Source: an uncultured candidate division Zixibacteria bacterium (GTDB taxonomy: Bacteria; Zixibacteria; MSB-5A5; SM1-73). From it: a stretch of 64,000 bases of DNA. The stretch is from contig CAIVRH010000023.1 in assembly GCA_903908285.1 (NCBI GenBank), forward strand, positions 25,052-89,051. Reading direction: 5' to 3'. The notes under the pieces are model-generated. The model did not search any database, had not been told where the DNA came from, and worked only from the letters and a program-made list of their open reading frames with translations. The translations under genes were made by a program, and so were the position numbers. Below, piece by piece: positions 1 to 64,000 of the stretch. Within the stretch, counting starts at the first letter, position 1, and every line of letters starts with the position of its first letter.

Positions 1-1
1 A

Positions 2-505
2 AAGGAAGCTTCGAACCTTTTCAATTATGGACAGAACGTTACTATCACCATAACCTCGACAGAGGATAATTTCAGTCTGACAGCTTCTCGTCACATTCCG
101 GGGAATTTTTATATCAATGATCTTCCCCTGCCTGGTGATACCCTAAATCCTGCAGGGCAAGAAGTTCCTTTCACCTGGAATGTTTCCAGCAATGCCTCTG
201 GCTACTTTTTTAGCGTTATCAGACCGGATACGACACCGGGAGTGGTCGGTTATGCAGCATTAGATATACTTAATGATAAATCGGAAACAATCCCACTGGA
301 TGCTTTTAGAACCAGTCAAGGCACCTTGGTATATGGAAGATACGAAGTTTATGTTATCGCTTACAATCAGACTTTTACGGATTACCAGGGAATGATATTC
401 GAATTACCAGCAGGACTGCCTGGTGATAATTTGGGGAATGCAAATGGAATCATTGGAGCTGGAGTTGTCGCTTCAAAGAAGCGTATCAGCGTAGTTACCC
501 AATAA
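2..505 (+). CDS. 3' end of a CDS that begins upstream of the window (hypothetical protein, C-terminal fragment)
   Basis: Frame 2 is open from position 2 with no stop until 503-505; the track shows only the part after an internal Met (242..505). No recognisable domain. Confidence 0.4.
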   Translation, partial: KEASNLFNYGQNVTITITSTEDNFSLTASRHIPGNFYINDLPLPGDTLNPAGQEVPFTWNVSSNASGYFFSVIRPDTTPGVVGYAALDILNDKSETIPLDAFRTSQGTLVYGRYEVYVIAYNQTFTDYQGMIFELPAGLPGDNLGNANGIIGAGVVASKKRISVVTQ

Positions 506-535
506 TATAGAGCACCAAAATAAGGAGAAAAGAGT

Positions 536-868
536 ATGCCTTTCTGTCCCAACTGCAAGTATGAATACAACAAGGATATCAAAGAGTGTCCGGATTGCGG
601 AGCACCGCTGATAGACAAGCTTCCTGAAGAATCTTTTGAGGATTCGGAATATGTCCCTTTAAGAAGCCTTCCATCCCGGCTTTATGCGGAGATGCTGGCG
701 GAGGCATTAAAAAAAGAGGGGATACCATCCATGATCAAAGGGGATGATGTGGGGATCATGCTGGGAAGCTACAGCACCACTTCTCCGGTGAAGGTTACCA
801 TCTGGGTGCCGGAAGGGGATGTGGATAGATGTGAAGAGATAGCCAACCAGATGCTGGATCATATCTAG
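536..868 (+). CDS. zinc-ribbon protein with a DUF2007-like (putative signal-transducing, PII-like) C-terminal domain
   Basis: N-terminal CPNC...CPDC zinc ribbon. The C-terminal part (EGIPSMIKGDD...VKVTIWVPEGDVDRCEEIANQML) matches the DUF2007 pattern (EGIP....VPEEDAERAREIL). RBS AAGGAGAAAAG upstream. Confidence 0.55.
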   Translation: MPFCPNCKYEYNKDIKECPDCGAPLIDKLPEESFEDSEYVPLRSLPSRLYAEMLAEALKKEGIPSMIKGDDVGIMLGSYSTTSPVKVTIWVPEGDVDRCEEIANQMLDHI

Positions 869-966
869 GGTCAAGGGTCAAGGGTCCAGGGTCAAGGACC
901 AAGAGCCAAGAACCAAGAACATAGTCCTATTAACTATTACCTTTCACCTAACACCTAACACCTAAA
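868..966. repeat. intergenic microsatellites: degenerate (GGTCAAG)n heptamer tract (868-920) and (CACCTAA)x3 (945-965)
   Basis: Direct reading: gggtcaagggtcaagggtccagggtcaaggaccaagagccaagaaccaagaac ... cacctaacacctaacacctaa, lying between two paralogous genes. Confidence 0.8.
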
Positions 967-968
967 TC

Positions 969-1352
969 ATGCCCTTCTGTCCCAAGTGTCGATACGAATA
1001 CAAACCTGAGATATGGGAATGCCCGGACTGCGGAGTCCGTCTGGTGGAAAAACTGGAGGAAGAAGCACCAGAAGAAGAACTTATCACAGATGAATCAACT
1101 GAAATTAAAGATGAGGAATCTTTTAAGGACACAGATTTTGTCCCTCTGGCAACTTACAGAACCCGCTTATCTTCTGAAATCCTTCAGGAAGCTTTGGAAA
1201 GAGAAGGCATCCATTCGATTATTATTAATAGAGATGACATCGTTCGGGTAACGGACACCCGCTATCCTGTTTTCAAATTGATCATCTGGGTTCAAGACAA
1301 AGATTTTGAGAAAGCAAAAGAAATAGCAAACCATGCGATTGATGATCTCTGA
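969..1352 (+). CDS. zinc-ribbon/DUF2007-like protein, tandem paralog of 536..868
   Basis: The first 25 aa are nearly identical (MPFCPKCRYEYKPEIWECPDCGVRL), the domain order is the same, and there is an acidic linker insertion. Confidence 0.55.
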   Translation: MPFCPKCRYEYKPEIWECPDCGVRLVEKLEEEAPEEELITDESTEIKDEESFKDTDFVPLATYRTRLSSEILQEALEREGIHSIIINRDDIVRVTDTRYPVFKLIIWVQDKDFEKAKEIANHAIDDL

Positions 1353-1547
1353 TCTTTAAGTCCCCCTCCACTTTGAACCGATTTACCTTCCCCTCGAATA
1401 GGTTTATTTACCGATAAATTAAAATTGATCTTGTGGCAATGGCAGAGCTGGCTCGATTTTTTTTAAGCTATAAGCCAAACCAACATACTGGTAGCTATTT
1501 CCAGAAAATTCTAATTTACTGATATCATCTGTCGATAAATCCATTGT

Positions 1548-3374
1548 ATGGCTTCTATCAAAGAGAAAAATATATCCAAATACGGACCGGATGATGAAAT
1601 TTCCGCCAAGATCGCAGAAATCGAAGTAGATCCGGTAGTTTTGGAATCGGTAAAACGCTTACTCCAGCTACTGAATAACACATTAAAGAGTCTGCAGATA
1701 TACCCCAAAAACAATCCTCTCCCCAAAGAATTTAAGAAGAAACTCTATGTTGGCTTAAATGAATTCCTGGATTCAAACGACGAGCTTAAGCTGGATATCG
1801 AATCCTCTCAGATGATGTTGGACCAAAGGGTGGTATATGAGGACGGTGAGAGAGAAGAGGGGATGTCTTATATCCTGCATAGAGATGGGATAAGAGAACT
1901 GGTTTTCCTCAAAGGGTTGGATCCAGGGGAGATCGACGATTTTATCGAAGTAATGGAAAGCGGACTGGGTTCCAAGGAGTTGGAAGAGGATTTGGTGACC
2001 CTGTTATGGGAAAAAGACTTTAACCACATCAAATATCTGGTGGTGGATGATCTTTTGGATGTACAAGTTCCTACGGCAGAAGAGATCCCGGATAGTTGGG
2101 ATTTCCACCGGCTTTTTTCTTCGGAGATAGCACCGGTTAAACAAGAAATCGCAGTGGATTTAGATCCAACTGCTTTGACCCAGCAGGAACAGACCAAAGA
2201 GCTTTTGAAGAAACTAAAAGAGTACTCACCCGAGGAGATCGAAAATATCCAAAAGCTATTGGAATTGGATGAAGGATATCAATATTTAGATGAGTTTTTC
2301 GACATATTAACCGAAATTTGGATGGTTGAGCCGGATTTTTCCGAGTTTGACTTGACCATGGAGGCGGTGGAGAAGATCATCGATGTAATCATCACCATAG
2401 CCGATTTCTCATCTGCCTCAAAAATTATGGGAAGACTTAGGAAATTGGAGGAAATGATGCGCAAATCATCTTCTCCCTCCGATTCCTTACAAGCGAAAAA
2501 GGCGGAAAGAACCAGGCAGGTGATCGATAGGGCGGGGGATGAGGAGAGGATAAAGAAAATTTCCCAAATCCTAAACGAGAAGGAAAACATAGACTTGCTC
2601 TCGGTAAAGGAATATCTGTTTACCTTGAACTGGAACTCCATTCCTTTCATCCTGCATATGCTCCGAGAGCTCAAAGAATTTCTAGCCCGGAAGATGGTGT
2701 GCGATATATTGGTGGCGAAAGGGAAAGATAAGCTGGAGATCGTAAAAGACGGGTTATCGGATGGGCGGTGGTATGTGACGCGAAACGTGATCTGGATTAT
2801 CGGAGGAATCGGTGCAGCCGAGGGAGTGAAGTTCCTTAAACCACTTGTTCGTCACCCGGATCTGAGAATAAGAAAGGAAATCATCACCTCCCTGATAAAA
2901 ATCCCGGGACCTGAAGCAGGAGCTCTATTAGTCTTACTTTTGGAGGATGAAGATAAAAGGATACGAAGTTTAGCCTGTTTAGGCTTGACTAAGAGGAAAG
3001 AGAGGGGAGCTTTACCTGCATTAATGGCAATTTTAAAGGATGAGGAGTTCAGAGACAAATCCCCCGACGAAAAAAAATATATGATTGAGTCTTACGCTTC
3101 CATCGGCAGAGATGAAGCTATCCCGCTTTTGGTCAATATGATTAACCGGCGGAGCTGGCTGAAAAGAGACAAGCACAACGAAACCCGGATTTTTGCCATC
3201 GGAGCTTTGGGTTTAATCGACTCCATTAAAGCAAAAGAAGCTTTACTTCTTCTCCATAAAAAGAGGAACAAGGTTTTAAGAAATGCTTGTGAAGAAAACT
3301 TGCGGAGATTGGAATTGCGTCAAGCCAGAGGGGGGGATGGCCGCTCCCGACGGGAAAGCGTTATTTCCGAATGA
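1548..3374 (+). CDS. HEAT-repeat (PBS-lyase-like) protein
   Basis: The C-terminal third has repeated ~30-aa HEAT/PBS-lyase-type units (DLRIRKEIITSL..., DKRIRSLACLGL..., ALPALMAIL...). The N-terminal part is unknown. Confidence 0.5.
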   Translation: MASIKEKNISKYGPDDEISAKIAEIEVDPVVLESVKRLLQLLNNTLKSLQIYPKNNPLPKEFKKKLYVGLNEFLDSNDELKLDIESSQMMLDQRVVYEDGEREEGMSYILHRDGIRELVFLKGLDPGEIDDFIEVMESGLGSKELEEDLVTLLWEKDFNHIKYLVVDDLLDVQVPTAEEIPDSWDFHRLFSSEIAPVKQEIAVDLDPTALTQQEQTKELLKKLKEYSPEEIENIQKLLELDEGYQYLDEFFDILTEIWMVEPDFSEFDLTMEAVEKIIDVIITIADFSSASKIMGRLRKLEEMMRKSSSPSDSLQAKKAERTRQVIDRAGDEERIKKISQILNEKENIDLLSVKEYLFTLNWNSIPFILHMLRELKEFLARKMVCDILVAKGKDKLEIVKDGLSDGRWYVTRNVIWIIGGIGAAEGVKFLKPLVRHPDLRIRKEIITSLIKIPGPEAGALLVLLLEDEDKRIRSLACLGLTKRKERGALPALMAILKDEEFRDKSPDEKKYMIESYASIGRDEAIPLLVNMINRRSWLKRDKHNETRIFAIGALGLIDSIKAKEALLLLHKKRNKVLRNACEENLRRLELRQARGGDGRSRRESVISE

Positions 3375-4869
3375 AGGAGATCATTTGACTTTGCCCAGTC
3401 CAACCGTAACCAAAGAGAGAAGCACGCCGGGGGAGCGGAAAATTACCCCCAAGCCAAAGCCTTACCTTCAGGAACAGGGGAAAAGCCTGATCAATCAGCT
3501 TTCTATCTCCATCCGAATTGCTCAGATATATGACCGGGAAAACTCGGTTTTTCTAAAGCAAATGGAGAATCTGTTTAATTTGGTTTCCTCTTTGCTGGAA
3601 AAGGAGCAGGTGCTAAATATAAATTCGAAACAGGGCTATTTGTTCGTGAATGAAGCCAGATTGAAATTCAGTTTGGATGGATATGTGGCCAGCAAGTTCA
3701 TTATGGAAACTTTCAGAAAATTCGGATTTGAAAGCTTGCTTATCGATACCCCGGTTAGCCAGCAGGAGATAGATGAGTTTATCTTCATTTTGGCGCAGGC
3801 AAATGCGGAGGGGGAAGATCCTTTTGAAAGATTGCAAAATAAACTCCTCTCTTCCAACCTCCAGCATATTCGCATAGAAAAGTTCGCTTCCGACTGGGAG
3901 ATGGGGGATGATTCCTCGCCGGAGAATCAAAAAAAACAGGCCAAGAGAAGATTTTTTAAAACCATCTCTGTGGCGCAAGAGATGGTGGAGTCGGTCAAAA
4001 CCGGACGAAGCATAAATACCACCAAAAGCAAGAGAGCCATACAGTTTTTAATCGACCAGCTGATCAAGAATGAAACCAATTTAATGAGCTTGACCGCCAT
4101 CAAAAATTTCGACGAGTATACATTTGCCCATTCGGTCAACGTCTGTATCCTGTCCGTCTCCCTGGGTGCCCGACTGGGACTTTCCAAGGGGAAATTGAGC
4201 GAGTTGGGATTTGCGGCACTGTTCCACGACATCGGAAAGGTGAGACTGCCTTTGAATATACTTAACAAACCGGGAGAACTGAATGAGGAAGAATGGATGG
4301 AGGTAAGAAAACATCCGGTATTCGGTGTCAAAACCCTCCTTTCCAAGCGAAGCATAGACCGCTTTTCCACTAGAGCCATGGTGGTCTCTTTTGAGCATCA
4401 TCTGAAACCGGATCTTTCGGGTTATCCCCCGCTCAGTTTCAAAAAAGGAATAAATATGTGCAGTCGCATAGTCACTATAGCAGATGTATACGACTCCATG
4501 ACCTCAGGGCGGGTTTATACCAAGACGCCGATGATCCCGGATGAGGCCTTAAGAAAGATGCTGCAGGAAGAGGGAAAAGCTTATGATCCGGTGCTTTTGA
4601 AAGTTTTCATAAATATGCTGGGAATCTACCCGGTCGGCTCGGTGGTAATCCTGGATACGGGTGAAGTGGGGGTGGTGATGAAGGCGAACCCGGTGGAGCT
4701 TTCCCGTCCAGAGGTGGCGATCATCGCAGATAGTACCGGGAAAAAGGAAAAAATCGATACGGTGGATTTAACCAAAACCGATGAAGCTACCGGAAAATAT
4801 ACCAGAGCCATATTGAAGACCATCGATCCACGGCAATATGATCTGGATATCGCCCGGTATATTTATTAA
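3337..4869 (+). CDS. HD-GYP domain cyclic-di-GMP phosphodiesterase-like protein
   Basis: HD motif (FHDIGKV), HHLKPDLSGYP (the GYP motif) and KHPVFG. The track ORF starts at 3283 and overlaps the upstream gene; I placed the start at the in-frame Met at 3337 (uncertain). Confidence 0.7.
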   Translation: MAAPDGKALFPNEGDHLTLPSPTVTKERSTPGERKITPKPKPYLQEQGKSLINQLSISIRIAQIYDRENSVFLKQMENLFNLVSSLLEKEQVLNINSKQGYLFVNEARLKFSLDGYVASKFIMETFRKFGFESLLIDTPVSQQEIDEFIFILAQANAEGEDPFERLQNKLLSSNLQHIRIEKFASDWEMGDDSSPENQKKQAKRRFFKTISVAQEMVESVKTGRSINTTKSKRAIQFLIDQLIKNETNLMSLTAIKNFDEYTFAHSVNVCILSVSLGARLGLSKGKLSELGFAALFHDIGKVRLPLNILNKPGELNEEEWMEVRKHPVFGVKTLLSKRSIDRFSTRAMVVSFEHHLKPDLSGYPPLSFKKGINMCSRIVTIADVYDSMTSGRVYTKTPMIPDEALRKMLQEEGKAYDPVLLKVFINMLGIYPVGSVVILDTGEVGVVMKANPVELSRPEVAIIADSTGKKEKIDTVDLTKTDEATGKYTRAILKTIDPRQYDLDIARYIY

Positions 4870-4916
4870 AGCAAAGAGTTAAGAGTATAGAGTCCTGAGT
4901 TGAGAGAGAAGGTTTT

Positions 4917-5456
4917 TCAAATCGGGAGTTTGAGCACAATCCTCATAGTAATCCCACCATTAGCTTCAGGAATCAGACTAATAGACAAATCCCTCACCTT
5001 TTCCTGGTCGAAATGATACAGCTGGGCATCCACGTAGGCATCGAACATGCTCAGGAAAACCACTCCGGCAGTGATCCACAAGAAAAGATTTCTTCTGTCT
5101 TCATAGAATCTGTATTGATCGAATTCCCAATAGCGGTCCGGGTAGCTGGGATTTTGGAAATTCTTTTTATGCGGGCTCATCCGGCTCCAATCTACAGCCG
5201 CCAAGGTGATGAAAGTTGCCTCCGTCCCAAACACCACTATCCCCTTAAGATACTTCCGGTTGTAGAATTGGCCTCCCCCAGGAAAAACCACGGATCTTAG
5301 AAGCGCCCCGGTGGGAGATTTTCCTTTCATCAAAGTATCCGGCTCGGAAACCTTCGCTTTAGTCGAATCCTGGCTGGTTTGACCAAAGCTGTGATTATTT
5401 GGAAGAAATACTAACCAGCAAAAACTTAAGAACAAAAAAGTCAGATACTTCATCAT
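4917..5456 (-). CDS. DUF5683-family secreted/membrane protein
   Basis: Signal peptide (MMKYLTFLFLSFCWLVFL), FPGGGQFYNRKYLKG matching the DUF5683 PGxGQxYNxKYxK signature, and a C-terminal TM segment. Confidence 0.6.
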   Translation of the reverse strand: MMKYLTFLFLSFCWLVFLPNNHSFGQTSQDSTKAKVSEPDTLMKGKSPTGALLRSVVFPGGGQFYNRKYLKGIVVFGTEATFITLAAVDWSRMSPHKKNFQNPSYPDRYWEFDQYRFYEDRRNLFLWITAGVVFLSMFDAYVDAQLYHFDQEKVRDLSISLIPEANGGITMRIVLKLPI

Positions 5457-5778
5457 ACCTCTAAGTCCACGAGCACTAAAGTTATTCCCAATAAAGCATC
5501 AACCAAGATAAAAATAGATGCAGGAGAACACAACAATTTTCTTGAATTTATAATTCCACTGATTAATATTGGTATGATGATGCAAAATTTAAACTCAGAG
5601 ATTGTCAGTCCATTAAATACCTGGGTACTTTGGGTAGATTGTCCATTCGGATTCGTTGGGTTATCATCTTTAGAAAAATGACAAGAATGGGTTCGTCTCT
5701 TTTAGCTATAAACAACGGATGATAACATTCACTTTGAGCAAGTAATCGAGAAATAGAACTGATTTACAATTCTTTCAA

Positions 5779-7299
5779 ATGAGCAAAAACATATCCCTGG
5801 TGCAATCGAACGGTAAAGGCGATTCTCACTTCAGAGAATATGTGTTTATCGTTTGTGCCGGGCTTTTAGTTTTTTCACCTAGCTTATTTAACTTCTTCAA
5901 CTCGGATGACTTCGCGTGGATAAGTCGCGGGGCTAATCTATCTTTGAAGGATTTGCTGCATAATGCCGAAAGCGTAAGCTATAATAGATTTCGTCCATTG
6001 GTTCCAGTTTTTTTCGCCATTTTATACCGATTATTCGGATTGTCTCCCTGGGGATATCATTTCTGCAGTATAACACTACATGTATTCAATGCTCTGCTAT
6101 TCTATCGCTTAGTTTTACATCTCTTTCTTAACAAAGAGATCGCTTTTCTATCCGCTGTAATATTTGTCACCCATTTTGCTCATGAGGAAACGGTTTTCTG
6201 GATATCCAGCAATTGTATCCTATGTTGCTGGTTTTTTTCCCTGTCATCTCTTTTAGGCTTTATAAAATGGTTAAAAAGCGGAAATAGCTGGTTTTATTTT
6301 CTATCCCTGGGTTTGGTCACCATGGCATTCTTTTTCAGGGAGGACGCATTGATTTTACCTTTGATTCTCTTACTGATTATTGGATTTAGGTTTTCACGAT
6401 CAAATCGAGAGACTGCCAAGAACTTCAATCGCAGCTCATTGTCAAAGACCATACTAAGTCTGGTACCATATTTCCTCTTGATACCTATCTATCTGTATCT
6501 GAGAAGAATTTGCTTCCCACATCTTCAATTTATTGGGCTTTTGTCTTTTAATCCCATCAATTTATTAAGAAACTCTGTTTATTTCATTCTTAATCTTACA
6601 TTCCCGGTGAGACTAATTTTCGATGTGCTGGGATATCAACATTCTGGAACAATAAATCTCATGGTTAACAGTATCCGCTCTGACTGGATAATGGCCATAG
6701 CCGGTCTATTGGTAGTAGCATTTTCGGTTCTGGTTTTCTGGTTGTGGTTAAAAAAGGGGAGCAGGGTTTTGAAGCAATTGACCATGGTGTTTATTCTTTT
6801 CCTTTCGCCAAGTCTTCTCACCATAGGATATGGGCTCAGATTCACCTATATGCCTCTATTGGGATTCGCCCCGTTGGCAACTTATTTTATACTTTACCTA
6901 GTTAAACAAGCCAATAAAAAGAAACTAATGTTAGGAAGACATTATATGATTATGCTTATACTCGTAATTTTAGTTTTCAATTTCCTTATTTCATTTGAGC
7001 GACAGCAGTGGTGGAGAGAAACAGGAGGTATCTGCCAGAAAACAATAGCCCAAGCGGGAACGGTCTTGTCATCTCTGCCTGAAGGCTCAACCGTCTGCTT
7101 CCAGGATTTGCCCACCCGATTACATGGTGCTTACATTTTCAACAACGGCTTTATTGAGGCTATGAATTTATATTATCCCTCGTATAACCAGGCGATAGCC
7201 ATAGGAGACAGCAGTAGTCCTTGTTTACAGGATAAAGAGGTGGGGAAAAATCAGCATGGATTCAAATATGACAACGGTGGATTTTTTCAGTTATTTTAA
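5779..7299 (+). CDS. polytopic membrane protein, GT-C-fold glycosyltransferase-like (PMT/ArnT-like)
   Basis: >10 predicted TM helices. Acidic loop motif NSDDFAW after TM1 and FFREDALILP as in GT-C (PMT/ArnT/YfhO-type) enzymes. Family assignment is tentative. Confidence 0.4.
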   Translation: MSKNISLVQSNGKGDSHFREYVFIVCAGLLVFSPSLFNFFNSDDFAWISRGANLSLKDLLHNAESVSYNRFRPLVPVFFAILYRLFGLSPWGYHFCSITLHVFNALLFYRLVLHLFLNKEIAFLSAVIFVTHFAHEETVFWISSNCILCCWFFSLSSLLGFIKWLKSGNSWFYFLSLGLVTMAFFFREDALILPLILLLIIGFRFSRSNRETAKNFNRSSLSKTILSLVPYFLLIPIYLYLRRICFPHLQFIGLLSFNPINLLRNSVYFILNLTFPVRLIFDVLGYQHSGTINLMVNSIRSDWIMAIAGLLVVAFSVLVFWLWLKKGSRVLKQLTMVFILFLSPSLLTIGYGLRFTYMPLLGFAPLATYFILYLVKQANKKKLMLGRHYMIMLILVILVFNFLISFERQQWWRETGGICQKTIAQAGTVLSSLPEGSTVCFQDLPTRLHGAYIFNNGFIEAMNLYYPSYNQAIAIGDSSSPCLQDKEVGKNQHGFKYDNGGFFQLF

Positions 7300-7403
7300 A
7301 AAGAGAGATATAATTCCAAATCGTAATATTAGATACAATAATCTGAATGAATAACGGCCCGATGAACTGAGCTGCGATTACTAACTGGTATCTGAAATCT
7401 ATT

Positions 7404-8342
7404 ATGAGAGTTAAGGATGTTAAGAGGAGAATAGAAAAAGCAAATACGCTCTTAAAAGAGTGCATAGTCTGTCCCCGCAAGTGCAAGGTTAACCGGCTGA
7501 AGGGGGAGATCGGATTCTGCGGGATAGGTTCAAATCCCCGGGTGGCAAGCTATAATGTCCATCATGGGGAGGAGCCGCCTATTTCCGGGACCAAAGGATC
7601 GGGGACCATATTTTTCTCAGGCTGTAATTTGAGATGCTTGTATTGCCAGAATTTTCCCATCAGTCAGATAAGACATGGAAAGGAGATCGGAACAGAGGAA
7701 TTGGCAGATATGATGCTTTATCTCCAGTCCAAGGGGTGTCATAACATCAACTTCGTAACCCCTTCACACGTAGTTCCCCAAATCATCCAAGCCCTCTCTT
7801 TCGCCTGGGAGAAGGGATTTGAGCTTCCTTTGGTCTACAATACATCCGGATACGACAGTCTCCAATCCCTGCAACTTTTAGATGGGATAATCGATATATA
7901 TCTTCCGGATATGCGGTATTCAGACAACTCTGCCGCAAAACAGCTGTCTGGGGTGGATGACTATGTAGAGGTGAACCGGAGAGCAATAAAAGAGATGTAT
8001 CGGCAGGTGGGGAATCTGGTTGCCGGCGATAACGGCATCGCTCAAAAAGGATTGATCATACGGCATCTGATCTTGCCCAATAATTTAGCGGGAAGCGAAA
8101 AGACTTTCAAATTCATCCGTCAGGAAATTTCCGAGGAAGCTTATTTGAGTCTTTTGGGTCAATATTTCCCCAGCTTTAAAGCAGGGGAATGCGTATTAAT
8201 AGACAGGAAAATTACCCCGGTGGAATATGAATCTGCAGTGGAGAGCTTTTTTGAGTCGGGCTTGAGCCGGGGATGGATGCAGGACAGTTCGGTTTCGCCT
8301 GAAATCCCCAAAGCGAAATCGAAGAGAAGGAACCGGGCATGA
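7404..8342 (+). CDS. radical SAM protein, PflX/YjjW-like (putative activating enzyme)
   Basis: CNLRCLYCQN radical-SAM CxxxCxxC cluster with an N-terminal extra Cys-rich stretch (CPRKCKVN...FCG) typical of PflX-family activases. Confidence 0.6.
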   Translation: MRVKDVKRRIEKANTLLKECIVCPRKCKVNRLKGEIGFCGIGSNPRVASYNVHHGEEPPISGTKGSGTIFFSGCNLRCLYCQNFPISQIRHGKEIGTEELADMMLYLQSKGCHNINFVTPSHVVPQIIQALSFAWEKGFELPLVYNTSGYDSLQSLQLLDGIIDIYLPDMRYSDNSAAKQLSGVDDYVEVNRRAIKEMYRQVGNLVAGDNGIAQKGLIIRHLILPNNLAGSEKTFKFIRQEISEEAYLSLLGQYFPSFKAGECVLIDRKITPVEYESAVESFFESGLSRGWMQDSSVSPEIPKAKSKRRNRA

Positions 8343-10435
8343 GTTTAAGCGCTTGGAAGTATAGAATAACTATTTTATGCATATCTTTTCTCCTGTTTGG
8401 ATGTGCTTATTACAATACCCTGTATAATGCTAACAGATACTTCAGGGAGGGGGAGAAAGCTCAAAAAGGCGCTTCGGCGACTAATCGGCAAAGCGCGGGC
8501 AGCGCGCAATATGAGAGTGCCATAAAGAAAGCTTCCAAGGTTTTGACCTTCTATCCCAAAAGCAAATGGGCCGATGACGCTTTGTTTCTTATCGGAAGAG
8601 CCTACTTCAATATGGGGGAAGACGTCAAAGCCAAAAGGAAATTCGAAGAGTTAACTCAAAGCTTCCCTAAAAGTAAATTCATAGATGATTCGAGATATTA
8701 TATCAGTATGTGTCAATACAACTTAGGAGAAGAAGATGAAGCGATAAGCTCTTTGAGCGAGCTTTTGGATTCGAAGAAGACGGACAAAAAAAGAAAAGGT
8801 CAGGCTTCCTTTTGGATCGGCGAGATGCAATTCAAAAAAGAAGAATATGAAGATGCTATAACCAATTATGAGAAAACGTTAAACGAATTTGATCCGGATA
8901 CTCTCTCTGCAGTCACTCAGTTTCGCATCGGAGAATGTTTCTTGGCAAAAAAAGATTATCTTAAAGCGCAGGAGGCTTTTGCCCAGGTGGAGAAGCGTGA
9001 TCCCTCTAAGGATCTTTTGTTCGATTCCAAATTCAAAGTGGGAGAATGTTGTTACTGGTTGAGCGAATATCAGAAAGGTATGGATATATATGTAGCGCTT
9101 TCCCAGGACAAAAAATTCAGCAGCAAGCTTGCCGATGTTAGTTTAAAGATGGCAGAGGGATATAATTTTCTGGACGAATTGTCCCTGGCTATGAGATGGT
9201 ATACCCAGGTTACCGAGACTTATCCCAGAACCGAGGCATCCGCCAATGCTTATTTTCAGTTGGGCAGGATATATCAGGAGAAATTCGGAGACTTGGCGGA
9301 AGCCAAAAAGATGTTTGAAACCTGCAAGAGTGAAAATGCAAATTCCCCCATCGCCAAGGAGGCTTTGACCCGGAGTGCCAATATCTCCAAAATCGAGGAA
9401 TATCAAAAGGATTTATCGCAGGAAGATTCGACTAAATCCAGTATCACCTTGTTTCTTTTGGCTGAACTATATCTATTACAGATGAATCAACCCGACTCTG
9501 CACTGGATGAGTATATGACTTTAGTGGAAAAGTTTCCTCAATCCGAATATGCCCCCAAATCCCTTTACGCGGCTGCCTGGATTTGGGAAAATGTTAAAAA
9601 GGACTCCCTTGAAGCAGAGAAGATATATCGCCGAATTTTAAGTGAGTATCCCCAATCGGAATATGGGAAAATAGCACTTAAGTTTTTATCCGAAACCGGA
9701 TCCATAGGATATGCCCAACCCGATTCTTCGGATACTCTCAATCCGGAGAAGATCTACCGGCAGTCGGAAAGGCTTCTGTTTGAGGAAAACGATGTTTATT
9801 CTGCTTTGACTTTATACGATCTGATCATCGAGAAGTTTCCTCGAAGCCCCTATGCAGCAAAATCTCTCTATGCCAAGGCTTGGACCACCGAACATTTTTT
9901 AAACCCTGAAGACAGTTCCGTGATTTTGGCTTATAAAGATGTGATCGACAAGTATCCGGATTCCCAATATGCCCAGGACGCTAAAATTAAATTGGGACTT
10001 GCCCAAAAGGCTCAACCTCCTCCTCCACCACCACCCCAGACTACACCAGCTTTAGCAGACACGGCAGACACCACACAAACAGCTGCGGCTGACACCTCCG
10101 GACCCCTGTTTCCAAAAGCACCAGATCCACCACTCAAAAGGGGTGTGTTTGTGTATCCGGAAGAAGAACGCCTTTCCGGCATAAAGGGAACGGTGGTGCT
10201 GAAGATTCAGATTGGATTTGACGGGCTGGTGAAAGAAGCCGAGGTGGTTAATTCGTTAGGGAATCTGTGGATAGATGAAGCGGCTAAGAAGGCAGCTTTG
10301 AACACCACCTTTGATACTCAAAAGATGGACCCAACCGCATTGGGGGGGTGGTTTCTATATCCGGTAGAGGTTAAATCGCCTGATGAACAACCAGCGGACC
10401 ATAACGCTGATCCAACCCAACAACAGGGACAGTGA
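8339..10435 (+). CDS. TPR-repeat lipoprotein with a Pro-rich linker and a C-terminal TonB-C-like domain
   Basis: Signal/lipobox (LLFGCAYY), multiple TPR-like units, PPPPPPPPQTTP linker, and a C-terminal GVFVYPEEERLSGIKGTVVLKIQIGFDG...NTTFDT consistent with the TonB C-terminal fold. Confidence 0.6.
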   Translation: MSLSAWKYRITILCISFLLFGCAYYNTLYNANRYFREGEKAQKGASATNRQSAGSAQYESAIKKASKVLTFYPKSKWADDALFLIGRAYFNMGEDVKAKRKFEELTQSFPKSKFIDDSRYYISMCQYNLGEEDEAISSLSELLDSKKTDKKRKGQASFWIGEMQFKKEEYEDAITNYEKTLNEFDPDTLSAVTQFRIGECFLAKKDYLKAQEAFAQVEKRDPSKDLLFDSKFKVGECCYWLSEYQKGMDIYVALSQDKKFSSKLADVSLKMAEGYNFLDELSLAMRWYTQVTETYPRTEASANAYFQLGRIYQEKFGDLAEAKKMFETCKSENANSPIAKEALTRSANISKIEEYQKDLSQEDSTKSSITLFLLAELYLLQMNQPDSALDEYMTLVEKFPQSEYAPKSLYAAAWIWENVKKDSLEAEKIYRRILSEYPQSEYGKIALKFLSETGSIGYAQPDSSDTLNPEKIYRQSERLLFEENDVYSALTLYDLIIEKFPRSPYAAKSLYAKAWTTEHFLNPEDSSVILAYKDVIDKYPDSQYAQDAKIKLGLAQKAQPPPPPPPQTTPALADTADTTQTAAADTSGPLFPKAPDPPLKRGVFVYPEEERLSGIKGTVVLKIQIGFDGLVKEAEVVNSLGNLWIDEAAKKAALNTTFDTQKMDPTALGGWFLYPVEVKSPDEQPADHNADPTQQQGQ

Positions 10436-10457
10436 ACCACCTTTGGCTAATAGATAT

Positions 10458-11267
10458 ATGCTTTCTCAACTTTCGATTCCAGTATTATCCAAAAATATCC
10501 TGCAGGAAAAAATCTTTAGACTTACCCTTTCCTCTGCTTATATCTCCCAAAGGGCAAAGCCGGGGAATTTCGTTCATATCCGGGTCGGCTCCACCGGGAA
10601 TCCCCTTTTACGTCGGCCGTTCAGTATCCACTCCGTAGATATTTCCAAAAGCAGGTTTGACATTCTGTTCCGGGTCGTAGGAAAGGGGACGGAGCTTTTG
10701 TCCCAAGCAAATCCGGGCGAAGTTCTCGATATTCTCGGACCCATCGGTAATTCCTTTATCTTACCTCCTAAAAGCAAGGAGGTAATGTTGGTAGCCGGCG
10801 GAATGGGGATTGCTCCATTATGGTTCCTATTCACCCATATGTTGGCAAAAGGATTTGATCCGAGTCGGATAACTTTCCTCTTTGGCGCAAAGAATAAAAG
10901 AGAATTGCTCTACTTAGAGAAATTTAAGAAAAGCAAAGTGAAACTGCTGGTAACTACAGATGACGGAAGTCTGGGGAGTAAGGGTCTGGTTACCGAAGCT
11001 TTTCTCAAGGATATAATCGGTGGAAATCGGGATCATCAGAACTTAGCCGTTTATTCCTGCGGACCGGAGATGATGCTGGCAAGAATGTCTGATCTGGCTA
11101 AGGAATACGGTTTTTCCTGTCAAGTTTCTTTGGAAACCAACATGGCTTGTGGAGTAGGGGCTTGTTGGGGCTGTGTGGTAAAACTATCAGATGGGACTTA
11201 CCAGCGGGTTTGTGCAGATGGACCTGTGTTTGATGCCCAAAAAATAAATTTTTCAAAAATAGCATAA
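10458..11267 (+). CDS. pyrK: dihydroorotate dehydrogenase (class 1B) electron-transfer subunit
   Basis: FAD/NAD-binding ferredoxin-reductase fold with C-terminal CGVGACWGCVV...VCADGPVF [2Fe-2S] motif. Adjacent to pyrD. Start moved to the internal Met at 10458 to avoid overlap with the upstream gene. Confidence 0.85.
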   Translation: MLSQLSIPVLSKNILQEKIFRLTLSSAYISQRAKPGNFVHIRVGSTGNPLLRRPFSIHSVDISKSRFDILFRVVGKGTELLSQANPGEVLDILGPIGNSFILPPKSKEVMLVAGGMGIAPLWFLFTHMLAKGFDPSRITFLFGAKNKRELLYLEKFKKSKVKLLVTTDDGSLGSKGLVTEAFLKDIIGGNRDHQNLAVYSCGPEMMLARMSDLAKEYGFSCQVSLETNMACGVGACWGCVVKLSDGTYQRVCADGPVFDAQKINFSKIA

Positions 11268-11304
11268 GGGTGACCCGAGTGGTTGTCCGGAGTAATTTTA
11301 GGAG

Positions 11305-12234
11305 TTGAATTTGAAACCAAAACCTGATCTTTCGGTAACCATAGCCGGAGTGAAATTTCCCAATCCGGTTCTGGTGGCATCCGGCACTTTCGGGTATGGA
11401 GAGGAATACGGAGCTTTGATTGATCTTTCCAAATTGGGCGGGATCGTATGCAAATCCGTAACTTTACTCCCCCGGGAGGGAAACCCTCCTCCCCGAACCG
11501 TGGAGACCCCATCCGGTATGCTAAATGCAATCGGTCTGACGAATGTAGGAGTGGATCGCTTCATCCAGGAAAAGCTTCCTTTTTTGCAGAAGCAGAAGAC
11601 CAGGATTATCGTGAACGTAGCCGGAAGGACTATCGAGGAATATGTCGAGGTGGTCAAGAAGCTCAATCCCTGCAAAGGGATCGACATGCTGGAGATCAAT
11701 ATCTCCTGTCCCAACGTTAAAGAAGGGGGATTGGCTTTTGGCGCCAGGTGTGAATCGGCTCAAACCTGTATAAAACAGGTTAAAGAAATAAGCGGGTTTC
11801 CTATAATCGCCAAACTTTCTCCGAATGTTACCGATATCGTGGAGATTGCTCAGGCGGTGGAGGGAGCGGGGACGGATGCGATCTCTTTGATCAACACCTT
11901 GGTCGGTATGGCCATCGATGTAGAGAAGAGAAGGCCGGTTTTAGGAAATATCACCGGCGGGCTTTCCGGTCCGGCCATCAAACCGGTGGCGCTGGCTATG
12001 GTATGGAAGGTGGCAAATGCGGTAAAAGTACCGGTTATCGGTTTAGGGGGGATAATGAATACTCAGGACGCACTGGAATTCTTCTTGGCCGGCGCCAGCA
12101 TGATCCAGATCGGAACCGCTAATTTCGTAGATCCGCAGACATCGGTAAATATCGTCAACGGATTGAACAGATATCTTAAGGAAAAAGGAATTGAAAGAAT
12201 TACAGATTTGGTGGGAAAGCTGGAAACTAAATAG
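11305..12234 (+). CDS. pyrD: dihydroorotate dehydrogenase catalytic subunit (class 1B)
   Basis: ASGTFGYG, NAIGLTNVG and EINISCPNVKEGG motifs. TTG start with GGAG RBS. Confidence 0.9.
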   Translation: MNLKPKPDLSVTIAGVKFPNPVLVASGTFGYGEEYGALIDLSKLGGIVCKSVTLLPREGNPPPRTVETPSGMLNAIGLTNVGVDRFIQEKLPFLQKQKTRIIVNVAGRTIEEYVEVVKKLNPCKGIDMLEINISCPNVKEGGLAFGARCESAQTCIKQVKEISGFPIIAKLSPNVTDIVEIAQAVEGAGTDAISLINTLVGMAIDVEKRRPVLGNITGGLSGPAIKPVALAMVWKVANAVKVPVIGLGGIMNTQDALEFFLAGASMIQIGTANFVDPQTSVNIVNGLNRYLKEKGIERITDLVGKLETK

Positions 12235-12375
12235 ATCTTCCTGATTAAACATACATTTGGGAAAAGCCATAAACTATTCGGTTTAGAGCACCTTCGAACT
12301 CTACGATTTTATCCCCTTTTGAAATTCACATATCAATTGTCTTCTCGAAGCAACTCAGACTATCACACCTTGTTA

Positions 12376-12410
12376 GAAAAAGGCGGGGTTTTCGTCCCGC
12401 CTCTTTTAAA
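12376..12410. terminator. bidirectional rho-independent terminator between pyrD (+) and 12441..13355 (-)
   Basis: agaaaaaGGCGGGGttttcgtCCCGCCtctttt: GC stem flanked by an A-run and a T-run. Confidence 0.7.
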
Positions 12411-12440
12411 AAGAGAGTGTTTAATTAAAAAACCATGGTC

Positions 12441-13355
12441 TTACAATTCGCAAGGAGGAGGACCATGTTTGAAGAGATAGTTTATGGTGTAAACCACATC
12501 ACCGATATCGATTATACCATCGCAATTGGCGTCACCATTTAATGCCAAAGAGAGCATGGGGGTGAATATCCTTTCCGAGGGTGAAACACCTCCAAGAGTA
12601 TCGGCGCAATATGAGCTAATAAGCATGAGTGAATGTGACGGTGGTTTCTGTGTTGCGGATAAAGCGAGAGGATCACCATCCGCTAGCTTGGTGAAGTACA
12701 GCGTCGCTACCAGGCCGGTGGTTCCAGAATCAAGTGGTGTGTCTGTATACTCGTTTGCAAAAGGCAAGATCATTACTGTCTTATTGTCATTATCGATGGA
12801 GACTGTCATAGGCCAGCTAATGTTAAAATCTACGGATCCCGATCTGGACCAATCTGTCGGAATTATACTCCCGGCAAAACTTACACTGTCTAAAGTCACA
12901 TCTACTTCATTGGGTCGGCTGGCGTAACTTAAGGGAATTACCATGCCCATCAAATCTGGTCCGCCATTCTTAATTATCTTGATTTGAGTAGTTTCATGGT
13001 TATTGCCCCCACTAAAATAAATCAGGTCGACAAAGAATCTGATTTCACTTCCAACCCTCACAGAGGTTCCGGAATAAGGCAGTAAATCACAAAAAGGAGG
13101 GTAGAGATGGCCAATCAACTGTGTGATATCTCCTAAATTAATACCGGGTGAGCCATCCACATCAGCATCAATAGGATTGACGGGTGGGTTACCATTCTGA
13201 AACAGGTACTGGATTAGGTAAACTATGTCACCCACACTAACGATTGAATCAGCGTTAACATCTCCGAGAATGGCTGATGCCGGTGCAGCAAAAAAGCCAC
13301 CCCAGAGTATGGTAAAAAAGCCACAGAAAACCAAAAGAATTGCAAGTTTTTTCAT
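12441..13355 (-). CDS. secreted protein with dockerin-type-I-like repeats at both the N- and C-terminus, flanking a beta-rich middle domain
   Basis: Signal peptide, then GDVNADSIVSVGDIVYLIQYLFQNG...DADVDGSPGINLGDITQLIGHLY. The C-terminus has NGDANCDGIIDIGDVVYTINYLFKHGPPPC. The same motif recurs in four other proteins in this window. Confidence 0.6.
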   Translation of the reverse strand: MKKLAILLVFCGFFTILWGGFFAAPASAILGDVNADSIVSVGDIVYLIQYLFQNGNPPVNPIDADVDGSPGINLGDITQLIGHLYPPFCDLLPYSGTSVRVGSEIRFFVDLIYFSGGNNHETTQIKIIKNGGPDLMGMVIPLSYASRPNEVDVTLDSVSFAGSIIPTDWSRSGSVDFNISWPMTVSIDNDNKTVMILPFANEYTDTPLDSGTTGLVATLYFTKLADGDPLALSATQKPPSHSLMLISSYCADTLGGVSPSERIFTPMLSLALNGDANCDGIIDIGDVVYTINYLFKHGPPPCEL

Positions 13356-13936
13356 TTTCTCCTCTCCTTATGTAAAAAGATTATCTAATACAGTTCAATC
13401 TAACCATTCATTATTATAGAGACAACTTACCATTCTACCTCCTGGTTAAGGGTTATTCTTTAGTTGGTTGCTGGAATTGTTTTCCTAAAAAGAAAGCAAC
13501 ACCATCTACAAAATCAGTTGAGGATTAAATCAATTATTATGAAAATAATATAGACATGTTCCTGAGTTTGTCAAGTTTAAAAAGAAGAATTTAACTACTT
13601 TTGATTAACTCACACACTATGTGTAAGTTATCATCTAGAAGAATCTGGGGTGAGTGATAATAAATCCCTGTTAACCAGAATGATAAAATTGAATAAAGGT
13701 TGGAGTTATGGATTGTGGATGGAGTAAAATAGCCAAGCGAGAGATAATATAAATGAATGGTCAGGATGCCTTTTCTGTTTATCATCAAGTTTGAGATCAG
13801 GACATATTCTTTTCCTTTTCTTAAATGTATTGGAAAGGTATTTCTACTGAAGCAAGTGGATAAATTTTATCTCTATTAGCTATCTTCATCTTATAGAGAA
13901 GAGGAAATCGAGGTGAGGTCTTACATCATGGATTCT

Positions 13937-13963
13937 GTGCAAAAAAACAGGCGGGATTATTTA
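13937..13963 (-). terminator. rho-independent terminator of 14007..14882 (minus strand)
   Basis: ACAGGCGGGATtatttATCCTGCCTGT hairpin preceded on + by aaaaaaa (T-run on the minus transcript). Confidence 0.65.
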
Positions 13964-14006
13964 TCCTGCCTGTTATATTTAGACACTGAAGGCTACATCA
14001 ATGGGC

Positions 14007-14882
14007 TTACGATCCACAGGGAGGCGGTCCACCTCTGAACAGATAATTGATCGAATAGACTATATCTCCAATATCGACTCTCCCGTCGCAGTTGGCATCA
14101 CCCACCAGCCCCAAAGAGAGAACAGGGACAGTGATCCTTCGGGAGGGGGGAGTGCCGTCTGCGCAGTAGGCACTGATGAGCATGAGCGAATGGGAGGGAG
14201 GGATTTCGGTAATAGAGAGAGAGTGAGGGGTTCCATTAGCCGTCTTATTAAAATATAGGGTTGCCAACACACCGGTGGTTCCGGAATCGATCGGTGTTAT
14301 CCCAGTAAAATTGGCGCGAGAGGAGATGAGAACGGTCTTCTCCGTGTTATCGATACGAACAAGATTCTGATCCGGATTCCAGCTTGATGGAATTATGCTT
14401 CCGTAGAAACTCACACTGTCTAAAGTTACCTCAACCTCACCGGGTTGATCGGCATAGCTTAAAGGTATCACGAACCCCACTAAATCCGGTCCCTCATTCA
14501 ACAATATTTTGACACTGATGGTATCGGTAGGGCCGGAAGCCATAGGAGAAATCAAGTCTGAAGACAATAATATTTTACTGCCTAACTTTACGGAGGTTCC
14601 GGAGTAAGGAATAAGACTGCACCCGGTATAACAGTAACCGATTAGTTGCATTACATCACCCATATTGATACCCGAGGAGCCATCCACATCAGCATCAATA
14701 GGATTGACAGGAGGGGGTGAGTTCTTGTAAAGATAATTTATCAGGTAGACTATATCACCGGTCTCCACTGTGCCACTATTATTAATGTCTCCAGGAATGG
14801 CGGATACCGGTGTAACAAACAAACCGCACCAAAACATGGCTAAAAAGCCACAGAAGACTAAAGAAACTATAAGCTTTTTCAT
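14007..14882 (-). CDS. secreted double-dockerin-like protein, paralog of 12441..13355
   Basis: Same architecture and ~50% identity by eye (MKKLxxxLVFCGF..., GDIVYLINYLYKN, GINMGDVMQLIGY, C-terminal GDANCDGRVDIGDIVYSINYLFRGGPPPC). Confidence 0.6.
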   Translation of the reverse strand: MKKLIVSLVFCGFLAMFWCGLFVTPVSAIPGDINNSGTVETGDIVYLINYLYKNSPPPVNPIDADVDGSSGINMGDVMQLIGYCYTGCSLIPYSGTSVKLGSKILLSSDLISPMASGPTDTISVKILLNEGPDLVGFVIPLSYADQPGEVEVTLDSVSFYGSIIPSSWNPDQNLVRIDNTEKTVLISSRANFTGITPIDSGTTGVLATLYFNKTANGTPHSLSITEIPPSHSLMLISAYCADGTPPSRRITVPVLSLGLVGDANCDGRVDIGDIVYSINYLFRGGPPPCGS

Positions 14883-15217
14883 TCTCTCCTCTCCCTTTTT
14901 GAAGGTTTAAGAATTTAGTAAGCTTTATACCCCCCTTATCTTTAGAGATAAACCACCCCATCACCTCCTGGCTAAAGGTTGGAAAGATAAATAAGGTTGG
15001 TTTGATTGTTTTGAAAAAAAGCATGATCATCACAAAATTCGTTTGGGAGCTTGATAAATTTTATGTATTTAATATAAACCCTTTTATGGACTTGTCAATT
15101 TCAAAAAAAGGAGTTTCGAGTTTATAGGAAAACCCTATACTCCGGAGGGATGGGATATTCCACAGGAGGGATAAGTATAATGTGAAGGTTCAATACCTGT
15201 ATTTAGATCTTTTGAGG

Positions 15218-16531
15218 TTATTCTCTGCTCCTCACCTCTCCCCCTACGATGGTGCAGAAAACCTTACCACGAAGTCTTTTCTTGCCAAAGGGTGAATTCT
15301 TTGACTTCGATTGAAACTTGGTCGGATCCACCACCCACAGAGTTTTGGGATGGATGATGGTGATATCTGCCGGGAAGTTTTTCTTAATCCTTCCCCCATT
15401 CAGATTCAATATTTTAGCGGGATTTATGGTCAGCTTAGCTATGGCTTGTGACCAGGAAAGAATCTTTTTCTCGATTAATTCGGTAACCACCAAGCCCAAA
15501 GCGGTCTCCAAACCCACCATTCCGCAAGGGGCAAAATCGAACTCCACGTCTTTTTCCTCAATCGAATGAGGGGCATGGTCGGTGGCGATGCAATCGATGG
15601 TCCCGTCCGCCAAGCCTTTTTTTATCGCTTCCACATCTTTCTTCGATCTTAGCGGCGGGTTGACTTTGGCATTGGTGTCGAATGTCCTTATTATCTCGTG
15701 GGTCAACGAGAAATGGTGGGGAGTGGCTTCGCAGGTGACTTTTATACCTCTCTTTTTAGCCTGACGGATAAGCTCCACCGAACCCTCGGTGGAAACGTGG
15801 GCGATATGAAGGTGGGCTTTGGTAAATTCAGCCAGTTTAATATCCCGCGCCACCATGATTTCTTCAGCCACCGAAGGTATGCCGCTCATCCCCAGACTGG
15901 TAGATACAAAACCCTCATGCATAACTCCGCTGCCGGAAAGATTCAAATCCTCACAGTGAGAGATCACCGGCAGATCAAACATCCGGCAATATTCCAAAGC
16001 GTTTCTCATCACTTGCGGATCGGAGACCGGTTTTCCGTCATCCGAGATCGCCACCACCCCGGCCTGGACCAAATCGTAAATCTCGGTGAGCTCCTCGCCC
16101 ATCTGATTTTTGGTGATACAACCGATCGGATACACTTTGCATTTTGCCTGTTTTGCTTTCTCGTAGACAAACTTTACGGTTTCCTGATTATCGATAGGGG
16201 GATGGGTGTTAGGCATACAGCAGACCGAGGTGAATCCTCCAGCTACGGCTGCACAGGAACCGGTATATATGGTTTCCTCGTCCTCTCTTCCCGGCTCCCT
16301 CAGGTGGGTATGCATGTCTATCAGACCGGGAACCACTATCATTTCCTTGGCATCGATGGTCTCTTTCGCCCCAAGCTTGCTTTTAGGCTTCTCGATTCTC
16401 TTAATCACTCCATCCCGGATGAAAATATCCGCGATCCGGTCGGTTTTGCTTTCCGGGTCGATCACTCTGCCACCTACGATGGCCAGATCGAATTCCGAAA
16501 CCACTCCTTTTTCCTTCTCGTAGTTATTCAA
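15218..16531 (-). CDS. pyrC: dihydroorotase
   Basis: PGLIDMHTHLREPG, metal-ligand His/Asp pattern, ~430 aa. Confidence 0.9.
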   Translation of the reverse strand: MNNYEKEKGVVSEFDLAIVGGRVIDPESKTDRIADIFIRDGVIKRIEKPKSKLGAKETIDAKEMIVVPGLIDMHTHLREPGREDEETIYTGSCAAVAGGFTSVCCMPNTHPPIDNQETVKFVYEKAKQAKCKVYPIGCITKNQMGEELTEIYDLVQAGVVAISDDGKPVSDPQVMRNALEYCRMFDLPVISHCEDLNLSGSGVMHEGFVSTSLGMSGIPSVAEEIMVARDIKLAEFTKAHLHIAHVSTEGSVELIRQAKKRGIKVTCEATPHHFSLTHEIIRTFDTNAKVNPPLRSKKDVEAIKKGLADGTIDCIATDHAPHSIEEKDVEFDFAPCGMVGLETALGLVVTELIEKKILSWSQAIAKLTINPAKILNLNGGRIKKNFPADITIIHPKTLWVVDPTKFQSKSKNSPFGKKRLRGKVFCTIVGGEVRSRE

Positions 16532-17456
16532 CTTTTCCTTCTCCTCCGCTTAAAAGATATAAAACCGCCATTCTCACCGCTACTCCGTTGGTTACCTGGT
16601 CCAAGATCACCGAGTGAGGACCGTCCGCCACTTCCGGGGTGATCTCCACCCCTCTATTTATAGGTCCCGGATGCATGATGGTGAAATTCTGATTCAACCG
16701 ATTTAGTCTATCCCGGGTTATTCCAAATTTGTTGGAATACTCCCTGAGTGAAGGCAAAAGACTGCCCCTTTGTCTTTCTAACTGAATCCTTAGAACATTG
16801 ACCACGTCCGCCCCTTCTAAAGCTTGGTCCAGATCGGAATATGCTTTCACCCCCATCTTTTCGATCTCCAGTGGGAGCATGGTGGTGGGACCGCATACCG
16901 AAACATCCGCTCCCAAGGCAGTGAATCCCCAGATATCCGATCTTGCCACCCGGCTGTGTTTTATGTCCCCCACGATCACGACTTTTAAGCCTTTGATCCT
17001 TTTGTACTTTTCTCTGACAGTGAAAACGTCCAGCAATCCCTGGGTGGGATGTTCATGGGCTCCATCTCCGGCATTGATGATGGATGCCTTCATACACTGA
17101 GTAAGAAAATAGGGGACTCCAGAGGCTTGATGCCTAACCACCACCATATCGATCTTCATAGCTTCGATATTTCTAACCGTGTCCTTCAACGTCTCCCCTT
17201 TTTTGACGCTGGAGGTCGAAGCGGAGAAGTTCACCACCTCGGCGGAAAGACGTTTCTCTGCCAGCTCAAAGGAGATGCGGGTGCGGGTGGAAGCCTCGTA
17301 GAACAAGTTCACCACCCCCACCCCTCTCAAGGTGGGAACGATTCGGATGGGGCGTGCCAGAATCTCCTTTAAAGTTTCCGCGGTATCCAGAATCAAGGTT
17401 ATCTCATCTTTACTCATCCCCTCCAAGGCGAGGAGATGTCTGCTACGTAATTTCAT
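16524..17456 (-). CDS. pyrB: aspartate carbamoyltransferase catalytic subunit
   Basis: STRTR and HPTQ(G)LLD motifs. GGAGGT RBS before the ATG at 17456. Confidence 0.9.
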   Translation of the reverse strand: MKLRSRHLLALEGMSKDEITLILDTAETLKEILARPIRIVPTLRGVGVVNLFYEASTRTRISFELAEKRLSAEVVNFSASTSSVKKGETLKDTVRNIEAMKIDMVVVRHQASGVPYFLTQCMKASIINAGDGAHEHPTQGLLDVFTVREKYKRIKGLKVVIVGDIKHSRVARSDIWGFTALGADVSVCGPTTMLPLEIEKMGVKAYSDLDQALEGADVVNVLRIQLERQRGSLLPSLREYSNKFGITRDRLNRLNQNFTIMHPGPINRGVEITPEVADGPHSVILDQVTNGVAVRMAVLYLLSGGEGKVE

Positions 17457-17474
17457 CACACCTCCGAAAATACC

Positions 17475-17501
17475 GGTTCGTAGTTCGTGGTTCGTGGTTG
17501 G
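17475..17501. repeat. (GTTCRTRG)n octamer repeat tract in the pyrR-pyrB spacer
   Basis: ggttcgtagttcgtggttcgtggttgg. Related tracts at 55909-55999 and 59683-59707. Confidence 0.6.
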
Positions 17502-17646
17502 AAGTCTCTACTTTACGGTTCACGCTTGAATTTCTTCATGGAATTTAGCGCTTTTCTATCCATATCATTCTTCATCCGTCATTCTTTATTCTTCATTCGA
17601 TATTAGCTTTATTTTATTTCTTCTTTTTCCATTTTCTCTTGACTCT

Positions 17647-18192
17647 TCACTGCTTTATGATGGACACACTGTCCTCCTTGTCCACCTCGGTTATCTTCAC
17701 ATTCACCCGGTCATCCTTGGCGGTGGGAATGTTTTTCCCCACATAATCTGCGCGGATGGGAAGCTCGCGATGTCCCCGGTCGACTAAAACCGCCAGCTGG
17801 ATGTTTTTCGGTCGACCGAAATCGATTATCTGGTCCAAAGCTGCCCGGATGGTCCTGCCGGTGAACAAGACATCGTCCACCAGGACTATCACTTTATCCA
17901 CCACATCGAATAAGACCTCGGTTTTTTGAACCACAGGCTGTTCCAGTTTGGTCTGGATGTCATCCCGGTACAAGGTTATGTCCATCAGCCCGACGGGGAT
18001 TTTTACTTTTTCGATTTGTTCAATCAGCTTGGCGATTCGCTCGGCCAAGTATGCTCCCCGGGTTTTGATTCCAATGACTGCCAGATTTTCCGCGCCCTTG
18101 TTTTTTTCCACCATCTCATGGGCCACGCGAATCAATGCTCTTTCCACCGCTTTGGCATCCATGACCAATACGATTTTCTGTTTCTTAGGCAA
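17647..18192 (-). CDS. pyrR: bifunctional pyrimidine operon regulatory protein / uracil phosphoribosyltransferase
   Basis: PRTase motif [17 protein letters not shown], ~180 aa, located upstream of pyrB-pyrC. Confidence 0.85.
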
Positions 18193-18321
18193 TTGGCTCC
18201 TCCTTGTGATTTCTCTAATCCCCCTAAATCCCCCTTTAACAAAGGGGGATTAAAATCTTCCTTTTTACCTGAGACGGGATATATCATTGTGCCAACTTTT
18301 GACAACCAAATCCACAGATAA

Positions 18322-18358
18322 AAAAATACCCTTCCTCGGTTTTTCTGAGGAAGGGTAG
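18322..18358 (-). terminator. rho-independent terminator ending the 22585->18461 minus-strand operon
   Basis: aaaaaaataCCCTTCCTCggtttttctGAGGAAGGGtag: 9-bp GC-rich stem, with a T-run on the minus transcript. Confidence 0.65.
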
Positions 18359-18460
18359 TTATTTCAATTCGTATTATTTTCATTTTACCTTTTCTAGCTT
18401 CGCCGAACTAGATTAAAAGGCTCTTCGGTTGTACCTAATCTATTCAAGGATTCTTTCTTG

Positions 18461-19309
18461 TCAAGTATTTTTTTGGAGTGTTTCCAGCCAATCTAAATGG
18501 TAGTGAAGAAGATAAGTTTTTACTGCTTCCTTTTTTCCTTTGTATGAGTCTCGAAGGTCATTTACATAATTATCAACAAGCGGAACAATTCCTTGGTCTC
18601 TTATCTCAGACCGTTTTCGACCCCAATTTCCAGTTGGTTTGAGACATCCCCTGCCTCCTCTAAGTATCCAAGCCGGATCGTTTATAATCTTAACTTTCAA
18701 TCCTTGTTCTTCGAGAAATCTAACATGGCGACCTTGAAATGTTATTATAATTGATGGTTTTAATTCCTTTAGTTCCCTCAAAGCAAGTTCATCATTAAGT
18801 TCCCAATATTTTTCCGGTGATTCGAGATGGTTAGGATTTATATCTATTTTCTTGTGAAGAGAGAATTTGTAGTAATTTGAAACTGCAACATGGTCTTGTA
18901 CTTCGTTAAAGGTCGAATATTTCTCTTGGGATATAGAATAAATTAATACACCAGCCAAAGCAGGCAGAACCCCTCCTTGATAAGGAGCAATTGCGATTTC
19001 AGAAAAGTCCAAATCGTTTTCTGGATATTTTCTCTCAAAACCAGGGCAAGAATAATAAAGTCTTTCTACCAGTTTATCGAAGTTTTTTGAGTATAGTTCT
19101 CTGAGGGATAATTCGTTCAGGCTGAAAGGGATATTCTGTGCTGTGGCATAAATGAGAATTCTGTATCCCTCATAGTTTTTGCCAACAAACGGGATATAAG
19201 GAGGAAAAAACTGACCATCATCAGTTTTTGTAGATAATAAGTCAGCATATTTTGATAAATTTCTTAAGTCCCAATTTTGGAACTCTGTGATAAGACTTTT
19301 TATATCCAT
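18461..19309 (-). CDS. hypothetical protein, last gene of the candidate gasdermin-protease operon
   Basis: 282 aa, no signal peptide, no confident domain (only a faint resemblance to UDG-superfamily-like folds). Same strand, 99 nt after the protease gene. Confidence 0.35.
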   Translation of the reverse strand: MDIKSLITEFQNWDLRNLSKYADLLSTKTDDGQFFPPYIPFVGKNYEGYRILIYATAQNIPFSLNELSLRELYSKNFDKLVERLYYSCPGFERKYPENDLDFSEIAIAPYQGGVLPALAGVLIYSISQEKYSTFNEVQDHVAVSNYYKFSLHKKIDINPNHLESPEKYWELNDELALRELKELKPSIIITFQGRHVRFLEEQGLKVKIINDPAWILRGGRGCLKPTGNWGRKRSEIRDQGIVPLVDNYVNDLRDSYKGKKEAVKTYLLHYHLDWLETLQKNT

Positions 19310-19408
19310 ATGTCTCCTTTCTGTTTTTAGTATTTGTCAGGCATCCTTCGGAACCCGACCTACAGTATGTAAAACTTCAGGCGACCACCAGAGTTGTTCC
19401 TGCAGATT

Positions 19409-20779
19409 TTATTCTTGACGATTTTCTTCCTTCTTAGTCATCGCCACGGTCGATCGAAAAACAGTCGACACCAACGGATGTTTATATGCATCCGATCCCA
19501 AAAGTCCAATATAGTAAGTGGCTAAAAACCAGGTCCAGAGCCGGAGACCGGGAGGCAGCGAATTTACGATCTCCAGATACTTCTCATCGAATTCCTCGGG
19601 CGGAGGTAAATAAATGGACAGTCCTTTTGGAAGATAGGGATTGTCGGGCACTTCGCTTGCCACCAACAATCCGGATCGGTCGAAGAAATCCAACCATGCC
19701 TGCGCTGATTTTTTCACCTCTGCCGGGAACGTTCCCTCCCGAAGTCCGCCAGCGAAAAGCTTCAAGTCTATAAAACCTTCCTTAAAGGAATAGGTACCTT
19801 CAATGCAGGTTTTGATTCTCTCCACACCATCTGAGGCGACGTAAGCGGCCAATACTCTGGCTAAATTCTCCGTCAGATTGATAAAATCCGGGAACCGGTT
19901 GCAATCAAATGCCACTTGCGTAATAAGAAGATCGGTATCGGATTCGGAAGAATTTCCGTAGGATCTCTTCGTTTCTCTTACCAACTGCTCCGCAAGCTGG
20001 ACTGAGTCTTGACCGGGACTGCTTTTTAGTTTTTGCAGTATTTTATCATAAGGATAACCGGTGCCGGGTTCCTGGTTCTCTGATGCTATAAGTATTTTTG
20101 TGAAATCATACCAGGAAGAAAGTGCCTCCAGATTGCCCATGTTGCAAGCATCCAAAGCCATAATATCGAACTTAGACCACTTGTATTTATCTTCCGGATT
20201 CAAGCGCTTCTTAAGCTCCGGCAGCGACTGTTTAACCAGATCCGCAAGTTGATGGCAATAGAGGGCGGGATCGCCGGGCGGCATTGAAATGGCATTACGC
20301 TTAAGGTATTGTCTCCAGGTGAAATCATCTTGAAGAACCCCCTTCCAGCCAAAGCCATGACCGGATAATATCAAAAGTCTCCTTTCTGCCGGGAAAAGGA
20401 CGGTATGGTCGAGGATAATCTCTTTTAAAACCCTTTGGTCGATACTCCACAAATCCGTAAATCGAGCGATAAAATCGTCTTCCAGCTCAGTATCTTGGTT
20501 TAACCGGGCAAAAAAGGAATCGGTTAATAGAGGACCATCGAAGAGGACACAGATGTTAACATCCGGGTTAGAGCCGATCGCCTTCATCTCCATCAGGTCA
20601 TCAAACAAATATTCAGCTAAATTGCAGTCCGCTGCCATATAAACCAGAATAGTCCATTTAGCCACATGGTTGATTGAGTCTAAGTTGGTTTTTGATATTT
20701 GAAAGGTAAAATCCTCGGGAGACAATCGTACGGTCTGGGGCAATCCTCCCCGATAAGGATTCCCGCTTTTAAATAACAT
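19409..20779 (-). CDS. clostripain-like (peptidase C11, clan CD caspase-fold) cysteine protease, cytoplasmic
   Basis: WTILVYMAADCNLAEY (C11 N-terminal block), ILSGHGFGWKG (catalytic His-Gly) and IMALDACNMG (catalytic Cys, DAClM motif). No signal peptide. ~200-aa C-terminal extension of unknown function. Confidence 0.6.
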   Translation of the reverse strand: MLFKSGNPYRGGLPQTVRLSPEDFTFQISKTNLDSINHVAKWTILVYMAADCNLAEYLFDDLMEMKAIGSNPDVNICVLFDGPLLTDSFFARLNQDTELEDDFIARFTDLWSIDQRVLKEIILDHTVLFPAERRLLILSGHGFGWKGVLQDDFTWRQYLKRNAISMPPGDPALYCHQLADLVKQSLPELKKRLNPEDKYKWSKFDIMALDACNMGNLEALSSWYDFTKILIASENQEPGTGYPYDKILQKLKSSPGQDSVQLAEQLVRETKRSYGNSSESDTDLLITQVAFDCNRFPDFINLTENLARVLAAYVASDGVERIKTCIEGTYSFKEGFIDLKLFAGGLREGTFPAEVKKSAQAWLDFFDRSGLLVASEVPDNPYLPKGLSIYLPPPEEFDEKYLEIVNSLPPGLRLWTWFLATYYIGLLGSDAYKHPLVSTVFRSTVAMTKKEENRQE

Positions 20780-20939
20780 TGCCTCCTCCTTTTATGCTTT
20801 TTACGAGTAATTCCCATTAAGAGGGTTTAGGGAGTAGAGTGTACCCGGGGTCAAGTTATCGGATGAATGATTGCCCGTATTTCTCAGATCATTTCTCTCT
20901 ATATCACCAGATGCTTTGAATCCCCATCCCTTCAAACCC

Positions 20940-21752
20940 TCACCAAGAATCCAGGTCGATCAATTCATTCTGTGCCAGCAGAACCTCCTGCCGCGGTTTT
21001 TCCCCACCGGCTCCTTTCATTACCAGGTTATCTGAGTCCATCTTCAGCCGAAAATGTGCTTTTCCCTGAACATCCTCCTCCACCCAAAAAGAAGCTGCCT
21101 TGAAGCCGAATTTCAAGAACTTGTTCCCTTGATAAGATACTTTTGCAGTTTCGTCCTTGGAGACTTTTATCCCTCCCGTTCCCCCAAACAGGCTCTGGAT
21201 TCCCTTAACGTCGAGGTCCAGCACCTGCTGGCTGGAATTGTAAGCGATCACTCCGAACGAGTTGGATTTGATGGTTTCGGTTATGATATGCGCCTCGCCT
21301 TCCTCATTGATGCATTCCATCAGAAGGGTGTTTGTTTTGGGCTTGGCGGAGGACAGGTAATCGTCGATGGCCGTGATGAAGACCGAATCGGAGAGTACGT
21401 TCTCAAACACGATCTCGATCTGAACCGCCTTTTCGTAGCCGGCATTCAGTTTTCCGGAAGCCGCACCCATAGCGGAGAGATATTTATTCATCAGATCCAT
21501 GCCCAAGCGTGAATCCAGCTTGCTGGTCCTTTTACTGGTAATTTTGCCGGCGGTCTGATCATATTTGATTGGAGGAACGGATGCGGATTCTTCCACAAAA
21601 TGGGATAAGGGTCCCAATATCTCTAATTTCTTCTTCTTTCCTCCGATGATCAACAGCGGCTCGACATTCTCCCTGGGAAGACTTATTACATTGTAACCCA
21701 AGTGATTCAGATAGGTGAGCGAATCGTCTTTGCAAAACATGATTTCCTCCAT
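20940..21752 (-). CDS. candidate bacterial gasdermin (bGSDM)-like pore-forming protein
   Basis: ~266-270 aa. From the second Met (21740) the protein starts MFC with Cys at position 3. LNHLGYNVISLPRENVEPLLIIGGKKKK resembles the gasdermin N-terminal L..G..IPV.SL....F.P..LVVRK motif. Beta-rich composition. Sits immediately upstream of a caspase-fold protease. Arg 16 residues from the C-terminus (EKPR|QEVLLAQNELIDLDSW). Confidence 0.5.
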   Translation of the reverse strand: MEEIMFCKDDSLTYLNHLGYNVISLPRENVEPLLIIGGKKKKLEILGPLSHFVEESASVPPIKYDQTAGKITSKRTSKLDSRLGMDLMNKYLSAMGAASGKLNAGYEKAVQIEIVFENVLSDSVFITAIDDYLSSAKPKTNTLLMECINEEGEAHIITETIKSNSFGVIAYNSSQQVLDLDVKGIQSLFGGTGGIKVSKDETAKVSYQGNKFLKFGFKAASFWVEEDVQGKAHFRLKMDSDNLVMKGAGGEKPRQEVLLAQNELIDLDSW

Positions 21753-21784
21753 GCTTATATTTATCTGTTACCGATACCTTAAGT

Positions 21785-22108
21785 TTAGATTAATGCCAGC
21801 AGCCTATCAATTATGAGCTTGGTAATTCCATTGGCGAGGCTTTGTGCTCGTGCCCTGGCCTCGACTTTCATTTTAAGCGTTTGCATCACCGAAAGATCTC
21901 GGATATCGCCGACATATCCTTCAAATTGTTCCTTGGTTATCAGACCCATAGCCAGCTGGTTTAGGTATATCTCCAATTTTTCCCCCTGTCTTTGGATGAA
22001 CTCCTCCGAATCCGCTTTGGCATCACTGACCAAGTTCTTGAGTTCATCCTTTGCCAGTTTGCCGCTGTCATCTTTCAATCGGTCCAGCCAATCCTCCCAT
22101 GCACTCAT
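21785..22108 (-). CDS. small helical hypothetical protein (107 aa) in the gasdermin-like operon
   Basis: Coding-like acidic/helical sequence. 32 nt upstream of the gasdermin-like gene and 12 nt downstream of the lipoprotein gene. Confidence 0.4.
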   Translation of the reverse strand: MSAWEDWLDRLKDDSGKLAKDELKNLVSDAKADSEEFIQRQGEKLEIYLNQLAMGLITKEQFEGYVGDIRDLSVMQTLKMKVEARARAQSLANGITKLIIDRLLALI

Positions 22109-22120
22109 ACTTGTTCCCTC

Positions 22121-22585
22121 CTATTCATTCTTGTTTTTAATTCTCTCGGTCTGAATGGCGATGTCGAATGCTTCCGTCAGGTTTTGCTTCTGGTTACTCA
22201 AATGGGTTGCGCTCCATTTTCCATTTTTCATCCGGTCATCCACATGTTTTTCAAACAGATTCCGGAGGATCTTGATCTGCTCAGAAGTTTCCGCATTCTT
22301 CTGGCCCTTTCCATATTCATATTCGTACATCTGGGCGAGTTTAAGACGAAGACCGGCAATCTGGCTGGAATTCAAGGAATCGGTTGCAAAACTGTCATAC
22401 AGAGCCAGGATTTCGGGTTTCAGGTCGGTTAAGTTTTTATAGGTGACCGGATCATAGTAGGTGACGAATCCTAACTGGTGAGCGCAGCCACATAGACTCA
22501 GCCAGAAAAGCAAAATAGCCGCCACTTCCAGCTTCCGTCGAAAGACCTGCTCTACGGCATGAGTCCTAACGAAAGGGATCCCCAT
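22121..22585 (-). CDS. putative lipoprotein (154 aa), first gene of the operon
   Basis: Signal peptide with Cys (LLFWLSLCGC). A promoter-like TTGACA-17-TATGGT lies on the minus strand at ~22700-22735. Confidence 0.45.
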   Translation of the reverse strand: MGIPFVRTHAVEQVFRRKLEVAAILLFWLSLCGCAHQLGFVTYYDPVTYKNLTDLKPEILALYDSFATDSLNSSQIAGLRLKLAQMYEYEYGKGQKNAETSEQIKILRNLFEKHVDDRMKNGKWSATHLSNQKQNLTEAFDIAIQTERIKNKNE

Positions 22586-22744
22586 GGTTATCCTCCTATG
22601 AGAAAAATGGTATGATTACCCTTGCCAGGGCTTAGGCAAAAAGGTAGCCCTTGAATCAAAATAAGATCAACAGATTTTACCATAAAAAATTTACCGAAGA
22701 TTGTCAAGTCAAATCGAATGGCACTTGAAAAAATCAACTTGGTT

Positions 22745-24502
22745 TCACTGCGTTCCAAACAACTCCAACATCTCTTCCTCGGTGAAAATTTCCTTCTTGA
22801 TTCTGATTCCTTTTTCCCGCAGCTTCTTCACCAGCTCTACCACTTGGGGTAAATCAAGTCCAACCGATTTTATCGTTTCCGTATCTTTAAAGAATGCTTC
22901 CTTATCGCAAAAAGAAACTACTTTTCCTTCATTCAACAGGAGAATCTTATGCACCAACTCTGCGATCAAATCCATGTTATGCGAGATAATGATTATAGTC
23001 ACTCCATTTGAGTTTAATTCCTGCAGAAGTTTTTTCATCTCCATAGTGCTTTTCGGATCCAAACCGCAAGTCGGTTCATCCAGAATCAAAATCTCGGGAT
23101 TGGAAGCCAATATTCCGGCAATGGCCACCTTTCTCTGCTCTCCGCCGCTTAGGGAAAAAGGGGAGCGGGAAGCGAATAGATCAAAATCCAACCCCACTTG
23201 CTTTATGGCTTGTTTTACCCGATCATCTATCTCTTCTTTAACCAGTCCAAAATTCCTCGGACCAAAAGCGATGTCGTCATATATCGTATCCTCGAACAAT
23301 TGCATTTCCGGAAATTGAAATACCAAACCCACTTTCTGCCTTATATTTTTCATGTCAACGCTTTTGTCTTTTAAATTCTCCCCGTCCACCCGCACTTCTC
23401 CGGATGCGGGAACCAGCAACCCGTTTAGGTGTTGTGCCAGAGTACTTTTTCCCGATCCGGTCGGCCCGATCAATCCGATGAATTCTCCACGGTTTATTTC
23501 CAGGGTAATTCCGTCCAATGCCTTCTTCTTGGTTGGCAGGCCTTGATCGTAAAAGTAATCCGCCCCCTTAATAGAAATCAAAGGGTGAGAAGGGGCTGTG
23601 GACTGTGGACTATGGACTGTGGACATGTTTTGCTCGTCCGCTGTAAATTCAACCAGAGTCTTTTCACCGGTTGTGACACTCTGAGCGATCCCGCTTACTA
23701 ATTCATCCTGGTTTAAGCATTCATCGGACAAGAACCATCCCTTTTGTTTCAAAGCAGAGGCTATTCTCATGGTGAACGGCACTTCCAGTCCGATCTTCTC
23801 CAAAGACTCCTTCTGTTTGAATATCCGAACAGGCGAGCCATCCAACGTTATTTTCCCCCTTTCCATTACCAAAATCCGGTCTGCTGCCGCGGCCTCTTCC
23901 GGAAACTGGGTAATATGAATCACCGTCACATTTCCTTTGCGGGAGAGTTCTTGAATCAAATGCAGGATTTCCCTCCTCCCTTTCGGATCCAAAAGCGAGG
24001 TGGGTTCATCCAAGATCAAGTACTTAGGATACATGCATAAAACCGCAGCCAATGCCACCCTTTGTTTTTCTCCACCGGATAGCTTATGCGGCGGGTGATT
24101 TCTATATTTGCCCAGGTGGAAATATTCCAGTGCCCACTCCACTCTTTTCTTCATTTCTGCATAAGGTAATGCCAGATTCTCCAAGCCAAAGGCGATCTCT
24201 CTTTCCACCGACGTGGAAATTATCTGATTATCCGGATTTTGAAAGACCATACCCACTTTCTGGCGAATTAACTTTTGGGAATTTTTATCTTTGGTATCCA
24301 GATCATCGATCGTAATTTGTCCGCTTTCCGGCAGGATCAGTGCGGGAAGGAGCCGGGCCAAAGTGGTTTTGCCGGACCCGTTCGCTCCGATGATAGCGAC
24401 GAACTCACCTTCTTCAAGCTGCAGGCTGGTATGATCCAAAGCCAGGACAGATGATTTCTCATCCAGCTTGTATTTATATGAAACCTGGTTAAGCTCAATC
24501 AT
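22745..24502 (-). CDS. ABC transporter ATP-binding protein with two fused ATPase domains (ECF/CbiO-like)
   Basis: Two complete Walker A (GANGSGKTT / GPTGSGKST), LSGGE signature and Walker B sets in 585 aa. Confidence 0.85.
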   Translation of the reverse strand: MIELNQVSYKYKLDEKSSVLALDHTSLQLEEGEFVAIIGANGSGKTTLARLLPALILPESGQITIDDLDTKDKNSQKLIRQKVGMVFQNPDNQIISTSVEREIAFGLENLALPYAEMKKRVEWALEYFHLGKYRNHPPHKLSGGEKQRVALAAVLCMYPKYLILDEPTSLLDPKGRREILHLIQELSRKGNVTVIHITQFPEEAAAADRILVMERGKITLDGSPVRIFKQKESLEKIGLEVPFTMRIASALKQKGWFLSDECLNQDELVSGIAQSVTTGEKTLVEFTADEQNMSTVHSPQSTAPSHPLISIKGADYFYDQGLPTKKKALDGITLEINRGEFIGLIGPTGSGKSTLAQHLNGLLVPASGEVRVDGENLKDKSVDMKNIRQKVGLVFQFPEMQLFEDTIYDDIAFGPRNFGLVKEEIDDRVKQAIKQVGLDFDLFASRSPFSLSGGEQRKVAIAGILASNPEILILDEPTCGLDPKSTMEMKKLLQELNSNGVTIIIISHNMDLIAELVHKILLLNEGKVVSFCDKEAFFKDTETIKSVGLDLPQVVELVKKLREKGIRIKKEIFTEEEMLELFGTQ

Positions 24503-24649
24503 AATTACAATATATGAATTTGCAGTTTGAAATTCAAAGTTTAAAAATTGCTAATTTCGAACATCGGGGAAAGGCAGAATTCTTAATATCCCTCGTCATA
24601 GAAAATCAGCACTTATTTAAACCGGGCGGGGGAAAACCAAAATAACAAT

Positions 24650-24680
24650 TGACATCCGGGTTTGGAACTTTTATATAAGA
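24650..24680 (+). promoter_or_regulatory. sigma70-type promoter TTGACA-17-TATATA, ~200 nt upstream of 24877
   Basis: TTGACAtccgggtttggaactttTATATAag read directly. A long, potentially structured leader follows. Confidence 0.45.
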
Positions 24681-24876
24681 ATAGATGGTGAGGGTGGAAT
24701 CTATCTTGAATTACCGGAATCCGAGCAGGGTAGATAATCCAAAGCGCACCCGGAAGGAAACCGGCCTTTTGCAGTTTTATAAAAATTCGTACGATTACGT
24801 ATATCTATAGTTATTGAGTTTTTGATTTCGATTTTAAATCTGTACTAAGAAACTCTATCCTCATAACTTATAAAGC

Positions 24877-25437
24877 ATGGGCACGCAAAGAAAATATCCA
24901 TTACGCAATAAAATAGTGGTAGTCCCTATGGGGGACATCGAATATTCTTTTGTCAACAAGCTGGCTTCGCAATTGGTGTCATTCTTTAATATAGGAGTGG
25001 ATATTCTACAAGGGGCGAAGATTCCTCCGGAAGCATTCAACCAGCAGAGGGGGCAGTACTATTCTACCGTGATCTTAAGCAAGCTGGAGCTGATGAAGTC
25101 TTTATCGGAGGAGAAAATGTTAGGCCTGGTGGATGAGGATTTATATGTGCCCACGAAAAACTATGTGATCGGGGAGGCAGATGCGGCGGGCAAATGCGCG
25201 GTGGTGTCTTTGTTCCGTTTAAAGCGCGAAAATTATGAAATGCTGGATGAGGAAAAAATACTGTATGCCCGGACGCTCAAGGAATCGGTCCGCCTTTTGG
25301 GGCATCTTTTGGGTTTTGAAAACTGCCGCAATGCCAAATGCGTTATGTACCTTACCGACAACGTGACCGAGGTGGACCAAAAAGGAACCAAGTTCTGCGA
25401 TAACTGCTTGAGGAAAGTCAAAGTCTGGCACGGGTAG
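24877..25437 (+). CDS. archaemetzincin-like protein (AmzA family) with a degenerate HEXXH
   Basis: GHLLGFENCRNAKCVMY...(16 aa)...CDNC matches H-x-x-G-x3-C-x4-C-x-M-x17-C-x-x-C, but the expected HE is RL (RLLGH). Confidence 0.5.
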   Translation: MGTQRKYPLRNKIVVVPMGDIEYSFVNKLASQLVSFFNIGVDILQGAKIPPEAFNQQRGQYYSTVILSKLELMKSLSEEKMLGLVDEDLYVPTKNYVIGEADAAGKCAVVSLFRLKRENYEMLDEEKILYARTLKESVRLLGHLLGFENCRNAKCVMYLTDNVTEVDQKGTKFCDNCLRKVKVWHG

Positions 25438-25673
25438 CTTCGAAGATTTACTGTAAATGTAAATTACAGATTGCTAGTTCGTCATTCATTCTTAGTTTGT
25501 ATTCCCCCATTTCCAATCCTGCGTTCAAATTAGGTCCAAGATTGTTCATATTGTCGAATTCCTCAATCATACCGCAGACCATGTCTGTTATTTCATTCTC
25601 TTGCTATTTAGGGAGATTCTGAAATTTTTTTGACGCTCTACGGATAAACACCAGGCGATTTGTTCCGAAGATT

Positions 25674-25702
25674 GACATTGTAGAGCATTGTAGTTATATT
25701 AG
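25674..25702 (+). promoter_or_regulatory. sigma70-type promoter TTGACA-17-TATATT upstream of pgm
   Basis: TTGACAttgtagagcattgtagtTATATTagg, ~50 nt before the ATG at 25752. Confidence 0.5.
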
Positions 25703-25751
25703 GTATGATTAACATGTTGATGCGTTTCGCTTAAACCTCAAAGGAATTGAG

Positions 25752-27095
25752 ATGATTAAAATAGATGAAAGCATTTTCAAAGCTTATGATATACGAGGAA
25801 CTTATCCGGACCAGTTAGACGAGGAGGTCGCCTACAAAATAGGAAGAGCGCTGGTGGAGTATCTAAAACCAACCAAAATAGCGGTGGGACGGGATATGAG
25901 ACTCTCTTCACCCGATCTGTGTGAAGCACTTATTTCGGGTATTGTTGAAAGCGAAGCGGAGGTGGTCGACATAGGTTTGGTTTCCACCGACTGTTTGTAT
26001 TTTGCTGTGGGCAAGTACGGTTACGATGCGGGGGTGATGATCACCGCTTCACACAATCCACCGCAATATAACGGGTTCAAACTATGCAAAAAGGAAGCGG
26101 TTCCTTTGAGCGGTGAATCGGGAATAGACCAGATAAAAAACCTGGTGGTGGAGAATAAATTTTCTGTTCCCCTGAAAATAGGGAGGATAGAAAGAATAGA
26201 TTTGGATGATGCATTCGTAAATCATCTTCTCTCCTTCGTGGACCAAAGGAAAATCAAGCCCTTCAAGATCGTCATGGATGCGGGCAACGGCATGGCGGGT
26301 AAGATCATACCCAAACTTTTCTCGAATTTATCCTGCCGGGTGGTACCGATGTTTTTCGAATTAGACGGATCGTTTCCCAATCACTTAGCCAGCCCGATCG
26401 AGCCGCAGAATATCGCTCCTTTGAGGGAAAGAGTGCTCAAAGAGAATGCGGATTTAGGCGCTGCCTTTGATGGGGATGCGGATCGAGTATTTTTGGTGGA
26501 CGAGAAAGCCAATCCCCTGGGGGGGGATATGGTGACAGCCCTGGTGGCGAAAAATCTTCTGAAAAAAGAAAAAGGGGCGACCATTCTCTACAATTTAATC
26601 TGCTCCAAAGCCGTTCCGGAAGTGATAGAAAGAGAGGGAGGAAAGCCGATTCGCACCCGGGTGGGGCATGCGCTGATAAAACCTTTGATGAAAGAATACA
26701 ACGCGGTCTTCGGGGGAGAGCACTCCGGACACTTTTATTTCCGTAACAACTGGTTTGCCGATTCAGGTTTGATCGCGCTTTTGGTCTGCTTAGAACTTGT
26801 CTCCGAGGAAAATCAGCCTCTTTCAGCTTTGATCAAGTCGATTGATCCGTATTTCCGCTCCGGGGAAATCAACAGCCGGGTGGAAAATATCCCCCGGATG
26901 CTGGAAGAAATAGAAAAGCATTATTCCCAGGGCAAAGTCGATCACTTAGACGGGCTTACTATCGATTTCGGTGATTGGTGGTTTAATATCCGGCCGTCCA
27001 ATACCGAACCTTTGCTGCGCCTCAATATTGAAGCACAAAGCCGGGAGACCTTGGAGCGGAAAAAAGAAGAGCTTTTAAGCCTGATCCGCTCTTAA
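25752..27095 (+). CDS. phosphomannomutase/phosphoglucomutase (alpha-D-phosphohexomutase)
   Basis: Active-site TASHNPPQYNGFK, GDADR metal-binding loop, ~447 aa. Confidence 0.85.
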   Translation: MIKIDESIFKAYDIRGTYPDQLDEEVAYKIGRALVEYLKPTKIAVGRDMRLSSPDLCEALISGIVESEAEVVDIGLVSTDCLYFAVGKYGYDAGVMITASHNPPQYNGFKLCKKEAVPLSGESGIDQIKNLVVENKFSVPLKIGRIERIDLDDAFVNHLLSFVDQRKIKPFKIVMDAGNGMAGKIIPKLFSNLSCRVVPMFFELDGSFPNHLASPIEPQNIAPLRERVLKENADLGAAFDGDADRVFLVDEKANPLGGDMVTALVAKNLLKKEKGATILYNLICSKAVPEVIEREGGKPIRTRVGHALIKPLMKEYNAVFGGEHSGHFYFRNNWFADSGLIALLVCLELVSEENQPLSALIKSIDPYFRSGEINSRVENIPRMLEEIEKHYSQGKVDHLDGLTIDFGDWWFNIRPSNTEPLLRLNIEAQSRETLERKKEELLSLIRS

Positions 27096-27280
27096 ACAAC
27101 TCCATTGCTCAGACCAATCCCATAGTAGTCTTCATATTACAATTCACTCCACTGTTTCAAACCCCAGTCCAAAACCTTGTGTCTTTAATCTCCCCAGTTC
27201 CCAGAAGTAATAAAAACTCAAGGAATTGTAAAATGTTACGATAATATAATTGAATTGGGTATGTTAAAGAGAGGTGGCTT

Positions 27281-28102
27281 ATGCCCACGGATCAAATTGC
27301 AGAGAAAGCAGAGATAAGAACAAAAGGGGCACCAAAGATTCTGGTGGTGGATGACGACGAGCGGATCCGCTCGCTTTTGGTGGATACTCTTTCCACTTTG
27401 GGATACTTTTCTATGGGTGCAAAAAGTGCAGAGGAGGCTTTATCCTTGCTGGCCAAAGAAAAGATAGACTTAGTGGTTACCGATGTGAGAATGCCCAAAT
27501 TGAACGGACTTTCTCTGCTTAAAAATATAAAAAATCAGAATCCGCTTTTGCCAGTTTTGATCATCACCGGTTACGATCATGCTCATACCAAGGATGAGGC
27601 GTTAGAAAACGGGGCGGACGGTTTTCTGGCAAAACCTTTCAGAATCGGGAAGATCGAGGAATTGATACAGAAGTCTTTAGGTATTAAACTCGCCGGGACG
27701 GAGGAGGCACCCTATCGGCTCAAAAAGATTCTGGTGGTAGATGATGATGACGAGCTGCGCAACATGCTCCAGGAGGTCCTGAGCAGTTTGGATTACTTCC
27801 CCATTGGGGTGGAGGATGGGGAACAAGCGCTGAATCAACTGAAGATTCAGGATTTTGATCTGGTGATATCCGATATCCGCATGCCCAAAATGGATGGAAT
27901 GGCACTGCTTAAGAACATCAAGCAAACTACTCCCGAGCTTCCGGTGGTCATAATCACAGGTTTTCCCGCATCCTATCCCACCCAGAAAGCCATGCAGGAG
28001 GGTGCCGATGGCTACCTGGCCAAACCTTTCCGGATCGAGAAAATCGATGAACTGATGCGCGAACTTCTCTCCGGCAAGGGAGAAGCACCCACCGGTGCTT
28101 GA
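27281..28102 (+). CDS. orphan response regulator with two tandem CheY-like receiver domains and no output domain
   Basis: Two near-duplicate REC domains (KILVVDDDERIR...DLVVTDVRMPKLNGLSLLKNIK...LPVLIITGYD, and ILVVDDDDELRN...DLVISDIRMPKMDGMALLKNIK...LPVVIITGFP). Confidence 0.8.
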   Translation: MPTDQIAEKAEIRTKGAPKILVVDDDERIRSLLVDTLSTLGYFSMGAKSAEEALSLLAKEKIDLVVTDVRMPKLNGLSLLKNIKNQNPLLPVLIITGYDHAHTKDEALENGADGFLAKPFRIGKIEELIQKSLGIKLAGTEEAPYRLKKILVVDDDDELRNMLQEVLSSLDYFPIGVEDGEQALNQLKIQDFDLVISDIRMPKMDGMALLKNIKQTTPELPVVIITGFPASYPTQKAMQEGADGYLAKPFRIEKIDELMRELLSGKGEAPTGA

Positions 28103-28415
28103 GAAGCATTATTGTCAAACAGACTCCTCTTCATATAAAGAATTCCTACAAAATCCCAACCGACCGTCTTGGTCTCTCTTGCATTATTAGTTATTCTTCA
28201 TTCTTAACCCATTATCTTCTCCATCCGTTTTTCATCTTGACAGAAGGAAAGAATTAAATTATCCTTTCTTCGGTTCAATCGTAGCAAAACCGGGTATGAT
28301 ATTTTGTGATAACCTTACAAAAGATTAGAGCATATAACAAATTTAGTTGATATATTATCTGCGGTTGTGTAAAATTCGAATTGAATCAGATCCCTTTTAT
28401 GGGGAGTGATTTTAT

Positions 28416-30868
<2,453 letters not shown>

Positions 30869-30899
30869 TAGCAGAGATGTGGGATAATAGCCACTATAT

Positions 30900-31074
30900 C
30901 CACGAGCTAAAGCTCGTGGCAATTTCAAATTCAAAACTCTTTTATATTGCCACGACCTTCAGGTCGTGGAGAGGAAGAATCTCAAAATTTCTTTGGGCTT
31001 TAGCCCATAAAGTTATAAAGAGGTTGAAACCCCTTAAGATATTAGATTCGAAATCCTCGAGCTAAAGCTCGTGG
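30900..31074. repeat. REP/BIME-like array of four palindrome types (left flank of RAYT)
   Basis: CCACGAGCtaaaGCTCGTGG (30900-30919; variant 31055-31074), CCACGACCttcaGGTCGTGG (30950-30969), GGGCtttaGCCC (31003-31014), and the AGGTTGAAACCCC(T) hairpin unit (here with a shortened left arm; perfect AAGGGGTTgaAACCCCTT in the right-flank copies). Confidence 0.8.
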
Positions 31075-31129
31075 TAATTTTCTCAGCAAATTCTAAACTT
31101 TAATCCAAAAACTATTAGAGAATAAATTA

Positions 31130-31564
31130 ATGCTATTTGTGAGAGTCTGGGTTCATCTGATCTGGTCAACAAAGAATCGAGAGCCTATATTAACGAATGA
31201 GTTGAGGAAGCAAGTTATCACGCACATCAAAGAGAATGCAGGCAAGAAAGATATTTTCCTCGATTCAATCAATGGTGCTTCTGACCATGTCCATGTACTG
31301 ATCTCACTCAAAGCCGATCAGATGATTGCCAAAGTGACACAACTTCTCAAAGGAGAGTCATCTCATTGGGTAAATTCCGAAAAATCCATTCATAGTAAGT
31401 TTGAATGGCAAGATGAATATATTGCCATCTCTGTCAGTGAATCAAAGGTGGAGAAGGTTCGAGAGTATATCAAAAATCAAGAAGAACATCACCGGACGAA
31501 GACTTTCGCAGAGGAATACGAAGAGTTCTTGAATAGATGTGGATTTGCGATTCTATCCGGTTAG
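31130..31564 (+). mobile_element. tnpA: IS200/IS605-family Y1 transposase-like TnpA, REP-associated tyrosine transposase (RAYT)
   Basis: 144 aa with HuH motif (DHVHVLIS) and a conserved Tyr-containing C-terminal helix. No tnpB. Embedded between REP arrays, as RAYTs are. Confidence 0.7.
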
Positions 31565-31829
31565 GGGTTGAAACCCCTAAAAAATTATATTCTATACCCA
31601 CGAGCTAAAGCTCGTGGCAATTTACAAAATAGAGATTGTATTAGTCGGGCAATTGCCACGCCCTTCAGGTCGTGGAGAGGAGAATCCTAACATTTTTCTG
31701 GGCTTTAGCCCACAAGGTTATAAAGGGGTTGAAACCCCTTAAGATATTAGATTAGAAAACCACGAGCTAAAGCTCGTGGCAATTATAACAATTGAAAATG
31801 AAATTATAGCCACGACGTTTAGGTCGTGG
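31563..31829. repeat. REP/BIME-like array (right flank of RAYT)
   Basis: Same four hairpin types repeated: 31563-31578, 31597-31617, 31655-31674, 31700-31711, 31723-31740, 31760-31779, 31810-31829. Confidence 0.8.
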
Positions 31830-32014
31830 TGATGGAATAATCTGAAAAACCATGCTCTACTTCTGGGTCATTTTAATTTACCTTCTAATTTTGATCTGTG
31901 TGGGGGCGATCCGCTCCGGAGATGTAGAGACACTATTGGAGGCAAGATCATTCACAGCAGATGAAACGGATTAAGCAGATTGCATAACTGATATTTGGAA
32001 TAGTTGGTTCGACA

Positions 32015-33802
32015 TTGGGAATTTGCAATATGAGAAAAATCATAGTTCTATTAGTTATTTCACTTTTGGCTTTTTTATCGTTTTCTAACTGTGCGAGGAA
32101 AGATATGGAAGATCAAAATTTCAATGTTTTGGTAAACGAGTTTCTGGAAGGGTTTTATCAAGCCAGTCCGGTTTGGGCGACTTATGTGGGAGAACACAAA
32201 TACGACCATCTGCTGGATGACTGCTCCAAAGAAGCAATCCAGGAAGAGATCATCCGGCTCTCTTTGTTCAAGCAGAAGATGACTTACATCGATACCTTAA
32301 AACTTAATCCCACCAACCAAGTGGATTACCAGATCCTCCAAAATGCCATCAACGATCAATTGTTACAGGCAGAGGTTTTAAAGCCGTGGGAAAACAGTCC
32401 GGTGATGTACACTTATCTGATCGGCGGATCAATCAGCTCCTTGATCTCCCGCGATTTTGCCCCGCTGAAAGACAGATTAAGCAGTATATTGTCCAGACTT
32501 AAACGTCTACCCATTTTGGTCCAGCAAGCCAAGGACAATCTTAAGAATCCACCGGAGATTCAAACGAAGACCGCTATCAGGCAGAACCTGGGGAATATAA
32601 ATCTGATTAAAAACGATCTGGTCAAACTGCTGGAGCAGGCTCCGGAGATGAAAGATACTCTTTTAGAACCAATGGACCATGCAGTTAAAGTGCTGGAGAG
32701 TTTTCAAGCATACTTGGAGCAAGACCTGTTACCCCAGTCGACCGGTGATTTTAGATTAGGAAGAGAATTATTCGAGAAGAAGCTGAAATATACTTTGCAG
32801 TCTGATTTCTCTCCGGCAGAGATAGTAAGAAGAGCGGAGAGTGAGATGGTTGCCGTAAGAGAAAGAATGTTTGAACTGGCCCAACCCTTGCATGCTCAGA
32901 TGTTTCCCGGACATAGACACGGACAGGAAGGACAGCTTTTGGAAAATATGGTGATAAAGGAAGTATTGGATTCTATTGGCCTGGATCACCCCACCAAAGA
33001 TGAGCTTCTTGTGGTTTGCCGCCAAGACTTGAAAGAACAGGAGGATTTCGTAAAACAAAAAGACTTAATAGACCTAACCGGAATAAATGAGTTGGAGGTG
33101 GATTGGGAACCGGAATTTTCCCGGGGTATTGCCATTGCGGGTTTGGATTCTCCGGGACCTTTGGACAAAAATTTAAAATCCTTCTTCCGGGTTGCACCGA
33201 TACCAGAGGATTGGACCGAGGAACAGGTGGAATCTTACCTGCGGGAATACAACAGCTATATGCTCAAAGAGCTATGCATGCATGAAGCCATGCCGGGGCA
33301 TTACGTGCAGGGATTTTACGACAATAAGTTCCCTTCGCTTCTGAGAAGGATATTCGGCAGCGGCACGTTCGTGGAGGGCTGGGCGGTTTATGCCGAGAGG
33401 ATGATGATCAATGCCGGATATTTGAGTAGTGATCCCCGGATGGAGCTTACCCAGCTTAAGATGTATCTGCGGGCGATCATCAACGCCATTCTGGATAACA
33501 GAATCCATGCCGGTTATATGACCGAAGAAGAAGCGGTGAAGTTTATGATGGAGGAGGGGTTTCAGGAACAATCGGAGGCGGAAGGGAAATGGGTGCGGGC
33601 AGTTCTCACCTCCACCCAGTTATCCACCTATTTTGTGGGATTCCAGGAGATAATGGATTTAGAAAAAGCTTATCGCGAGAAAGTGGGGGACAAATTCTCC
33701 CAGAAGGAATTCAACCAGAAGCTCTTGAGTTATGGGGCGCCGCCAGTGGGGATTTTGAAAGAGATTATTTTAAACGGGAATTCTGGTTTAGAAAAGAGAT
33801 AG
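32015..33802 (+). CDS. DUF885-family lipoprotein (putative metallopeptidase)
   Basis: Signal peptide with lipobox (LSFSNC), MHEAMPGHYVQ (DUF885 HExxPGH signature), ~595 aa. Confidence 0.75.
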   Translation: MGICNMRKIIVLLVISLLAFLSFSNCARKDMEDQNFNVLVNEFLEGFYQASPVWATYVGEHKYDHLLDDCSKEAIQEEIIRLSLFKQKMTYIDTLKLNPTNQVDYQILQNAINDQLLQAEVLKPWENSPVMYTYLIGGSISSLISRDFAPLKDRLSSILSRLKRLPILVQQAKDNLKNPPEIQTKTAIRQNLGNINLIKNDLVKLLEQAPEMKDTLLEPMDHAVKVLESFQAYLEQDLLPQSTGDFRLGRELFEKKLKYTLQSDFSPAEIVRRAESEMVAVRERMFELAQPLHAQMFPGHRHGQEGQLLENMVIKEVLDSIGLDHPTKDELLVVCRQDLKEQEDFVKQKDLIDLTGINELEVDWEPEFSRGIAIAGLDSPGPLDKNLKSFFRVAPIPEDWTEEQVESYLREYNSYMLKELCMHEAMPGHYVQGFYDNKFPSLLRRIFGSGTFVEGWAVYAERMMINAGYLSSDPRMELTQLKMYLRAIINAILDNRIHAGYMTEEEAVKFMMEEGFQEQSEAEGKWVRAVLTSTQLSTYFVGFQEIMDLEKAYREKVGDKFSQKEFNQKLLSYGAPPVGILKEIILNGNSGLEKR

Positions 33803-33877
33803 CAATTTGCAGGGGTTTGATTCATCAAACCCCAGAATTATAGTAATAAAATGTGGAACAGCTTTCATCAGCTCGAC

Positions 33878-34783
33878 CTACGATTCAGGTTTGCTCTTCC
33901 ACCTGTCGTGCATCCATAACCACTGGTCGGGGTATTCCCGGATAATCGATTCCAATACATCAGTACATCTCTGGAGGGTGTCGGTTACATTCTTTTCCCG
34001 ATTGTCCGAAAAGACAAGCTCTACCGGTGGTTTAACAATTATCTTATATCTATTTTTTTCTATCCTCGCAATTGCCATAGGCACGATGGGAGAACCGGTT
34101 TTGTAAGCCAAAAGCACCGGACCGACCGGGGTACGGGCGGGTCTGCCAAAGAAATTGACGAATATCCCTCTAACCCGCGAGGAATCTTGATCGGCCAATA
34201 TCCCCAGAAATTCTCCCGATCTTAGGGCTTTGAGCAGGGGTTTGACTCCGGCGGAAGACGGGATATTTTTCAGACCGACACTTTCCCTGTTTTTCACCAA
34301 AAGCCGGTCCAACCGGGGATCGTATACTTCTCGCCCAATCACTGACAATCTATATCCTCTAAGAGAAAAATAAGCCGCCATCAGCTCAAAGTTGCTTAGG
34401 TGTCCGGTAAAGCCGATGGCTCCTTTTCCTACCCGGTAAGCTTGATCGAAATATTCCAATCCCTCAACTTCGGTTATTTTTTCCACATCCTCCCATTTCA
34501 TATTCTTCAGCCGAACCGCATCTGCCACGTTTTTTCCCAAATTCACAAAAACCTGACGGGCTATTACCTTTAGCTGCTTTTCACCGATTTCTTTGCTAAA
34601 AGCCAGATGTAAATTCTCTTTAGTTTTTCTTCTGGCGTCGGCAATCAGGAAATACGACAGCCTGCCCAGGAAGCCTCCCAATGCAATTGCGGAATTCCTT
34701 GGTAGAAAATTAAGAAGGGAAACAATGGCGGTGATGAACTGGAACAGAAACCAATGCTTAAGTCGTTTTCCTAATGGCTTCAT
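33878..34783 (-). CDS. lipid A biosynthesis (Kdo2-lipid IVA) lauroyl/myristoyl acyltransferase, LpxL/HtrB family
   Basis: N-terminal TM anchor, LPLAT H(x)4E motif (GHLSNFE), ~300 aa, Kdo-gene neighbourhood. Confidence 0.7.
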   Translation of the reverse strand: MKPLGKRLKHWFLFQFITAIVSLLNFLPRNSAIALGGFLGRLSYFLIADARRKTKENLHLAFSKEIGEKQLKVIARQVFVNLGKNVADAVRLKNMKWEDVEKITEVEGLEYFDQAYRVGKGAIGFTGHLSNFELMAAYFSLRGYRLSVIGREVYDPRLDRLLVKNRESVGLKNIPSSAGVKPLLKALRSGEFLGILADQDSSRVRGIFVNFFGRPARTPVGPVLLAYKTGSPIVPMAIARIEKNRYKIIVKPPVELVFSDNREKNVTDTLQRCTDVLESIIREYPDQWLWMHDRWKSKPES

Positions 34784-35022
34784 CTGGTAGGATGTAAAAT
34801 TTTAACTTTTGCAGATATTTGAAAAGGATGATGAAAAGTTCAAAATTCAAAAAGCAAGCAGACGCTTGCTCGTCTGAGCAAAATTGCAGTTTACAATTCA
34901 AAATTGAAGGATCAGTAAACTCTAGCTAATTTTTATTTTTGAATTGTAATTTTTAACTTTTCTCTTTGAATTTTGAATTTAGTTGTTGTTACCCTCACCT
35001 ATCAAGGGAGAGGGTGATCTCG

Positions 35023-35991
35023 CTACACTACCCCCGCCTTCAGAATGTCGTGTAGATGAATTATTCCGACCGGCTCTTTTTTTCCATTAGTAATGACCAA
35101 AGATGTGATGCTGTAGGATTCCATCAGATTCAAAGCTTTTACCGCTAGCTCATCTGCTTTGATGGTCTTGGGATTTTTGCTCATCACCTGTTTGGCTTTC
35201 AAAGAGAAGATGTCATCCGTTTTTTCTACCCATCTTCTCAAATCTCCATCGGTGAAGATTCCCACCAGCTCACCTTTTGGATTAACCACCGTAGTGGTTC
35301 CCATTCTTTTGGAGGTCATCTCCAGGATCACATCTTTCATCCCGGTCTCCTCGGATACTTTTGGTATCTCTTCTCCGGAATGCATGATGTCGGAAACCTT
35401 CAAAATCAGTTTCTTCCCCAACTGACCCCCGGGATGAAGCATGGCGAAATCCTCCGAGGAAAAATTCCGCTCCTCCAACAGGGTGATGGCTAAGGCGTCT
35501 CCCATCACCAAAGCGGCGGTGGTGCTGGAGGTGGGGACCAGATCGTAAGGACAGGCTTCCTCGTCCACCGATACGTCGATTATAACGTCGCTTTTTTCCG
35601 CCAGCGGAGATTTGGGGTTACCGGTGAGGGTGATGATGGGCACCCCGATTCTTTTGAAGAGAGGAATCAGCATATATACCTCGTCGGTTTCTCCGCTTTT
35701 GGAGATGGCAATCACTACATCCTGCTTCCGCACCATCCCCACATCCCCGTGGGTTCCCTCGGAAGGATGAAGGAAAAATGCAGGTGTGCCGGTGGAAGCC
35801 AATGTGGCGGCAATCTTGCGGGCGATTATGCCCGATTTGCCAATGCCGGTGACTATCACCCGGCCCTTGCATTTCAAGCACAGTTCCACCGCCTGGCTGA
35901 ACTGATCGTCTATCTTTTTCTCCAGACCGGCAACCGCTTTGGCTTCTTTGCGAATCACCTCTTTGGCTTTTTCTATCATAATTCTATCCAC
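35023..35991 (-). CDS. kdsD: arabinose-5-phosphate isomerase (SIS + tandem CBS)
   Basis: GRVIVTGIGKSGIIARKIAATLASTGTPAFFLHPSEGTHGD SIS motif, two C-terminal CBS domains. Confidence 0.9.
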   Translation of the reverse strand: MDRIMIEKAKEVIRKEAKAVAGLEKKIDDQFSQAVELCLKCKGRVIVTGIGKSGIIARKIAATLASTGTPAFFLHPSEGTHGDVGMVRKQDVVIAISKSGETDEVYMLIPLFKRIGVPIITLTGNPKSPLAEKSDVIIDVSVDEEACPYDLVPTSSTTAALVMGDALAITLLEERNFSSEDFAMLHPGGQLGKKLILKVSDIMHSGEEIPKVSEETGMKDVILEMTSKRMGTTTVVNPKGELVGIFTDGDLRRWVEKTDDIFSLKAKQVMSKNPKTIKADELAVKALNLMESYSITSLVITNGKKEPVGIIHLHDILKAGVV

Positions 35992-36554
35992 TCCAATGGA
36001 TCTTTCTTTTTAGCTTTTAAAATCAAATCCACCACTTCCCGCACCGCCCCTTCACCCCCTTTAACTTTTGTGATAAATTTGGCATGGCGTTTTACTAAGG
36101 GTTGAGCATTTCTGACGCAGATGGGAAATCCCACCTGCTTTAAAACCGGTATATCCGGCAGATCATCTCCCATATAGGCAATCTGGTCATCCTTTATATT
36201 TAACTTTTGTTTGATCTGATCGTATGCTTCCAACTTATTTGATTGTCCTAAATATATATGTTTTATTTTCAATTGAAAAGCCCGAAATTCTGTAGTTTTG
36301 GATGACCGTCCCGATATCAAAGCCACTTCTATTCCCGCCTGGTGTGCCAGCCAAATACCCATTCCATCTGCAATATTAAATTTCTTGGATTCCACGCCGT
36401 TATCGTCAATATACAAACCGTTGTCGGTTAGAACACCGTCTACATCCAAGATAAGCAATTTGATCTTCCGTGCCAGCTTTTCCATCTGCTCTTTTCTTTT
36501 TTCCATTTTGGCATTGTTTGTTGGGATGGGAATTGCATCCTCATATAAATACAT
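35976..36554 (-). CDS. kdsC: 3-deoxy-D-manno-octulosonate 8-phosphate phosphatase (HAD)
   Basis: LLILDVDGVLTDNGLYIDDNGVE HAD motif I, ~190 aa, between kdsD and kdsA. Confidence 0.85.
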   Translation of the reverse strand: MYLYEDAIPIPTNNAKMEKRKEQMEKLARKIKLLILDVDGVLTDNGLYIDDNGVESKKFNIADGMGIWLAHQAGIEVALISGRSSKTTEFRAFQLKIKHIYLGQSNKLEAYDQIKQKLNIKDDQIAYMGDDLPDIPVLKQVGFPICVRNAQPLVKRHAKFITKVKGGEGAVREVVDLILKAKKKDPLEWIEL

Positions 36555-36582
36555 CGGGCGACCATAAAGGTCGCCCCTACGT

Positions 36583-37410
36583 CTATTCCCTCTTTCTTAT
36601 CACTTCATCAATTCCCTTAACTTGTATGAGAAGCTCTTCCAGTTTGTCTAAGGGGAGCATACTATCCTTATCGCATAGAGCATTTCTCACATCCGGGTGG
36701 GTTTCCAAAAACAAAGCATCGCTGCCACAAGCCACAGCTGCGCGTGCCATGGGCATGATAAACTGGGGTGCACCCCCGGAATAGGTCCCTTGAGAACCGG
36801 GTAACTGCAAGCTGTGGGTGGCATCAAACACCACCGGATAGCCCAGATTCCGCATGATTAAAAGCGATCGCAGGTCAACTACTAAATTATGATAACCAAA
36901 AAAAGTACCCCGTTCGGTTAAAAGGATATTCTTATTTCCGGTTGATTCAGCTTTCTTAGCTATAGACAGCATATCCTCCGGCGCCATGAACTGTCCCTTT
37001 TTTATATTCACCGGTTTACCGGTTTTGGCGGCAGCCAAGATAAGATCCGTTTGCCTGCATAAAAATGCCGGAATTTGTAAAACATCCACTACCCGGGAGA
37101 CCGGATGAGCTTCATCCGGATGGTGAATATCGGTTAGAACGGGGACATCAAACTCCTTTTTGACTTTTTCCAAGATCCGCAATCCACGCTCCATGCCGGG
37201 TCCGGAATAGGAATCGATGTTCAACCGGTTGGCTTTGGAATATGAGCTTTTGAATATAAAAGGGATTTGGTGACGGGAAGTGATTTCCTTTATTCTTTCG
37301 CAGGTGGTCAAAACTAGGTCCTCCGATTCGATCACACAGGGACCTGCGATAAGAGCTAGTTTGTTTCCCCCGCCAATAATAAAATCGCCGATCTTAACTG
37401 AGGTTGCCAT
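36583..37410 (-). CDS. kdsA: 2-dehydro-3-deoxyphosphooctonate aldolase (Kdo8P synthase)
   Basis: KANRLNIDSYSGPG, NILLTERGTFFGY, ~275 aa. Confidence 0.9.
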   Translation of the reverse strand: MATSVKIGDFIIGGGNKLALIAGPCVIESEDLVLTTCERIKEITSRHQIPFIFKSSYSKANRLNIDSYSGPGMERGLRILEKVKKEFDVPVLTDIHHPDEAHPVSRVVDVLQIPAFLCRQTDLILAAAKTGKPVNIKKGQFMAPEDMLSIAKKAESTGNKNILLTERGTFFGYHNLVVDLRSLLIMRNLGYPVVFDATHSLQLPGSQGTYSGGAPQFIMPMARAAVACGSDALFLETHPDVRNALCDKDSMLPLDKLEELLIQVKGIDEVIRKRE

Positions 37411-37434
37411 AATGCTACCTTATTGAAGAATAGA

Positions 37435-39357
37435 TCAAATTTTGCCTGAATACTTTAACTGCTGTTTTGTAAAATCCAGAGGATAGGATATTTTCACATC
37501 CATAATTATCCCCTGGTTGTCTTTGACCAGTTCCACTTCCGGCATAACAAAAGCATAATGATCCGGGAGATCAATAGCTTCTGCCCTCTTTATTACCTGA
37601 TCTCTCCATTTTGTATTTATCTTGATGCCATATTTCTCCACCAACCTCTTACCTTCCTCGTAATCACCTTCCGCTTTAATTCTCATAATCAAAGACAGAA
37701 GTTCACCTATTCCCTGTCTCATCCTGCGGATGTCTTTAACCCTCAAATATACCTTTTCACCTTTCTCCATAACCTCAATGGCTCCGATCTTCTCCATGAG
37801 ATAGGAGACGATCATGTGCCGGGCAAGGGCGTGATCTTTTTCCAGTCGATCCCCGGTTTTTACAGCCCTTAACCGAAGCAGATCCGCCCGGGCATAATAA
37901 TTATATAACGCCTCCCCGCATTTTTCATCTATGCCGGCTATCTCCATCAATTTCTCATCGAAGATGTGCCACAAAGCCAGAAGATCCGCCCGGGCTTCCT
38001 CCAGGCTGGAATAAAATTCTCTTAAGTATTCGTGCGGGTCACGGGTGAGTTTTTCGCTTATCTTTCCGGAACCATGTCCCAAGATTTCGTGGAGGGTGGT
38101 CTGCAAGAGATCAGCTTTCTCCCCCCACTTCTCATCCAGCTCGATTTCCTCTTCCGAGAAAGCAAACTCCCGGGTGGCTTTCTCGGCTTGGAGTTGGTGA
38201 ATGATGGAGGATACATTGGTGAGAATGAAATTTTTACTTCCGAATTTTTCCCGGATATTCTGGGCATTGGGGAGGTTTATGCCCAAAGGGGGAATGGGTC
38301 CCTCGCCACCCACCCCTACCAGAACGGTCACCGCATTGGCCACCGGAGCGGTGATATTTTTCTTCTTAAATTTATCATCCCAGGGGGTTTTCTCTTCGAA
38401 ATATTCCGCCGAAAGAGCAATGTCTTTCATAACCTGATTGATCTTTTGGTCGATGAAACATACCATCCCCTCAAATCCCCCTTTGGTCCCCCGGGCGTCG
38501 TTGTAGGTTTCGATGAAACCGTTAATGGTCTCTACGGTGGGATCGTCTTTTACCCAGGCGATATTGTACTTTTCAAAATCCGCCGGATCACCGGTTTGGA
38601 AATACCGAATGAGATGCTCCAAAACCTTTTTCTGCCCGGGCTGAGCCACCAGGCTTGCCTTTTTCAAATGCTCGATCACCTGCTTCAAATCTTCAGCATA
38701 TAAGCCGGGCGGAATTTTCTCCGAACCGGCTCTATAAACCAATTCAGCTATCTTCCCGTCCTGTTTAACCACTTTCGAATTTAATGGATATTTCTCTTCG
38801 AAGTTTTCCAGGTCCTTTAAGGTTACTCCCTCGTAATAATTGTTGCCGCTGGCGGTAATAACATCCTCCCCGGGTTTGGGGGATTTGTTCGCCAGGATCG
38901 GCTCAAAATCCAGATCAAAGATGGTTCTCTTTAGTCCGGCTAGCATCCTCTCCAATTCAGATTCGTCTTTTACGTCCAGTTTTGCGCCGTTGATCAGAGC
39001 AATCCTTGCCGCTGATAGAATATCCGAATAGCTGAAGCCGGGAACGAGCTTCCGGTTATTCGTGCCGTAATTCCCGTTGAACACCCAGAAGAGTTTTAAG
39101 TAACTTACGATTTTCTTCAGGATATCATCAGCTATTCCCCGGGGATGGGTTACGATTTCCTCCAGCAGGTTACGGATAGCCAAACCGTGGCGGTGATTCT
39201 GGTCATAGGCGATATCGCGCCCTGCTACTGCAGCCTGACAGAGATAATAAGCTTTTATCTTTTCCTCCAGGCTCAGCTCTTCAAATCCGTCCGCATAAAG
39301 CTGCACTATGGCAACCTGTCCCGCTCTCTCCAGAAGATATTTTCTTTCCTTTGGCAC
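37435..39357 (-). CDS. dipeptidyl-peptidase III-like zinc metallopeptidase (M49)
   Basis: HEILGHGSG (the M49 HEXXGH motif) and SLEEARADL (second motif EExRAE), 640 aa. Confidence 0.7.
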   Translation of the reverse strand: MPKERKYLLERAGQVAIVQLYADGFEELSLEEKIKAYYLCQAAVAGRDIAYDQNHRHGLAIRNLLEEIVTHPRGIADDILKKIVSYLKLFWVFNGNYGTNNRKLVPGFSYSDILSAARIALINGAKLDVKDESELERMLAGLKRTIFDLDFEPILANKSPKPGEDVITASGNNYYEGVTLKDLENFEEKYPLNSKVVKQDGKIAELVYRAGSEKIPPGLYAEDLKQVIEHLKKASLVAQPGQKKVLEHLIRYFQTGDPADFEKYNIAWVKDDPTVETINGFIETYNDARGTKGGFEGMVCFIDQKINQVMKDIALSAEYFEEKTPWDDKFKKKNITAPVANAVTVLVGVGGEGPIPPLGINLPNAQNIREKFGSKNFILTNVSSIIHQLQAEKATREFAFSEEEIELDEKWGEKADLLQTTLHEILGHGSGKISEKLTRDPHEYLREFYSSLEEARADLLALWHIFDEKLMEIAGIDEKCGEALYNYYARADLLRLRAVKTGDRLEKDHALARHMIVSYLMEKIGAIEVMEKGEKVYLRVKDIRRMRQGIGELLSLIMRIKAEGDYEEGKRLVEKYGIKINTKWRDQVIKRAEAIDLPDHYAFVMPEVELVKDNQGIIMDVKISYPLDFTKQQLKYSGKI

Positions 39358-39642
39358 GATATTCTCCTTAAGTTTGCATCAATATAACAAAACAAGAAGC
39401 AAACACCAACAGTAATTTTGAGGTTTATAATTAAGACACAGAAAAGCGAATAAAATTGCATTACAAATGTTTCATATTATATTCCATTTGACCGATGTGA
39501 GGTGTAGTAAAGAAATAGAGAATTTGATAAAAGAAAATTGCAGGGTTGTTAACCTATTAGAATCGGATAGAACAAAATTAGGATTAGGATTTTTAAAAGA
39601 AGATTGACCTGATATCGATCAAAAGAGAAATTTTGGGAGGAT

Positions 39643-40377
39643 ATGTTGAATAGGATCCGGTTCATTCTTAAACGGGCTATCCTAATGATGGCTTTGATCT
39701 TCCCTTCGTTACCTGTGGCAGCAGATAGCGGGGGAGCGAAGATATTTATGCCTGAGACAGTCTGGGAGTTCGGCAGGATTCCCGAAGGGAGCTTGGTTTC
39801 ACACGTTTTTCCGATTAAAAACGTGAGCACCGACACCTTGAAGATCACGGAGGTCAAGACCAACTGCGGCTGTGCCAGAGCTCCTTTGAACAAATGGGTG
39901 ATTGCTCCCGGCGACAGCGCGGAGATGGAGTTTGTCTTTGCGGCAGGCAGATACGAGGGGGAAGAAGTCAAAAGCGCCAGCATCGCCTTCAACGACACTT
40001 CACTGGGTAAAGTCAAAATCTACGTAGGCGGAAAGCTGGTGATGAATCTTGCCCATGCCATGCCCGTCACCATTTCACCGTACCGAGTCGATTTCGGCAG
40101 TCCAGAGGAGGGGAACGATAATAAACGGAAACTCCAGATAAGAAATGTAAGCCCAGCGGAAATTACAGTAGATATTTTGGACTATCCCAAAGATTGGGTC
40201 GAATTGGATTATTCCCGGATGGCGATCAAATCCGGAGATATGCAGGAGTTGGAGATCACTCTTAAAGGAGATAAAAGGGGAACCGGATTCCATAAATCCA
40301 TCACTTTGGAAATAAACGGAGAAAAAGAGTTCCGGTTTACCATCCCCCTGCTTAAAAAGATACTGCCGAAACCGTAA
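39643..40377 (+). CDS. secreted protein with two DUF1573 domains
   Basis: Signal peptide, FPIKNVSTDTLKITEVKTNCGCA (DUF1573 CGC signature) and a second repeat (LQIRNVSPAEITV). Confidence 0.7.
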   Translation: MLNRIRFILKRAILMMALIFPSLPVAADSGGAKIFMPETVWEFGRIPEGSLVSHVFPIKNVSTDTLKITEVKTNCGCARAPLNKWVIAPGDSAEMEFVFAAGRYEGEEVKSASIAFNDTSLGKVKIYVGGKLVMNLAHAMPVTISPYRVDFGSPEEGNDNKRKLQIRNVSPAEITVDILDYPKDWVELDYSRMAIKSGDMQELEITLKGDKRGTGFHKSITLEINGEKEFRFTIPLLKKILPKP

Positions 40378-40472
40378 AAGATTCGGGGAGGCAATGACGG
40401 GATTCGGTTATGTTGGGCAAGTTAAACAAAATAAATTGCAAATCTATTATTTTGATGTATATTTAATTTGAC

Positions 40473-40569
40473 GGAAGTGGATAGGATCTGGTGGTCCTTG
40501 CGGACTTCAAATCCGTCGTCCCTCCGGTTCTCCGGGGGGAGGTGGGTTCGATTCCCACCCCTTCCGCCA
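40473..40569 (+). tRNA. selC: tRNA-Sec (selC), anticodon UCA
   Basis: Hand-folded: acceptor GGAAGUG(G), 6-bp D-stem AGGAUC/GGUCCU with 4-nt loop (the Sec hallmark), anticodon stem GCGGA/UCCGU with loop CUUCAAA (UCA), long extra arm CCCUCCGGuucuCCGGGGGAGG, T-arm GUGGGuucgauuCCCAC, CCA encoded; 97 nt. Confidence 0.8.
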
Positions 40570-40651
40570 AAATATTTGTATGTTTCACTAATAGTTGAGT
40601 GGGGTAACAGAAAATTAGGTAAACCAATCCTTTCTCGGAAAGGAGAGAAGG

Positions 40652-40864
40652 ATGACTACGCGAACTTTCGCCGCAGTTCTGCACAAAGAAGAAGACATGT
40701 ATGTAGCGGAATGCCCGGAAGTAGGAACGGTAAGCCAGGGTCATACCGTCGAGGAAGCGATAGCCAACCTCAAAGAGGCGACGGAACTTTACTTAGAGGA
40801 ATTTCCACAAACCAAGATTGGAAAGCCAATACTTACCACGTTCGAGGTGGTAGGAAATGCGTGA
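40652..40864 (+). CDS. hicB: HicB-family antitoxin (UPF0150, short form)
   Basis: 70 aa ending ...TTFEVVGNA, similar to HicB/UPF0150 N-terminal domain proteins. Stop overlaps the hicA start. Confidence 0.6.
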   Translation: MTTRTFAAVLHKEEDMYVAECPEVGTVSQGHTVEEAIANLKEATELYLEEFPQTKIGKPILTTFEVVGNA

Positions 40865-41085
40865 GTTAAGAAAAATATCCGGGGAAGAAGCCATCAAAAT
40901 TCTGCAAAAACTCGGGTTTCAATTGGCAAGACAGCGGGGCAGTCATGTGGTTTAAAAAAAGCTGGCAAAAGAAGGAGAGGTCGGTTGTGTGGTTCCTCTT
41001 CATCGCGAGTTAAAAATCGGTACACTCAAAGGAATTCTTAAACAAGCAAAAATCACCTCAGAGGAATTCACAAGTCATCTCTAGG
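40857..41085 (+). pseudogene. hicA: hicA toxin gene interrupted by a frameshift in an A7 homopolymer
   Basis: Frame 1 reads MRELRKISGEEAIKILQKLGFQLARQRGSHVV* (stop 40953-55). The -1 frame continues KKLAKEGEVGCVVPLHRELKIGTLKGILKQAKITSEEFTSHL*. Joined, this gives a canonical HicA (GSH...VPxH...GTLxxILKQA). The shift lies in the run aaaaaaa at 40954-40960. Confidence 0.65.
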
Positions 41086-41163
41086 CTGAATCAAGAGCTT
41101 TGGGTATACATGGAAATTTAGTTTTCTGCGACAAGTAATATGGATTCAAAAGAAAAAATCAGA

Positions 41164-42189
41164 ATGACCAGCTTGGCCACCAGCTCGGGGTGAGCGGCGA
41201 AATGCGGTCCTGCGGACCTGGCTCAGGTGCTGAGCCATCTGCCCAAGCAAAATGATCCCAACGTGTTGGTGGGTTTCAATTCGGTGGACGATGCCGGAGT
41301 TTACAAAATCAGGGAGGATTTAGCCATAGTCCACACGGTGGATTTTTTTCCGCCCATTGTGGATGATCCTTACGATTTTGGCGCTATCTCAGCGGCTAAT
41401 TCCTTGAGTGACATCTATGCCATGGGAGGAAAGCCGATAACCGCTCTGAATATCGTGGGCTATCCTCCTCAAAGCGTGCCTCTATGGGCTTTGGAGGAGA
41501 TGCTCAAGGGGGGAGCGGAAAAAGCAATGGAAGCGGAAGTGTCCATAATCGGCGGTCATACTATCAGAACCAAAGAACCCATCTATGGGTTGGCAGTGGT
41601 GGGGACGATCCACCCGGATAGGATAATCAGCAATGCCGGTGCGAAAGCTGGTGATTCGCTGGTTTTGACCAAACCCATTGGTACGGGGATCATAACTACG
41701 GCCATAAAAAGGAATCTGGTTGAAGATGATATAGTGAAAAAAGTGGTGAAGATAATGGCTTTTTTGAATAGATACGCGTCTGAATCAATGCTGGATGTTG
41801 GAGCTAATGCTTGTACGGACATAACCGGTTTCGGTCTTCTGGGGCATCTATGCGAACTTTTACAAGCTTCTAAAGTAGGAGCAAAAATCCATCTTTCGAA
41901 TGTGCCGATAATCGAGCCCGCTTACCAGCTGGCACATGATAAAATTATTCCCGGCGGCACCTTGAGCAATCTGGAATTTATTGCCGAAAAGACCGACTGG
42001 AGTAAAGAAATTTCGGAAGAAGAGAAACTGATACTCTCCGATGCCCAGACTTCCGGGGGATTGCTCATCTCGTTACCAAAAGAAAAAGAAAAAAAGCTTT
42101 TGCAAATTCTGGCTGCCAAAGGGGTGTCCGGTGCAGTCATCGGTGAAATAATTGAGGACAAGAGATGCCGAATCCAAGTGGAAAATTAG
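41164..42189 (+). CDS. selD: selenide, water dikinase (selenophosphate synthetase) with in-frame UGA selenocysteine at codon 10
   Basis: ATG at 41164 is in frame with the track ORF (41227..42189). N-terminus MTSLATSSG-U(TGA 41191-93)-AAKCGPADLAQVLSH aligns with the SelD GxG(C/U)GCK...P..L..VL active-site loop. Hairpins GGUCCugcGGACC (41206-18) and GGCUCAGgugCUGAGCC (41219-35) lie 12-42 nt downstream, as expected for a bacterial SECIS. The rest is AIR-synthase-like. Confidence 0.75.
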
Positions 42190-43568
42190 TCAAAGAGAAA
42201 TTAAGACAGATACCCAGCGTGGAGAAAGTCCTGGAATCTTCCGAACTCCAAGCGGACATAGACAAATTCTCTCATACCCTGGTGGTATCCGCGATAAGGG
42301 AAGCCATAAAGACGACAAAGAGTGAAATAGCCAAAAGCAAAGAGACGGTTTCTCTTGACTCAATAATCGGGAAAACCAAGGATGTTCTCCGCGACCTGAC
42401 TTCATCTGCTCTACAGCCGGTGATCAATGTCACCGGAGTCATTCTTCATACCAACCTGGGCCGGGCACCCTTAGACGAGGGCGCTCTATCTTTTATTAAA
42501 GAAGTATGCGCCAATTATAACAACCTGGAGTTTGATCTAAGGGAAGGTAAAAGGAGCAAACGAGGGGTTTTTGTGGAAAAACTGCTTTGCCTTCTAACTT
42601 TATCCGAAGCCGCTTTGGTAGTCAATAATAATGCTGGCGCTGTGCTTTTGATCCTGACCGCTATGGCGAAAGAAAAAGAGGTGATTGTCTCCAGGGGGGA
42701 GTTAGTGCAGATCGGCGGGGGTTTTCGGATTCCGGAGATTCTCTCTTTAAGCGGAGCAACTCTAAAAGAAGTGGGAACCACAAATCATACCACCATCTCC
42801 GATTACGCCAGAGCCATAACCCGCCGGACCGCTCTTTTGCTCAAAGTTCACCAGAGCAATTTCAAAATGATCGGTTTTACGGAAAAGCCATGCATCCACG
42901 ATTTGGTTAAATTGGGGAAGAAGCATAAGCTGCCGGTAGTCGAGGATATGGGAAGCGGGGTTCTTCTCCGCACCGAGGATTTTCATTTGGCGCATGAACC
43001 TACCATGACGGAAGCCCTGTCCGCCGGTGCGGATTTGATCTGTTTTTCCGGAGACAAGCTTTTGGGTGCTCCGCAAGCGGGGATAATTTTGGGAAAAAGA
43101 AAATACATAGATATTCTTAAAAAACACCCCTTATATCGGGCTTTGAGATTAGACAAGATGTTCCTGGCGGGATTAGAAAGAATCCTGCTTTACTATCTAA
43201 AAGGCGAAGCCGCAAAGAAAATTCCGGTCTGGCAGATGATCGGTACTCCTGGGGAAGTTTTACAAGCCAGGGCGGAGAAAATAAAGGATAAGCTTAAAGA
43301 ATCGGGTATTGAAATTGTCATTAAGAGGAGTAACAGTACTATCGGTGGAGGATCGCTTCCCGGTGAGAGTTTGTCCACAGTTATACTATCCGTTGACAAA
43401 CCCTTTATCCCGGCTAATCAACAAGCCCAGCTTTTCAGAGAACAATCTTTGCCCATCATCGGACGGATAGAGGATCAGAAATTCGGGTTGGATTTAAGAA
43501 CCGTTTTTCCTCACCAGGATGAATTATTAATCTCCGCCATTAAAAACATTTTCCTTAAGAGAAGCTGA
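42165..43568 (+). CDS. selA: L-seryl-tRNA(Sec) selenium transferase (selenocysteine synthase)
   Basis: LRQIPSVEKVL N-terminus and INVTGVILHTNLGRAPL typical of SelA, PLP-fold, 467 aa, overlaps selD. Confidence 0.85.
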   Translation: MPNPSGKLVKEKLRQIPSVEKVLESSELQADIDKFSHTLVVSAIREAIKTTKSEIAKSKETVSLDSIIGKTKDVLRDLTSSALQPVINVTGVILHTNLGRAPLDEGALSFIKEVCANYNNLEFDLREGKRSKRGVFVEKLLCLLTLSEAALVVNNNAGAVLLILTAMAKEKEVIVSRGELVQIGGGFRIPEILSLSGATLKEVGTTNHTTISDYARAITRRTALLLKVHQSNFKMIGFTEKPCIHDLVKLGKKHKLPVVEDMGSGVLLRTEDFHLAHEPTMTEALSAGADLICFSGDKLLGAPQAGIILGKRKYIDILKKHPLYRALRLDKMFLAGLERILLYYLKGEAAKKIPVWQMIGTPGEVLQARAEKIKDKLKESGIEIVIKRSNSTIGGGSLPGESLSTVILSVDKPFIPANQQAQLFREQSLPIIGRIEDQKFGLDLRTVFPHQDELLISAIKNIFLKRS

Positions 43569-43708
43569 TTCTACCAGCTGCCCGCCAACTCATTCCGTGG
43601 TGATTTCAATTCTGACAATATTATATAAATTTATTTGTTGCCAAACTTGCTCAAAGCTGGTTTAGCGATTATATTAAATGCTCAAAGTTTTAATCTCTTG
43701 GGTATGTT

Positions 43709-44392
43709 ATGGAAAAAAGAATAATTGCCATAGATGGACCGGCCGGTTCGGGAAAAAGCACAACCGCCAAATTGGTGGCACAAAAGCTTGAGTTTCTATA
43801 TCTGGACACCGGAGCCATGTATCGCGCTATCACCTGGAAAGCCTTAGAACGCGGGGTTGACGTAAATGGCGAAGAGGAGTTGAAGAAGCTGACCGAGAAT
43901 TCTTCGATTGCTTTTGAAAACAAAGACGGGGTGAATAGAATTTTATTAGATGGAAAAGATGTGTCGGAAGAGATTAGAAATCCGCGGGTGAACAGAAATG
44001 TATCGTTCGTCTCCATGCACAAGCAGGTAAGGAAGATATTGGTGGAGATGCAGAAGAAAGTGGGGGAGAAAAATGATCTGGTGGCAGAGGGGAGGGATAC
44101 CACCACCGTGGTTTTCCCTCAAGCGTTCAAAGTCTATCTGGATGCGGATCTACGAGAGCGGGCGCGGAGACGTTTTCTGGAACTAAAAGAGAAGGGAATT
44201 AACTCCAACATCGAGGAACAGGAGGCGGAACTCTCCAGAAGGGACAAGCTCGATTCGGAAAGAGAAGCCAGCCCGCTTTTTCGGGATAAGAATGCAGTGG
44301 TGGTGGATACTACTCATCTGACCATCGAGCAGCAAGTGAATCGGGTGATCGAGCTATTTCAAAAGGGAGCTGATAAGAAAGATATAAATTGA
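43709..44392 (+). CDS. cmk: cytidylate kinase
   Basis: IIAIDGPAGSGKSTTAKLVAQKLEFLYLDTGAMYRA. Confidence 0.9.
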   Translation: MEKRIIAIDGPAGSGKSTTAKLVAQKLEFLYLDTGAMYRAITWKALERGVDVNGEEELKKLTENSSIAFENKDGVNRILLDGKDVSEEIRNPRVNRNVSFVSMHKQVRKILVEMQKKVGEKNDLVAEGRDTTTVVFPQAFKVYLDADLRERARRRFLELKEKGINSNIEEQEAELSRRDKLDSEREASPLFRDKNAVVVDTTHLTIEQQVNRVIELFQKGADKKDIN

Positions 44393-44417
44393 TGCAAAAG
44401 TTTAATTCGAAGTTGAT

Positions 44418-45041
44418 GTGAGAACTCATTATTATATAATTTGTTTACTGGTTAGAATCGGGCTGAAAATATTTTGGCGGTACAAAAGGATTGGGGCAAA
44501 GCATATACCCATGACCGGTGGGGTGATCATTGCCGCTAATCATGCGGCATACGTCGATCCGCCATTTATCGGCTCGGTTTGTCCCCGTGAACTTTTCTAT
44601 TTGGCTAAAGCGGAACTTTTTTCCAATGCACTTTTCGGCAAGTTACTTAGAAAAGTCAACGCCATACCCATTACCCGGGGAGCTTTTGACCGGAGAGCGA
44701 TCACCCAGGCGGTCAGGCTCTTGAAGGAGGGGAAAGCGCTTCTTTTTTTTCCGGAAGGGACCAGAAGCAGGGATGGAAACTTTTTAGAACCCAAGCTGGG
44801 GTTGGGAATGATCGGTAGGGAAGCAGGTGTGCCAATAGTCCCGGCCTATATCTCCAATTCCGGCAATCTGTTAAACGGTTTACTGAAAAGGAAGAGAATG
44901 ATTATAGCGTTTGATGCCCCCATCCCAAAAGAATGGATGACTGGGGTGCCCAAAAACAAAGAGGGATACAAAAGCATCGGGCAGGAAATTATGTCCCGGA
45001 TCGGAGAGCTGAAAGTAAAAATAGAAAAAGAAAGATTTTGA
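44418..45041 (+). CDS. plsC: 1-acyl-sn-glycerol-3-phosphate acyltransferase
   Basis: IAANHAAYVDPP (H(x)4D) and FFPEGTRS motifs. Confidence 0.8.
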   Translation: MRTHYYIICLLVRIGLKIFWRYKRIGAKHIPMTGGVIIAANHAAYVDPPFIGSVCPRELFYLAKAELFSNALFGKLLRKVNAIPITRGAFDRRAITQAVRLLKEGKALLFFPEGTRSRDGNFLEPKLGLGMIGREAGVPIVPAYISNSGNLLNGLLKRKRMIIAFDAPIPKEWMTGVPKNKEGYKSIGQEIMSRIGELKVKIEKERF

Positions 45042-45083
45042 TAGGTTTATATAAAAAATTGATTAGATTACCGGAGTATTTTT

Positions 45084-45926
45084 TTGAAAATGAAAATCTA
45101 CGTAGTAAAACAAGCAGGCTTTTGTTTTGGAGTAAAAAGAGCCATCAAGCTCGCCTGCGATGCAGCGGAAATAAAGCATAGAAGGGTATACACCCTGGGT
45201 CCTCTTATACATAATCCTCAAGTGGTGGAGGACTTGGAAAATAAAGGTGTGCATGTAATTAAGGATATTAGAGGAATCAAAACCGGAGCGCTTATTATCC
45301 GTTCGCATGGGGTCCATCCCAAGATTTTAAAGCAGTTGAAAGGTAAACCGGTAGAGGTGGTAGATGCTACTTGTCCTTTCGTGAGAAAAGCCCAGAGAAA
45401 GGCAAAACTGCTTTACGATCAGGGATATCAGGTGGTGGTGGTGGGGGAGGCGGATCACCCGGAGGTACAGGGTATCGTAGGTTATGTAAACGATTCGGCA
45501 ATGGTGATTAATCATACCCGCATGAAATCAAAAATGGATCGGTTCAAAAAATTAGGAGTGGTGGCCCAAACCACTCTCAGCATCGATGTTTTTAAGCAGG
45601 CTATCGGCAGGCTGGTTGAAAATACGGAAGAATTAAAAGTATGCAATACCATCTGTCATGCCACTGCCCGGGCTCAAAAAGCCACTTCGAGATTGGCCGG
45701 TAAAGTGGATATGATGATCGTAGTGGGGGGACATAACTCTGCCAATACCTCCCGTCTGGCGAAACTGTGCAAGGAATACGGAACCCCTACTCATCAGGTG
45801 GAGACAGAGAAGGGATTACAACGTCTTTGGTTTAAGAATATAAACTCGGTGGGAGTTACTGCCGGCACCTCTACTCCGGACTGGTTGATAAAACAAGTAG
45901 TGGAACGTATAAAAAGTTACAATTAG
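45084..45926 (+). CDS. ispH: 4-hydroxy-3-methylbut-2-enyl diphosphate reductase
   Basis: AGFCFGVKRAI, HNPQVV and the conserved Cys triad. cmk-ispH-rpsA synteny. Confidence 0.9.
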   Translation: MKMKIYVVKQAGFCFGVKRAIKLACDAAEIKHRRVYTLGPLIHNPQVVEDLENKGVHVIKDIRGIKTGALIIRSHGVHPKILKQLKGKPVEVVDATCPFVRKAQRKAKLLYDQGYQVVVVGEADHPEVQGIVGYVNDSAMVINHTRMKSKMDRFKKLGVVAQTTLSIDVFKQAIGRLVENTEELKVCNTICHATARAQKATSRLAGKVDMMIVVGGHNSANTSRLAKLCKEYGTPTHQVETEKGLQRLWFKNINSVGVTAGTSTPDWLIKQVVERIKSYN

Positions 45927-45986
45927 TTACGTATAAGGAAATAATCCCCATACGGGGAAATTCTGTATAAAGGAGGATTTACTTCA

Positions 45987-48167
45987 ATGGTTGAAGAGAA
46001 AAAACCAAAAGACGTTCCCGCTTCTATAGACAAGAAGAGCGGAACGACCAGAATTCCGAGAAAAGGAGGTGAAAAGGAAGACATATCTCCAAGACCAAGA
46101 CCTATCCCGCGATCTTTCCCACCAAAAAGAAGGCCGGAGAAACCGCCATCTGTGGCCAAAGAAAAAGCCCCGGCTGTGGTGAGTATAGCACCGGAGTCAA
46201 AGATTGAGGCGGTCAAGGAGCCGGTCCAGGAGATACCCCAGGTACCTCTGGAATCATCCCAACCGGTGGTGATAGAAAAACCGGTTTCGACTCTGCTCCG
46301 GGATCTGGCCAAGGCTGTGGACAGGGAATATTCCACGGAGGAATTCGAGCAGTTCCTTAAAATGTATGAACCTACCCTGCGTGATATTCAGGAGGGTGAG
46401 ATCGTAAAGGGAAGGGTGATGGGAGTAACCAAAGAGGACGTGATCGTGGACGTGGGCTTCAAGTCGGAAGGGATCATTCCCATGGCCGAATTCACCGAGC
46501 CTATAAACATCAAGGTGGGGGATGAGATCGAGGTCTACTTGGACGCGATCGAAGATCAGGATGGCCAGCTGGTCCTGTCCAAGCAGAAGGCCGATTTCGT
46601 ACGGGTTTGGGACCGGGTGAAAGATGCACACGACAAGGGCGAGCTGGTGGACGGGAAGATTTTAAGAAGGATCAAAGGCGGGATGGTGGTGGATCTGATG
46701 GGAGTGGATGCTTTTCTCCCCGGTTCTCAAATTGCCTTAAGGCAGGTTCCCGATTTCGATGCCCTCTTGGGGCAACTCATGCAGTTCAAGGTGATCAAGC
46801 TCAACAAAGCCCGGCGCAACATCGTAGTCTCCCGCAGGTCGGTTTTAGAAGAGGAGAGACAAAAGCAGAAGGAAAGGCTTTTAAAGGAGATCGAGACCAG
46901 CCAGGTGAGGGAAGGGGTAGTGAAAAACATCACCGATTTTGGAGTGTTCATCGATTTGGGCGGGGTGGACGGACTGCTTCACATCACCGATATGTCGTGG
47001 GGAAGAATCAGCCATCCCAGCGAGTTGGTGGCGTTGGGAGATAAAATCAACGTCAAGATCATCGACTTTGACAAAAATACCGGCAGGATTTCTTTGGGGA
47101 TGAAACAGCTGACCCCGTATCCCTGGGAGAACATTCAGGAGAGATATCCGGTGGGGAAGAAGATCAAAGGAAAAGTGGTTTCCCTTACCGATTATGGCGC
47201 ATTCGTGGAGTTGGAGAGAGGGGTGGAGGGATTGATCCACATCTCCGAAATGTCGTGGACCCAGCATATCAAACATCCTTCCCGGTTGATGGCCATCGGT
47301 GATACCGTGGAGGCAGTGATTTTATCCATCGACAAAGATAACGAGAAGATCTCTTTGGGGATAAAACAGCTCGAGCCTGATCCCTGGGCGAACATCGAGC
47401 AAAAATACCGCTCCGGTACCCGGGTTTCGGGAAAGGTGAGAAATCTTACCGCCTTCGGCTCTTTCGTGGAGCTGGAGGAAGGGATCGACGGGCTGGTTCA
47501 CATTTCCGATATGTCGTGGACCAAGCGGATTCAACACCCCTCCGAGGTGATGAAGAAGGGGGATAAGGTGGAGGTGGTGGTGATGAACGTGGACCGGGAA
47601 AACCGCAGGATCTCCTTAGGTTACAAGCAAACCAAGGACGATCCCTGGCCTGAGCTATCCCGAAAGTTTACCATGGGGAATGAGGTCAACGGTAAAATTT
47701 TACGTCTTTTGGACCGGGGGGTCATTGTGGATTTGGGAGATGAGGTAGAGGGATTCGTACCCACCATCCATCTGGGAAAACCGGAAATCTCCAAGCCTTC
47801 GGACGCTTTCAACGAAGGGGATATGTTGCCACTCAAAGTGATCGAGTTCGATCATCCCGGAAAGAAGATCGTTCTGTCGGTTGAAGCTTATTATCGCACA
47901 AGGGAAAAAACCGAGTTGGAGGATTTCTTAGGCAGGCATCCGACCAAGACGCTAAAGGTGGAAGAGATTGTGGAACAACGGCCGCAGTTGGAGGGAGAAA
48001 TTAAAACAGCGGTAACTGAAACTCCGCTCCCGGCAGAAGCACCTGCGCCGCAAGTCGCTCCGGTTAGCGAAACAAAAACCGAAGATGCCAAGAAAGAGGA
48101 GTTAACTCCGACTATAACGGAAGATGAAGCTTCAACGGAGGAATCCCCCAAGGATACAAGCGTATAA
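45987..48167 (+). CDS. rpsA: 30S ribosomal protein S1 with N- and C-terminal low-complexity extensions
   Basis: Six S1 domains (repeated ...G.V..I.DFGAFV.L..G.EGL.HISE...) in 726 aa. Pro/Lys-rich N-terminal extension. Confidence 0.9.
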   Translation: MVEEKKPKDVPASIDKKSGTTRIPRKGGEKEDISPRPRPIPRSFPPKRRPEKPPSVAKEKAPAVVSIAPESKIEAVKEPVQEIPQVPLESSQPVVIEKPVSTLLRDLAKAVDREYSTEEFEQFLKMYEPTLRDIQEGEIVKGRVMGVTKEDVIVDVGFKSEGIIPMAEFTEPINIKVGDEIEVYLDAIEDQDGQLVLSKQKADFVRVWDRVKDAHDKGELVDGKILRRIKGGMVVDLMGVDAFLPGSQIALRQVPDFDALLGQLMQFKVIKLNKARRNIVVSRRSVLEEERQKQKERLLKEIETSQVREGVVKNITDFGVFIDLGGVDGLLHITDMSWGRISHPSELVALGDKINVKIIDFDKNTGRISLGMKQLTPYPWENIQERYPVGKKIKGKVVSLTDYGAFVELERGVEGLIHISEMSWTQHIKHPSRLMAIGDTVEAVILSIDKDNEKISLGIKQLEPDPWANIEQKYRSGTRVSGKVRNLTAFGSFVELEEGIDGLVHISDMSWTKRIQHPSEVMKKGDKVEVVVMNVDRENRRISLGYKQTKDDPWPELSRKFTMGNEVNGKILRLLDRGVIVDLGDEVEGFVPTIHLGKPEISKPSDAFNEGDMLPLKVIEFDHPGKKIVLSVEAYYRTREKTELEDFLGRHPTKTLKVEEIVEQRPQLEGEIKTAVTETPLPAEAPAPQVAPVSETKTEDAKKEELTPTITEDEASTEESPKDTSV

Positions 48168-48194
48168 GCAACCGGGATTAATGATAAATATAAA

Positions 48195-48233
48195 AGCGAT
48201 GGCAGCCGATATCTGGTTGCCATCGCTTTTTTA
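48195..48233 (+). terminator. rho-independent terminator after rpsA
   Basis: AGCGATGGCAgccgatatctggtTGCCATCGCTtttttt: 10-bp stem plus T-run. Confidence 0.75.
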
Positions 48234-48262
48234 TTGCGTGCGGTGGAAGGGAAGAGGAATCT

Positions 48263-48283
48263 CCTCTCCCTTGATGGGAGAGG
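48263..48283. repeat. CCTCTCCC-ttga-GGGAGAGG palindrome (left of the RM island)
   Basis: Perfect 8-bp inverted repeat. Related CTCTCC/GGAGAG palindromes at 54228-54255 and 54681-54704. Confidence 0.6.
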
Positions 48284-48418
48284 ATTAAGTTGAAAATCCC
48301 GTCCTTCGATTTTCTCAGGATGGTGAGCTGTGGCGAACCACCGTAGGCGGGAGTGAGGGAGAAAAAGTCCGTATGTCATGAGCTCCTCGGCTCCTGACAA
48401 TAATGCTTCAATTTATTG

Positions 48419-48438
48419 CCACGACCTTCAGGTCGTGG
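48419..48438. repeat. REP element copy (CCACGACCttcaGGTCGTGG) plus adjacent palindromes
   Basis: 26-nt identity (ttattgccacgaccttcaggtcgtgg) with the copy at 30945-30969. Followed by the gcgatcgc / tcgcatttatgcga palindromes. Confidence 0.8.
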
Positions 48439-48622
48439 GGTAAATTGTAGCGATCGCATTTATGCGACCCGCTTTTACTTTCCCAATGCAGTATAATCGA
48501 ATAACCAATTCAAACGAAGAGTTGACAAAATCTCATAAATGATTATAATATTTAGTATGAATAGCAACAATTTACTTTCATGTTAGGCTACAAGGCACTT
48601 ATCATTTTTAACCAGCCGAAAA

Positions 48623-51028
48623 ATGACAAATAAAAAAGAACTGTCAGAACGAGATATTTGCACGCAATTCATCTTACCCGCTCTCATAAAGTCCGGGTGG
48701 GATGTCACAAAACAAATCCGCGAAGAGGTTTTTTTCACTGACGGGCGTATTTTTGTCAAAGGCAATAACACCGCACGTGGAGAGAGAAAACGTGCTGATT
48801 TTATTCTCTATCTAAAACCGAATATTCCTATCGCTGTAATTGAAGCAAAAGATAATAATCATTCCGTGGGGGCTGGGTTGCAGCAGGCATTAGGTTATGC
48901 GAAGCTTCTCGATGTCCCGGTTGCCTTTAGTTCAAATGGGGATGGTTTTATTCAGCATGATCTTTCTGGATTCTCTGCGGATATTGAAATAGAAATATCT
49001 TTAGACAATTTCCCTTCTCCATCCGAGCTGTGGAATATGTACAAGAAATATAAAAAGATTGAAACCCCTGAGCAGGAAAAGATCGCCTCCTATGAATACT
49101 TTTTTGATGGCTCAGGACGTGCGCCTCGTTACTATCAGCAGATAGCCATAAATAGAACGGTTGAAGCAATAGCACGTGGTGAGAACAGAGTTCTACTGGT
49201 AATGGCTACCGGCACGGGAAAAACCTATACCGCTTTTCAGATAATATATCGGCTATGGAAAAATGGAAGGAAGAAGCGGATTCTTTTTTTAGCAGATCGC
49301 AATGTGCTTATCGATCAAACCAAGCGAAATGACTTTAAACATTTTAAAGACCGTATGACGGTCATCAAAAAGAAAAAGATCGACAAGGCGTTTGAAATTT
49401 ACCTTGCCCTTTATCAGGGGTTAACGAATTACAATGAAGACAAAGATGCCTATAGAGAATTCAGCCGGGATTTCTTTGATCTTGTGGTTGTAGATGAGTG
49501 CCATCGTGGAAGCGCAGATGCTGATAGTGCTTGGAGAGCGATATTGGAGTATTTTAGCTCTGCTACTCAGATCGGGCTTACGGCAACTCCACGGGAAACA
49601 AAAGAAATTTCCAATATTGAATATTTCGGCGAGCCAATTTATACCTACACGCTTAAGCAAGGCATAGAGGACGGATTTTTGGCTCCCTATAAAGTTATAC
49701 GGGTTGGACTCAGTACCGACCTTGAAGGCTGGCGTCCCGAAGCAGGTAAAAAAGATCAGGATGGCAACGAGGTTGAAGATCGGGTTTACAACATTAAAGA
49801 TTTTGACAAGAACCTTGTGATTGATGAGCGGACAAAAATTGTTGCCAAGAAGGTGTCGGAGTATTTGAGGAAGACTAACCGTTTTGACAAAACGATAGTC
49901 TTTTGTGTGGATATTGAGCACGCCGAGCGCATGAAACAGGCGTTGGCGAATGAGAACCCGGATTTGGCGTTGGAAAACTACAAGTATATTATGCGAATAA
50001 CCGGTGATGATGAAGAAGGTAAGCGCGAAGTGGATAATTTCATAAATCCTGAAGAGCGTTATCCCGTCATCGCAACCACTTCAAAATTAATGACGACTGG
50101 CGTCGATGCGCAGACCTGCAAATTGATCGCACTTGATTCAAATATCAAATCGATGACTGAGTTTAAACAAATTATAGGCCGCGGAACTCGCATTAACGAA
50201 GACTATGACAAAACCTTTTTCGCCATCATGGATTTTCGTAATGTGACCGATCTTTTTGCTGATCCGGCTTTTGATGGCAACCCGGTTATGATCAAAGAGG
50301 TCAAAGGAGAAGAGGAGCTAACCGACCAAGATATTAATCCGGAAGGAGATCAGGAAATCATCGATCCGGAAACCGGTAAGCCTGTTGATTTTGAGAAGAA
50401 AGAAACAAAAGAATATCCGACTCAGCCGGAAATTATCCAGGGCGGTTCAATAGTATCCGAGCCTCGTTCAAAGGTTTATGTGGCAGGTGTAGATGTTTCG
50501 GTTCTAAACGAGCGGGTTCAGCATCTGGATGCGAACGGAAAACTCATTACAGAGAGCCTAAAAGATTACACAAAAAGGAGTATCTTGCAGGAGTTTCGCT
50601 CCCTTGATGATTTCCTTGCCAAGTGGAATAGCACTTATAAAAAGAAAGCCGTTATCGAGGAACTAGAATCGCACGGCATAATTTTTGAAAATCTTATGGC
50701 TGAAGTAAAGAAGGATTTAGATGTCTTTGACCTTATCTGCCATATTGCCTGGGATATGCCCGCGCTTACTCGCAGGGAGAGAGCAGAGAAGGTTAAAAAG
50801 CGCAATTACTTTACTAAATATGGTGAAAAAGCGCGCATCGTCATAGATGCTCTGTTGGATAAATATGCCAGCGAAGGTATTGAGAATATTGAGGATTTAT
50901 CGGTTTTAAGAATTTCCCCGTTTGATCAGATAGGCACTCCGACAGAAATCTTGCAGATTTTTGGAGGCAAAAAAGAATATTTACACGTTATTGAAAAATT
51001 AGAAAACGAACTATACGCGGCGGCATAA
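48623..51028 (+). CDS. hsdR: type I restriction enzyme R (endonuclease/helicase) subunit
   Basis: N-terminal HsdR nuclease domain (ILPALIKSGWD...ADFILY...IEAKD), DEAD-box helicase motifs (VMATGTGKTYTAFQI, VVDECHRG), 801 aa. Confidence 0.85.
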   Translation: MTNKKELSERDICTQFILPALIKSGWDVTKQIREEVFFTDGRIFVKGNNTARGERKRADFILYLKPNIPIAVIEAKDNNHSVGAGLQQALGYAKLLDVPVAFSSNGDGFIQHDLSGFSADIEIEISLDNFPSPSELWNMYKKYKKIETPEQEKIASYEYFFDGSGRAPRYYQQIAINRTVEAIARGENRVLLVMATGTGKTYTAFQIIYRLWKNGRKKRILFLADRNVLIDQTKRNDFKHFKDRMTVIKKKKIDKAFEIYLALYQGLTNYNEDKDAYREFSRDFFDLVVVDECHRGSADADSAWRAILEYFSSATQIGLTATPRETKEISNIEYFGEPIYTYTLKQGIEDGFLAPYKVIRVGLSTDLEGWRPEAGKKDQDGNEVEDRVYNIKDFDKNLVIDERTKIVAKKVSEYLRKTNRFDKTIVFCVDIEHAERMKQALANENPDLALENYKYIMRITGDDEEGKREVDNFINPEERYPVIATTSKLMTTGVDAQTCKLIALDSNIKSMTEFKQIIGRGTRINEDYDKTFFAIMDFRNVTDLFADPAFDGNPVMIKEVKGEEELTDQDINPEGDQEIIDPETGKPVDFEKKETKEYPTQPEIIQGGSIVSEPRSKVYVAGVDVSVLNERVQHLDANGKLITESLKDYTKRSILQEFRSLDDFLAKWNSTYKKKAVIEELESHGIIFENLMAEVKKDLDVFDLICHIAWDMPALTRRERAEKVKKRNYFTKYGEKARIVIDALLDKYASEGIENIEDLSVLRISPFDQIGTPTEILQIFGGKKEYLHVIEKLENELYAAA

Positions 51029-51031
51029 AAA

Positions 51032-52459
51032 ATGAAAAACATTGGTAATATTATCAAGACATTACAAAACATTATGCGCAAAGACCCCGGTGTTTCCGGT
51101 GATGCTCAGCGGATTGAACAACTAGGCTGGATGATTAGTCTCAAAATTTTGGACGATAGCGACAAACAGCAGAAGTTGATAAACGACAACTACATATCCC
51201 CTATACCAAAATATCTACAGTGGCGGAGCTGGGCGGGTGATGATGAAGGTATGACCGGAGAAGATCTTAAAGAATTTGTTGACGGCACGTTAATACCAAA
51301 GCTTAAAAATCTTGATGTGAGTTCTGGTAATAAACGCGCACTCATTATTCGTGAAATATTTGATGGCACGAACAACTATATGAAGAACGGTACCATCCTT
51401 CGCCAAGTCATAAACCAGCTCAACCAGATTGATTTCAACAGTTCCGAGGATCGTCACGTTTTTGGAGATATCTACGAAACGATTCTGAAAGACCTGCAGA
51501 GTGCCGGGAATTATGGAGAGTTTTACACTCCTCGCGCACTTACTGAGTTTATGACGGAAATGATTAACCCGCGACTGGGCGAAAAAGTATTAGACCCGGC
51601 ATGCGGTACAGGAGGATTCTTAACCAGCGCAATTGAGAACATCCGCAAGCAGGATGTTAAGGGTGTAAAGGACCTCAAAGAGCTTGAGAAGACCATCCAC
51701 GGGATGGAATTTAAGCCTCTGCCCTTTATGCTAAGCGTTACGAACCTTATTCTGCACGATATCGAAGTCCCTAATATTGATTATATAGACAGCTTAAATC
51801 GCGAATATACCTCAATTGGGCATAAGGATCGGGTTGATGTAATTCTTGCTAATCCACCGTTTGGTGCGTCTGTTACGGATGGTGCTGAAACAAATTTCCC
51901 TCAGAATTTCCGCACCACAGAAAGCGCCGATCTTTTCCTGATGCTGATGATTCGGTATTTGAGAGACGGTGGGCGTGCCGGGATTGTTCTTCCGGACGGT
52001 TCGCTTATGGGCGACGGCGTAAAACAGCGCATCCGCCAGCATTTATTGGAGAATTGCAATTTGCACACTATTGTCCGCTTACCGAATTCGGTTTTTCAGC
52101 CCTATGCCAGTGTTGCCACCAATTTGCTTTTCTTTGAGAAAGGTAAACCTACTAAAGAGATCTGGTATTGGGAGCATAAACTTCCTGAAGGAATGAAAGC
52201 ATACAGTAAAACGAAGCTCATTCAGAAAAATGAATTTGACGGACTTAAAAAGTGGTGGAAGAAGCGCAAAGAGAATAAGCAGGCGTGGAAGGTCTCGATT
52301 AAAACGATAGCGGAAAATGGATATAGCCTTGACATCAAGAATCCGCACACACCTGAAGAAGAACAATCTTATTCGAGCTCTGAGATTGTCTCCATGCTTC
52401 ACGATTCATTCCGCAAAAGTGACGAGCTTCTGGACAAGCTAAAGAAGGAGCTTAGTTAA
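51032..52459 (+). CDS. hsdM: type I restriction-modification N6-adenine DNA methyltransferase subunit
   Basis: HsdM N-terminal domain, SAM-binding LDPACGTGGFL, catalytic NPPFG. Confidence 0.9.
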   Translation: MKNIGNIIKTLQNIMRKDPGVSGDAQRIEQLGWMISLKILDDSDKQQKLINDNYISPIPKYLQWRSWAGDDEGMTGEDLKEFVDGTLIPKLKNLDVSSGNKRALIIREIFDGTNNYMKNGTILRQVINQLNQIDFNSSEDRHVFGDIYETILKDLQSAGNYGEFYTPRALTEFMTEMINPRLGEKVLDPACGTGGFLTSAIENIRKQDVKGVKDLKELEKTIHGMEFKPLPFMLSVTNLILHDIEVPNIDYIDSLNREYTSIGHKDRVDVILANPPFGASVTDGAETNFPQNFRTTESADLFLMLMIRYLRDGGRAGIVLPDGSLMGDGVKQRIRQHLLENCNLHTIVRLPNSVFQPYASVATNLLFFEKGKPTKEIWYWEHKLPEGMKAYSKTKLIQKNEFDGLKKWWKKRKENKQAWKVSIKTIAENGYSLDIKNPHTPEEEQSYSSSEIVSMLHDSFRKSDELLDKLKKELS

Positions 52460-53742
52460 TGGCTGAATGGAAGACAATCGATGAGCTTTTCGATTACGGA
52501 AAAGGGACTTTGCAAAGTTCAAAGTGCTCGCCCGGCAAATACACCTTTATTACTGCCGCTGAAGAGTGGAAGACTCATGAAATATTCACGCACGACTGTG
52601 AGGCTTTAATATTTGCCATGGCGGCCTCTGGTTCGCTGGGCAGGACGCACTATGTGAATGGGAAGTTTATCTCCAGCGACCTTTGTTTCATCCTTACCCC
52701 CAAGAAGGGATTGCGACTCGACCTGACCTTCTACTATCGTCTCTTCAACTTCCTGCGGGCTGATATAGTCAAAAAGACTGCGACAGGCACTTCAAAGCTG
52801 GCGATTAACCAGACAAATTTTGGAGCGTACAGACTTCCTTATTTTGAGTACGAGCACCAGCTAAGTTTTAGGGGCAAGATAGAGACCATAACAGGCATTA
52901 ATGAAGCGTTTTCTAAGGGGATGGACTATCAGTTATCCCTTCTTGCTAAACTTCGTCAGGCCATGTTGCAGGAAGCTATTGAAGGTAAGCTCACAGCCAA
53001 ATGGCAAAAGTATAATCCGGAATTGATCAGCGGTGAAAATCACGCCTCAAAGCTCCTTGAGAGAATCCGAGCTGAGAAAGACAGCCTCCTCAAGGAAGTC
53101 AAGGTACGTAAAGAGAAACCTCTTTCTCCCATCACTGATGACGAAAAACCCTTTATCCTACCCGAGGGATGGGCGTGGTGTCGGTTGGGGGAAATTGGAA
53201 GCACTAATATAGGGTTGACTTATTCGCCCAATGACATATCTGATTCTGGTATTCCTGTGCTCCGCTCCAATAATATCCAAAATGGAACTATTGATTTAAA
53301 TAATCTTGTCAGAGTAAAAATGGAAATTAACGGAAGCCAATATATTAGAAAAGGAGATATCTTAATTTGCGCCAGAAATGGCAGTAAAGCATTGGTTGGG
53401 AAAGCAGCTCAGATTAAAAACATATCTGAATCGATGGCTTTTGGTGCATTCATGGCAATTTTTAGGAGTAGGTATAATGGTTACATCGAAATATTTTTAC
53501 AGTCGCCTATTTTTAGAAGACTGCTAGATAAAGTTAATACAATGACTATTAATCAATTAACTCAAAGTAATCTAAAAAATACAATTATTCCGTTTCCGCC
53601 ATCTGATGAGCAACAAGCCATTGTTGAATGGGTAGATAAACTGAAGGCTGTGATCGACGAAATGGAAAAACAAGTCACCAAGCGCAAATACCAGTCCGAA
53701 ATGCTGATGCAGTCGGTCTTACGAGAGGCATTTGCGGGGTAA
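52459..53742 (+). CDS. hsdS: type I restriction-modification specificity subunit (two TRDs)
   Basis: Two target-recognition domains separated by the conserved coiled-coil spacer (LSLLAKLRQAMLQEAIEGKL...). C-terminal conserved repeat ...MLMQSVLREAF. ATGA overlap with hsdM. Confidence 0.85.
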   Translation: MAEWKTIDELFDYGKGTLQSSKCSPGKYTFITAAEEWKTHEIFTHDCEALIFAMAASGSLGRTHYVNGKFISSDLCFILTPKKGLRLDLTFYYRLFNFLRADIVKKTATGTSKLAINQTNFGAYRLPYFEYEHQLSFRGKIETITGINEAFSKGMDYQLSLLAKLRQAMLQEAIEGKLTAKWQKYNPELISGENHASKLLERIRAEKDSLLKEVKVRKEKPLSPITDDEKPFILPEGWAWCRLGEIGSTNIGLTYSPNDISDSGIPVLRSNNIQNGTIDLNNLVRVKMEINGSQYIRKGDILICARNGSKALVGKAAQIKNISESMAFGAFMAIFRSRYNGYIEIFLQSPIFRRLLDKVNTMTINQLTQSNLKNTIIPFPPSDEQQAIVEWVDKLKAVIDEMEKQVTKRKYQSEMLMQSVLREAFAG

Positions 53743-53823
53743 TGAATTATTTTAGTTCATAGGTCAGGTGTCCTGCGCTCCTGAGTTATACACCTCTTCA
53801 ATTCCCTCTTGTCAGCGGAGTAA

Positions 53824-53949
53824 AATAATCAGGCAAAGGTAAAAGTACTTGAGCGGGAGATAGACCAATCCTACGGATCCAAAGTCGGATTGGTGTATAA
53901 GCTCTATGGCTTAACCGAAGAGGAGATAAAGATTGTGGAGGGGGAATAA
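53824..53949 (+). pseudogene. orphan C-terminal fragment of a DNA methyltransferase / type IIG RM protein
   Basis: 41-codon ORF remnant ...LEREIDQSYGSKVGLVYKLYGLTEEEIKIVEGE*. The ...VYxLYGLTEEEIKIIE tail is the stereotyped C-terminus of N6-MTase/TaqI-like C-terminal-domain proteins. No upstream body remains. Confidence 0.55.
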
Positions 53950-54780
53950 CCAACCCCCCTACCCCCCTTATCAGGGGGGCAAAAAAGAAAGTCCCCCTGA
54001 CAAGGGGGATTCAGGGGGTTCTAAACACACAGACCCACCCCCCTTTCGAATTTCCCCCATTTTCAAGGGGGTTGGCTTTTGTAGCCGCAGACATTTGTCT
54101 GCGCAGGGGATCTGGTTTCTTGTCCCCCTGATATCGAACACGTAGCACCCGACCAAAGTTTACCCTGAGCATAGTCGAAGGGTGTCGGGCGTTTTTTCTA
54201 ATCTGTTCCATCCGTTGACCGTATTATCCCCCTCTCCACAAGTGTGGAGAGGGGGAATCAAAGGGGGTGAGGTCTCTCTATTTTTCTCTCTTACCACCAA
54301 TATAAATTCAATACAACTTCGGTGGTGAAAAGTACACCGTCCCAATAGGTGGAGGCACTAATGTTTTTTACATGTACCCAAATTCTCATGGAATCGAAGA
54401 ATTGCTTTGCATTTTGATTTTATGACCTTAAACCTTTCACCTTTAACCTTAGACCTTGAACCCTTGAACCTTTTCCGCCGAAGGCGGAGAACTCTCAACA
54501 ATAAATGCTTTTGACTTTATTGAACCTTTGAACTCTTGAACTTTTGAACTTTTATTCTCGAATCCTTGAACCTATAACCTGCCTTACGAATGGACTTTCT
54601 GATGATGAAAAAAATGAAAACCACGTTCCCCAAGCCCCCCAATCCCCCCATGCCCCCCCACGTTCGGCGAGTCACGCTTCCCCTCTCTTTTTTAAGAGAG
54701 GGGACACAGGGGTGAGTTCCAGGACTTTGAAAGAATGAAAAAATGAAATCCACAAGTCCAGTAAGTCAGGATTAATGAGC
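53950..54780. repeat. ~830-bp non-coding, hairpin- and repeat-rich tract
   Basis: Contains CCCCCTCTCCACAagTGTGGAGAGGGGG (54228-55), CCCCTCTCttttttaaGAGAGGGG (54681-704), CCGCCGAAGGCGG (54474-86), CCCCCTGAcaaGGGGG, and CCTTGAAC-type 7-mer runs (54424-54580). Only short low-complexity ORFs. Confidence 0.6.
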
Positions 54781-54782
54781 CC

Positions 54783-55655
54783 CTATCTGTCCTTCAAAAC
54801 ATCTACCATCTGCCGGTGTATTTTTCCGTTGGTGGCTAAGATCTCTTTCATATAGATATTGAATGGTCCTCCGGAGAAATCGGTAACTTTTCCTCCAGCT
54901 TCGGTAATCAACAAGCTACCTGCTGCCATGTCCCAGGGAGAGAGTTTCAATTCCCAGAAGCCGTCGAATCTTCCCATAGCCAGATAGCATAAGTCTAATG
55001 CGGCTGCTCCCATCCTCCTTACCGCCTGGCATTTTTTGTAGAAATTAGTAAAGTGGTTCAGATTGTTGATTCTGCTGGTCCTGATATCATAAGGAAAGCC
55101 GGTGGCTAACAGGCTTTTCCCTAATTCATGTTCATGGGAAACAGAAATCTTACGTTTGTTTATGGACATACCTTTTTCTTTATATAGATAAGCCCCATTT
55201 CCTTTTTCTGCGACAAAAAGCTCGTCCAAATTTGGGTTGTAAACCACTCCCAGGATGATCTTCCCTTTTTCTTCCAGGGCGATGGAAACGCAATAAACCG
55301 GAAGATTGTGAGCATAATTGGTGGTACCATCCAATGGATCGATCACCCATTTAAAATCCGATTCAGGCTTTCTTTCCTTACTCTCCTCGGTTAAAATGCC
55401 ATGATCGGGGAATTCTCTTCGGATTATTTTGATTATCGCTTCCTCCGACAAGCGGTCCACCTCGGTTACCAAATTCACATCGTCCTTAAAGCCGATCTTT
55501 TTATCCATTCCGGAGTGCTTGGTTATAATCTCCCCTGCCTCCAAAGCCGCCTCGACTGCTAATTTTGTGAACTCCTGCATCATTTCTCCTGAATCATCAG
55601 AAACTCTAATACTTGAATCCTGTTTCCATAAGAAGATATATCTTTGCGAATTCAA
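54783..55655 (-). CDS. suhB: inositol monophosphatase family protein
   Basis: VTEVDRLSEEAI, WVIDPLDGTTNYAHNLP and GAAALDLCY motifs of the IMPase/SuhB family. Confidence 0.85.
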   Translation of the reverse strand: MNSQRYIFLWKQDSSIRVSDDSGEMMQEFTKLAVEAALEAGEIITKHSGMDKKIGFKDDVNLVTEVDRLSEEAIIKIIRREFPDHGILTEESKERKPESDFKWVIDPLDGTTNYAHNLPVYCVSIALEEKGKIILGVVYNPNLDELFVAEKGNGAYLYKEKGMSINKRKISVSHEHELGKSLLATGFPYDIRTSRINNLNHFTNFYKKCQAVRRMGAAALDLCYLAMGRFDGFWELKLSPWDMAAGSLLITEAGGKVTDFSGGPFNIYMKEILATNGKIHRQMVDVLKDR

Positions 55656-55817
55656 AGCAAGGTTTTTAAATTAACTTGGCAGTGGAATATTTTGCTTGCT
55701 TTTTGTTTTGAACGTCGTATATTCACAAAAAGTTTCGGGTTGCGTATAAGAGAAAGGAAATTTCGAGTTAGAAATTCAGAGGTTGGATTAATAACCGATC
55801 AATATAGATGAATAATT

Positions 55818-55899
55818 GGAGAGGTACCCAAGTGGCCAACGGGAACAGACTGTAAATCTGTCGGCGATGCCTTCGAAGGTTCGAATCCTTCCCTCTCCA
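55818..55899 (+). tRNA. tRNA-Tyr (GUA)
   Basis: Acceptor GGAGAGG/CCUCUCC, anticodon stem ACAGA/UCUGU with loop CUGUAAA, long variable arm, T-arm GGUUCGAAUCC. No encoded CCA. Confidence 0.8.
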
Positions 55900-55908
55900 T
55901 TTTTAAGG

Positions 55909-55999
55909 CAGTTATTAGTTCGTGGTTCATGGTTCGTGGTAAAACAATTTTTAAACGGGGTGGGGAACTACCTACTACGAACCCCGAACCAATAACTAA
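55909..55999. repeat. ~90-bp element with ~28-bp imperfect terminal inverted repeats built from GTTCRTGG octamers
   Basis: Left arm cagttattagttcgtggttcatggttcgtgg. Right arm ctactacgaaccccgaaccaataactaa is its imperfect reverse complement. ~32-nt loop between. Confidence 0.6.
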
Positions 56000-56003
56000 A
56001 AGC

Positions 56004-56240
56004 GCGGGAGTAACTCAGTTGGTAGAGTCTCCCGCCTATGGCGGGATGGTCGCGGGTCCGAAAGATAGAAGAATATGAATATGCGGGAGTAACTCAGTTG
56101 GTAGAGTCACCCGCCTATGGCGGGATGGTCGCGGGTCCGAAAGATAGAAGAATATGAATATGCGGGAGTAACTCAGTTGGTAGAGTCTCCCGCCTATGGC
56201 GGGATGGTCGCGGGTCCGAAAGATAGAAGAATATGAATAT
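56004..56240 (+). repeat. three perfect-to-1-SNP tandem 79-bp repeats, each a tRNA-Gly-derived pseudo-tRNA (5' acceptor + D-arm + CCCGCCtatGGCGGG hairpin + T-arm 5' half) plus a 21-nt AT-rich tail
   Basis: Units at 56004-56082, 56083-56161 and 56162-56240. The first 25 nt are identical to the tRNA-Gly at 56241. They lack the T-stem 3' half and acceptor 3' strand, so they are not functional tRNAs. Confidence 0.8.
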
Positions 56241-56313
56241 GCGGGAGTAACTCAGTTGGTAGAGTCACAGCCTTCCAAGCTGTTGGTCGCGGGTCCGAGT
56301 CCCGTCTCCCGCT
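56241..56313 (+). tRNA. tRNA-Gly (UCC)
   Basis: Acceptor GCGGGAG/CUCCCGC, D-arm ACUC-AGUUGGUA-GAGU, anticodon stem ACAGC/GCUGU with loop CUUCCAA, T-arm GCGGG-UCCGAGU-CCCGU. No CCA encoded. Confidence 0.8.
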
Positions 56314-56338
56314 ATTTTTTTGATTGATTCCCAACAAC

Positions 56339-56665
56339 TTAGCTTCCCATTTCCCCAATTTGTTTCAGTTTTGTTTCAACTTTATTACTGAAATTGAGCA
56401 CGTTGATGGCTTCCTGCTTGTGGCTTTTCGATAGGTGGGAATACTTCTCTGTGATCAGGAGAGAGGAGTGTCCGAGATATTCTTGGATTGTTCGGGAGTC
56501 GACGCCTTTCATGATTAGGTAGCTGGCGAAGGTATGGCGGAGTGCGTGCAGATTAGCACCCTGGATTCCTGTTTGCTTATTAACCTTTATTCCTATTTTT
56601 AAGGGTTTATTTAAAAAAGCCCAGTCAGTTACCTTCAGAAGTTGATTGTTTATGACGACGATCAA
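56339..56665 (-). pseudogene. truncated tyrosine recombinase/phage integrase (C-terminal catalytic fragment only)
   Basis: ...ANLHALRHTFASYLIMKGVDSRTIQEYLGHSSLLITEKYSHLS carries the HxxR...Y catalytic box. The first ~35 aa are unrelated and there is no room upstream for an N-terminal/core-binding domain. Immediately 3' of tRNA-Gly. Confidence 0.7.
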
Positions 56666-56896
56666 CAGGATGGAGAAATAGCCTTAATGGGTGGTTTCAT
56701 TGATTTCTGGGCAATAAAAATCCTGTCCCATCGTTGTCGCATAAATATTATTATACCTAACTACTCCTTAGTTAACAAGAATCTACTTGCTTTTTAAGAA
56801 ATTTGAGCTATTTTTCAATAAAAGAATCAAAACTTTGCTTACAACCATTAAACATGAAATAGCACTTTTTAACCATTCCAAGGACCGAAGGATAGC

Positions 56897-59212
56897 ATGT
56901 ACAGTCTATTTAATGAACTTTTCCTGGCTAGAGCCATATCAAATATAGCAAGATCGCGAAAACGAGGGAAACTCCTGATCCTTTTAGCATTACTGTTAAC
57001 TGCAACAACTGCCTGGGGTTATTGCCCAGAAGATAGTGTGGATAGAGGAAACTGTGATACGATGTATATAGAACCATGGCCTGCTGATGTCGCAGACAGT
57101 GTTTGGTCACATCCTGGACCATATTTTGTTAGAGTTCCTATCTACATCACTGACGATATATATGCATCTTACGATTCAATCCTAGCATTTACCATTCCTC
57201 TATGTTACACTCACACCAACCCGATGAAGTATTGCAGTGTCAGCACGTACTGGAATAGAACTCTGTGGAATACCTCAGGTTTATGGCGCAGTATCTTTAG
57301 ACACCTTCCCAGCAACCAAGATCCCCAAGTTCACAATTGGATGATGGACCTTTATGATGTTGGAGAAGGGTGGGAATGGGATAATATTTTTTTGGATATA
57401 GATAATACTTCACATTTTTGGTTGACTGTAATTAAAGGGATGAATGATCCGCGGTTTCTAGCAGGTAGCAGAATTCTTCTGGCAACTATGACCATGAAGC
57501 TAGAAGATACCATGAACATATGCATTGATACGTGCTTCTGGCCACCCTCCACCCGTTTGGCCTTTTTTGTTAATAACGAGTATGGCTCGGCTCAAGCCAA
57601 GCTTCCCAGATCAGGAACTGACACTTCAAGTTTTCAGTTTTGCTTTCCATATCAATTTCATGCTCCTCACGTCGTCTCTATCTCACCCATGCAAAATCAA
57701 CTGAATGTGCCTTTTAACACCAACATATCTGTGACTTTCGATATTAATGTACTTAAAACCACGATCAACGAATCAACTTTTCTGGTCAATGCATGGTCTA
57801 CCGGACTTCACCGAGGCACAATTACATACGACATCTTGACTAAAACCGCTACCTTGAATCCAACCCATGATTTCGACCAAGGTGAAATCGTAACCGTAGT
57901 TCTTAACACAGGCATAGAATCATCGACAGGAATCCCCATGGAAAGCAGTTATATCTGGTCGTTCACCACGAAAGTTAATGGTGGTTCCGCATGCTTTATA
58001 CCTCCAGTCAACTATGAGACAGGAGATCGGCCTTTAGGTGTTTTTTGTGCTGATTTGGATGGAGATGGAGATGTGGACTTAGCTGTAGTGAATGGGCTCA
58101 GGAACACGGTTTCCATACTGAAGAACAACGGAGATGGAACTTTTCAGCCTAAAGCGGATTACAACACAGGGGCTAATCCCGTTTTTGTTTCTTGTGCCGA
58201 CTTGGATAGGGATTCAGATTTAGACTTAGTTACAGCAAATACTGATAGCGATAATATTTCCGTGTTTAAGAACAAGGGGGACGGGATATTTGATATGGCA
58301 GTGAACTACGATGGTGGAGATGGTCCTTATTCTATTTTTTGCGCGGATTTAGATGGGGATGGCGATTTGGACTTAGCTGTGGCAAATGTTTCTAGCAACA
58401 ACGTCTCAATCTTGAAGAACAACGGGAATGGGACTTTTCAGACCGCGGTCAACTATGGTGTCGGTTTAGAGCCTCGTTCTATTTTCTGTGCGGATTTAGA
58501 TGGAGACAAAGATATGGACATAGTGGTGGGAAATTATTCAAGCAACAATGTTTCCATCTTAACGAACAATGGAGATGGCACATTCCAAGATACCGTTAAT
58601 TATGCTGCTGAGATTAGTCCCCGTTCTGTGTTTTGCGCGGATTTGGATGGAGATGGTGATTTAGATTTAGCTGTAGCCAACGTCAGTGGTAGTGTTTCTA
58701 TCTTCAAGAACAACGGGAATGGAACGTTTCAGGATAAGGTTAACTATAGTACTGGAGATTATGCTAATTCCGTATTTTGTTCGGATTTGGATGGAGATGG
58801 TGATCTGGACCTAGCGTTGTCATGTCCTGGTAGCTCTGGCGATATCTATGTTTACAAAAACATTGGGGACGGGACATTTGAGACCCCGGTGGTCTTCAAT
58901 GGTGAAGAAACCCCTTCATCTGTTTCTAGTTCGGATTTGGATGGAGATGGTGATTTGGACCTGGCTGTGACAAATTCCGAAAGTGACAATGTCTCGATTC
59001 TCTTTAATATTTACCGTGGTAACTGCAACGGCGATAGTGTAGTAGACATTGGTGATGTAGTATTCTTAATAAACTATCTTTTCAAGAGTGGTCCGGAGAT
59101 TCCTTGTTTGTCTGTCGGAGATGCTAATTGTGACGGAATGGTTAATATCGGTGATGTGGTTTACCTAAACAACTATCTCTTCAAATTAGGTCCACCGCTA
59201 ACCTGTAAGTAA
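56897..59212 (+). CDS. secreted FG-GAP/VCBS-repeat (integrin-alpha-like beta-propeller) protein with two C-terminal dockerin-like repeats
   Basis: Eight repeats of FCADLDGDGDLDLAVAN...SILKNNGNGTFQ. The C-terminus has GNCNGDSVVDIGDVVFLINYLFKSGPEIPC...GDANCDGMVNIGDVVYLNNYLFKLGPPLTC. Confidence 0.7.
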   Translation: MYSLFNELFLARAISNIARSRKRGKLLILLALLLTATTAWGYCPEDSVDRGNCDTMYIEPWPADVADSVWSHPGPYFVRVPIYITDDIYASYDSILAFTIPLCYTHTNPMKYCSVSTYWNRTLWNTSGLWRSIFRHLPSNQDPQVHNWMMDLYDVGEGWEWDNIFLDIDNTSHFWLTVIKGMNDPRFLAGSRILLATMTMKLEDTMNICIDTCFWPPSTRLAFFVNNEYGSAQAKLPRSGTDTSSFQFCFPYQFHAPHVVSISPMQNQLNVPFNTNISVTFDINVLKTTINESTFLVNAWSTGLHRGTITYDILTKTATLNPTHDFDQGEIVTVVLNTGIESSTGIPMESSYIWSFTTKVNGGSACFIPPVNYETGDRPLGVFCADLDGDGDVDLAVVNGLRNTVSILKNNGDGTFQPKADYNTGANPVFVSCADLDRDSDLDLVTANTDSDNISVFKNKGDGIFDMAVNYDGGDGPYSIFCADLDGDGDLDLAVANVSSNNVSILKNNGNGTFQTAVNYGVGLEPRSIFCADLDGDKDMDIVVGNYSSNNVSILTNNGDGTFQDTVNYAAEISPRSVFCADLDGDGDLDLAVANVSGSVSIFKNNGNGTFQDKVNYSTGDYANSVFCSDLDGDGDLDLALSCPGSSGDIYVYKNIGDGTFETPVVFNGEETPSSVSSSDLDGDGDLDLAVTNSESDNVSILFNIYRGNCNGDSVVDIGDVVFLINYLFKSGPEIPCLSVGDANCDGMVNIGDVVYLNNYLFKLGPPLTCK

Positions 59213-59240
59213 TTAACAGTATTCAGTTGTCAGAGATCAG

Positions 59241-59280
59241 GCCGAGCCTCTAAATCAGGGACTCGGCTTTCTTTTTAGTT
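59241..59280 (+). terminator. rho-independent terminator after 56897..59212
   Basis: GCCGAGcctctaaatcagggaCTCGGCtttcttttt. Confidence 0.65.
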
Positions 59281-59604
59281 TGTTTCAATCAATTTTTTCT
59301 GTTTCTTGCGGAATCCTCGCCTACGGAAAAGCGATGCATAATTAGGATCCTTTCGCAATTCGAACACTCTCTTACTGAAGTAGTCTTGAAATAGCTTTAT
59401 ACCGGTTTCACCATAAATCAGCGCTACATCTTGGATAAGAGCAACCCGAGAGAGCTTTCGACGGTATTTTCTATTGAATTCGTAGATTATCTGAGCGGAA
59501 ACAGGGTAATATTTCTTGAAATTCTCCCACCACTCATCCCAGTCAGGTCTCATAATGGCATAAGACTCTAAGAAATCTTTGACCCATCTTTTCAGTGCTT
59601 GCAT
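59275..59604 (-). CDS. hypothetical basic protein (109 aa)
   Basis: GGAGGTGA RBS 8 nt upstream of the ATG at 59604. Trp/Tyr-rich, Lys/Arg-rich C-terminus. No known domain. Confidence 0.45.
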   Translation of the reverse strand: MQALKRWVKDFLESYAIMRPDWDEWWENFKKYYPVSAQIIYEFNRKYRRKLSRVALIQDVALIYGETGIKLFQDYFSKRVFELRKDPNYASLFRRRGFRKKQKKLIETN

Positions 59605-59627
59605 TGAAAATCACCTCCTTCCTGTTT

Positions 59628-59672
59628 AGGGCTCCGAGTCCCGTCTCCCGCCTGTGGCGGGATGGTCGCGGG
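59628..59672 (+). repeat. distal partial tRNA-Gly repeat (candidate attR): 3' 19-24 nt of tRNA-Gly followed by the CCCGCCtgtGGCGGGATGGTCGCGGG unit
   Basis: tccgagtcccgtctcccgc (59633-51) is identical to tRNA-Gly 56294-56312. The next 21 nt match the internal unit of the 79-bp repeats with one change (tat->tgt). Confidence 0.7.
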
Positions 59673-59682
59673 ATATTAATTC

Positions 59683-59707
59683 AGTTCATGGTTCGGAGTT
59701 CGTAGTG
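59683..59707. repeat. GTTCRTGG-type octamer tract
   Basis: agttcatggttcggagttcgtagtg, immediately after the attR-like repeat. Confidence 0.55.
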
Positions 59708-59846
59708 AAGCATTTTTACGTTACCTGGTATTCCTCGATTTCTACTTGGGATATGCGTGGCATGTTTTGTTATGACTTATATAAAAAACAGGCTTTGGTC
59801 AAAAACCAAAGCTTGTTTTTTTGTCGTTCCGCAGAATAAAATTCAA

Positions 59847-62249
59847 TTACCAAATGGGATTTAAGAACAGACTGGATCTGGCGAACTTACTTCCCCAGGG
59901 TTGGGGTAGAAATCGTTGATAATCCTGCGGAGGGATACCGGATTTAAACAAATAGTTCAAAAGATAAACGACATCTGCCACGTCTACCAACCCATCGTGG
60001 TTTACATCTCCCTGATCGGCAAGGGGAAGAGGGGCAAGTCCTGACTTATACAGGTAGTTTATCAAATATACTACGTCACCCACGTCGAGTATCCGGTCTT
60101 GATTGCAATCTCCCCGATAGAGGCCAGCGTAACTAAGCATCGGTTTCCACCAGGAGGCGTTCATCAGATGCTGGGTGGTATCAACGCCAAAGATGATGAA
60201 AGACTCCAACACAGCAGAATCCGGAGATAGGGTTAACTTTCTTGGAGTCATAATTTGGCAGAAATCGGTATCGGGCGTAGAATAGTTGGTCCAACCGTAA
60301 GTGCTGACCAGATTCCACAGCTGGTCAAACCTCCATCCCTCCTGGGGCCAGATGTATACCGGATTCCTCACCCCTACGAAACTGTAACAGGCGCTGTCAT
60401 CTAAGGGAATCCTGAGCATTCCAAAACGATATTTCTTGTAAGCCGCCCGGGGATCCATCTGCCAGCCCAAGTTGTGGGTTTGGTCCATTCCGCCCAGGTT
60501 ATTGTAGGCATCGTAGATATCCCAATCCAGGCAGAGTGAAACATAGGCTTGTATGGCAGTATCGGCAAGGTTCCGGATCAAATACTGCTGAAGGATAAAT
60601 TCCCCATAAAGAGAATTTGATGATCCGACGGAATATTGACTTACTTCCACCCCCAGACCGATGGTATCGATAAATGCAGCTGCCCCGAACTGCCCGAAGG
60701 TAGTATCTTTAATGATCAAGCTTTCGAAGGGATACCAGCTGTCTTTTACATGGGTGTTAAACATGTCGAGGGCGATTGAAGTATCGCCTGGAGCCACCCA
60801 GGACAGAATCAGGGAGCCGTCAAAAAGCTCATTGATGCCATTCCATACGAAATCCTGACCGGAGGCATCTCCTATGGCACCGTAATTACTGACGGTCATA
60901 GAAACTTTATTGGAGTGGATGTTATTGTAATTATACGCACTGGCTGCACCCGGGCGAACGCCCACAGTGTAGCGTTCAGCGGTAGTTGACCAGTTCCAGT
61001 TTACCACAACCTCCACCGGAGTAGAGCTCCAGGTATCGTGCAAGCAGATATAATTGGTATCCGGAGGACCCCAGCCCATGGCACACATGCTATGATTCCC
61101 ATAAGTGGGATGAGAAATGACGTTCCAGACGGCCGGATATCCCAAGTTGAGCTCATTTATCAGATAGCTCAAGCTCTGATCGAAATCCGTATAATCGGTA
61201 AATCCATAGTTGTTTTGATAGTCGGGGTGATTGCATACGGTTCTGATCCCCGTACCGATGTTGGAGATGGAAGTCGAACCCTGGGTGGAGTCGGTATGCA
61301 TAGCCCAGGAGAGCTGCTGTTGAACGTTGGGAACATTATAATCCCATTCTCCCTCCAAAGGATCGTAGCGATTAAAGGTATAATCTATCAAAAGAGGATA
61401 CCCATTTGCATCCCAGTATCCCAACACGTCCGCAGCTGCGCTGGGAGAACAGCCATAGGACCAGTCGAAATCGGAAACGCCGGTGATGCGGAATTGAGCT
61501 TTACTATAGAAGATATTTTCCCCGTTCTCTATTTTTGCCCAATCCGCACTTGTTTTTTGCTTTTGCCCGGGGTTTGATTCAATCCGATAGGAGACGAAAA
61601 CCTCCTCGGCTGAATTTGCAGCAAAGTAAAACGGGGAAACATATGTTTTCCGGTTGCCGGAGGTGAATTCGAACCACACATCCCAAGGGGAAGCAAAGAC
61701 CACTTGAGTCAAATCTACCCGATCCGAGGAGAACTCCGCCTGGGCCACATTCGATGTTTTTTCCTTGGCTGTATAGTGCAGAGGGAGGCCATAGAAGTAT
61801 TCCACTACCGGCCCCCATTCCTTTCTGGCGGATACTACCACCGTCAGAAAATCTCCCGTCTGGGTGATCATCTGCCGGGCTGAACGGATATTCTCCGGAT
61901 CATTTTCTTTATTTCCTTGTTGGTATAGCTGCCATCCTTGAGAAACTTTTTGCAAAATTTGAGATTCGGCCGGAAAGCTGGCATCTTTCAATGAATAGAC
62001 GAACACATAGACCGCGGGTTCGGCGTCTACTCCCTGATAGGTTTGAACCGGTCCGGGAACGACTTGGCCGGATAAGCTCCGGGCAAAATCCGAAGCTGCT
62101 TTTTCAGCCAGATCGTAGGACACCAGTTCGCCGGAAAAATCGGGATGGAGAGTAACCGGGAGGGATACTTGTCGGTTGGTTGCATGAATCAATGAGCAGA
62201 ATATGAAACTTATCCCAACCAGCCCCAATAATAACAACGATTTTTTCAT
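59847..62249 (-). CDS. large secreted protein, streptopain-like (peptidase C10-like) cysteine peptidase candidate with two C-terminal dockerin-like repeats
   Basis: Signal peptide. YGCSPSAAADVLGYW resembles the C10 catalytic-Cys block (GCVATATAQIMKY) and GNHSMCAMGW the His block (GGHAFVIDG). The C-terminus has GDCNQDRILDVGDVVYLINYLYKSG...GDVNHDGLVDVADVVYLLNYLFKSGIPP. The peptidase assignment is tentative. Confidence 0.45.
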   Translation of the reverse strand: MKKSLLLLGLVGISFIFCSLIHATNRQVSLPVTLHPDFSGELVSYDLAEKAASDFARSLSGQVVPGPVQTYQGVDAEPAVYVFVYSLKDASFPAESQILQKVSQGWQLYQQGNKENDPENIRSARQMITQTGDFLTVVVSARKEWGPVVEYFYGLPLHYTAKEKTSNVAQAEFSSDRVDLTQVVFASPWDVWFEFTSGNRKTYVSPFYFAANSAEEVFVSYRIESNPGQKQKTSADWAKIENGENIFYSKAQFRITGVSDFDWSYGCSPSAAADVLGYWDANGYPLLIDYTFNRYDPLEGEWDYNVPNVQQQLSWAMHTDSTQGSTSISNIGTGIRTVCNHPDYQNNYGFTDYTDFDQSLSYLINELNLGYPAVWNVISHPTYGNHSMCAMGWGPPDTNYICLHDTWSSTPVEVVVNWNWSTTAERYTVGVRPGAASAYNYNNIHSNKVSMTVSNYGAIGDASGQDFVWNGINELFDGSLILSWVAPGDTSIALDMFNTHVKDSWYPFESLIIKDTTFGQFGAAAFIDTIGLGVEVSQYSVGSSNSLYGEFILQQYLIRNLADTAIQAYVSLCLDWDIYDAYNNLGGMDQTHNLGWQMDPRAAYKKYRFGMLRIPLDDSACYSFVGVRNPVYIWPQEGWRFDQLWNLVSTYGWTNYSTPDTDFCQIMTPRKLTLSPDSAVLESFIIFGVDTTQHLMNASWWKPMLSYAGLYRGDCNQDRILDVGDVVYLINYLYKSGLAPLPLADQGDVNHDGLVDVADVVYLLNYLFKSGIPPQDYQRFLPQPWGSKFARSSLFLNPIW

Positions 62250-63302
62250 CTTTTCTCCTTGGATAAGGGGATGACAACTGTAAACTTTTACGTTACCGCT
62301 CCCATGAAATCATCGAGTTTTTAGTTATATCGGACAATACTCCTTTCACGTTATTTTTTGTCAAGAAAAAATTCCAGCCAATATTAAGCGCACTTGAGCG
62401 ATAGTTTCAAATGGAATCGAGTCAAACACGCAAGTACGTGTTTTGGAAGCTTTGGTGAAAGTGCGATTTTCCTTCTTTCCCTATCATTCCGCCGGTAAGA
62501 CGGATCTTTCAAAATGGATATAATCCGAAGATCATGCTGTTCATAAAATAATACATTTTCTTATTTTGACAAGATCATTTTAGAAACCCATTTAAATAAT
62601 TACTAAAGCCTTTGATTCCCAACTGCTTATTCTTTAATTCTTCTTCGGTAAGTTTATCTCTTGCTTAGAACCTAACCACCTTTCGGCTGCTATACCGAAT
62701 AGCCGCCCCATCTCTTTATCCACACAAAAACAATTTTATGCGATAGCTCTGGTTTAACTATATTGTTTTCGATCATGGTTATCGTTTGAAAGTGAGCCGA
62801 TTTGGGATCAAATCTCCAGAGTAAAGAGATAATCCCTTGGCTGTCTGTATCTTATCCAGGAGAAATCTGCCACCTTTTTTAGTAAAATCCTGTTGCTAAA
62901 ATAGCAGGAATTTATATATTATATATCAGGCTGAACTTATCCTAAGAACTTCAAAAAAGGAACTTCAAGTTTTGTTCCGTTTTAAGCAGCGGAAGATTTG
63001 TAGGTCTCTTTAGTTATTTTTTCCCGGGTGCGGTAAAGTTTGGCATAAGTTCCAGCATTTTATGTTCTCTCAGCTTCCGGGATCAGTCACTGAAACCTGG
63101 CATCATCAGACAATCGGAGTTTTAAGCTTTCTTTCATCGTGATCCGGGAAGTATCTTTTAATCGGAGCGAGCCTTTTGAGTTCTAAGAATTCAAAATCCT
63201 ATCCAGCCGGTCGACAATATGAACATAACCATTATAATGTCTTCAGCGTGGATCGGGGTGGTGGATATACCAGACAACCTTCAAATCATAAGGAGTGTTT
63301 CG

Positions 63303-64000
63303 ATGATGCACCGATGTATGGTGGTTATTGCAACGGGGGTAATGGGTTTACTTCTTTGTACCGTTTTGTTAGCGAATGTTCCTAACCGGATAAATTATCA
63401 GGGTAAACTTACGACAGATGCCGGTGGATGTGTCAATGACACCGTCCAGATGATCTTTTCCATATACCCCGATACTCTGGGTTCTCCGGCCATATGGACC
63501 GAGACCCAATCACAGGTGTCGGTTAGGGAAGGGGTGTTTTCCGTTCTGTTGGGGGAGGCTGATTTCATACCGGCTTTTGTGTTTGACGGGAGCACCAGAT
63601 ACCTGGGCATTCGAGTTGAATCCGACCCGGAAATGAGACCTTTAAAACCCATGGTCAGCGTGGGATATGCATTCCATTCAACCACTGCAGATACGGCGTT
63701 TAATATAACTTCAAACGGGCTGACAGGTATTGACAGCGTATTCAATCCGGGGGGCAATGTGGATCTGATTCCCGGCAACGCTATTACAGTTACTCCGGAT
63801 GACAGTGGTAACTCCATTACCATCGGAGAGACTCATTCGGAGAGAACGGACAATCCGCATAAGGTAACGGCATCGCAAACCGGCGCCCTGGTGAGTGTGG
63901 AAGGGATTAACCATCCGGGTGGAGATATCGATTTAGTGGAGGGTGCCAATATGACCATTACCCGCGATACTTCCGCAAAAACCATAACTTTCACCGCTGC
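63303..64000 (+). CDS. 5' part of a large secreted repeat protein (continues beyond the window)
   Basis: Open frame from ATG 63303 to the window end, absent from the track because it has no stop. N-terminal TM/signal (MVVIATGVMGLLLCTVLLA), conserved INYQGKLTDAGG...W.E...V.V..GVFSVLLGE N-terminal module common in FCB-group giant proteins, then ~30-aa repeats (...GGNVDLIPGNAITVTPD..., ...GGDIDLVEGANMTITRD...). Confidence 0.55.
   Translation, partial: MMHRCMVVIATGVMGLLLCTVLLANVPNRINYQGKLTTDAGGCVNDTVQMIFSIYPDTLGSPAIWTETQSQVSVREGVFSVLLGEADFIPAFVFDGSTRYLGIRVESDPEMRPLKPMVSVGYAFHSTTADTAFNITSNGLTGIDSVFNPGGNVDLIPGNAITVTPDDSGNSITIGETHSERTDNPHKVTASQTGALVSVEGINHPGGDIDLVEGANMTITRDTSAKTITFTA

Follow-up and report, generated by a model that had tools for sequence, protein, structure and literature searches.

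The closest described relatives of the locus reported here are the two-gene bacterial gasdermin (bGSDM) systems and the proteases of the Peptidase_C11 family. In the known bGSDMs, the inhibitory C-terminal peptide is 16-30 residues long (21 residues in Runella), and in the bGSDM structures from Bradyrhizobium and Vitiosangium, C3/C4 is the palmitoylated Cys. The founding bGSDM preprint included 12 bGSDM-protease systems without phage protection in E. coli. The C11 enzymes take Arg or Lys at P1, and this specificity is set by an Asp that stands in a D-x-C spacing to the catalytic Cys in PmC11 (Asp177/Cys179) and clostripain (Asp229/Cys231). Autoprocessing occurs at Lys147 in PmC11, 14 residues past His133, and at Arg181/Arg190 in the same loop of clostripain. 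We analyzed a 64,000-nucleotide stretch of DNA (the window) from an uncultured candidate division Zixibacteria bacterium, in which a bGSDM gene is directly followed by a C11 protease gene. We consider it likely that these two genes form the functional unit, a module in which a pore former is cut by the protease, likely for abortive infection, and that the other genes beside them are unrelated cargo.

The region from 18461 to 22585 contained five ORFs, all on the minus strand and flanked by an ABC ATPase gene (24502..22745) and pyrR-pyrB-pyrC (18192..15218), in agreement at every coordinate with the five co-directional genes of the preliminary description. Each ORF was preceded by a Shine-Dalgarno-like sequence and was matched in public data by homologues that were exact or close, which indicated that all five are real genes. 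The gaps between them were, in order, 12, 44, 160 and 99 nt, and no convincing intrinsic terminator was found in these four intervals. Ahead of the lipoprotein gene, a promoter-like site (TTGACA-17-TATGGT, 22679..22707, minus strand; 10 of 12 consensus matches) is a candidate origin of a transcript that might extend across the five genes, although this consensus may not be that of the host. The gasdermin and C11 genes may be co-transcribed with their flanking genes by read-through.

The longest ORF of the gasdermin gene (21752..20940) encodes 270 aa. Its second ATG, at 21740, is the start in all 15 homologues and is preceded 4 nt upstream by GGAGGA, and the resulting 266-aa form, which begins MFCKDD, is on record in an NCBI/ENA-derived collection; for these reasons, the most likely gene is 20940..21740 (minus strand). 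The product had been proposed to be gasdermin-like, and profile searches as well as structural comparison revealed that it is a bona fide bacterial gasdermin. In particular, the PADLOC bGSDM profile matched over the full length (5.2e-64), the NCBIfam prok_gasdermin profile scored 173.5 bits (cutoff 100), and the gasdermin profile matched PDB 7n51/8sl0 at 2e-64. When the AF2 model (pLDDT 79) was compared using Foldseek, 7n51 was the top match with an E-value of 1.6e-25 and a TM score of 0.84; other bGSDMs came next, and eukaryotic gasdermins after these. Cys3 (21732..21734, minus strand) was invariant in 16/16 aligned homologues and, by analogy with the solved bGSDM structures, is probably palmitoylated.

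The 456-aa product of the downstream gene (19409..20779, minus strand) matched Pfam PF03415 with an E-value of 6.6e-31 and 108.6 bits (cutoff 25.8), and it could be aligned to the clostripain-related structure PDB 6n9j, with SGHG placed on SHGDG and LDAC on FDAC. No signal peptide was found and the N-terminus was hydrophilic. Together with the intact His141/Cys212 dyad, these results upheld the earlier assignment of a cytoplasmic, clostripain-like (clan CD) protease. His141 (20357..20359, minus strand) corresponds to the catalytic His of 6n9j and was invariant in an alignment of seven clade sequences, as were the S1 Asp and the catalytic Cys of Asp210-Ala211-Cys212 (20144..20152, minus strand). 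Arg156 (20312..20314, minus strand), which lies 15 residues past the catalytic His, was R or K in all seven members; by its position, it is a candidate autoprocessing site, and comparison with PmC11 and clostripain suggests that the protease is probably a zymogen that needs self-cleavage in the His-Cys loop. We observed no obvious sensor domain in the protein, and no PADLOC model covered it. The protease belongs to a small clade that is sharply set apart from the rest of the C11 family and numbers about 17 full-length members among 1.84 billion sequences.

Lys242-Gly243 of the gasdermin (21012..21017, minus strand) is the predicted P1-P1' bond. At the aligned position, about 24 residues from the C-terminus, [K/R]-G was present in 10/10 C11-linked gasdermins (the window, eight loci and a fusion protein), and it was absent there from about 60 tails of gasdermins with other partners, including S8, TldD/PmbA, CHAT and C25-like ones. 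The motif is part of residues 235-251, the one long loop that was modelled with low confidence; this loop is predicted to be disordered and is variable apart from the motif, and in the equivalent loop, the Runella bGSDM is cut at Leu-Gly. A basic residue here fits the P1 preference of C11 enzymes, although the conservation is partly due to shared ancestry, as the C11-linked gasdermins form a single clade. Cleavage at this bond would release a predicted 24-residue autoinhibitory peptide, Gly243-Trp266 (20943..21014, minus strand), as suggested by the model and by conservation: the disordered loop is followed by a C-terminal strand (260-265), in which Leu260 is nearly invariant among homologues.

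We found a C11 gene directly downstream of a bGSDM gene in eight further loci and on the P0005 contig, where the gasdermins were 42% to 93% identical to that of the window. The gap was often only about 20 nt in these loci, and outside the slot described below, the pairs were located in unrelated genomic contexts. A natural fusion protein of 728 aa (P0196) joins a full-length bGSDM to the same C11 clade. Co-occurrence of gasdermin homologues with proteases, which had been expected, was thus evident, and we predict that the C11 protease activates the gasdermin. In one locus (L036), the gasdermin was split over two frames, so the system may have decayed in some lineages. The founding survey does not list C11 among the partner proteases, nor did it appear as a partner in the searched literature; C11 is apparently an undescribed partner family. 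The suggestion of an undescribed variant therefore stands with regard to the protease, but not with regard to the three additional genes, which are not components.

Comparison with other genomes revealed that the interval between the ABC ATPase gene and the pyrR leader is a variable slot with modular cargo. The order was ABC - bGSDM - C11 - pyrRBC in L001 and ABC - 282-aa homologue - 82 aa - pyrRBC in L098, two close relatives (PyrB 94.5% identical) with different cargo. At the other end of the slot, a PyrR-binding leader/attenuator (18320..18424, minus strand) matched Rfam RF00515 with 55.8 bits (gathering score 54; E 5.7e-5), with the pyrR start 128 nt downstream. A strong terminator at 18322-18358 had been taken as the boundary of the inserted genes. 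The hairpin itself is real (18327-18357, minus strand; 13 pairs and a T-run), but it lies inside the RF00515 match; it thus belongs to the pyrR leader as its attenuator terminator and does not mark an island boundary. A second promoter-like site (TTGACA-16-TAGATT, 18437..18464, minus strand) overlaps the end of the 282-aa gene at its stop codon and, as judged by its consensus match, is likely the pyr operon promoter. A recognisable defence-island context was not borne out: Pfam assigned the genes up to about 10 kb away to housekeeping functions, including pyrimidine biosynthesis, PGM and CTP synthase, and no known defence genes were nearby. The locus showed neither genes of mobile elements nor repeats at its flanks, and no relative of the gasdermin or C11 gene was found in the viral contigs searched.

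The preliminary description treated all five genes as one system; in such a system, the remaining three would serve as sensor, regulator or immunity parts. Their shared direction, the short gaps of 12-160 nt without a convincing internal terminator and the single promoter-like site before the first gene are consistent with this arrangement. However, the 154-aa putative lipoprotein (22121..22585, minus strand; lipobox S-L-C-G-C, Cys34) and the 107-aa helical protein (21785..22108, minus strand) are encoded by a conserved gene pair that is strongly retained in contexts unrelated to gasdermins. In four loci that carry this pair without a gasdermin, the lipoprotein homologue (E 1e-50 to 4e-52) was always directly upstream of the 107-aa homologue, and the latter family, with a mean column identity of 75%, also occurred without a gasdermin in an Aminicenantes-labelled MAG and further contigs. 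Searches of Pfam, NCBIfam, PADLOC, PHROGs and PDB gave no family for the lipoprotein, and the 107-aa profile had no match in PDB. The 107-aa gene was upstream of another bGSDM gene only in L034, a 1.9-kb fragment with 93% identity to the window and thus in effect of the same lineage. On the P0005 contig, a different 107-aa ORF, a possible homologue, lies two genes upstream of the bGSDM. The 282-aa protein (18461..19309, minus strand) is a divergent member of the uracil-DNA-glycosylase (UDG) superfamily in which the canonical motifs are replaced (e.g., by T-A-Q-N, N-Y-Y-K-F-S and N-D-P-x-W). Its gene has a GC content of 35.7%, about 10 points below its neighbours, and homologues were present in the L098 slot without the gasdermin pair and in unrelated neighbourhoods; it is independent cargo, possibly a DNA-glycosylase gene with a defence role of its own. 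Seven more divergent bGSDM-C11 loci lacked homologues of all three genes (phmmer E<=0.01). As each gene occurs without a gasdermin elsewhere, we rejected the three as components, and an integrated five-gene system appears improbable. It is more improbable still, to the point of being very hard to sustain, that the gasdermin and C11 genes are adjacent by chance, with the protease acting on another substrate and the gasdermin having another activator. The unusually long gap in the window would fit such an arrangement, but adjacency is kept in nine loci, even where gasdermin identity falls to 42%, the two proteins are fused in nature, and the basic P1 motif of the gasdermin matches the conserved S1 Asp of the protease.

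An alternative that deserves more weight, although we regard it as unlikely, is that the pair is a true protease-activated pore former with a role in regulated lysis, stress-induced death or development. Two organisms with 84% identical PyrB carry the pair in one and the same slot, flanked by housekeeping genes, neither known defence genes nor mobile-element hallmarks are nearby, and most bGSDM systems tested in the founding preprint were toxic but did not defend. On the other hand, the pair is missing from this slot in L098, a close relative, and is thus dispensable and polymorphic, as is usual for defence genes; the slot also holds the AT-rich UDG-fold gene, which resembles published single-gene antiviral glycosylases, and the pair recurs in unrelated contexts. 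We favor the abortive-infection module, against which we counted the lack of a defence island, viral relatives, mobile elements and an obvious sensor domain, as well as the 12 systems of the preprint. In the proposed mechanism, the gasdermin would be made in an inactive, soluble and probably Cys3-palmitoylated form, with its pore-forming core clamped by the C-terminal peptide. The C11 zymogen would cleave itself in the His-Cys loop, possibly at Arg156, and the active enzyme would then cut the exposed loop of the gasdermin after Lys242. The released N-terminal domain would oligomerize into large inner-membrane pores and cause cell death, most likely as a defence against phage.

Upon comparison with the two-gene bGSDM systems (Runella zeae bGSDM with CHAT, and Vitiosangium bGSDM), we found a gasdermin of about 266 aa with the same N-terminal-domain fold, the invariant Cys3, a short C-terminal peptide, predicted here to be inhibitory, behind a flexible loop, a P1' glycine (predicted here) and a clan-CD cysteine protease encoded immediately downstream. 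The closest solved structure is that of Vitiosangium bGSDM (7N51), with a sequence identity of 32%. The most significant difference is the partner, as the founding survey lists only C14, CHAT, subtilase, trypsin-like and U49 proteases. In further contrast to these systems, the window protease lacks sensor repeats (LRR, TPR, WD40 or NACHT), probably requires zymogen autoprocessing and falls outside the PADLOC models, and the predicted P1 residue is Lys/Arg in contrast to Leu in Runella. The 282-aa protein shares its size class (about 29-33 kDa), AT-richness and variable-region location with Brig1/Brig2, antiviral DNA glycosylases that belong to the UDG superfamily and act as single genes; a point of difference is its replaced canonical motifs. 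With PmC11 (Parabacteroides merdae), clostripain and Bacteroides C11, the window protease shares the PF03415 domain, the His-then-Cys dyad, an S1 Asp placed two residues ahead of the Cys, a basic His-Cys-loop residue at nearly the spacing of the autoprocessing site and a C-terminal domain that follows the caspase-like core. It is a family member and not a clostripain orthologue, as it scored 41 bits against an equivalog cutoff of 550. Whereas those enzymes are secreted or surface-located, with digestive or toxin-maturing roles, the window protease lacks a signal peptide; at its N-terminus, about 35 additional residues (GNPYRGGLP...) are conserved, and its predicted substrate is a dedicated intracellular one.

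Five co-directional ORFs of 154, 107, 270, 456 and 282 aa were located on the minus strand between the gene of an ABC-type ATPase (24502..22745, minus strand), which forms the upstream flank of the island, and pyrR-pyrB-pyrC (18192..15218, minus strand), which form its downstream flank. Their coordinates agreed exactly with those of the preliminary description, in which the five genes had been read as one integrated gasdermin-protease suicide operon. A Shine-Dalgarno-like sequence was present ahead of each ORF, and all five were matched exactly by a public MAG contig of 97.9 kb and had homologues elsewhere.

The 270-aa ORF was found to encode a bacterial gasdermin (bGSDM), as had been proposed. 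Profile searches placed it above the thresholds, with an E-value of 5.2e-64 against PADLOC PDLC02986 (profile positions 1-257 of 257) and 173.5 bits against NCBIfam NF051890, the prokaryotic gasdermin equivalog with a cutoff of 100, and its homologues carry Pfam PF26164 (Bact_GSDM). When a profile was built from the window bGSDM and 15 homologues, it matched 7n51/8sl0 (2e-64), 7n50, 7n52 and 9v2s, all of them solved bacterial gasdermins. The gasdermin fold was likewise borne out by an AlphaFold2 model (pLDDT 79), for which Foldseek against the PDB returned 7n51, the Vitiosangium bGSDM, as the best match (E-value 1.6e-25, TM-score 0.84), followed by 7n50 and 7n52 and then by Trichoplax GSDM, GSDMD, GSDME and GSDMA3. 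The longest ORF starts at 21752, and we prefer the second ATG at 21740, which yields a protein of 266 aa and is used for residue numbering here. GGAGGA lies 4 nt upstream of this ATG, all 15 homologues start with MFCKDD, and the 266-aa form is on record in an NCBI/ENA-derived collection. With this start, Cys3 is invariant in 16 of 16 homologues, and solved bGSDM structures have a palmitoylated cysteine at position 3/4. In particular, only one long loop of the model (residues 235-251) had low confidence, and it leads into a C-terminal strand (residues 260-265), which suggests that a short C-terminal peptide replaces the large C-terminal domain of mammalian gasdermins in this 266-aa protein. The model thus matched the published bGSDM architecture of a flexible cleavage loop and then a short inhibitory peptide, the latter comprising 16-30 residues in solved bGSDMs.

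The 456-aa protein encoded next to it is a clostripain-family protease. Its sole Pfam match was PF03415 Peptidase_C11 (6.6e-31, 108.6 bits, gathering score 25.8), and upon alignment with 6n9j, a solved clostripain-related protein, SGH141G and LDAC212 coincided with the catalytic His and the catalytic Cys, respectively, so that the C11 assignment made from the sequence alone was confirmed. The cytoplasmic location claimed for the enzyme agreed with its hydrophilic N-terminus, which has no signal peptide and bears a conserved extension of approximately 35 residues. The protein scored only 41.2 bits against the clostripain equivalog TIGR02806 of NCBIfam (cutoff 550); it is a member of the family and not a clostripain orthologue. 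No protease model of PADLOC matched it, and no recognisable sensor domain was found. His141, Asp210 and Cys212 were invariant in an alignment of seven C11 orthologues. In PmC11 and clostripain, the specificity for Arg/Lys is set by an S1 Asp at the second position ahead of the catalytic Cys. Both enzymes are zymogens, and the basic residue at which they cleave themselves is found in the loop that follows the catalytic His; in PmC11 it is Lys147, 14 residues after His133. A basic residue (R/K) at His141+15 was kept in seven of seven clade members, and Arg156, which occupies this place in the window protein, is by position alone a candidate autoprocessing site. The clade is small: when 1.84 billion representative proteins were searched exhaustively, approximately 17 full-length representatives were obtained at E<=1e-56, below which the scores dropped sharply to generic C11 domains.

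We compared the surroundings of the gasdermin in other fetched genomic loci and found that a C11 orthologue lies directly downstream of bGSDM in nine of them (L001, L004, L005, L007, L034, L035, L036, L043 and the P0005 contig). The gasdermins of these loci were 42% to 93% identical to that of the window, and their genomic contexts were otherwise unrelated. L007 comes from a Syntrophobacter MAG, and the best match of a genome scan was a gasdermin 43% identical, in a Syntrophobacter MAG. In addition, the representative library contained a 728-aa protein, P0196, in which a full-length bGSDM is fused to a C11 protease of the same clade; its residues 1-266 aligned end-to-end with the window bGSDM (E-value 2e-31; PADLOC bGSDM 7e-37), and its residues 281-722 matched residues 5-441 of the window C11 protein. 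P0196 may act as a suicide protein of one chain that cleaves itself, or it may have arisen artefactually through loss of a stop codon. Owing to the conserved adjacency in nine loci and to this fusion, the bGSDM and C11 genes form a unit, and the earlier claim of a gasdermin beside a dedicated caspase-fold protease was upheld. More distant gasdermins were paired with other proteases, namely Peptidase_S8 (L006), a TldD/PmbA pair (L002), CHAT and weakly C25-like proteins.

The tails of the C11-linked gasdermins pointed to a probable site of cleavage. In all ten of them, [K/R]-Gly is preceded by two residues that are hydrophobic or small and stands 22-26 residues before the C-terminal end of the gasdermin (in the fusion, before the end of the gasdermin part), while the surrounding residues are otherwise variable. 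The motif reads V-M-K242-G243 in the window and L-I-M-R-G in P0196, which also carries Cys3, and it was absent at that position from all of the approximately 60 tails taken from gasdermins that have a different partner. Because the C11-linked gasdermins all belong to one clade, this conservation is in part a matter of common ancestry. K242-G243 is situated within the exposed, disordered loop of the bGSDM model, and the Lys242-Gly243 bond is the predicted scissile bond, its basic P1 residue fitting the conserved S1 Asp of the protease. The Runella bGSDM is cut at Leu247-Gly with the release of 21 residues; it shares the P1' glycine with the window protein, for which a released peptide of 24 residues is predicted.

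The remaining three genes, which had been counted as components of the system, were not supported as such. The lipoprotein, 107-aa and 282-aa genes had no homologues in seven divergent bGSDM-C11 loci, and each of them occurs elsewhere without a gasdermin. When the three were compared by phmmer with all ORFs of the 100 fetched loci, they were found beside bGSDM only in the near-identical L034. We advise against annotating these flanking genes as parts of the gasdermin system.

The lipoprotein, with the lipobox SLCGC, and the 107-aa protein form a conserved pair of their own, with adjacent homologues in L094 and L095-L097. The pair lies beside glycosyltransferase genes in L094 and beside a secreted subtilase and a two-partner-secretion cluster in L095-L097, and none of these four loci contained a gasdermin. 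The 107-aa copy of L094 (P0146) carries, in the NCBI naming, the name of a 'Candidatus Aminicenantes' MAG, and the nearest named relative of the window's 107-aa protein likewise comes from such a MAG. Conservation within the 107-aa family is unusually high (75% mean column identity). As a side observation, the pair recurs in several uncultured lineages in differing contexts (window 21785-22585, minus strand; L094 5032-5857; L095 5389-6327) and is composed of a lipoprotein of approximately 155-190 aa and then a 107/108-aa helical protein with a hydrophobic C-terminus. Neither protein matched a family in Pfam, NCBIfam, PADLOC, PHROGs or the PDB, whether searched as a single sequence or as a profile. 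A 262/270-aa protein following Peptidase_S8 in L095-L097 was considered as a cryptic gasdermin and rejected, with an E-value above 10 against the bGSDM HMM and a signal peptide.

The 282-aa protein contains an alpha/beta UDG fold. It did not match the UDG sequence profiles in Pfam, NCBIfam and PDB sequence searches, and its conserved residues differ from the canonical UDG active-site motifs; it is possibly a defence glycosylase. One homologue was found amid AAA, DUF2779, DUF488, HTH_17 and cpYpsA genes. Another, 63% identical, stands alone in the corresponding chromosomal slot of L098, where the order is ABC ATPase, homologue, an 82-aa Cys-rich protein and pyrR-pyrB-pyrC. The 82-aa protein (L098 7043-7291), situated between the UDG-like gene and pyrR, comprises three copies of the Cys/His-rich repeat CxxCGSxSxGSCSxSPHxxH. 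In L001, the same slot contained only bGSDM-C11. L001 and L098 come from closely related organisms, with identities of 94.5% in PyrB and 80% in the ABC ATPase; the PyrB of the window is approximately 84% identical to both. As these close relatives differ in what the slot holds, the space between the ABC ATPase gene and pyrR is a variable cargo site, and the window island juxtaposes three independent modules. No repeats, integrase or transposase were found to mark the island edges, direct and inverted repeats occurring only at chance level.

The gaps between the five genes were 12, 44, 160 and 99 nt, and a promoter-like site was present upstream of the first gene, that of the lipoprotein (22707..22679, minus strand). 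Since no convincing intrinsic terminator was found between the five island genes, transcription reading through all of them is possible. The 160-nt spacer separates the bGSDM and C11 genes (20780-20939), compared with approximately 20 nt in L001, L004 and L007, and it showed neither a promoter-like nor a terminator-like site. In L036, the gap between the two genes was also long (about 330 nt); the bGSDM of this locus (8872-9674), 66% identical to that of the window, is split over two reading frames and is either a pseudogene or an assembly error.

At the other end of the island, a promoter-like site overlaps the stop codon of the 282-aa gene and is followed by a match to the PyrR binding site/pyr attenuator, Rfam RF00515 (18424..18320, minus strand). 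The match covers the full model length with a score of 55.8 bits, which only narrowly exceeds the gathering score of 54, and pyrR begins 128 nt downstream of it, also on the minus strand. The hairpin at 18327-18357, previously regarded as a terminator bounding the island, falls within this match downstream of the promoter-like site, and it is therefore the leader attenuator of the pyr operon, which may incidentally also halt transcripts from upstream. A PyrR-binding attenuator of pyrR-pyrB-pyrC is thus observed in an uncultured lineage, and transcripts leaving the island would meet 18320-18424. Elsewhere in the window, a selenocysteine tRNA (40473-40565, plus strand; Rfam 67.7 bits) and a protein with dockerin-type repeats (14007-14882, minus strand) give hints on the lifestyle and lineage of the organism.

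Taken together, we propose that bGSDM is palmitoylated and held autoinhibited by residues 243-266. The C11 zymogen would be activated in response to a signal, possibly by self-cleavage at Arg156, and would then cut bGSDM after Lys242, whereupon the freed gasdermin core would form membrane pores and kill the cell, most likely as abortive infection. Cleavage-dependent pores and toxicity are predicted for the window bGSDM. The weakest link of this mechanism is its trigger, since a sensor domain could not be recognised in the protease. A more specific and tentative version, which we regard as rather improbable, is that bGSDM-C11 forms a sensor-less two-step proteolytic cascade in which self-cleavage at Arg156 itself senses infection, after which C11 cuts Lys242-Gly243; either a phage factor or an altered physiological state of the cell could trigger the self-cleavage. 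If true, the cascade would parallel, in bacteria, the activation of procaspases upstream of gasdermin. It would also bring into regulated cell death a protease family for which no such link has been described before, and a single self-cleaving polypeptide would unite both proteins in one lineage.

Whether such a suicide module serves defence was weighed against its setting. The slot that holds bGSDM-C11 is polymorphic between close relatives and also holds the possible defence glycosylase. No relatives of either core gene were found on viral contigs. The pair may instead have a role other than defence, which would be in keeping with the housekeeping genes that flank it and with the founding preprint, in which most of the bGSDM systems tested gave toxicity and no defence. 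Abortive infection is the reading we prefer for the outcome of pore formation.

Pyroptosis has its prokaryotic counterpart in the bacterial gasdermins, for which the chief question is the way in which their proteases become activated. The C11 enzymes known otherwise are secreted, and some of them mature extracellular toxins. The bGSDM-C11 clade is small and well delimited, and its minimal C11 activator makes it a simple experimental handle, with no repeat-type sensor domain, a readily recognisable predicted cleavage site (Lys/Arg-Gly), a candidate zymogen site and a natural fusion. With this pairing, a further clan-CD family would join those known as gasdermin activators, and the clostripain family would gain its first intracellular role in regulated death.

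The partner of the gasdermin is caspase/C14, CHAT, subtilase, trypsin-like or U49 in the described bGSDM systems, these being the families of the founding survey; in contrast, that of the window is C11. As a bGSDM partner, C11 is not listed in the tables of the founding survey, and full-text searches of a non-exhaustive body of literature found no paper in which gasdermin is paired with clostripain/C11. Other partners are likewise absent from the founding lists: in L002 (8001-11539), a gasdermin is followed by the TldD/PmbA metalloprotease pair, and in Acidobacteriaceae MAGs (e.g. L017) and the metagenome contig L050, a gasdermin is followed by a 479-aa protein with a weak Peptidase_C25 match. 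The window locus is a member of the bGSDM family and of the general bGSDM-plus-protease architecture, and since clan CD comprises C11 as well as C14 caspases and CHAT, the pairing should strike a specialist as plausible and not as a surprise.

Follow-up and report, generated by a model that had tools for sequence, protein, structure and literature searches.

A leaderless C11 (clostripain-family) protease as the likely activator of an adjoining bacterial gasdermin in an uncultured Zixibacteria bacterium

From bacteria to humans, pyroptosis is built on a conserved core, the activation of a gasdermin by a neighbouring protease. Among the bacterial gasdermin (bGSDM) systems described by Johnson et al. 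2022, that of Runella combines a bGSDM with a CHAT protease, and that of Lysobacter combines a bGSDM with trypsin-like proteases and an NLR-like ATPase. The protease types given there for 50 bGSDMs are Caspase/C14, CHAT, U49, subtilase and trypsin-like, and the terms 'C11', 'PF03415' and 'clostripain' have zero occurrences in the tables of that study. A second group of related systems, the protease-gated effector modules of PMC12642450, is built around sensor-fused proteases of the trypsin-like, caspase-like and S8 types, with no mention of C11. In the literature that we searched nothing ties gasdermin to clostripain or C11, nor clostripain to phage defence; the gasdermin partners that are named there are caspase-like (C14/CHAT), trypsin-like, subtilisin and U49 proteases, and the C11 family is not among them.

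The window, i.e. the whole stretch of 64,000 nucleotides that was analysed (contig CAIVRH010000023.1, from an uncultured candidate division Zixibacteria bacterium), encodes such a pair, and we consider it likely that the two genes form a self-contained cell-suicide module in which the gasdermin is followed by a C11 protease that serves as its activator.

20940..21740, minus strand: bacterial gasdermin, 266 aa plus stop, directly upstream of the C11 gene (PADLOC, NCBIfam, fold)
20780..20939, minus strand: 160-nt spacer from the gasdermin stop to the C11 start, with the C11 ribosome-binding site
19409..20779, minus strand: C11 (clostripain-family, clan CD) cysteine protease, 456 aa plus stop (PF03415, fold, clade HMM)

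The protease ORF starts with an ATG that has AAAGGAGGAGGCA just before it and in-frame stops further upstream. The initial annotation had ascribed three C11 blocks to its product, and all of them were found (VYMAADCNLAEY at aa 46-57, SGHGFG at aa 139-144 and DACNMG at aa 210-215). The profile search proposed for fixing the family settled it as Peptidase_C11 (PF03415), which matched aa 46-310 with 108.6 bits (cut-off 25.8, E 6.6e-31) and was the sole Pfam match at E<=1, PF00656 (Peptidase_C14) and PF12770 (CHAT) giving none; the PADLOC protease models did not match the protein either. Since its score of 41.2 bits against the clostripain equivalog TIGR02806 (NCBIfam) lies below the cut-off of 550, the protein is a member of the C11 family and not a clostripain orthologue. 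The AF2 model (pLDDT 93, pTM 0.92) had its best Foldseek matches in clostripain 9cip, 6n9j and 6mzo (E 1e-14 to 1e-16), followed by 6nag and 3uws, with alignments of 388-455 columns to four full-length C11 chains and of 251 columns to the 3uws fragment, and no significant fold other than C11 proteases was found in the PDB.

20357..20359, minus strand: catalytic His141 (SGHGFGW), in 59/59 homologues; codon checked
20144..20152, minus strand: Asp210-Ala211-Cys212, comprising the catalytic Cys212 and the predicted S1 Asp210 (conservation; codons checked)

Both His141 and Cys212 are present in all 59 homologues, and Asp210 in 58 of the 59. In the profile alignment with 6n9j and 6mzo, His141 coincides with the histidine of SHGDGW / SHGTGW, and the DAC triplet with FDACYM. 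Asp210 and Cys212 are the equivalents of Asp177 and Cys179 in PmC11. An S1 aspartate two residues before the cysteine (Asp177 in PmC11, Asp229 in clostripain) gives C11 proteases their Arg/Lys specificity (PMC4850288), and from Asp210 in this position we therefore predict Arg or Lys at P1 for the present protease.

20669..20779, minus strand: clade-specific N-terminal segment, aa 1-37 (conserved in the clade, pLDDT 88-96)
20153..20356, minus strand: His-Cys segment, aa 142-209, in which the AF2 model places a long helix (171-191)
19505..20050, minus strand: canonical C11 C-terminal domain (CTD), about aa 244-425, mostly helical (profile and fold alignment)
19412..19504, minus strand: helical C-terminal tail confined to the clade, about aa 426-456 (helices at 410-433 and 435-455 in the model)

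The protein has no signal peptide, as had been noted earlier. The maximum Kyte-Doolittle mean over 15 residues is 1.12 in the first 70 aa and falls on the first beta-strand, and residues 1-42 form a conserved, hydrophilic segment in place of any N-terminal hydrophobic stretch. A missing signal peptide is not unusual, because many generic C11 homologues start (at their residue 2-5) at profile position 38-40. Generic C11 proteins begin to align to the family profile only at position 38, and the preceding 37 residues have the clade consensus ML..GNPYR.GLP..L.L...DF.F.IS..N..A, with Y9, P14, L19, D23, F24, S29, N32 and A35 near-invariant. This segment is possibly a latch or regulatory element.

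PmC11 must be cut at Lys147, which follows its histidine by 14 residues (PMC4850288). The corresponding His-Cys segment is longer in the present protease than in PmC11 and offers K146, R156, K160 and R161 as candidates for autoprocessing. Lys or Arg occurs in 42/59 sequences at position 146, in 33/59 at 156 and in 36/59 at 163, and none of the basic residues in the segment is invariant across the 59 aligned homologues.

The C-terminal half had been described as a ~200-aa extension with no recognisable domain, and this description had to be abandoned: the region is the normal C11 CTD, by profile as well as by fold (411-455 aligned columns) to about residue 420. The alignment of the family profile extends into the CTDs of 6mzo (profile 196-392), 6n9j, 5dyn_B and clostripain (to position 414), the GLSIYLP motif at aa 386-392 conforms to the GLSIYxP common to solved C11 proteases, and ordinary C11 proteins of ~400 aa cover profile positions 38-422 in one stretch. 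Because it aligns to both solved and ordinary C11 proteases, the region is neither an extension nor unrecognisable. Matches to generic C11 proteins end near profile positions 420-430, before the helical tail, and the only parts of the protease particular to the clade are residues 1-37 and about 426-456. The C11 fold and these short termini fill the whole chain, which contains no sensor-type domain (repeats, NACHT, CARD).

The upstream gene was identified as a gasdermin by PADLOC (bGSDM, 5e-64), by NCBIfam (prok_gasdermin, 4.6e-51) and by its AF2 model (pLDDT 82.7), which Foldseek aligned to the Vitiosangium bGSDM 7n51 with a TM of 0.84. Its translation begins at the second ATG (MFCKDD...), at 21740, which has GGAGGA 5 nt ahead of it, is in accord with public gene calls of likewise 266 aa, and places a cysteine at residue 3. 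In characterised bGSDMs the cysteine at this position is palmitoylated. The model and the alignment further show a short C-terminal peptide, a disordered linker and the conserved N-terminal Cys. At most other loci the spacer between the gasdermin and C11 genes is 10-20 nt, as against 160 nt here. No terminator was found between the two genes; the weak stems listed fall within ORFs and do not exceed what chance would give.

21732..21734, minus strand: gasdermin Cys3 (>=90% conserved in alignment A2, i.e. at least that fraction; codon checked)
21012..21017, minus strand: predicted scissile bond Lys242-Gly243 (LVMK/GAGG) of the gasdermin (conservation, disorder; codons checked)
20943..21014, minus strand: predicted C-terminal inhibitory peptide, 24 residues, aa 243-266 (AF2 model, bGSDM analogy)

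The predicted cleavage site lies within residues 236-250, the only internal segment of the gasdermin model with pLDDT <50. Beyond it the pLDDT returns to 75-76 at the C-terminus, where a beta-strand (260-265) packs onto the core. Gasdermins linked to C11 keep a K/R followed by G/A at 24-30 residues from the C-terminus (24 here), while gasdermins without a basic residue at the site (P0261, P0256) adjoin Peptidase_S8 genes. At three loci (L099-101), all of one lineage, Met occupies P1 of the gasdermin, Asn replaces Asp210 of the protease, and the 234-242 loop is remodelled. As judged from the sequences, the basic P1 predicted in the gasdermin linker thus matches the S1 aspartate of the C11 protease, and in one case substrate and enzyme have changed together in a compensatory way.

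The leaderless proteases of this type form a sharply bounded clade, as the clade HMM scores are bimodal (>440 bits versus <171 bits), and it is a rare one: 1.84 billion protein representatives yielded about 16 clusters of it at 50% identity. A gasdermin gene stands directly 5' on the same strand at 11 of 27 distinct clade loci compared to 0/128 other C11 loci (Fisher p = 6e-10), the gasdermin-linked members are scattered across the clade tree, and one more gasdermin-C11 pair was reached from the gasdermin side. A single 728-aa ORF, on one assembled contig of 4.7 kb (ERR15087771), joins Bact_GSDM (PF26164) and C11; this fusion could have come about by loss of a stop codon or by misassembly. The earlier suggestion of a cytoplasmic C11 protease as gasdermin activator thereby finds good support in adjacency, fusion and the P1/S1 match, and cleavage of the gasdermin by the protease, as well as the exact bond, we infer from these. 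The remaining 16 of the 27 lineages have no gasdermin, so the C11 clade is not dedicated to gasdermins. Some of their members follow genes for a Peptidase_C14 and an alpha/beta-hydrolase-like protein (L004, L019, L020, L022, L104), an MBL and C25-like pair (L016) or an S8 protease (L017), and others are orphans in conserved metabolic contexts of Bacteroidota (L006, L011-L013, L094).

The genes flanking the gasdermin-C11 pair vary between loci. No defence island surrounds it in the window or at L001, L003, L009, L014, L015, L018 and L100, and the neighbours are housekeeping genes (pyrimidine, riboflavin, ferredoxin-oxidoreductase and transporter genes); an anti-phage role is thus argued from homology alone. 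The module diverges faster than the genes beside it: compared to the syntenic locus L009, the identity is 55% for the gasdermin and 57% for the C11 protease versus 85% for PyrR and 84% for PyrB. Three further ORFs, one of 282 aa downstream and two of 107 and 154 aa upstream, were considered as components of the system and set aside, as they occur only in near-identical relatives, being absent at L009 and all other loci; they had no match in Pfam, PADLOC, NCBIfam, PHROG or PDB.

We propose that the gasdermin would be made as an inactive precursor, probably lipidated at Cys3, with its last 24 residues folded back onto the pore-forming body via a flexible linker. The cytoplasmic C11 protease, with its His141/Cys212 dyad and acidic S1 Asp210, would cut this linker after Lys242 (VMK/GAGG), and once the inhibitory peptide is freed the gasdermin would oligomerise, form membrane pores and cause the cell to die. 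If the characterised gasdermin systems of bacteria are a guide, the death most likely serves to abort infection by a phage. The protease itself is most likely kept as an auto-inhibited zymogen, as are other C11 enzymes; the clade-specific residues 1-37, the extended stretch from His to Cys, or both would latch it until some infection cue fires it. Since there is no invariant basic autoprocessing residue and no sensor, this control step is speculative.

Several other explanations of the pair were weighed. The initial annotation had cast the C-terminal ~200 residues of the protease as a possible infection sensor, i.e. an added novel domain that licenses the protease. The C-terminal half indeed has no separate Pfam match, the C11 match stopping at residue 310, and helices particular to the clade make up the last ~30 residues; in PmC11, moreover, the CTD is a helical bundle from Lys250 that touches the helix beside the autoprocessing loop (PMC4850288), which makes a regulatory role of the CTD conceivable. 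However, residues from about 244 to 420 align to other C11 CTDs by both profile (GLSIYxP) and fold, ordinary ~400-aa proteins span the same stretch of the profile, and the domain is present in all solved C11 structures and common to C11 enzymes unconnected with gasdermin, so we regard an added sensor as very unlikely. Incidental adjacency, with the C11 protein being a cytoplasmic peptidase for housekeeping or degradation that has nothing to do with the gasdermin, could be read from the clade orphans in Bacteroidota metabolic contexts, but is extremely improbable given the same-strand adjacency, which recurs in 11 lineages whose flanks are unrelated and is missing from all 128 other C11 loci, the existence of the fusion ORF, a basic P1 that matches Asp210 with one compensatory change, and the lack of a basic site in the subtilase-linked gasdermins.

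The remaining alternatives accept the pair and differ in its control or purpose. The C11 protease might be an executioner activated by an unlinked sensor protease (caspase-like, subtilase) encoded elsewhere, in keeping with the clade members that lie 3' of C14 and hydrolase, C25-like and MBL, or S8 genes, with the documentation of protease-effector modules with such effectors (PMC12642450), and with the cleavage that C11 enzymes require to become active (PMC4850288). Against this stand the lack of any protease but the C11 near the gasdermin, both in the window and in at least 10 lineages besides, a natural fusion that holds just the gasdermin and C11 domains, and homologues in which no conserved basic processing site was found, and we think it quite unlikely. 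It is unlikely, too, that the pair serves lysis in stress or development, release of contents or particles, or an addiction-type module instead of phage defence; this explanation draws on the absence of defence genes beside the pair at every locus examined, on its housekeeping neighbours, and on a related CARD-NLR-like immune system, presented together with gasdermin systems, that PMC13236601 ties to the release of gene-transfer agents. A broader proposal, held tentatively and in our opinion rather doubtful, is that the leaderless C11 clade is a free-standing, re-usable executioner, whose own latch directly reads an infection cue and which has time and again been joined to varied latent effectors. 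Its latch would consist of the N-terminal 37 residues and the His-Cys insert, with neither NLR nor repeat sensor. The effectors would be gasdermin, alpha/beta-hydrolase, MBL-fold hydrolase and a small membrane protein, and a two-tier cascade from initiator to executioner would operate where the locus also encodes a caspase-like or subtilisin protease.

A two-gene module of gasdermin and activating C11 protease, if true, would add with the clostripain family a second clan-CD family to the gasdermin partners, and would give an intracellular role with a single substrate to C11 enzymes, hitherto studied as secreted gut and clostridial proteases. The system would be very small (266 + 456 aa), with no sensor domain and with a precisely predicted scissile bond, and the exchange of Asp to Asn together with Lys to Met would constitute a natural specificity-switch pair. 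The gasdermin-C11 pair makes the co-evolution of protease and substrate, the restraint of a sensor-less protease and its trigger accessible to experiments, and the other latent effectors of the clade tie it to the emerging group of modular protease-gated death effectors.

The module shares with the bGSDMs of Johnson et al. 2022 a gasdermin of ~266 aa with Cys3, a short C-terminal inhibitory peptide and an adjoining protease, and likewise a predicted activation by loss of about 20-25 C-terminal residues. It differs from those systems in that the protease is a C11 enzyme, without a TPR, LRR, WD40, NACHT or CARD module, and in the Lys/Arg predicted at P1, compared to the Leu247 reported for the Runella bGSDM. 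The protease resembles PmC11, clostripain and the Bacteroides C11 enzymes (3uws, 9cip, 6n9j, 6mzo) in its His and Cys motifs, in the Asp at Cys-2 and in GLSIYxP, and has the extended caspase-like sandwich and helical CTD of PmC11 and clostripain, albeit at just 13-18% identity to solved C11 proteases. Unlike PmC11 and clostripain it carries a conserved 37-residue N-terminal segment in place of the signal peptide, an extra C-terminal helix and a longer His-Cys segment, and unlike the secreted, degradative C11 enzymes it would act in an intracellular setting on a dedicated protein substrate. The gasdermin-C11 pair departs from the modules of PMC12642450 in having a protease without a sensor and a gasdermin as its effector. 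On the other hand, the effectors beside other clade members, MBL-like and alpha/beta-hydrolase-like, resemble those of PMC12642450, and the proposed principle is the same, namely a latent death effector that is unlocked through a site-specific cut by an adjacent protease.

The features of the window considered here, with positions and strand, are as follows.

18320-18424, (-): PyrR-binding RNA (Rfam RF00515, 55.8 bits; gathering score, 54), upstream of pyrR-pyrB-pyrC
18461-19309, (-): 282-aa open reading frame (ORF), between the C11 gene and the pyr leader
19409-20779, (-): C11 protease ORF, 456 residues, with an ATG start after AAAGGAGGAGGCA and in-frame stops upstream
20940-21740, (-): bacterial gasdermin, start at 21740, directly upstream of the C11 gene and on the same strand (PADLOC bGSDM 5e-64; NCBIfam prok_gasdermin 4.6e-51)
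21785-22108 and 22121-22585, (-): ORFs for a 107-aa helical protein and a 154-aa protein, tightly coupled and directly upstream of the gasdermin

All three C11 sequence blocks named in the initial annotation were found in the 19409-20779 ORF. The family, which had been left to a profile search, is Peptidase_C11, the only Pfam family matched (residues 46-310, 108.6 bits against a cut-off of 25.8, E 6.6e-31); none of the PADLOC or PHROG protease models matched. An assignment as clostripain orthologue was rejected, with 41 bits against an equivalog cut-off of 550 bits. In an alignment of 59 homologues His141 and Cys212 are invariant, and Asp210 is kept in 58. An AlphaFold2 model built from the 59-sequence alignment was of high confidence (pLDDT 93, pTM 0.92), and its significant matches among solved structures were C11 proteases only: clostripain (9cip), Bacteroides enzymes (6n9j and 6nag), a Parabacteroides zymogen (6mzo) and PmC11 (3uws). 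The N-terminus has no hydrophobic stretch but a conserved hydrophilic segment, in agreement with the suggested lack of a signal peptide. This lack is, however, not special to the clade of leaderless C11 proteases to which the window protein belongs, since many generic C11 homologues in an exhaustive profile search begin at residue 2-5, aligned to profile position 38-40.

The C-terminal half had been taken for an extension without recognisable domain, but profile, fold and homologue coverage all identify it as the ordinary C11 C-terminal domain. The family profile was aligned deep into the C-terminal domains of solved C11 enzymes (profile 196-392 against chain residues 148-338 of 369 in 6mzo, profile 200-393 in 5dyn_B, and up to position 414 in clostripain), and the motif GLSIY(A/L/V)P is common to the profile and the solved enzymes aligned. 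Foldseek aligned 411-455 columns between the protease model and C11 structures, and single-domain C11s of about 400 aa span profile positions 38-422 unbroken in the exhaustive search. In PmC11 the region is the helical C-terminal domain of the family, beginning at Lys250 (PMC4850288). No sensor domain was found in the window protease. Only three features are confined to the clade. These are residues 1-37, the lengthened stretch from His to Cys, which has a long helix at 171-191, and a last helix at about 426-456. No basic residue that could serve autoprocessing is invariant after the His in the 59 sequences; the three best columns have K/R in 42/59, 33/59 and 36/59. In the His-Cys insert, two cysteines are conserved in most clade members (34/59 and 48/59); in the window protein these positions, 174 and 181, are Tyr and Leu, and there is a Cys at 175 instead.

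The clade is rare and sharply delimited. The first homology search gave about 59 full-length relatives (33-72% identity, 93-100% coverage), beyond which E-values fall sharply, from 1e-67 to 1e-23. A clade HMM run over 170 fetched loci gave a bimodal distribution, with full-length members above 440 bits and all other C11s below 171. Among 1.84 billion representatives there were 19,871 C11-like proteins, and the clade makes up about 16 full-length clusters at 50% identity.

Matches to the gasdermin HMM were confined to ORFs directly 5' of clade members and on the same strand. A gasdermin adjoins the protease in 11 of the 27 distinct clade lineages with upstream sequence, versus 0 of 128 other C11 loci (Fisher p = 6e-10). 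The linked members are dispersed across the clade tree, their hosts include Omnitrophota, Bacteroidota, Acidobacteriota, Eremiobacterota, Syntrophobacterales and several Proteobacteria, and the flanks vary (ferredoxin oxidoreductase, riboflavin, pyrimidine, permease and other genes). From the gasdermin side, a 457-aa C11 comes next after the homologue P0257, and six further homologues, on contigs of exactly the same lengths as those of C11 matches, appear to be co-located with them. One locus has both proteins in a single ORF:

L170, 547-2733: 728-aa gasdermin-C11 fusion, PF26164 (Bact_GSDM) plus clade C11, on a 4685-bp contig (Logan ERR15087771)

This is a Rosetta-stone fusion, although it comes from one contig only and could stem from misassembly or from the loss of a stop codon. 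In L090 (4865-5667), the closest distinct relative, whose C11 has 72% identity, one frameshift divides the gasdermin into pieces of 137 and 96 aa, either as a pseudogene or through a sequencing error; the gasdermin retains a VVLK/GKE site.

The window gasdermin starts at the second ATG, at 21740: GGAGGA lies 5 nt upstream, public gene calls give 266 aa, and the resulting N-terminus, MFCKDD, contains Cys3, whose conservation among homologues is at least 90%. Its AlphaFold2 model (pLDDT 82.7) resembles the inactive Vitiosangium gasdermin 7n51 (TM 0.84). C11-linked gasdermins share a conserved Lys/Arg followed by Gly/Ala, 24-30 residues before the C-terminus (VMK/G, AMK/G, VMR/G, LAR/G, VAK/A, VSR/A and IAR/A, and IMR/G in the fusion, which keeps an NLIMR/GENAG site and the GNPY protease start). 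In the window protein the predicted cleavage site, Lys242/Gly243, falls in the middle of residues 236-250, the sole internal low-confidence segment of the model (pLDDT <50), and the C-terminal strand 260-265 packs back on the core. The layout is as expected for an inhibitory peptide that is short and attached through an exposed linker.

In C11 enzymes, cleavage after Arg/Lys relies on the Asp that precedes the catalytic Cys by two residues (PmC11 Asp177; PMC4850288), and its window counterpart is Asp210. One lineage departs from both rules:

L099, L100 and L101: gasdermin at 5217-5990, C11 at 6001-7311

Its gasdermin is the only one of the gasdermin-linked lineages without Lys/Arg at the predicted P1, where it has Met, and its C11 is the only one with Asn for the S1 Asp (MNAC versus DAC), with a remodelled 234-242 loop. 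The two gasdermin homologues without a basic P1 (P0261 and P0256) precede Peptidase_S8 genes, not C11. Both observations support a putative pairing of site and pocket; the P1/S1 covariation is suggestive rather than statistical, because it represents one evolutionary event only.

Three small ORFs near the pair were rejected as parts of the system. The 282-aa ORF has no Pfam, NCBIfam, PADLOC, PHROGs or PDB-sequence match, the 107- and 154-aa ORFs have no family match (the 154-aa protein has a lipoprotein-like N-terminus, LSLCGC), and all three are lineage-specific, confined to near-identical relatives. They are missing from the syntenic relative L009, with the order ABC ATPase, gasdermin, C11, pyrR, pyrB, pyrC. 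The pyr operon opens with the PyrR-binding RNA, in which 18327-18357 is a strong 13-bp hairpin. In a comparison of the window with L009, identity is 85% for PyrR, 84% for PyrB and 75% for PyrC versus 55% for the gasdermin and 57% for C11, so that the pair is evolving much faster than the genes beside it. The region is flanked by a secreted protein with two dockerin-type repeats (PF00404; 14007-14882, (-)) and a Peptidase_M54 (archaemetzincin-like) protein (24877-25437, (+)).

Gasdermin is absent from 16 of the 27 clade lineages. Bacteroidota members without it are orphans, and other clade C11s follow different genes:

L004 3355-7356, also L019, L020, L022 and L104: Peptidase_C14 protein and a ~294-aa alpha/beta-hydrolase-like protein (HSLG motif)
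L016 1780-7338: MBL-fold protein and a C25-like 1022-aa protein
L017 3637-7347: 749-aa subtilase
L092 3429-5466: 217-aa predicted small membrane protein

Alpha/beta-hydrolase and MBL effectors gated by adjoining proteases were recently described (PMC12642450); those proteases are trypsin-like, caspase-like or S8, and C11 is not mentioned. The varied partners hint at effector swapping or protease cascades. Together with these effectors they suggest two possibilities: the clade may be an executioner protease that can be re-used, and at the non-gasdermin loci it may belong to a cascade.

We conclude that the locus is a gasdermin suicide module of two genes, in which the C11 protease would remove the 24-residue inhibitory peptide by cutting after Lys242, and thereby free the pore-forming, probably lipidated gasdermin body. 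The data show the family, the fold, the catalytic residues, the conserved linkage, the fusion and the match of site and pocket, and from them we infer cleavage of the gasdermin, the exact bond, toxicity and an anti-phage role. As none of the gasdermin-C11 pairs examined has a defence-island setting, the putative defence role rests on homology to characterised gasdermin operons, and on how fast the pair evolves and how patchily it is distributed.

The working logic is the same as in the gasdermin-protease operons of Johnson et al. (2022), where the partners tabulated for 50 gasdermins are of the Caspase, CHAT, Peptidase U49, subtilase and trypsin-like types. Their supplementary tables nowhere contain "C11", "PF03415" or "clostripain", and the literature searched, a selection outside which an earlier description may exist, had nothing relevant on gasdermin with clostripain or C11. 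The window pair differs from their systems in lacking a sensor module, in its C11 protease and in its predicted basic P1. We classify the logic and the gasdermin effector as already known, and as new the C11 family, not previously tied to them.

What the first reader, a model, noticed from the sequence alone, without database searches (positions are those of the whole stretch)
20940..21752. Gasdermin-like protein: N-terminal Cys3 and a C-terminal Arg positioned for clostripain-type cleavage
Starting at the second Met (21740) the protein begins MFC, so Cys is at position 3, the position of the palmitoylated Cys in characterised bacterial gasdermins. LGYNVISLPRENVEPLLIIGGKKKK mimics the conserved N-terminal gasdermin motif seen in GSDMD (IPVTSL...FQPYCLVVRK). 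Clostripain-family enzymes cut after Arg, and an Arg lies 16 residues from the C-terminus (EKPR|QEVLLAQNELIDLDSW), the right distance for an auto-inhibitory tail.
Basis: inference. Interest (0 to 1): 0.8.

Follow-up and report, generated by a model that had tools for sequence, protein, structure and literature searches.

The report
Bacterial gasdermin with clostripain-family activator

Summary
The ORF at 20940-21752(-) is real and is a bacterial gasdermin (bGSDM): PADLOC bGSDM E=5e-64, NCBIfam prok_gasdermin 173.5 bits (cut-off 100), Vitiosangium bGSDM 7N51 E=1.6e-40. An AlphaFold model (pLDDT 86.8) matches 7N51 at TM 0.84.

The true start is the second ATG (21740). A GGAGG lies 5 nt upstream, every homolog starts M-x-C-K-D, and the NCBI gene call is 266 aa. 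Cys3 aligns with the palmitoylated Cys4 of Vitiosangium.

The downstream gene (19409-20779, -) is a Peptidase_C11 with His141/Cys212 and the S1 Asp210, so a basic P1 is expected. The gasdermin-C11 pair recurs as the only conserved genes in at least 8 different genomic contexts.

In contrast, Lys/Arg242-Gly243 is invariant for the basic residue in 12/12 C11-paired gasdermins. It lies in the middle of the only disordered loop (237-247), and the motif occurs in 14 of 122 gasdermins overall.

The verdict is a known kind of system (gasdermin plus activating protease) with a protease family not listed in the founding survey or found in the literature searched. The trigger is unknown. Interest is moderate.

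The parts
20940..21740 (-). Bacterial gasdermin (bGSDM) coding sequence, 266 aa plus stop, read from the second ATG
   Evidence: ORF. PADLOC bGSDM E=5.2e-64. NCBIfam prok_gasdermin 173.5 bits, above the cut-off of 100. PDB 7N51 E=1.6e-40. AlphaFold model pLDDT 86.8 with Foldseek TM 0.84 to 7N51. The 266-aa form is the NCBI/ENA gene call on 9 contigs.
21741..21752 (-). Upstream in-frame ATG (21752-21750) plus three codons, probably not translated. It contains the Shine-Dalgarno GGAGG (21750-21746), 5 nt before the real start.
   Evidence: Sequence read. GGAGG verified. All homologs begin M-x-C-K-D.
21732..21734 (-). Cys3 codon, the predicted S-palmitoylation site
   Evidence: Aligns with Vitiosangium Cys4. 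Nearly invariant in homologs. Palmitoylation of C3/C4 was shown for Bradyrhizobium and Vitiosangium bGSDMs (paper). Not tested for this protein.
21000..21032 (-). Predicted disordered cleavage loop, residues 237-247 (DNLVMKGAGGE)
   Evidence: It is the only segment of the AlphaFold model with pLDDT below 50. Coordinates checked.
21012..21017 (-). Lys242-Gly243 (K246-G247 in 270-aa numbering), the best candidate for the scissile bond P1-P1'
   Evidence: K/R in 12/12 and G in 11/12 C11-paired gasdermins, within an otherwise hypervariable loop. The motif is found in 14 of 122 family representatives.
20991..20993 (-). It may be a lineage-specific secondary site.
   Evidence: Present. Conserved only in the window and L002 (93% identity); other residues in the 10 other C11-paired homologs.
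20943..21014 (-). Predicted auto-inhibitory C-terminal peptide (residues 243-266). It includes Leu260, which aligns with Vitiosangium L260, the residue that caps the palmitoyl tunnel.
   Evidence: Alignment to 7N51. The role of L260 and of the C-terminal peptide comes from the paper. Model pLDDT is about 80 for residues 251-266.
19409..20779 (-). Peptidase_C11 (clostripain-family, clan CD) cysteine protease, 456 aa, with no signal peptide. It is the predicted gasdermin activator. His141 is at 20357-20359, Asp210 at 20150-20152 and Cys212 at 20144-20146.
   Evidence: Pfam PF03415 E=6.6e-31. PDB C11 hits. AlphaFold pLDDT 91.3 with Foldseek top hits clostripain 9CIP and thetapain 6N9J. H141, D210 and C212 are invariant or nearly invariant in 52 homologs. 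Codons verified.

Best explanation
This is a two-gene cell-suicide module. A bacterial gasdermin (266 aa, starting MFC) is held inactive by its own roughly 24-residue C-terminal peptide and, by homology, by a palmitoyl group on Cys3 buried in a hydrophobic tunnel. The gene immediately downstream encodes a cytoplasmic clostripain-family (C11, clan CD) cysteine protease. It has an intact His141/Cys212 dyad and the S1 Asp210 that directs cleavage after Lys or Arg.

When the protease becomes active, it cuts the disordered linker (residues 237-250). The most likely bond is the conserved one, hydrophobic-hydrophobic-Lys242|Gly243. Arg250 is a possible additional, lineage-specific site. Loss of the C-terminal peptide frees the N-terminal domain to insert its lipid anchor, oligomerise and form large membrane pores. 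That kills the cell, presumably as abortive infection against phage.

Shown here: the family membership of both proteins, the folds, the catalytic and specificity residues, the conserved gene pairing, and the conservation pattern of the loop.

Inferred: palmitoylation, the cleavage event and its position, pore formation, and the defence role.

Unknown: what switches the protease on. It carries no recognisable sensor domain. A C11-type self-processing step in the basic-rich segment after His141 (TWR156...KR161) is a possibility only.
For: Gasdermin identity and fold:
-.

Start codon and Cys3:
-.

C11 identity, fold and key residues:
-.
- Meaning of Asp177/His133/Cys179/Lys147 in PmC11 and of Asp229 in clostripain: PMC4850288.

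Conserved pairing:
- A gasdermin lies immediately upstream of the C11 gene on the same strand in L002, L003, L004, L006, L007, L008/L009, L014, L015 and the P0012 contig, each in a different neighbourhood.
- These two are the only gene families shared across the loci.
- Paired C11 partners go down to 41% identity and paired gasdermins down to 25%.

Loop:
- Residues 237-247 are the only low-confidence segment.
- K/R242 occurs in 12/12 and G243 in 11/12 C11-paired gasdermins, while flanking loop positions vary freely.
- The motif occurs in 14 of 122 family representatives.
- The S8-paired relatives L010 and L011 lack it.

Functional calibration:
- In the closest solved homolog (Vitiosangium), an engineered cut at residues 237/238 that removes 29 aa gives active pores (PMC10153256).
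Against: - No experiment exists on this protein or on any C11-paired gasdermin that I could find.
- The conserved K/R-G could be kept for a structural or membrane-related reason rather than as a scissile bond.
- A basic residue also aligns at this column in a CHAT-paired gasdermin (L013) and in one of unknown partner (L001), so it is not exclusive to C11 partners.
- The 12 paired sequences are phylogenetically related, so 12/12 overstates the number of independent observations.
- The module lies among housekeeping genes (an ABC ATPase and the pyrR-pyrB-pyrC operon), not in a recognisable defence island, and has the same G+C content as its surroundings. A defence role is therefore assumed, not shown.
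- The gap between the gasdermin and the C11 gene is 160 nt here, against 10-30 nt in most relatives. This leaves room for separate regulation.
Confidence: 0.7

Rival explanations
1. It uses the same module, but the activating cut is after Arg250 (R254 in 270-aa numbering) and removes 16 residues.
For: - Arg is the classical clostripain P1.
- R250 is at the C-terminal edge of the flexible linker.
- A 16-residue inhibitory peptide is what was delineated in Bradyrhizobium bGSDM.
- R250 is kept in the 93%-identical relative L002.
Against: - The position is E, Q, Y, S, T, D, A or H in the other 10 C11-paired gasdermins.
- It is already lost at 76% identity (P0002).
- It is preceded by Pro at P2 and lies just outside the segment with pLDDT below 50.
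- A basic residue in this zone is expected by chance.
- PmC11 accepts Lys as well as Arg, so Arg is not required.
Confidence: 0.15
2. The C11 protease is not the activator of the gasdermin. The two genes are neighbours for another reason: the protease may process a different substrate, or degrade or inactivate the gasdermin. Alternatively the gasdermin is activated by another protease or without cleavage.
For: - Close C11 relatives occur without a gasdermin. L016 has one next to a caspase-like gene and a serine-hydrolase-like gene, and L017 has one alone.
- The protease has no sensor domain.
Against: - Strict adjacency, order and strand are kept across at least 8 unrelated neighbourhoods, and no third gene is conserved.
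- A basic motif matching the predicted S1 pocket is conserved in the substrate loop.
- 43 of 50 bGSDMs surveyed have a protease gene nearby, and proteolytic activation was shown for Runella.
Confidence: 0.1
3. The module is a decaying or non-functional remnant, or serves a non-defence form of programmed cell death (stress or development) in this chromosome.
For: - The setting is housekeeping and the same insertion point is shared with a 55%-identical relative (L006), which suggests long vertical residence.
- One relative (L004) has a split gasdermin.
- There is no match in viral contigs.
Against: - Both ORFs are intact with all key residues.
- The identical protease is found on 8 contigs from several samples.
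- Strong conservation of both proteins argues for selection.
Confidence: 0.05

Closest known systems
Vitiosangium sp. bGSDM (PDB 7N51 inactive, 8SL0/9A84 pore). Its natural neighbour is a CHAT protease.
   Same: - It is the closest solved homolog: E=1.6e-40, about 32-38% identity, TM 0.84.
- Both are 266 aa long.
- Its Cys4 corresponds to Cys3 here and its L260 to L260 here.
- Both have a short C-terminal inhibitory peptide after a flexible loop.
   Different: - The partner protease is CHAT (Table S1), not C11.
- Its loop reads ...AIAMALDAAGG..., with no Lys/Arg-Gly.
- Its natural cleavage site was not determined in the papers read; the active form was made with an engineered thrombin site.
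Runella zeae bGSDM with its caspase-like (CHAT, LRR-fused) protease, the only natural bGSDM cleavage site described in the papers read
   Same: - Both are two-gene gasdermin-plus-clan-CD-protease units.
- Cleavage is in the loop just before the last roughly 21 residues, and Gly at P1' is important.
- The N-terminal Cys is required for efficient pore formation.
   Different: - P1 is Leu247, a non-polar residue. Here a basic P1 is predicted from the S1 Asp.
- The protease family is CHAT with leucine-rich repeats. Here it is C11 without repeats.
- Foldseek reports only about 12-15% identity.
C11 peptidases PmC11 (P. merdae), clostripain (9CIP) and thetapain (6N9J)
   Same: - Same fold.
- Same His/Cys dyad, and the Asp two residues before the Cys that forms the S1 pocket.
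- A C-terminal domain follows the caspase-like core.
   Different: - The known enzymes are secreted or lipoprotein digestive or virulence proteases. This one shows no signal peptide by eye and is genetically tied to an intracellular substrate.
- Identity is only 17-18%.
- It fails the clostripain equivalog model: 41 bits against a cut-off of 550.
- It carries a conserved roughly 40-residue N-terminal extension (Y9, P14, D23, F24).
Protease-effector defence modules (caspase, trypsin or S8 proteases with alpha/beta-hydrolase, MBL, Pepco or EACC1 effectors; PMC12642450)
   Same: The logic is the same: a latent death effector is licensed by site-specific proteolysis. A relative of this C11 (L016) sits beside a caspase-like gene and a serine-hydrolase-like gene.
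   Different: The effector here is a gasdermin. C11 and 'clan CD' do not occur in that paper's main text.

Membership tests
Bacterial gasdermin (PF26164 Bact_GSDM / NCBIfam NF051890 / PADLOC PDLC02986) | Sequence scores above the curated family threshold over the full length | tested here: met
   NCBIfam equivalog 173.5 bits against a cut-off of 100. PADLOC E=5.2e-64, profile positions 1-257 of 257. Homologs carry PF26164. The local Pfam copy gave no hit, although PF26164 is on record for all homologs.
Bacterial gasdermin | Gasdermin N-terminal-domain fold without the large eukaryotic C-terminal domain, with a short C-terminal peptide instead | tested here: met
   The AlphaFold model has pLDDT 86.8 and pTM 0.85. 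Foldseek gives 7N51 TM 0.84, followed by 7N50, 7N52 and then GSDMA3/GSDMD. This is a predicted structure, not a solved one.
Bacterial gasdermin | Conserved N-terminal Cys (position 3/4) that is S-palmitoylated | tested here: met
   The residue is present and aligned with Vitiosangium C4. The modification itself cannot be tested with these tools.
Bacterial gasdermin | Proteolytic removal of the C-terminal peptide triggers pore formation and cell death | not testable with these tools
   This needs cleavage, liposome-leakage and toxicity assays.
bGSDM-protease operon (gasdermin defence system) | A protease gene lies directly adjacent and the pairing is conserved | tested here: met
   The C11 gene starts 160 nt downstream on the same strand. 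The pair is conserved in at least 8 contexts.
bGSDM-protease operon with a caspase-like Peptidase_C14 or CHAT protease (the characterised type) | The partner protease belongs to C14 or CHAT | tested here: not met
   The partner hits only PF03415 Peptidase_C11 and no PADLOC caspase model. C11 belongs to the same clan (CD) but is a different family. The founding survey lists Caspase, CHAT, Subtilase, Trypsin-like and Peptidase U49 only.
Peptidase family C11 (clostripain family) | Pfam PF03415 above the gathering score, and a C11 fold | tested here: met
   108.6 bits against a cut-off of 25.8. Foldseek top hits are 9CIP, 6N9J and 6MZO, each with probability 1.00.
Peptidase family C11 | Catalytic His/Cys dyad and the S1 Asp two residues before the Cys | tested here: met
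   GHG at His141 and D210-A-C212. H141 and D210 are invariant and C212 nearly invariant in 52 homologs. The roles are taken from PmC11.
Peptidase family C11 | Cleavage after Arg/Lys, and activation by self-processing in the loop after the catalytic His | not testable with these tools
   Basic residues (K146, R156, K160, R161) follow His141, but none is conserved across the whole subfamily. This needs enzymology.
Clostripain proper (TIGR02806 equivalog) | Score above the equivalog cut-off | tested here: not met
   41.2 bits against a cut-off of 550. It is a family member, not an ortholog of clostripain.

The most novel reading that the evidence does not exclude
Clostripain-family (C11) peptidases would be a previously unreported, sensor-less class of gasdermin activators. 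They would recognise a conserved hydrophobic-hydrophobic-Lys/Arg|Gly motif. This would be a bacterial gasdermin system with a basic P1 like that of metacaspases and paracaspases. The same C11 subfamily may also serve as an executioner protease for other death effectors, for example the hydrolase-type module in L016.
Probability: 0.45. Interest if true: 0.5.

Novelty: new variant of a known kind. Interest (0 to 1): 0.42.

Why it matters
Bacterial gasdermins are the ancestors of the animal pyroptosis executioners. Of the papers read here, only Runella's natural cleavage site is described, and it unexpectedly has a non-polar P1.

A gasdermin clade tied to a C11 protease offers three things:
- A clear, testable prediction of the scissile bond (Lys242|Gly243).
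- A further protease family among gasdermin activators, within the caspase clan.
- A compact two-gene system with no sensor domain, in which to ask how such a protease is kept silent and what switches it on.

It also gives C11 peptidases, known mainly as secreted digestive enzymes, a predicted intracellular regulatory role. The overall logic of protease, gasdermin and pore is already established, so this extends a known scheme rather than adding a new principle.

Tried and rejected
- The local Pfam scan of the gasdermin returned nothing, although PF26164 is on record for all homologs. PADLOC and NCBIfam settled the identity.
- A genome scan with the broad alignment A1 failed because no stretch was conserved enough.
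- With the tighter alignment A2, genome contigs gave one locus (L001, a Nitrospirae MAG on a short contig with no protease visible) and metagenome contigs gave four. Viral contigs gave none.
- I tested whether the window's extra neighbours belong to the system: the 282-aa, 107-aa and 154-aa genes. They have no family hits. They are absent from all more distant loci, including the syntenic L006, so I rejected them as core parts.
- I tested whether the 294-aa gene upstream of the C11 in L016 is a divergent gasdermin. It gave no hit even with all HMMER filters off, and it has a serine-hydrolase AHSLG motif. Rejected.
- I looked for a shared cleavage motif between the gasdermin loop (MK|G) and the protease's own GWK146G. 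Position 146 is not conserved. Rejected.
- The GSDMD N-terminal motif resemblance found no support in a profile search of PDB sequences.
- Literature searches for gasdermin with clostripain, C11 or PF03415 found no paper linking them.
- The organism was not identified. The identical protease occurs in several metagenome assemblies.

Full report
**1. What is in the sequence**

The minus-strand ORF 20940-21752 (270 aa) exists as described. It has two in-frame ATGs, at 21752 and 21740. Three observations favour the second one.
- A GGAGG at 21750-21746 lies 5 nt before the second ATG, and nothing comparable precedes the first.
- Every homolog begins M-x-C-K-D.
- The 266-aa form is the gene call present in NCBI/ENA on 9 contigs, while the 270-aa form occurs once.

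I therefore number from the second Met. With this start the protein begins MFC, so Cys is residue 3.

**2. Identity of the protein**

Sequence evidence for a bacterial gasdermin:
- It matches the PADLOC bGSDM model end to end (E=5.2e-64).
- It passes the NCBIfam prok_gasdermin equivalog (173.5 bits against a cut-off of 100).
- Its best solved relative is the Vitiosangium bGSDM 7N51 (E=1.6e-40).

Structural evidence:
- An AlphaFold model built on 48 homologs is confident (pLDDT 86.8, pTM 0.85).
- The model superposes on 7N51 with TM 0.84. The next matches are the Bradyrhizobium and Runella bGSDMs, then the mammalian GSDMA3, GSDMB and GSDMD.

Residue correspondences:
- Cys3 aligns with Vitiosangium Cys4. 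That residue, and Bradyrhizobium Cys3, carry the palmitoyl thioester seen in the crystal structures and are needed for efficient pore formation (papers).
- Leu260 aligns with Vitiosangium L260, the C-terminal-peptide residue that caps the palmitoyl tunnel.

The family is large, with 720 clusters at 50% identity reaching E<=1e-3. Of 122 full-length representatives, 95 have a Cys at positions 2-5.

A profile of the family touches GSDMD only weakly (E=0.2), and in another region: positions 115-174, around EAHIITETIKS. The N-terminal segment is nevertheless one of the most conserved parts of bacterial gasdermins.

**3. The neighbour**

The next gene on the same strand (19409-20779, 456 aa) is a Peptidase_C11 (PF03415, E=6.6e-31).
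- Its AlphaFold model (pLDDT 91.3) matches clostripain 9CIP and the Bacteroides and Parabacteroides C11 enzymes.
- His141 (in GHG), Cys212 and Asp210 (in D-A-C) are invariant or nearly so in 52 homologs.
- In PmC11 the equivalent Asp177 forms the S1 pocket and the enzyme cuts after Arg or Lys. In clostripain the equivalent is Asp229 (PMC4850288). A basic P1 is therefore a reasonable prediction.
- The protein is not clostripain itself: it scores 41 bits against an equivalog cut-off of 550.
- The N-terminus has no hydrophobic signal sequence (read). It carries a conserved roughly 40-residue extension.

**4. Is the pairing meaningful?**

Yes. A gasdermin immediately followed by a C11 gene on the same strand is found in these places:
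- L006, which is syntenic with the window, lying between an ABC ATPase gene and pyrR.
- L007, L008/L009, L003, L004, L002, L014 and L015.
- The contig carrying P0012.

Apart from L006, each of these lies in an unrelated neighbourhood.

An all-against-all comparison of the flanks finds only these two gene families shared. The window's additional small genes (107 and 154 aa upstream, 282 aa downstream) are kept only in same-species contigs and are absent from L006.

Related gasdermins sit next to other proteases. L010 and L011 have Peptidase_S8, and L013 has an EAD11/CHAT protein. C11 relatives at 35-37% identity occur without a gasdermin (L016, L017).

**5. Where is it cut?**

The model has a single disordered segment, residues 237-247 (DNLVMKGAGGE).

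I aligned the 12 gasdermins whose C11 partner is documented; two of them (P0005 and P0006) were paired only by matching contig lengths. Pairwise identity among them ranges from 25 to 94%. Position 242 is K or R in all 12 and position 243 is G in 11. They are preceded by two hydrophobic residues, and the neighbouring loop positions vary freely.

In the family at large:
- The hydrophobic-hydrophobic-[K/R]-G motif at this distance from the C-terminus occurs in 14 of 122 representatives.
- Some K/R in this zone occurs in 88 of 122, so the mere presence of an Arg carries little information.

Two published data points calibrate the position.
- The engineered Vitiosangium cut that yields pores lies at residues 237/238 and removes 29 aa.

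A cut at Lys242|Gly243, releasing 24 residues, fits this picture. R250 may be an extra site in this lineage.

Two caveats apply.
- The 12 sequences are not independent.
- A basic residue also aligns here in the CHAT-paired L013 and in L001, whose partner is unknown.

**6. Mechanism, and what is inferred**

Shown by computation:
- Both family memberships and both folds.
- The catalytic and specificity residues.
- The conserved operon.
- The loop location and its conservation.

Inferred from the characterised bGSDMs:
- Palmitoylation of Cys3.
- Auto-inhibition by the C-terminal peptide.
- Activation by cleavage, followed by pore formation and cell death.

The trigger is unknown. The protease has no repeat or NTPase sensor domain. 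C11 enzymes are often zymogens that self-process after the catalytic His. This protein has basic residues there (K146, R156, K160, R161), but none is conserved across the subfamily. The module has the same G+C content as its surroundings (0.463 against 0.445). It sits among housekeeping genes, and nothing similar was found in viral contigs.

**7. Comparison with what is known, and novelty**

The scheme of gasdermin plus adjacent activating protease is established. The founding survey lists Caspase (C14), CHAT, Subtilase, Trypsin-like and Peptidase U49 partners. Neither its text nor its tables mention C11, clostripain or PF03415.

Full-text searches of the held library found no paper linking bacterial gasdermins with C11 enzymes. 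A recent survey of protease-effector modules has no occurrence of 'C11' or 'clan CD' in its main text.

I therefore class this as a new variant of a known kind. The effector and the logic are the same, the activator is a different family within the caspase clan, and a basic P1 is predicted. The absence of a report is limited to the library I could search.

**8. Verdict**

The GSDMD motif argument should be dropped. Interest is moderate, at 0.42.

Noticed in passing
L016 1355-5356 (GCA_035536455.1, DATLOC010000006.1): A C11 protease of the same subfamily (37% identity) follows two genes instead of a gasdermin. One is a caspase-like 585-aa gene (PADLOC 'caspase', 2e-7). The other is a 294-aa protein with an AHSLG serine-hydrolase motif. 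The arrangement resembles the recently described alpha/beta-hydrolase protease-effector modules, here with two clan-CD proteases.
   Followed up: partly
L017 4001-5356: A C11 homolog (35% identity) has no gasdermin or other obvious effector on the same strand upstream. The neighbouring genes are coiled-coil-like and of unknown function.
   Followed up: partly
L004 7992-8800: The gasdermin next to a C11 gene is split into two overlapping reading frames (7992-8411 and 8339-8800). This is either a frameshifted pseudogene or an assembly error.
   Followed up: no
window 18461-19309 (-), 21785-22108 (-), 22121-22585 (-): Three ORFs flank the module on the same strand (282, 107 and 154 aa). They have no hits in Pfam, PADLOC or NCBIfam. 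They are kept only in same-species contigs and are absent from the syntenic locus L006. They may be lineage-specific accessories or unrelated insertions.
   Followed up: partly
window 18320-18424 (-): An Rfam PyrR-binding leader (55.8 bits, gathering score 54) lies upstream of pyrR-pyrB-pyrC. The gasdermin module is inserted just upstream of this pyrimidine operon, at the same position as in L006.
   Followed up: partly
window 40473-40565 (+): A tRNA-Sec gene (Rfam 67.7 bits), so the organism uses selenocysteine.
   Followed up: no
window 19409-20779 (-), residues 1-40 of the C11 protease: A strongly conserved N-terminal extension lies ahead of the caspase-like core (Y9, P14, L19, D23, F24, S29, N32 each in at least 90% of 59 homologs). 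I saw no counterpart in the alignments to solved C11 enzymes. It may be a regulatory or pro-segment.
   Followed up: no
window 14007-14882 (-): A 291-aa protein with a signal-peptide-like N-terminus and repeated dockerin-like 'GD(I/V)N..G.V...D(I/V)..L(I/V)NYL' segments at both ends. It is unrelated to the finding.
   Followed up: no

Follow-up and report, generated by a model that had tools for sequence, protein, structure and literature searches.

How did a hicB-hicA pair come to lie between the gene of the selenocysteine tRNA and the gene of selenophosphate synthetase in an uncultivated Zixibacteria bacterium, and does its presence mark the surrounding selenium genes as mobile? The question is raised by a locus within a stretch of 64,000 nt of DNA (hereafter the window). 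In the reading that we favour, with a probability of about 85%, the selC-selD(Sec)-selA locus is an ordinary Sec-decoding locus, chromosomal and vertically inherited, with an intact hicB and a dead hicA between selC and selD. All elements reported below were found at the coordinates given, well beyond chance, and the locus is composed of known kinds of parts.

40473-43568, plus strand: Sec locus, gene order selC, hicB, hicA, selD, selA

Gene order and the Sec-decoding pathway

The selC-selD-selA core is kept phylum-wide between the same housekeeping neighbours, and for this reason it is not a mobile islet; the term 'selenium utilisation islet' used in the initial annotation is therefore given up. 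The ancestral gene order in Zixibacteria is selC, spacer, selD, selA, selB, and the genes of the locus are probably co-transcribed. According to the established bacterial pathway, SerRS would charge tRNA-Sec(UCA), the product of selC, with serine, SelA would convert Ser-tRNA-Sec to Sec-tRNA-Sec with selenophosphate supplied by SelD, and SelB, in a step predicted from a sequence model, would bind to the hairpin following the selD UGA and deliver Sec-tRNA-Sec. As SelD is itself a selenoprotein, its synthesis would depend on the pathway that it feeds. The parts and the presumed chemistry are shared with the selA/selB/selC/selD machinery of E. coli, whereas the layout differs: selAB, selC and selD are found at scattered sites in E. 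coli, while the Zixibacteria genes are clustered in the order selC, spacer, selD, selA. A scan of the window for in-frame TGA codons joining two open segments yielded no further credible selenoprotein gene, and only selD stands.

42165-43568, plus strand: selA, L-seryl-tRNA(Sec) selenium transferase, 467 aa (TIGR00474), sharing 25 nt with the end of selD

The identification of the gene following selD as selA was confirmed with 561.8 bits for TIGR00474 (equivalog cut-off 267.9) and with matches to PF03841 and PF12390, the N-terminal tRNA-binding domain included. An apparent SelD-SelA fusion in the related locus L085 turned out to be artefactual, caused by a stretch of N in the scaffold. The absence of selB from the window, also noted initially, holds: a GTPase motif scan and a tblastn search of the 64 kb with six Zixibacteria SelB sequences gave nothing better than E=0.2. 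The window is the last 64 kb of an 89-kb source contig, on which the 8.5 kb upstream likewise contain no selB and carry ileS, divIVA and other genes. selB adjoins selA in the loci L002-L007, L100, L101 and L103, and selA is followed by cmk-plsC-ispH-rpsA in the window, L001, L087 and L088; selA and selB were, as these gene orders indicate, split by a rearrangement in the lineage of the window.

In this lineage selB would be located at another site, downstream of ABC transporter genes of the branched-chain type, with the amidohydrolase and EamA genes still following it. The search for selB outside the window that had been proposed led, as far as the data allow, to two stand-alone SelB proteins, P0043 and P0058, which keep the ancestral downstream neighbours (amidohydrolase, EamA) and occur in the assemblies ERZ1426812, ERZ1426824, ERZ18628254 and ERZ18628513, in which the window sequence is also present. 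The stand-alone selB genes match the window contig in tetranucleotide signature (correlation of 0.977 between L105 and the window), and the identities of stand-alone SelB to SelB of L002-L007 (74/74/67/58/58/55%) mirror those of the window SelA to SelA of the same loci (73/70/67/58/57/55%). P0043 and P0058 share 89% identity, which means that at least one of them originates from a sister population. An assignment of P0058 to this genome was revised after P0043 had been found in precisely that assembly to which the window contig belongs. P0043 (or P0058) is probably the SelB of this genome, as judged from co-occurrence, composition and identity gradients rather than from physical linkage.

The spacer between selC and selD

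The initial annotation regarded selC as a classic integration hot-spot, a pattern into which the hicBA pair would fit. The spacer of the window (572 bp) was compared with those of 13 related loci, over which it shows eight different occupied gene combinations or is empty, the latter in L006, L007 and L087. The cargo of the relatives includes phd/parE, a PBECR2-like gene with DUF2283, an MBL hydrolase and a TIR protein. The variable toxin-antitoxin and defence cargo is in line with a hot-spot; the hallmarks of integration, however, are lacking, as neither an integrase nor a repeat of the tRNA 3' end nor a compositional deviation was found.

A recent site-specific insertion of hicBA next to selC, which would make it the minimal remnant of a tRNA-targeting island as in Enterobacteriaceae, is thus unlikely, although it retains some weight: different genes or none occupy the spacer in different relatives, and the similarity between the window and L004 ends at the borders of the hicBA coding region. 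selC-associated genomic islands in Enterobacteriaceae, such as LEE and SHI-2, likewise carry accessory genes directly 3' of selC, with an occupancy that varies among related genomes. In contrast to these islands, none of the loci examined has an integrase or recombinase gene inside the spacer or close to it, with no integrase-sized open reading frame in the 572 bp of the window. No direct repeat of the tRNA 3' end that could represent att sites surrounds hicBA, where only short chance repeats occur, and no compositional signature is present, as hicBA has a GC content of 0.43-0.47 against the window mean of 0.445 and a skew equal to that of its surroundings. Furthermore, the Zixibacteria cargo comprises only 0.1-4 kb and forms a common co-linear mosaic, in which the genes keep a fixed relative order across lineages. 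The synonymous divergence of hicB is saturated (pS 0.5-0.87) at a protein identity of still 74-93%, which agrees with a long period of vertical residence accompanied by differential loss and indicates old inheritance. The co-linear mosaics, together with the saturated synonymous divergence of hicB and the strong purifying selection acting on it, point to a spacer that is the remnant of an old resident accessory array decaying differentially, not the product of a recent insertion.

Separately, a conserved motif of ~70 nt located 3' of selC in L001, L087 and L088 was considered and set aside, as the window does not contain it, Rfam gave no match and no consistent fold emerged.

A conserved antitoxin-like gene next to a toxin pseudogene

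40652-40864, plus strand: hicB-like antitoxin gene, 70 aa, frame intact, HicB/UPF0150 fold only, no DNA-binding domain
40857-41084, plus strand: hicA toxin pseudogene, in-frame TAA at 40953-40955 (codon 33) in place of TTA (Leu)
40628-40644, plus strand: perfect palindrome TCCTTTC-TCG-GAAAGGA, overlapping the ribosome-binding region of hicB and also found in a stem-loop scan

The hicB-hicA module was described correctly in the initial annotation as to gene order and the presence of both genes, but hicA is not intact, the TAA at codon 33 having been overlooked. hicA is a pseudogene: one nonsense change (TTA>TAA) has inactivated it and leaves a product of 32 aa. The match to HicA_toxin PF07927 (67.9 bits, model positions 1-58, i.e., the whole model) is obtained only if the TAA is read as Leu; in L004 and L089, hicA is intact and codon 33 is TTA. 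The 32-aa product is called on nine contigs from several assemblies. The 70-aa product of the preceding gene may belong to the HicB family, as judged from sub-threshold profile matches (PF15919 and PF21748, 23 bits, cut-off 27); its PDB matches are weak (2YZT, E=0.007; HicB 6G1C/6G1N, E ~0.2), and NCBIfam gave no match. With the HicAB/HicBA type II modules (PF07927, PF15919), the pair shares a small gene of putative HicB fold that overlaps a gene for HicA, a dsRBD-like RNase toxin with a full-model match, by 8 nt (ATGCGTGA). The 8-nt overlap is also present in the intact pairs of L004 and L089. The window pair differs from these modules in that the antitoxin gene comes first, HicB has only 70 aa without a DNA-binding domain, and the toxin is a nonsense pseudogene.

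Orthologues of hicB were found in L089, L004, L100 and L103/104 with identities of 77-95%, so that the gene is known from five lineages, three of which lack a functional hicA. With pN of 0.03-0.12, pN/pS lies far below 1, synonymous sites being saturated, and by this measure hicB is old and under strong purifying selection. That hicBA still operates as a toxin-antitoxin system, with the 32-aa N-terminal part of HicA or a reinitiated C-terminal fragment being toxic, would agree with an intact hicB under purifying selection and with a GSH motif, containing the putative catalytic His, that precedes the stop. Such a system is nevertheless very improbable, as the stop cuts off over half of the 58 positions of the HicA domain and as L100 and L103/104, which have no hicA at all, conserve hicB to an equal degree. 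Moreover, hicA has accumulated eight private amino-acid changes in the lineage of the window compared with three in L089, a non-significant difference that would point to relaxed constraint.

The conservation of hicB in L100 and L103/104 shows that it does not require a toxin in cis. With hicA dead in the window, deleted in two other lineages and hicB kept, hicB behaves as an orphan antitoxin, which would be its present role as far as can be judged from the sequence. It is conceivable, though quite doubtful, that the HicB-like protein is more than an antitoxin and has been co-opted as a stable part of the Zixibacterial selC-selD locus. It could, for example, modulate the expression of selD-selA or shield tRNA-Sec or the SECIS-containing mRNA from HicA-type RNases encoded elsewhere. 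Co-option would explain the strong purifying selection and a conservation exceeding that of SelD, in three lineages that are independently without hicA. For the palindrome at 40628-40644, an operator and an RNA hairpin are both conceivable; in L004, it is absent upstream of hicB.

The tRNA-Sec gene and its 12-nt 3' strand

40473-40569, plus strand: selC, tRNA-Sec, UCA anticodon, discriminator G, encoded CCA at 40567-40569 (ARAGORN and Rfam)
40436-40463, plus strand: promoter-like site TTGCAA-16 nt-TATATT (consensus scan), second hexamer ending 9 nt before G1 of the tRNA

The vertically inherited Sec-decoding locus begins with a tRNA gene that had been recognized from its UCA anticodon, 6-bp D-stem with 4-nt D-loop and long extra arm as a bona fide tRNA-Sec gene. 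This is supported by ARAGORN, calling tRNA-SeC(tca) at 40472-40568, and by a match to RF01852 at 40473-40565 with 67.7 bits (gathering threshold 47, E=1.2e-11). The ARAGORN drawing shows a 6-bp D-stem (AGGAUC/GGUCCU), a 4-nt D-loop (UGGU), a 9-bp variable arm and the UCA anticodon. The combination of 6-bp D-stem and 4-nt D-loop is the element recognised by SelA (PMC7609411), and the discriminator G73, a seryl identity element, is found within ...CUUCC-G-CCA (40561-40569). The tRNA-Sec gene is kept upstream of selD in 13 related loci, and over 10 Zixibacteria loci its sequence is near-invariant, with compensatory changes in the variable arm.

Compared with the 13 nt in E. coli and Firmicutes loci, the 3' acceptor/T strand from the T-loop to G73 has only 12 nt (CCCACCCCUUCC). 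The canonical 13-bp 8/5 acceptor/T branch is not formed by the window selC, the 8/5 fold in the ARAGORN drawing being achieved only by pairing base -1 with G73, and the acceptor stem contains a conserved pyrimidine-C mismatch (Y6-C67). Bacterial tRNA-Sec species having a 12-bp branch (8/4-type) and a bulge at 51a were reported from Actinobacteria and Chloroflexi (Mukai et al., NAR 2017, PMC5389517). The window tRNA fits this minor class, with which it shares a branch 1 bp under the canonical 8/5, the tRNA-Sec D-arm, the long variable arm, G73 and UCA; in its predicted structure, it differs from the described species by having no T-stem bulge and by the Y6-C67 mismatch. The 12-bp tRNA-Sec is not a novelty of Zixibacteria, as the same 12-nt strand is found in tRNA-Sec genes adjoining selA in Verrucomicrobia and Myxococcota loci and the design is known from the literature.

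The 12-nt strand and the conserved acceptor mismatch would also be compatible with an opal suppressor resembling tRNA-Sec, of the allo-tRNA or selC* type and with a 12-bp branch, that inserts Ser or Cys at UGA, and allo-tRNAs that combine an 8/4 branch with a D-arm like that of tRNA-Sec do exist (PMC5389517). This reading is hardly credible, given an Rfam tRNA-Sec score of 20 bits over gathering, the SelA recognition element in the D-arm and a G73 of the Ser/Sec type instead of the U73 of selC* tRNA-Cys. In addition, the gene is the sole tRNA-Sec-like gene found per examined locus and always adjoins selD(UGA)-selA, its 12-nt design recurs next to selA in Verrucomicrobia and Myxococcota, and 12-bp tRNA-Sec species have already been described.

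Upstream of selC, the TTGCAA/TATATT site may act as promoter, and the TATATT box is equidistant from selC in L001-L003 and L005-L007. Scans for promoters and terminators returned weak consensus matches only.

The selD reading frame and its predicted SECIS hairpin

41140-42189, plus strand: selD, selenophosphate synthetase, 349 aa, in-frame TGA at 41191-41193 (codon 18, Sec)
41220-41236, plus strand: predicted SECIS hairpin GGCUCAG-GUG-CUGAGCC, apical loop 41227-41229, extendable by a U-A pair (41219/41237)

As had been proposed, selD is the gene of a Sec-containing selenoprotein with an in-frame TGA at codon 18. The product scores 377.5 bits against TIGR00476 (equivalog cut-off 125) and 351 bits against NF002098, and it matches both PF00586 (AIRS) and PF02769 (AIRS_C). 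Its catalytic loop SSG-U-AAKCGP aligns with SSG-C-AAKVGP in the SelD chains 2YYE/2ZOD from Aquifex aeolicus, this loop, of the form SSG-U-AAK-x-GP, being a near-exact match to the Sec-containing SelD of this species, and U18 and K21 align with Cys17 and Lys20 of E. coli SelD (3U0O). The TGA occupies the same codon in 11/11 Zixibacteria loci. In the public automated gene calls for the source contig, selD starts at GTG 41227, which lies within the loop of the hairpin; the product then has 320 aa, and the catalytic Sec is lost. That these calls are right, i.e., that the TGA is a true stop and the 17 upstream codons are non-coding, deserves next to no credence, since the shortened SelD would be without its catalytic loop (Sec/Cys-x-x-Lys), which can be aligned with solved SelD structures, the 17 codons, the TGA and the frame are kept in 11 loci (55-96% protein identity), the GTG is the apical loop of a covarying hairpin and cannot be a conserved start because it is GTT in six relatives, and a dedicated tRNA-Sec gene and selA flank selD.

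The helix of the hairpin at 41220-41236 was predicted by RNAalifold. Over 11 Zixibacteria loci, three of its pairs show compensatory changes, with 13 cells changed on both sides, which was reached by 0/500 shuffles; 95.5% of the cells are paired, against 21-39% in slid controls. For bacterial SECIS elements (bSECIS), a loop of 3-9 nt, an upper stem of 4-16 bp, a G in the first two loop positions, a distance of 16-37 nt from the UGA and an MFE of -7.5 kcal/mol or lower were published as constraints (PMC13188914). With a 3-nt loop (GUG), a stem of 7-8 bp, a distance of 33 nt after the UGA and -11.6 kcal/mol, the hairpin agrees with all of them. It would thus be the candidate SECIS that is bound by SelB, with the UGA recoded to Sec. 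Its spacing of 33 nt is close to the upper limit of 16-37 nt and differs from that in E. coli fdhF, where the SECIS loop is located ~19 nt after the UGA.

At a more E. coli-like distance, a second, weaker hairpin is present at 41206-41218 (-5.8 kcal/mol). In distant relatives, two Sec-type SelD genes, near-identical there, have a strong hairpin after the UGA, while Cys-type genes have no consistent one. These Sec-type hairpins are placed at the distance of the second hairpin, and the true SelB site could therefore include or be the 41206-41218 element. As SECIS proper this element was rejected: it shows no covariation, two of its pairs are broken in some relatives, the loop in L088 is without G, L004 and L089 have no G in the first two loop positions, and its energy lies above the model limit. 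At most, it may serve as an accessory element.

Implications

The current understanding of selenium biology and of toxin-antitoxin systems is left as before by this locus. For annotation, it shows that the public SelD is shortened at a GTG that is the loop of the predicted SECIS, and the relatives probably carry the same error. The covariation-supported candidate SECIS of selD has an unusually long spacing from the UGA, and Zixibacteria are documented with the complete Sec-decoding trait. In its spacer, the locus provides a clean natural case of toxin-antitoxin decay, in which the toxin was lost three times and the antitoxin kept, as its divergence indicates, under selection.

Locus organization and inheritance

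The window covers the final 64 kb of a metagenomic contig of 89 kb from ENA assembly ERZ1426812. The order selC (tRNA-Sec), hicB, hicA, selD and selA proposed in the initial annotation was recovered with all of its elements; the finding is real and all components are from well-known families:

40472-40568: tRNA-SeC(tca), the sole one called by ARAGORN
40473-40565: tRNA-Sec, Rfam tRNA-Sec model (67.7 bits, gathering score 47)
40652-40864: hicB-like ORF, 70 aa, sub-threshold HicB-like Pfam matches
40857-41084: hicA-toxin ORF, full Pfam model with 67.9 bits only if an in-frame TAA is read through
41140-42189: selD, TIGR00476 (377 bits), in-frame TGA at codon 18
41220-41236: predicted SECIS hairpin, GGCUCAG-GUG-CUGAGCC, 33 nt after the UGA
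42165-43568: selA, TIGR00474 (562 bits)

The closest SelA relatives are found in Zixibacteria MAGs (55-76% identity; GTDB, one genome per species). In every related locus reaching that far the tRNA-Sec gene is located 5' of selD(UGA)-selA, and most loci have upstream housekeeping genes in common, i.e., those for a lipid-A acyltransferase, kdsD, kdsC, kdsA and an M49 peptidase. As the core is conserved, the upstream genes are shared and the base composition over the selC-selA region is unremarkable, selC-selD-selA is a vertically inherited chromosomal locus, and the label of a selenium islet was abandoned. In the window, the interval that separates selC from the M49 peptidase gene contains a gene for a DUF1573/Ig-like secreted protein (39643-40377) that is absent at the equivalent position in the related loci L002, L003, L087 and L088, so that lineage-specific insertion affects the upstream flank of selC as well.

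Elsewhere in the window, hsdR, hsdM and hsdS (48623-53742), located downstream of rpsA, make up a complete type I restriction-modification system; no such system was found in the corresponding part of L001. An Rfam PyrR binding-site match (18320-18424, minus strand; 55.8 bits, threshold 54) sits 5' of a minus-strand gene. In the longer sister scaffold L081, the last 285 bases (63716-64000) appear again approximately 700 bp onwards (L081:8202-8486); the contig end therefore lies inside a large gene, in a segment that is repeated, and this likely caused the assembly break.

The tRNA-Sec gene

ARAGORN and Rfam agree on the tRNA-Sec, and the ARAGORN drawing bears out the features claimed for it, with a 6-bp D-stem, a 4-nt D-loop, a UCA anticodon and a long extra arm of 9 bp. 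The 3' strand of the gene (40473-40569) comprises 12 nt from the T-loop to G73 (CCCACCCCUUCC) versus 13 nt in E. coli and Firmicutes loci. A pyrimidine (U or C) at position 6 opposite C(67) constitutes a conserved mismatch (A2 alignment: L001-L007, L087, L088), and the 8/5 fold in ARAGORN requires pairing of the unconserved base -1 with G73. The 12-nt design is also present in Verrucomicrobia and Myxococcota loci (L020, L026, L032, L035, L041, L065, L067), and tRNA-Sec species of the 12-bp type were described previously (PMC5389517). Judged by its sequence, the window tRNA-Sec belongs to this known minor 12-bp class and not to the canonical 8/5 type. The assignment as tRNA-Sec stands despite the 12-bp branch because G73, the 6/4 D-arm, the Rfam score and the genomic context fit.

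A TATATT box (40458-40463, with 40436-40441) is positioned 9 nt 5' of tRNA position 1, a distance kept in L001-L003 and L005-L007, which points to a promoter of its own for selC and to a 5' leader that is very short or missing. In Zixibacteria bacterium SM1_73 (L004:5792-5888) the 5' acceptor strand of the tRNA-Sec deviates (UGUAGUGG versus GGAAGYGG), with two extra mismatches expected; this may reflect gene damage or an assembly problem. The sister lineages carry a conserved motif of approximately 70 nt located 35-100 nt 3' of selC (L087:5848-5917, L088:5147-5215, L001:162-230), with a weak second copy at L001:864-920. The motif was not found in the window, and it gave no Rfam match and no consistent predicted fold.

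The spacer between selC and selD

The spacer was compared across 13 distinct related loci (L001-L007, L087-L089, L100, L101/L102, L103/L104), L101/L102 being the same locus as L003.

Gene content of the selC-selD spacer
Window: hicB, hicA (nonsense)
L089: hicB, intact hicA
L004: MBL hydrolase, hicB, intact hicA, membrane protein, TIR-wHTH protein
L100: hicB, PBECR2-like, DUF2283
L103/L104: MBL, hicB, 235-aa gene
L088: same 235-aa gene as L103/L104
L003: PBECR2-like, DUF2283
L002: MBL, DUF2283
L001: phd-like, parE
L005: one lipoprotein gene
L006, L007, L087: empty

Both genes of the hicBA module proposed between selC and selD are present, but hicA is broken by an overlooked in-frame TAA at codon 33 (40953-40955), where L089 and L004 have TTA. 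The resulting 32-aa HicA product is called on nine contigs from several assemblies; the stop is therefore real and fixed. Independent losses of hicA have occurred three times, by the TTA-to-TAA change in the window and by deletion in L100 and in L103/L104. The window lineage has eight private HicA changes versus three in L089, a difference that is not significant; relaxed constraint on the window hicA is suggested.

The initial annotation had regarded selC as an integration hot-spot. The variable spacer content accords with this, but neither an integrase at the spacer nor a repeat of the tRNA 3' end was found, and hicB is old. The hicB protein identity (74-93%) exceeds that of SelD (68-83%) in the same genome pairs, and the synonymous sites are saturated (pS 0.5-0.87 versus pN 0.03-0.12), which argues that hicB has long been inherited vertically under purifying selection while neighbouring genes were lost differentially, and against recent integration. 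The relative order of shared spacer genes is constant across the loci. The evidence thus favours reading the spacer as an accessory array of long standing that is decaying, with hicB conserved as an orphan. The hicB ribosome-binding site is overlapped by a perfect 7-bp palindrome (TCCTTTC-TCG-GAAAGGA, 40628-40644) that was not found upstream of hicB in L004.

selA and the location of selB

As claimed initially, selB lies outside the window, the 64 kb containing no SelB-like sequence. In L002-L007, L100, L101 and L103 selB directly follows selA and is itself followed by an amidohydrolase gene and often an EamA gene, while in the window, as in its closest relatives L001, L087 and L088, selA is succeeded by cmk-plsC-ispH-rpsA. 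Using a zixibacterial SelB as query, two stand-alone selB genes (products P0058 and P0043, mutually 89% identical) were identified with branched-chain-type ABC transporter genes before and the ancestral amidohydrolase-EamA pair after them. Since the stand-alone selB retains these ancestral neighbours and cmk-plsC-ispH-rpsA is now found after selA, the rearrangement breakpoint is placed by gene order exactly between selA and selB.

An absence of selB elsewhere in the genome would have spoken against the initial reading; both stand-alone genes were found in assemblies that also hold the window sequence. P0043, encoded on a 204-kb contig, is present in ERZ1426812 itself and in ERZ18628254, whose scaffold L081 matches the window at 100% identity. 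The identities of P0043/P0058 to other SelB proteins (about 74/74/67/58/58/55%) parallel the gradient of the window SelA, and the tetranucleotide correlation with the window is highest for L105, the contig carrying P0043 (0.977). The window lineage almost certainly retains selB elsewhere in its genome. L105 also encodes a ParE toxin and an 85-aa partner between dnaK and grpE (L105:19344-19854), another TA pair within a housekeeping operon of the same lineage.

selD as a selenoprotein gene

The 17 codons ahead of the TGA, the TGA and the subsequent A-[AS]-K-C-[GS]-P are kept throughout the 11 loci of the alignment. In alignments, the motif corresponds to SSG-C-AAKVGP in the SelD chains of Aquifex aeolicus (2YYE/2ZOD) and to Cys17/Lys20 in the E. 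coli protein. No other credible gene with an in-frame TGA was found in the 64-kb window.

At the predicted SECIS site, relatives have ACCCAG/CUGGGU, ACUCAG/CUGAGU or AUGCAG/CUGCAU, pairing being preserved while the encoded residues vary (A..S, T..G, T..S, M..H). Double changes occur at three pairs and both sides are changed in 13 cells, which was matched by none of 500 shuffles; in slid controls the pairing collapses. RNAalifold returned the same helix (41220-41236). With a 3-nt loop starting with GU, a stem of 7-8 bp, a spacing of 33 nt and -11.6 kcal/mol, the hairpin agrees with the consensus model of bacterial SECIS elements on each of the four constraints quoted from PMC13188914. A second, weaker hairpin (41206-41218) lacks covariation, and in several relatives its loop and energy fall short of the criteria; two Sec-type SelD genes of distant relatives, near-identical over the stretch, have a strong hairpin at this position, and it may be part of the SECIS element. 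Taken from codon context and covariation, the window SelD is a predicted selenoprotein with a covariation-supported predicted SECIS.

At the level of genes, the initial annotation was essentially right, but it had missed the SECIS and the fact that selD is mis-annotated; together with the dead hicA and the overstated hot-spot, the earlier reading is corrected in three points. In public gene calls selD starts with a GTG at 41227-41229, i.e., in the apical loop of the predicted SECIS, and the deposited SelD of 320 aa lacks the catalytic selenocysteine loop. By starting inside the predicted SECIS loop, the public SelD call here therefore loses its catalytic Sec.
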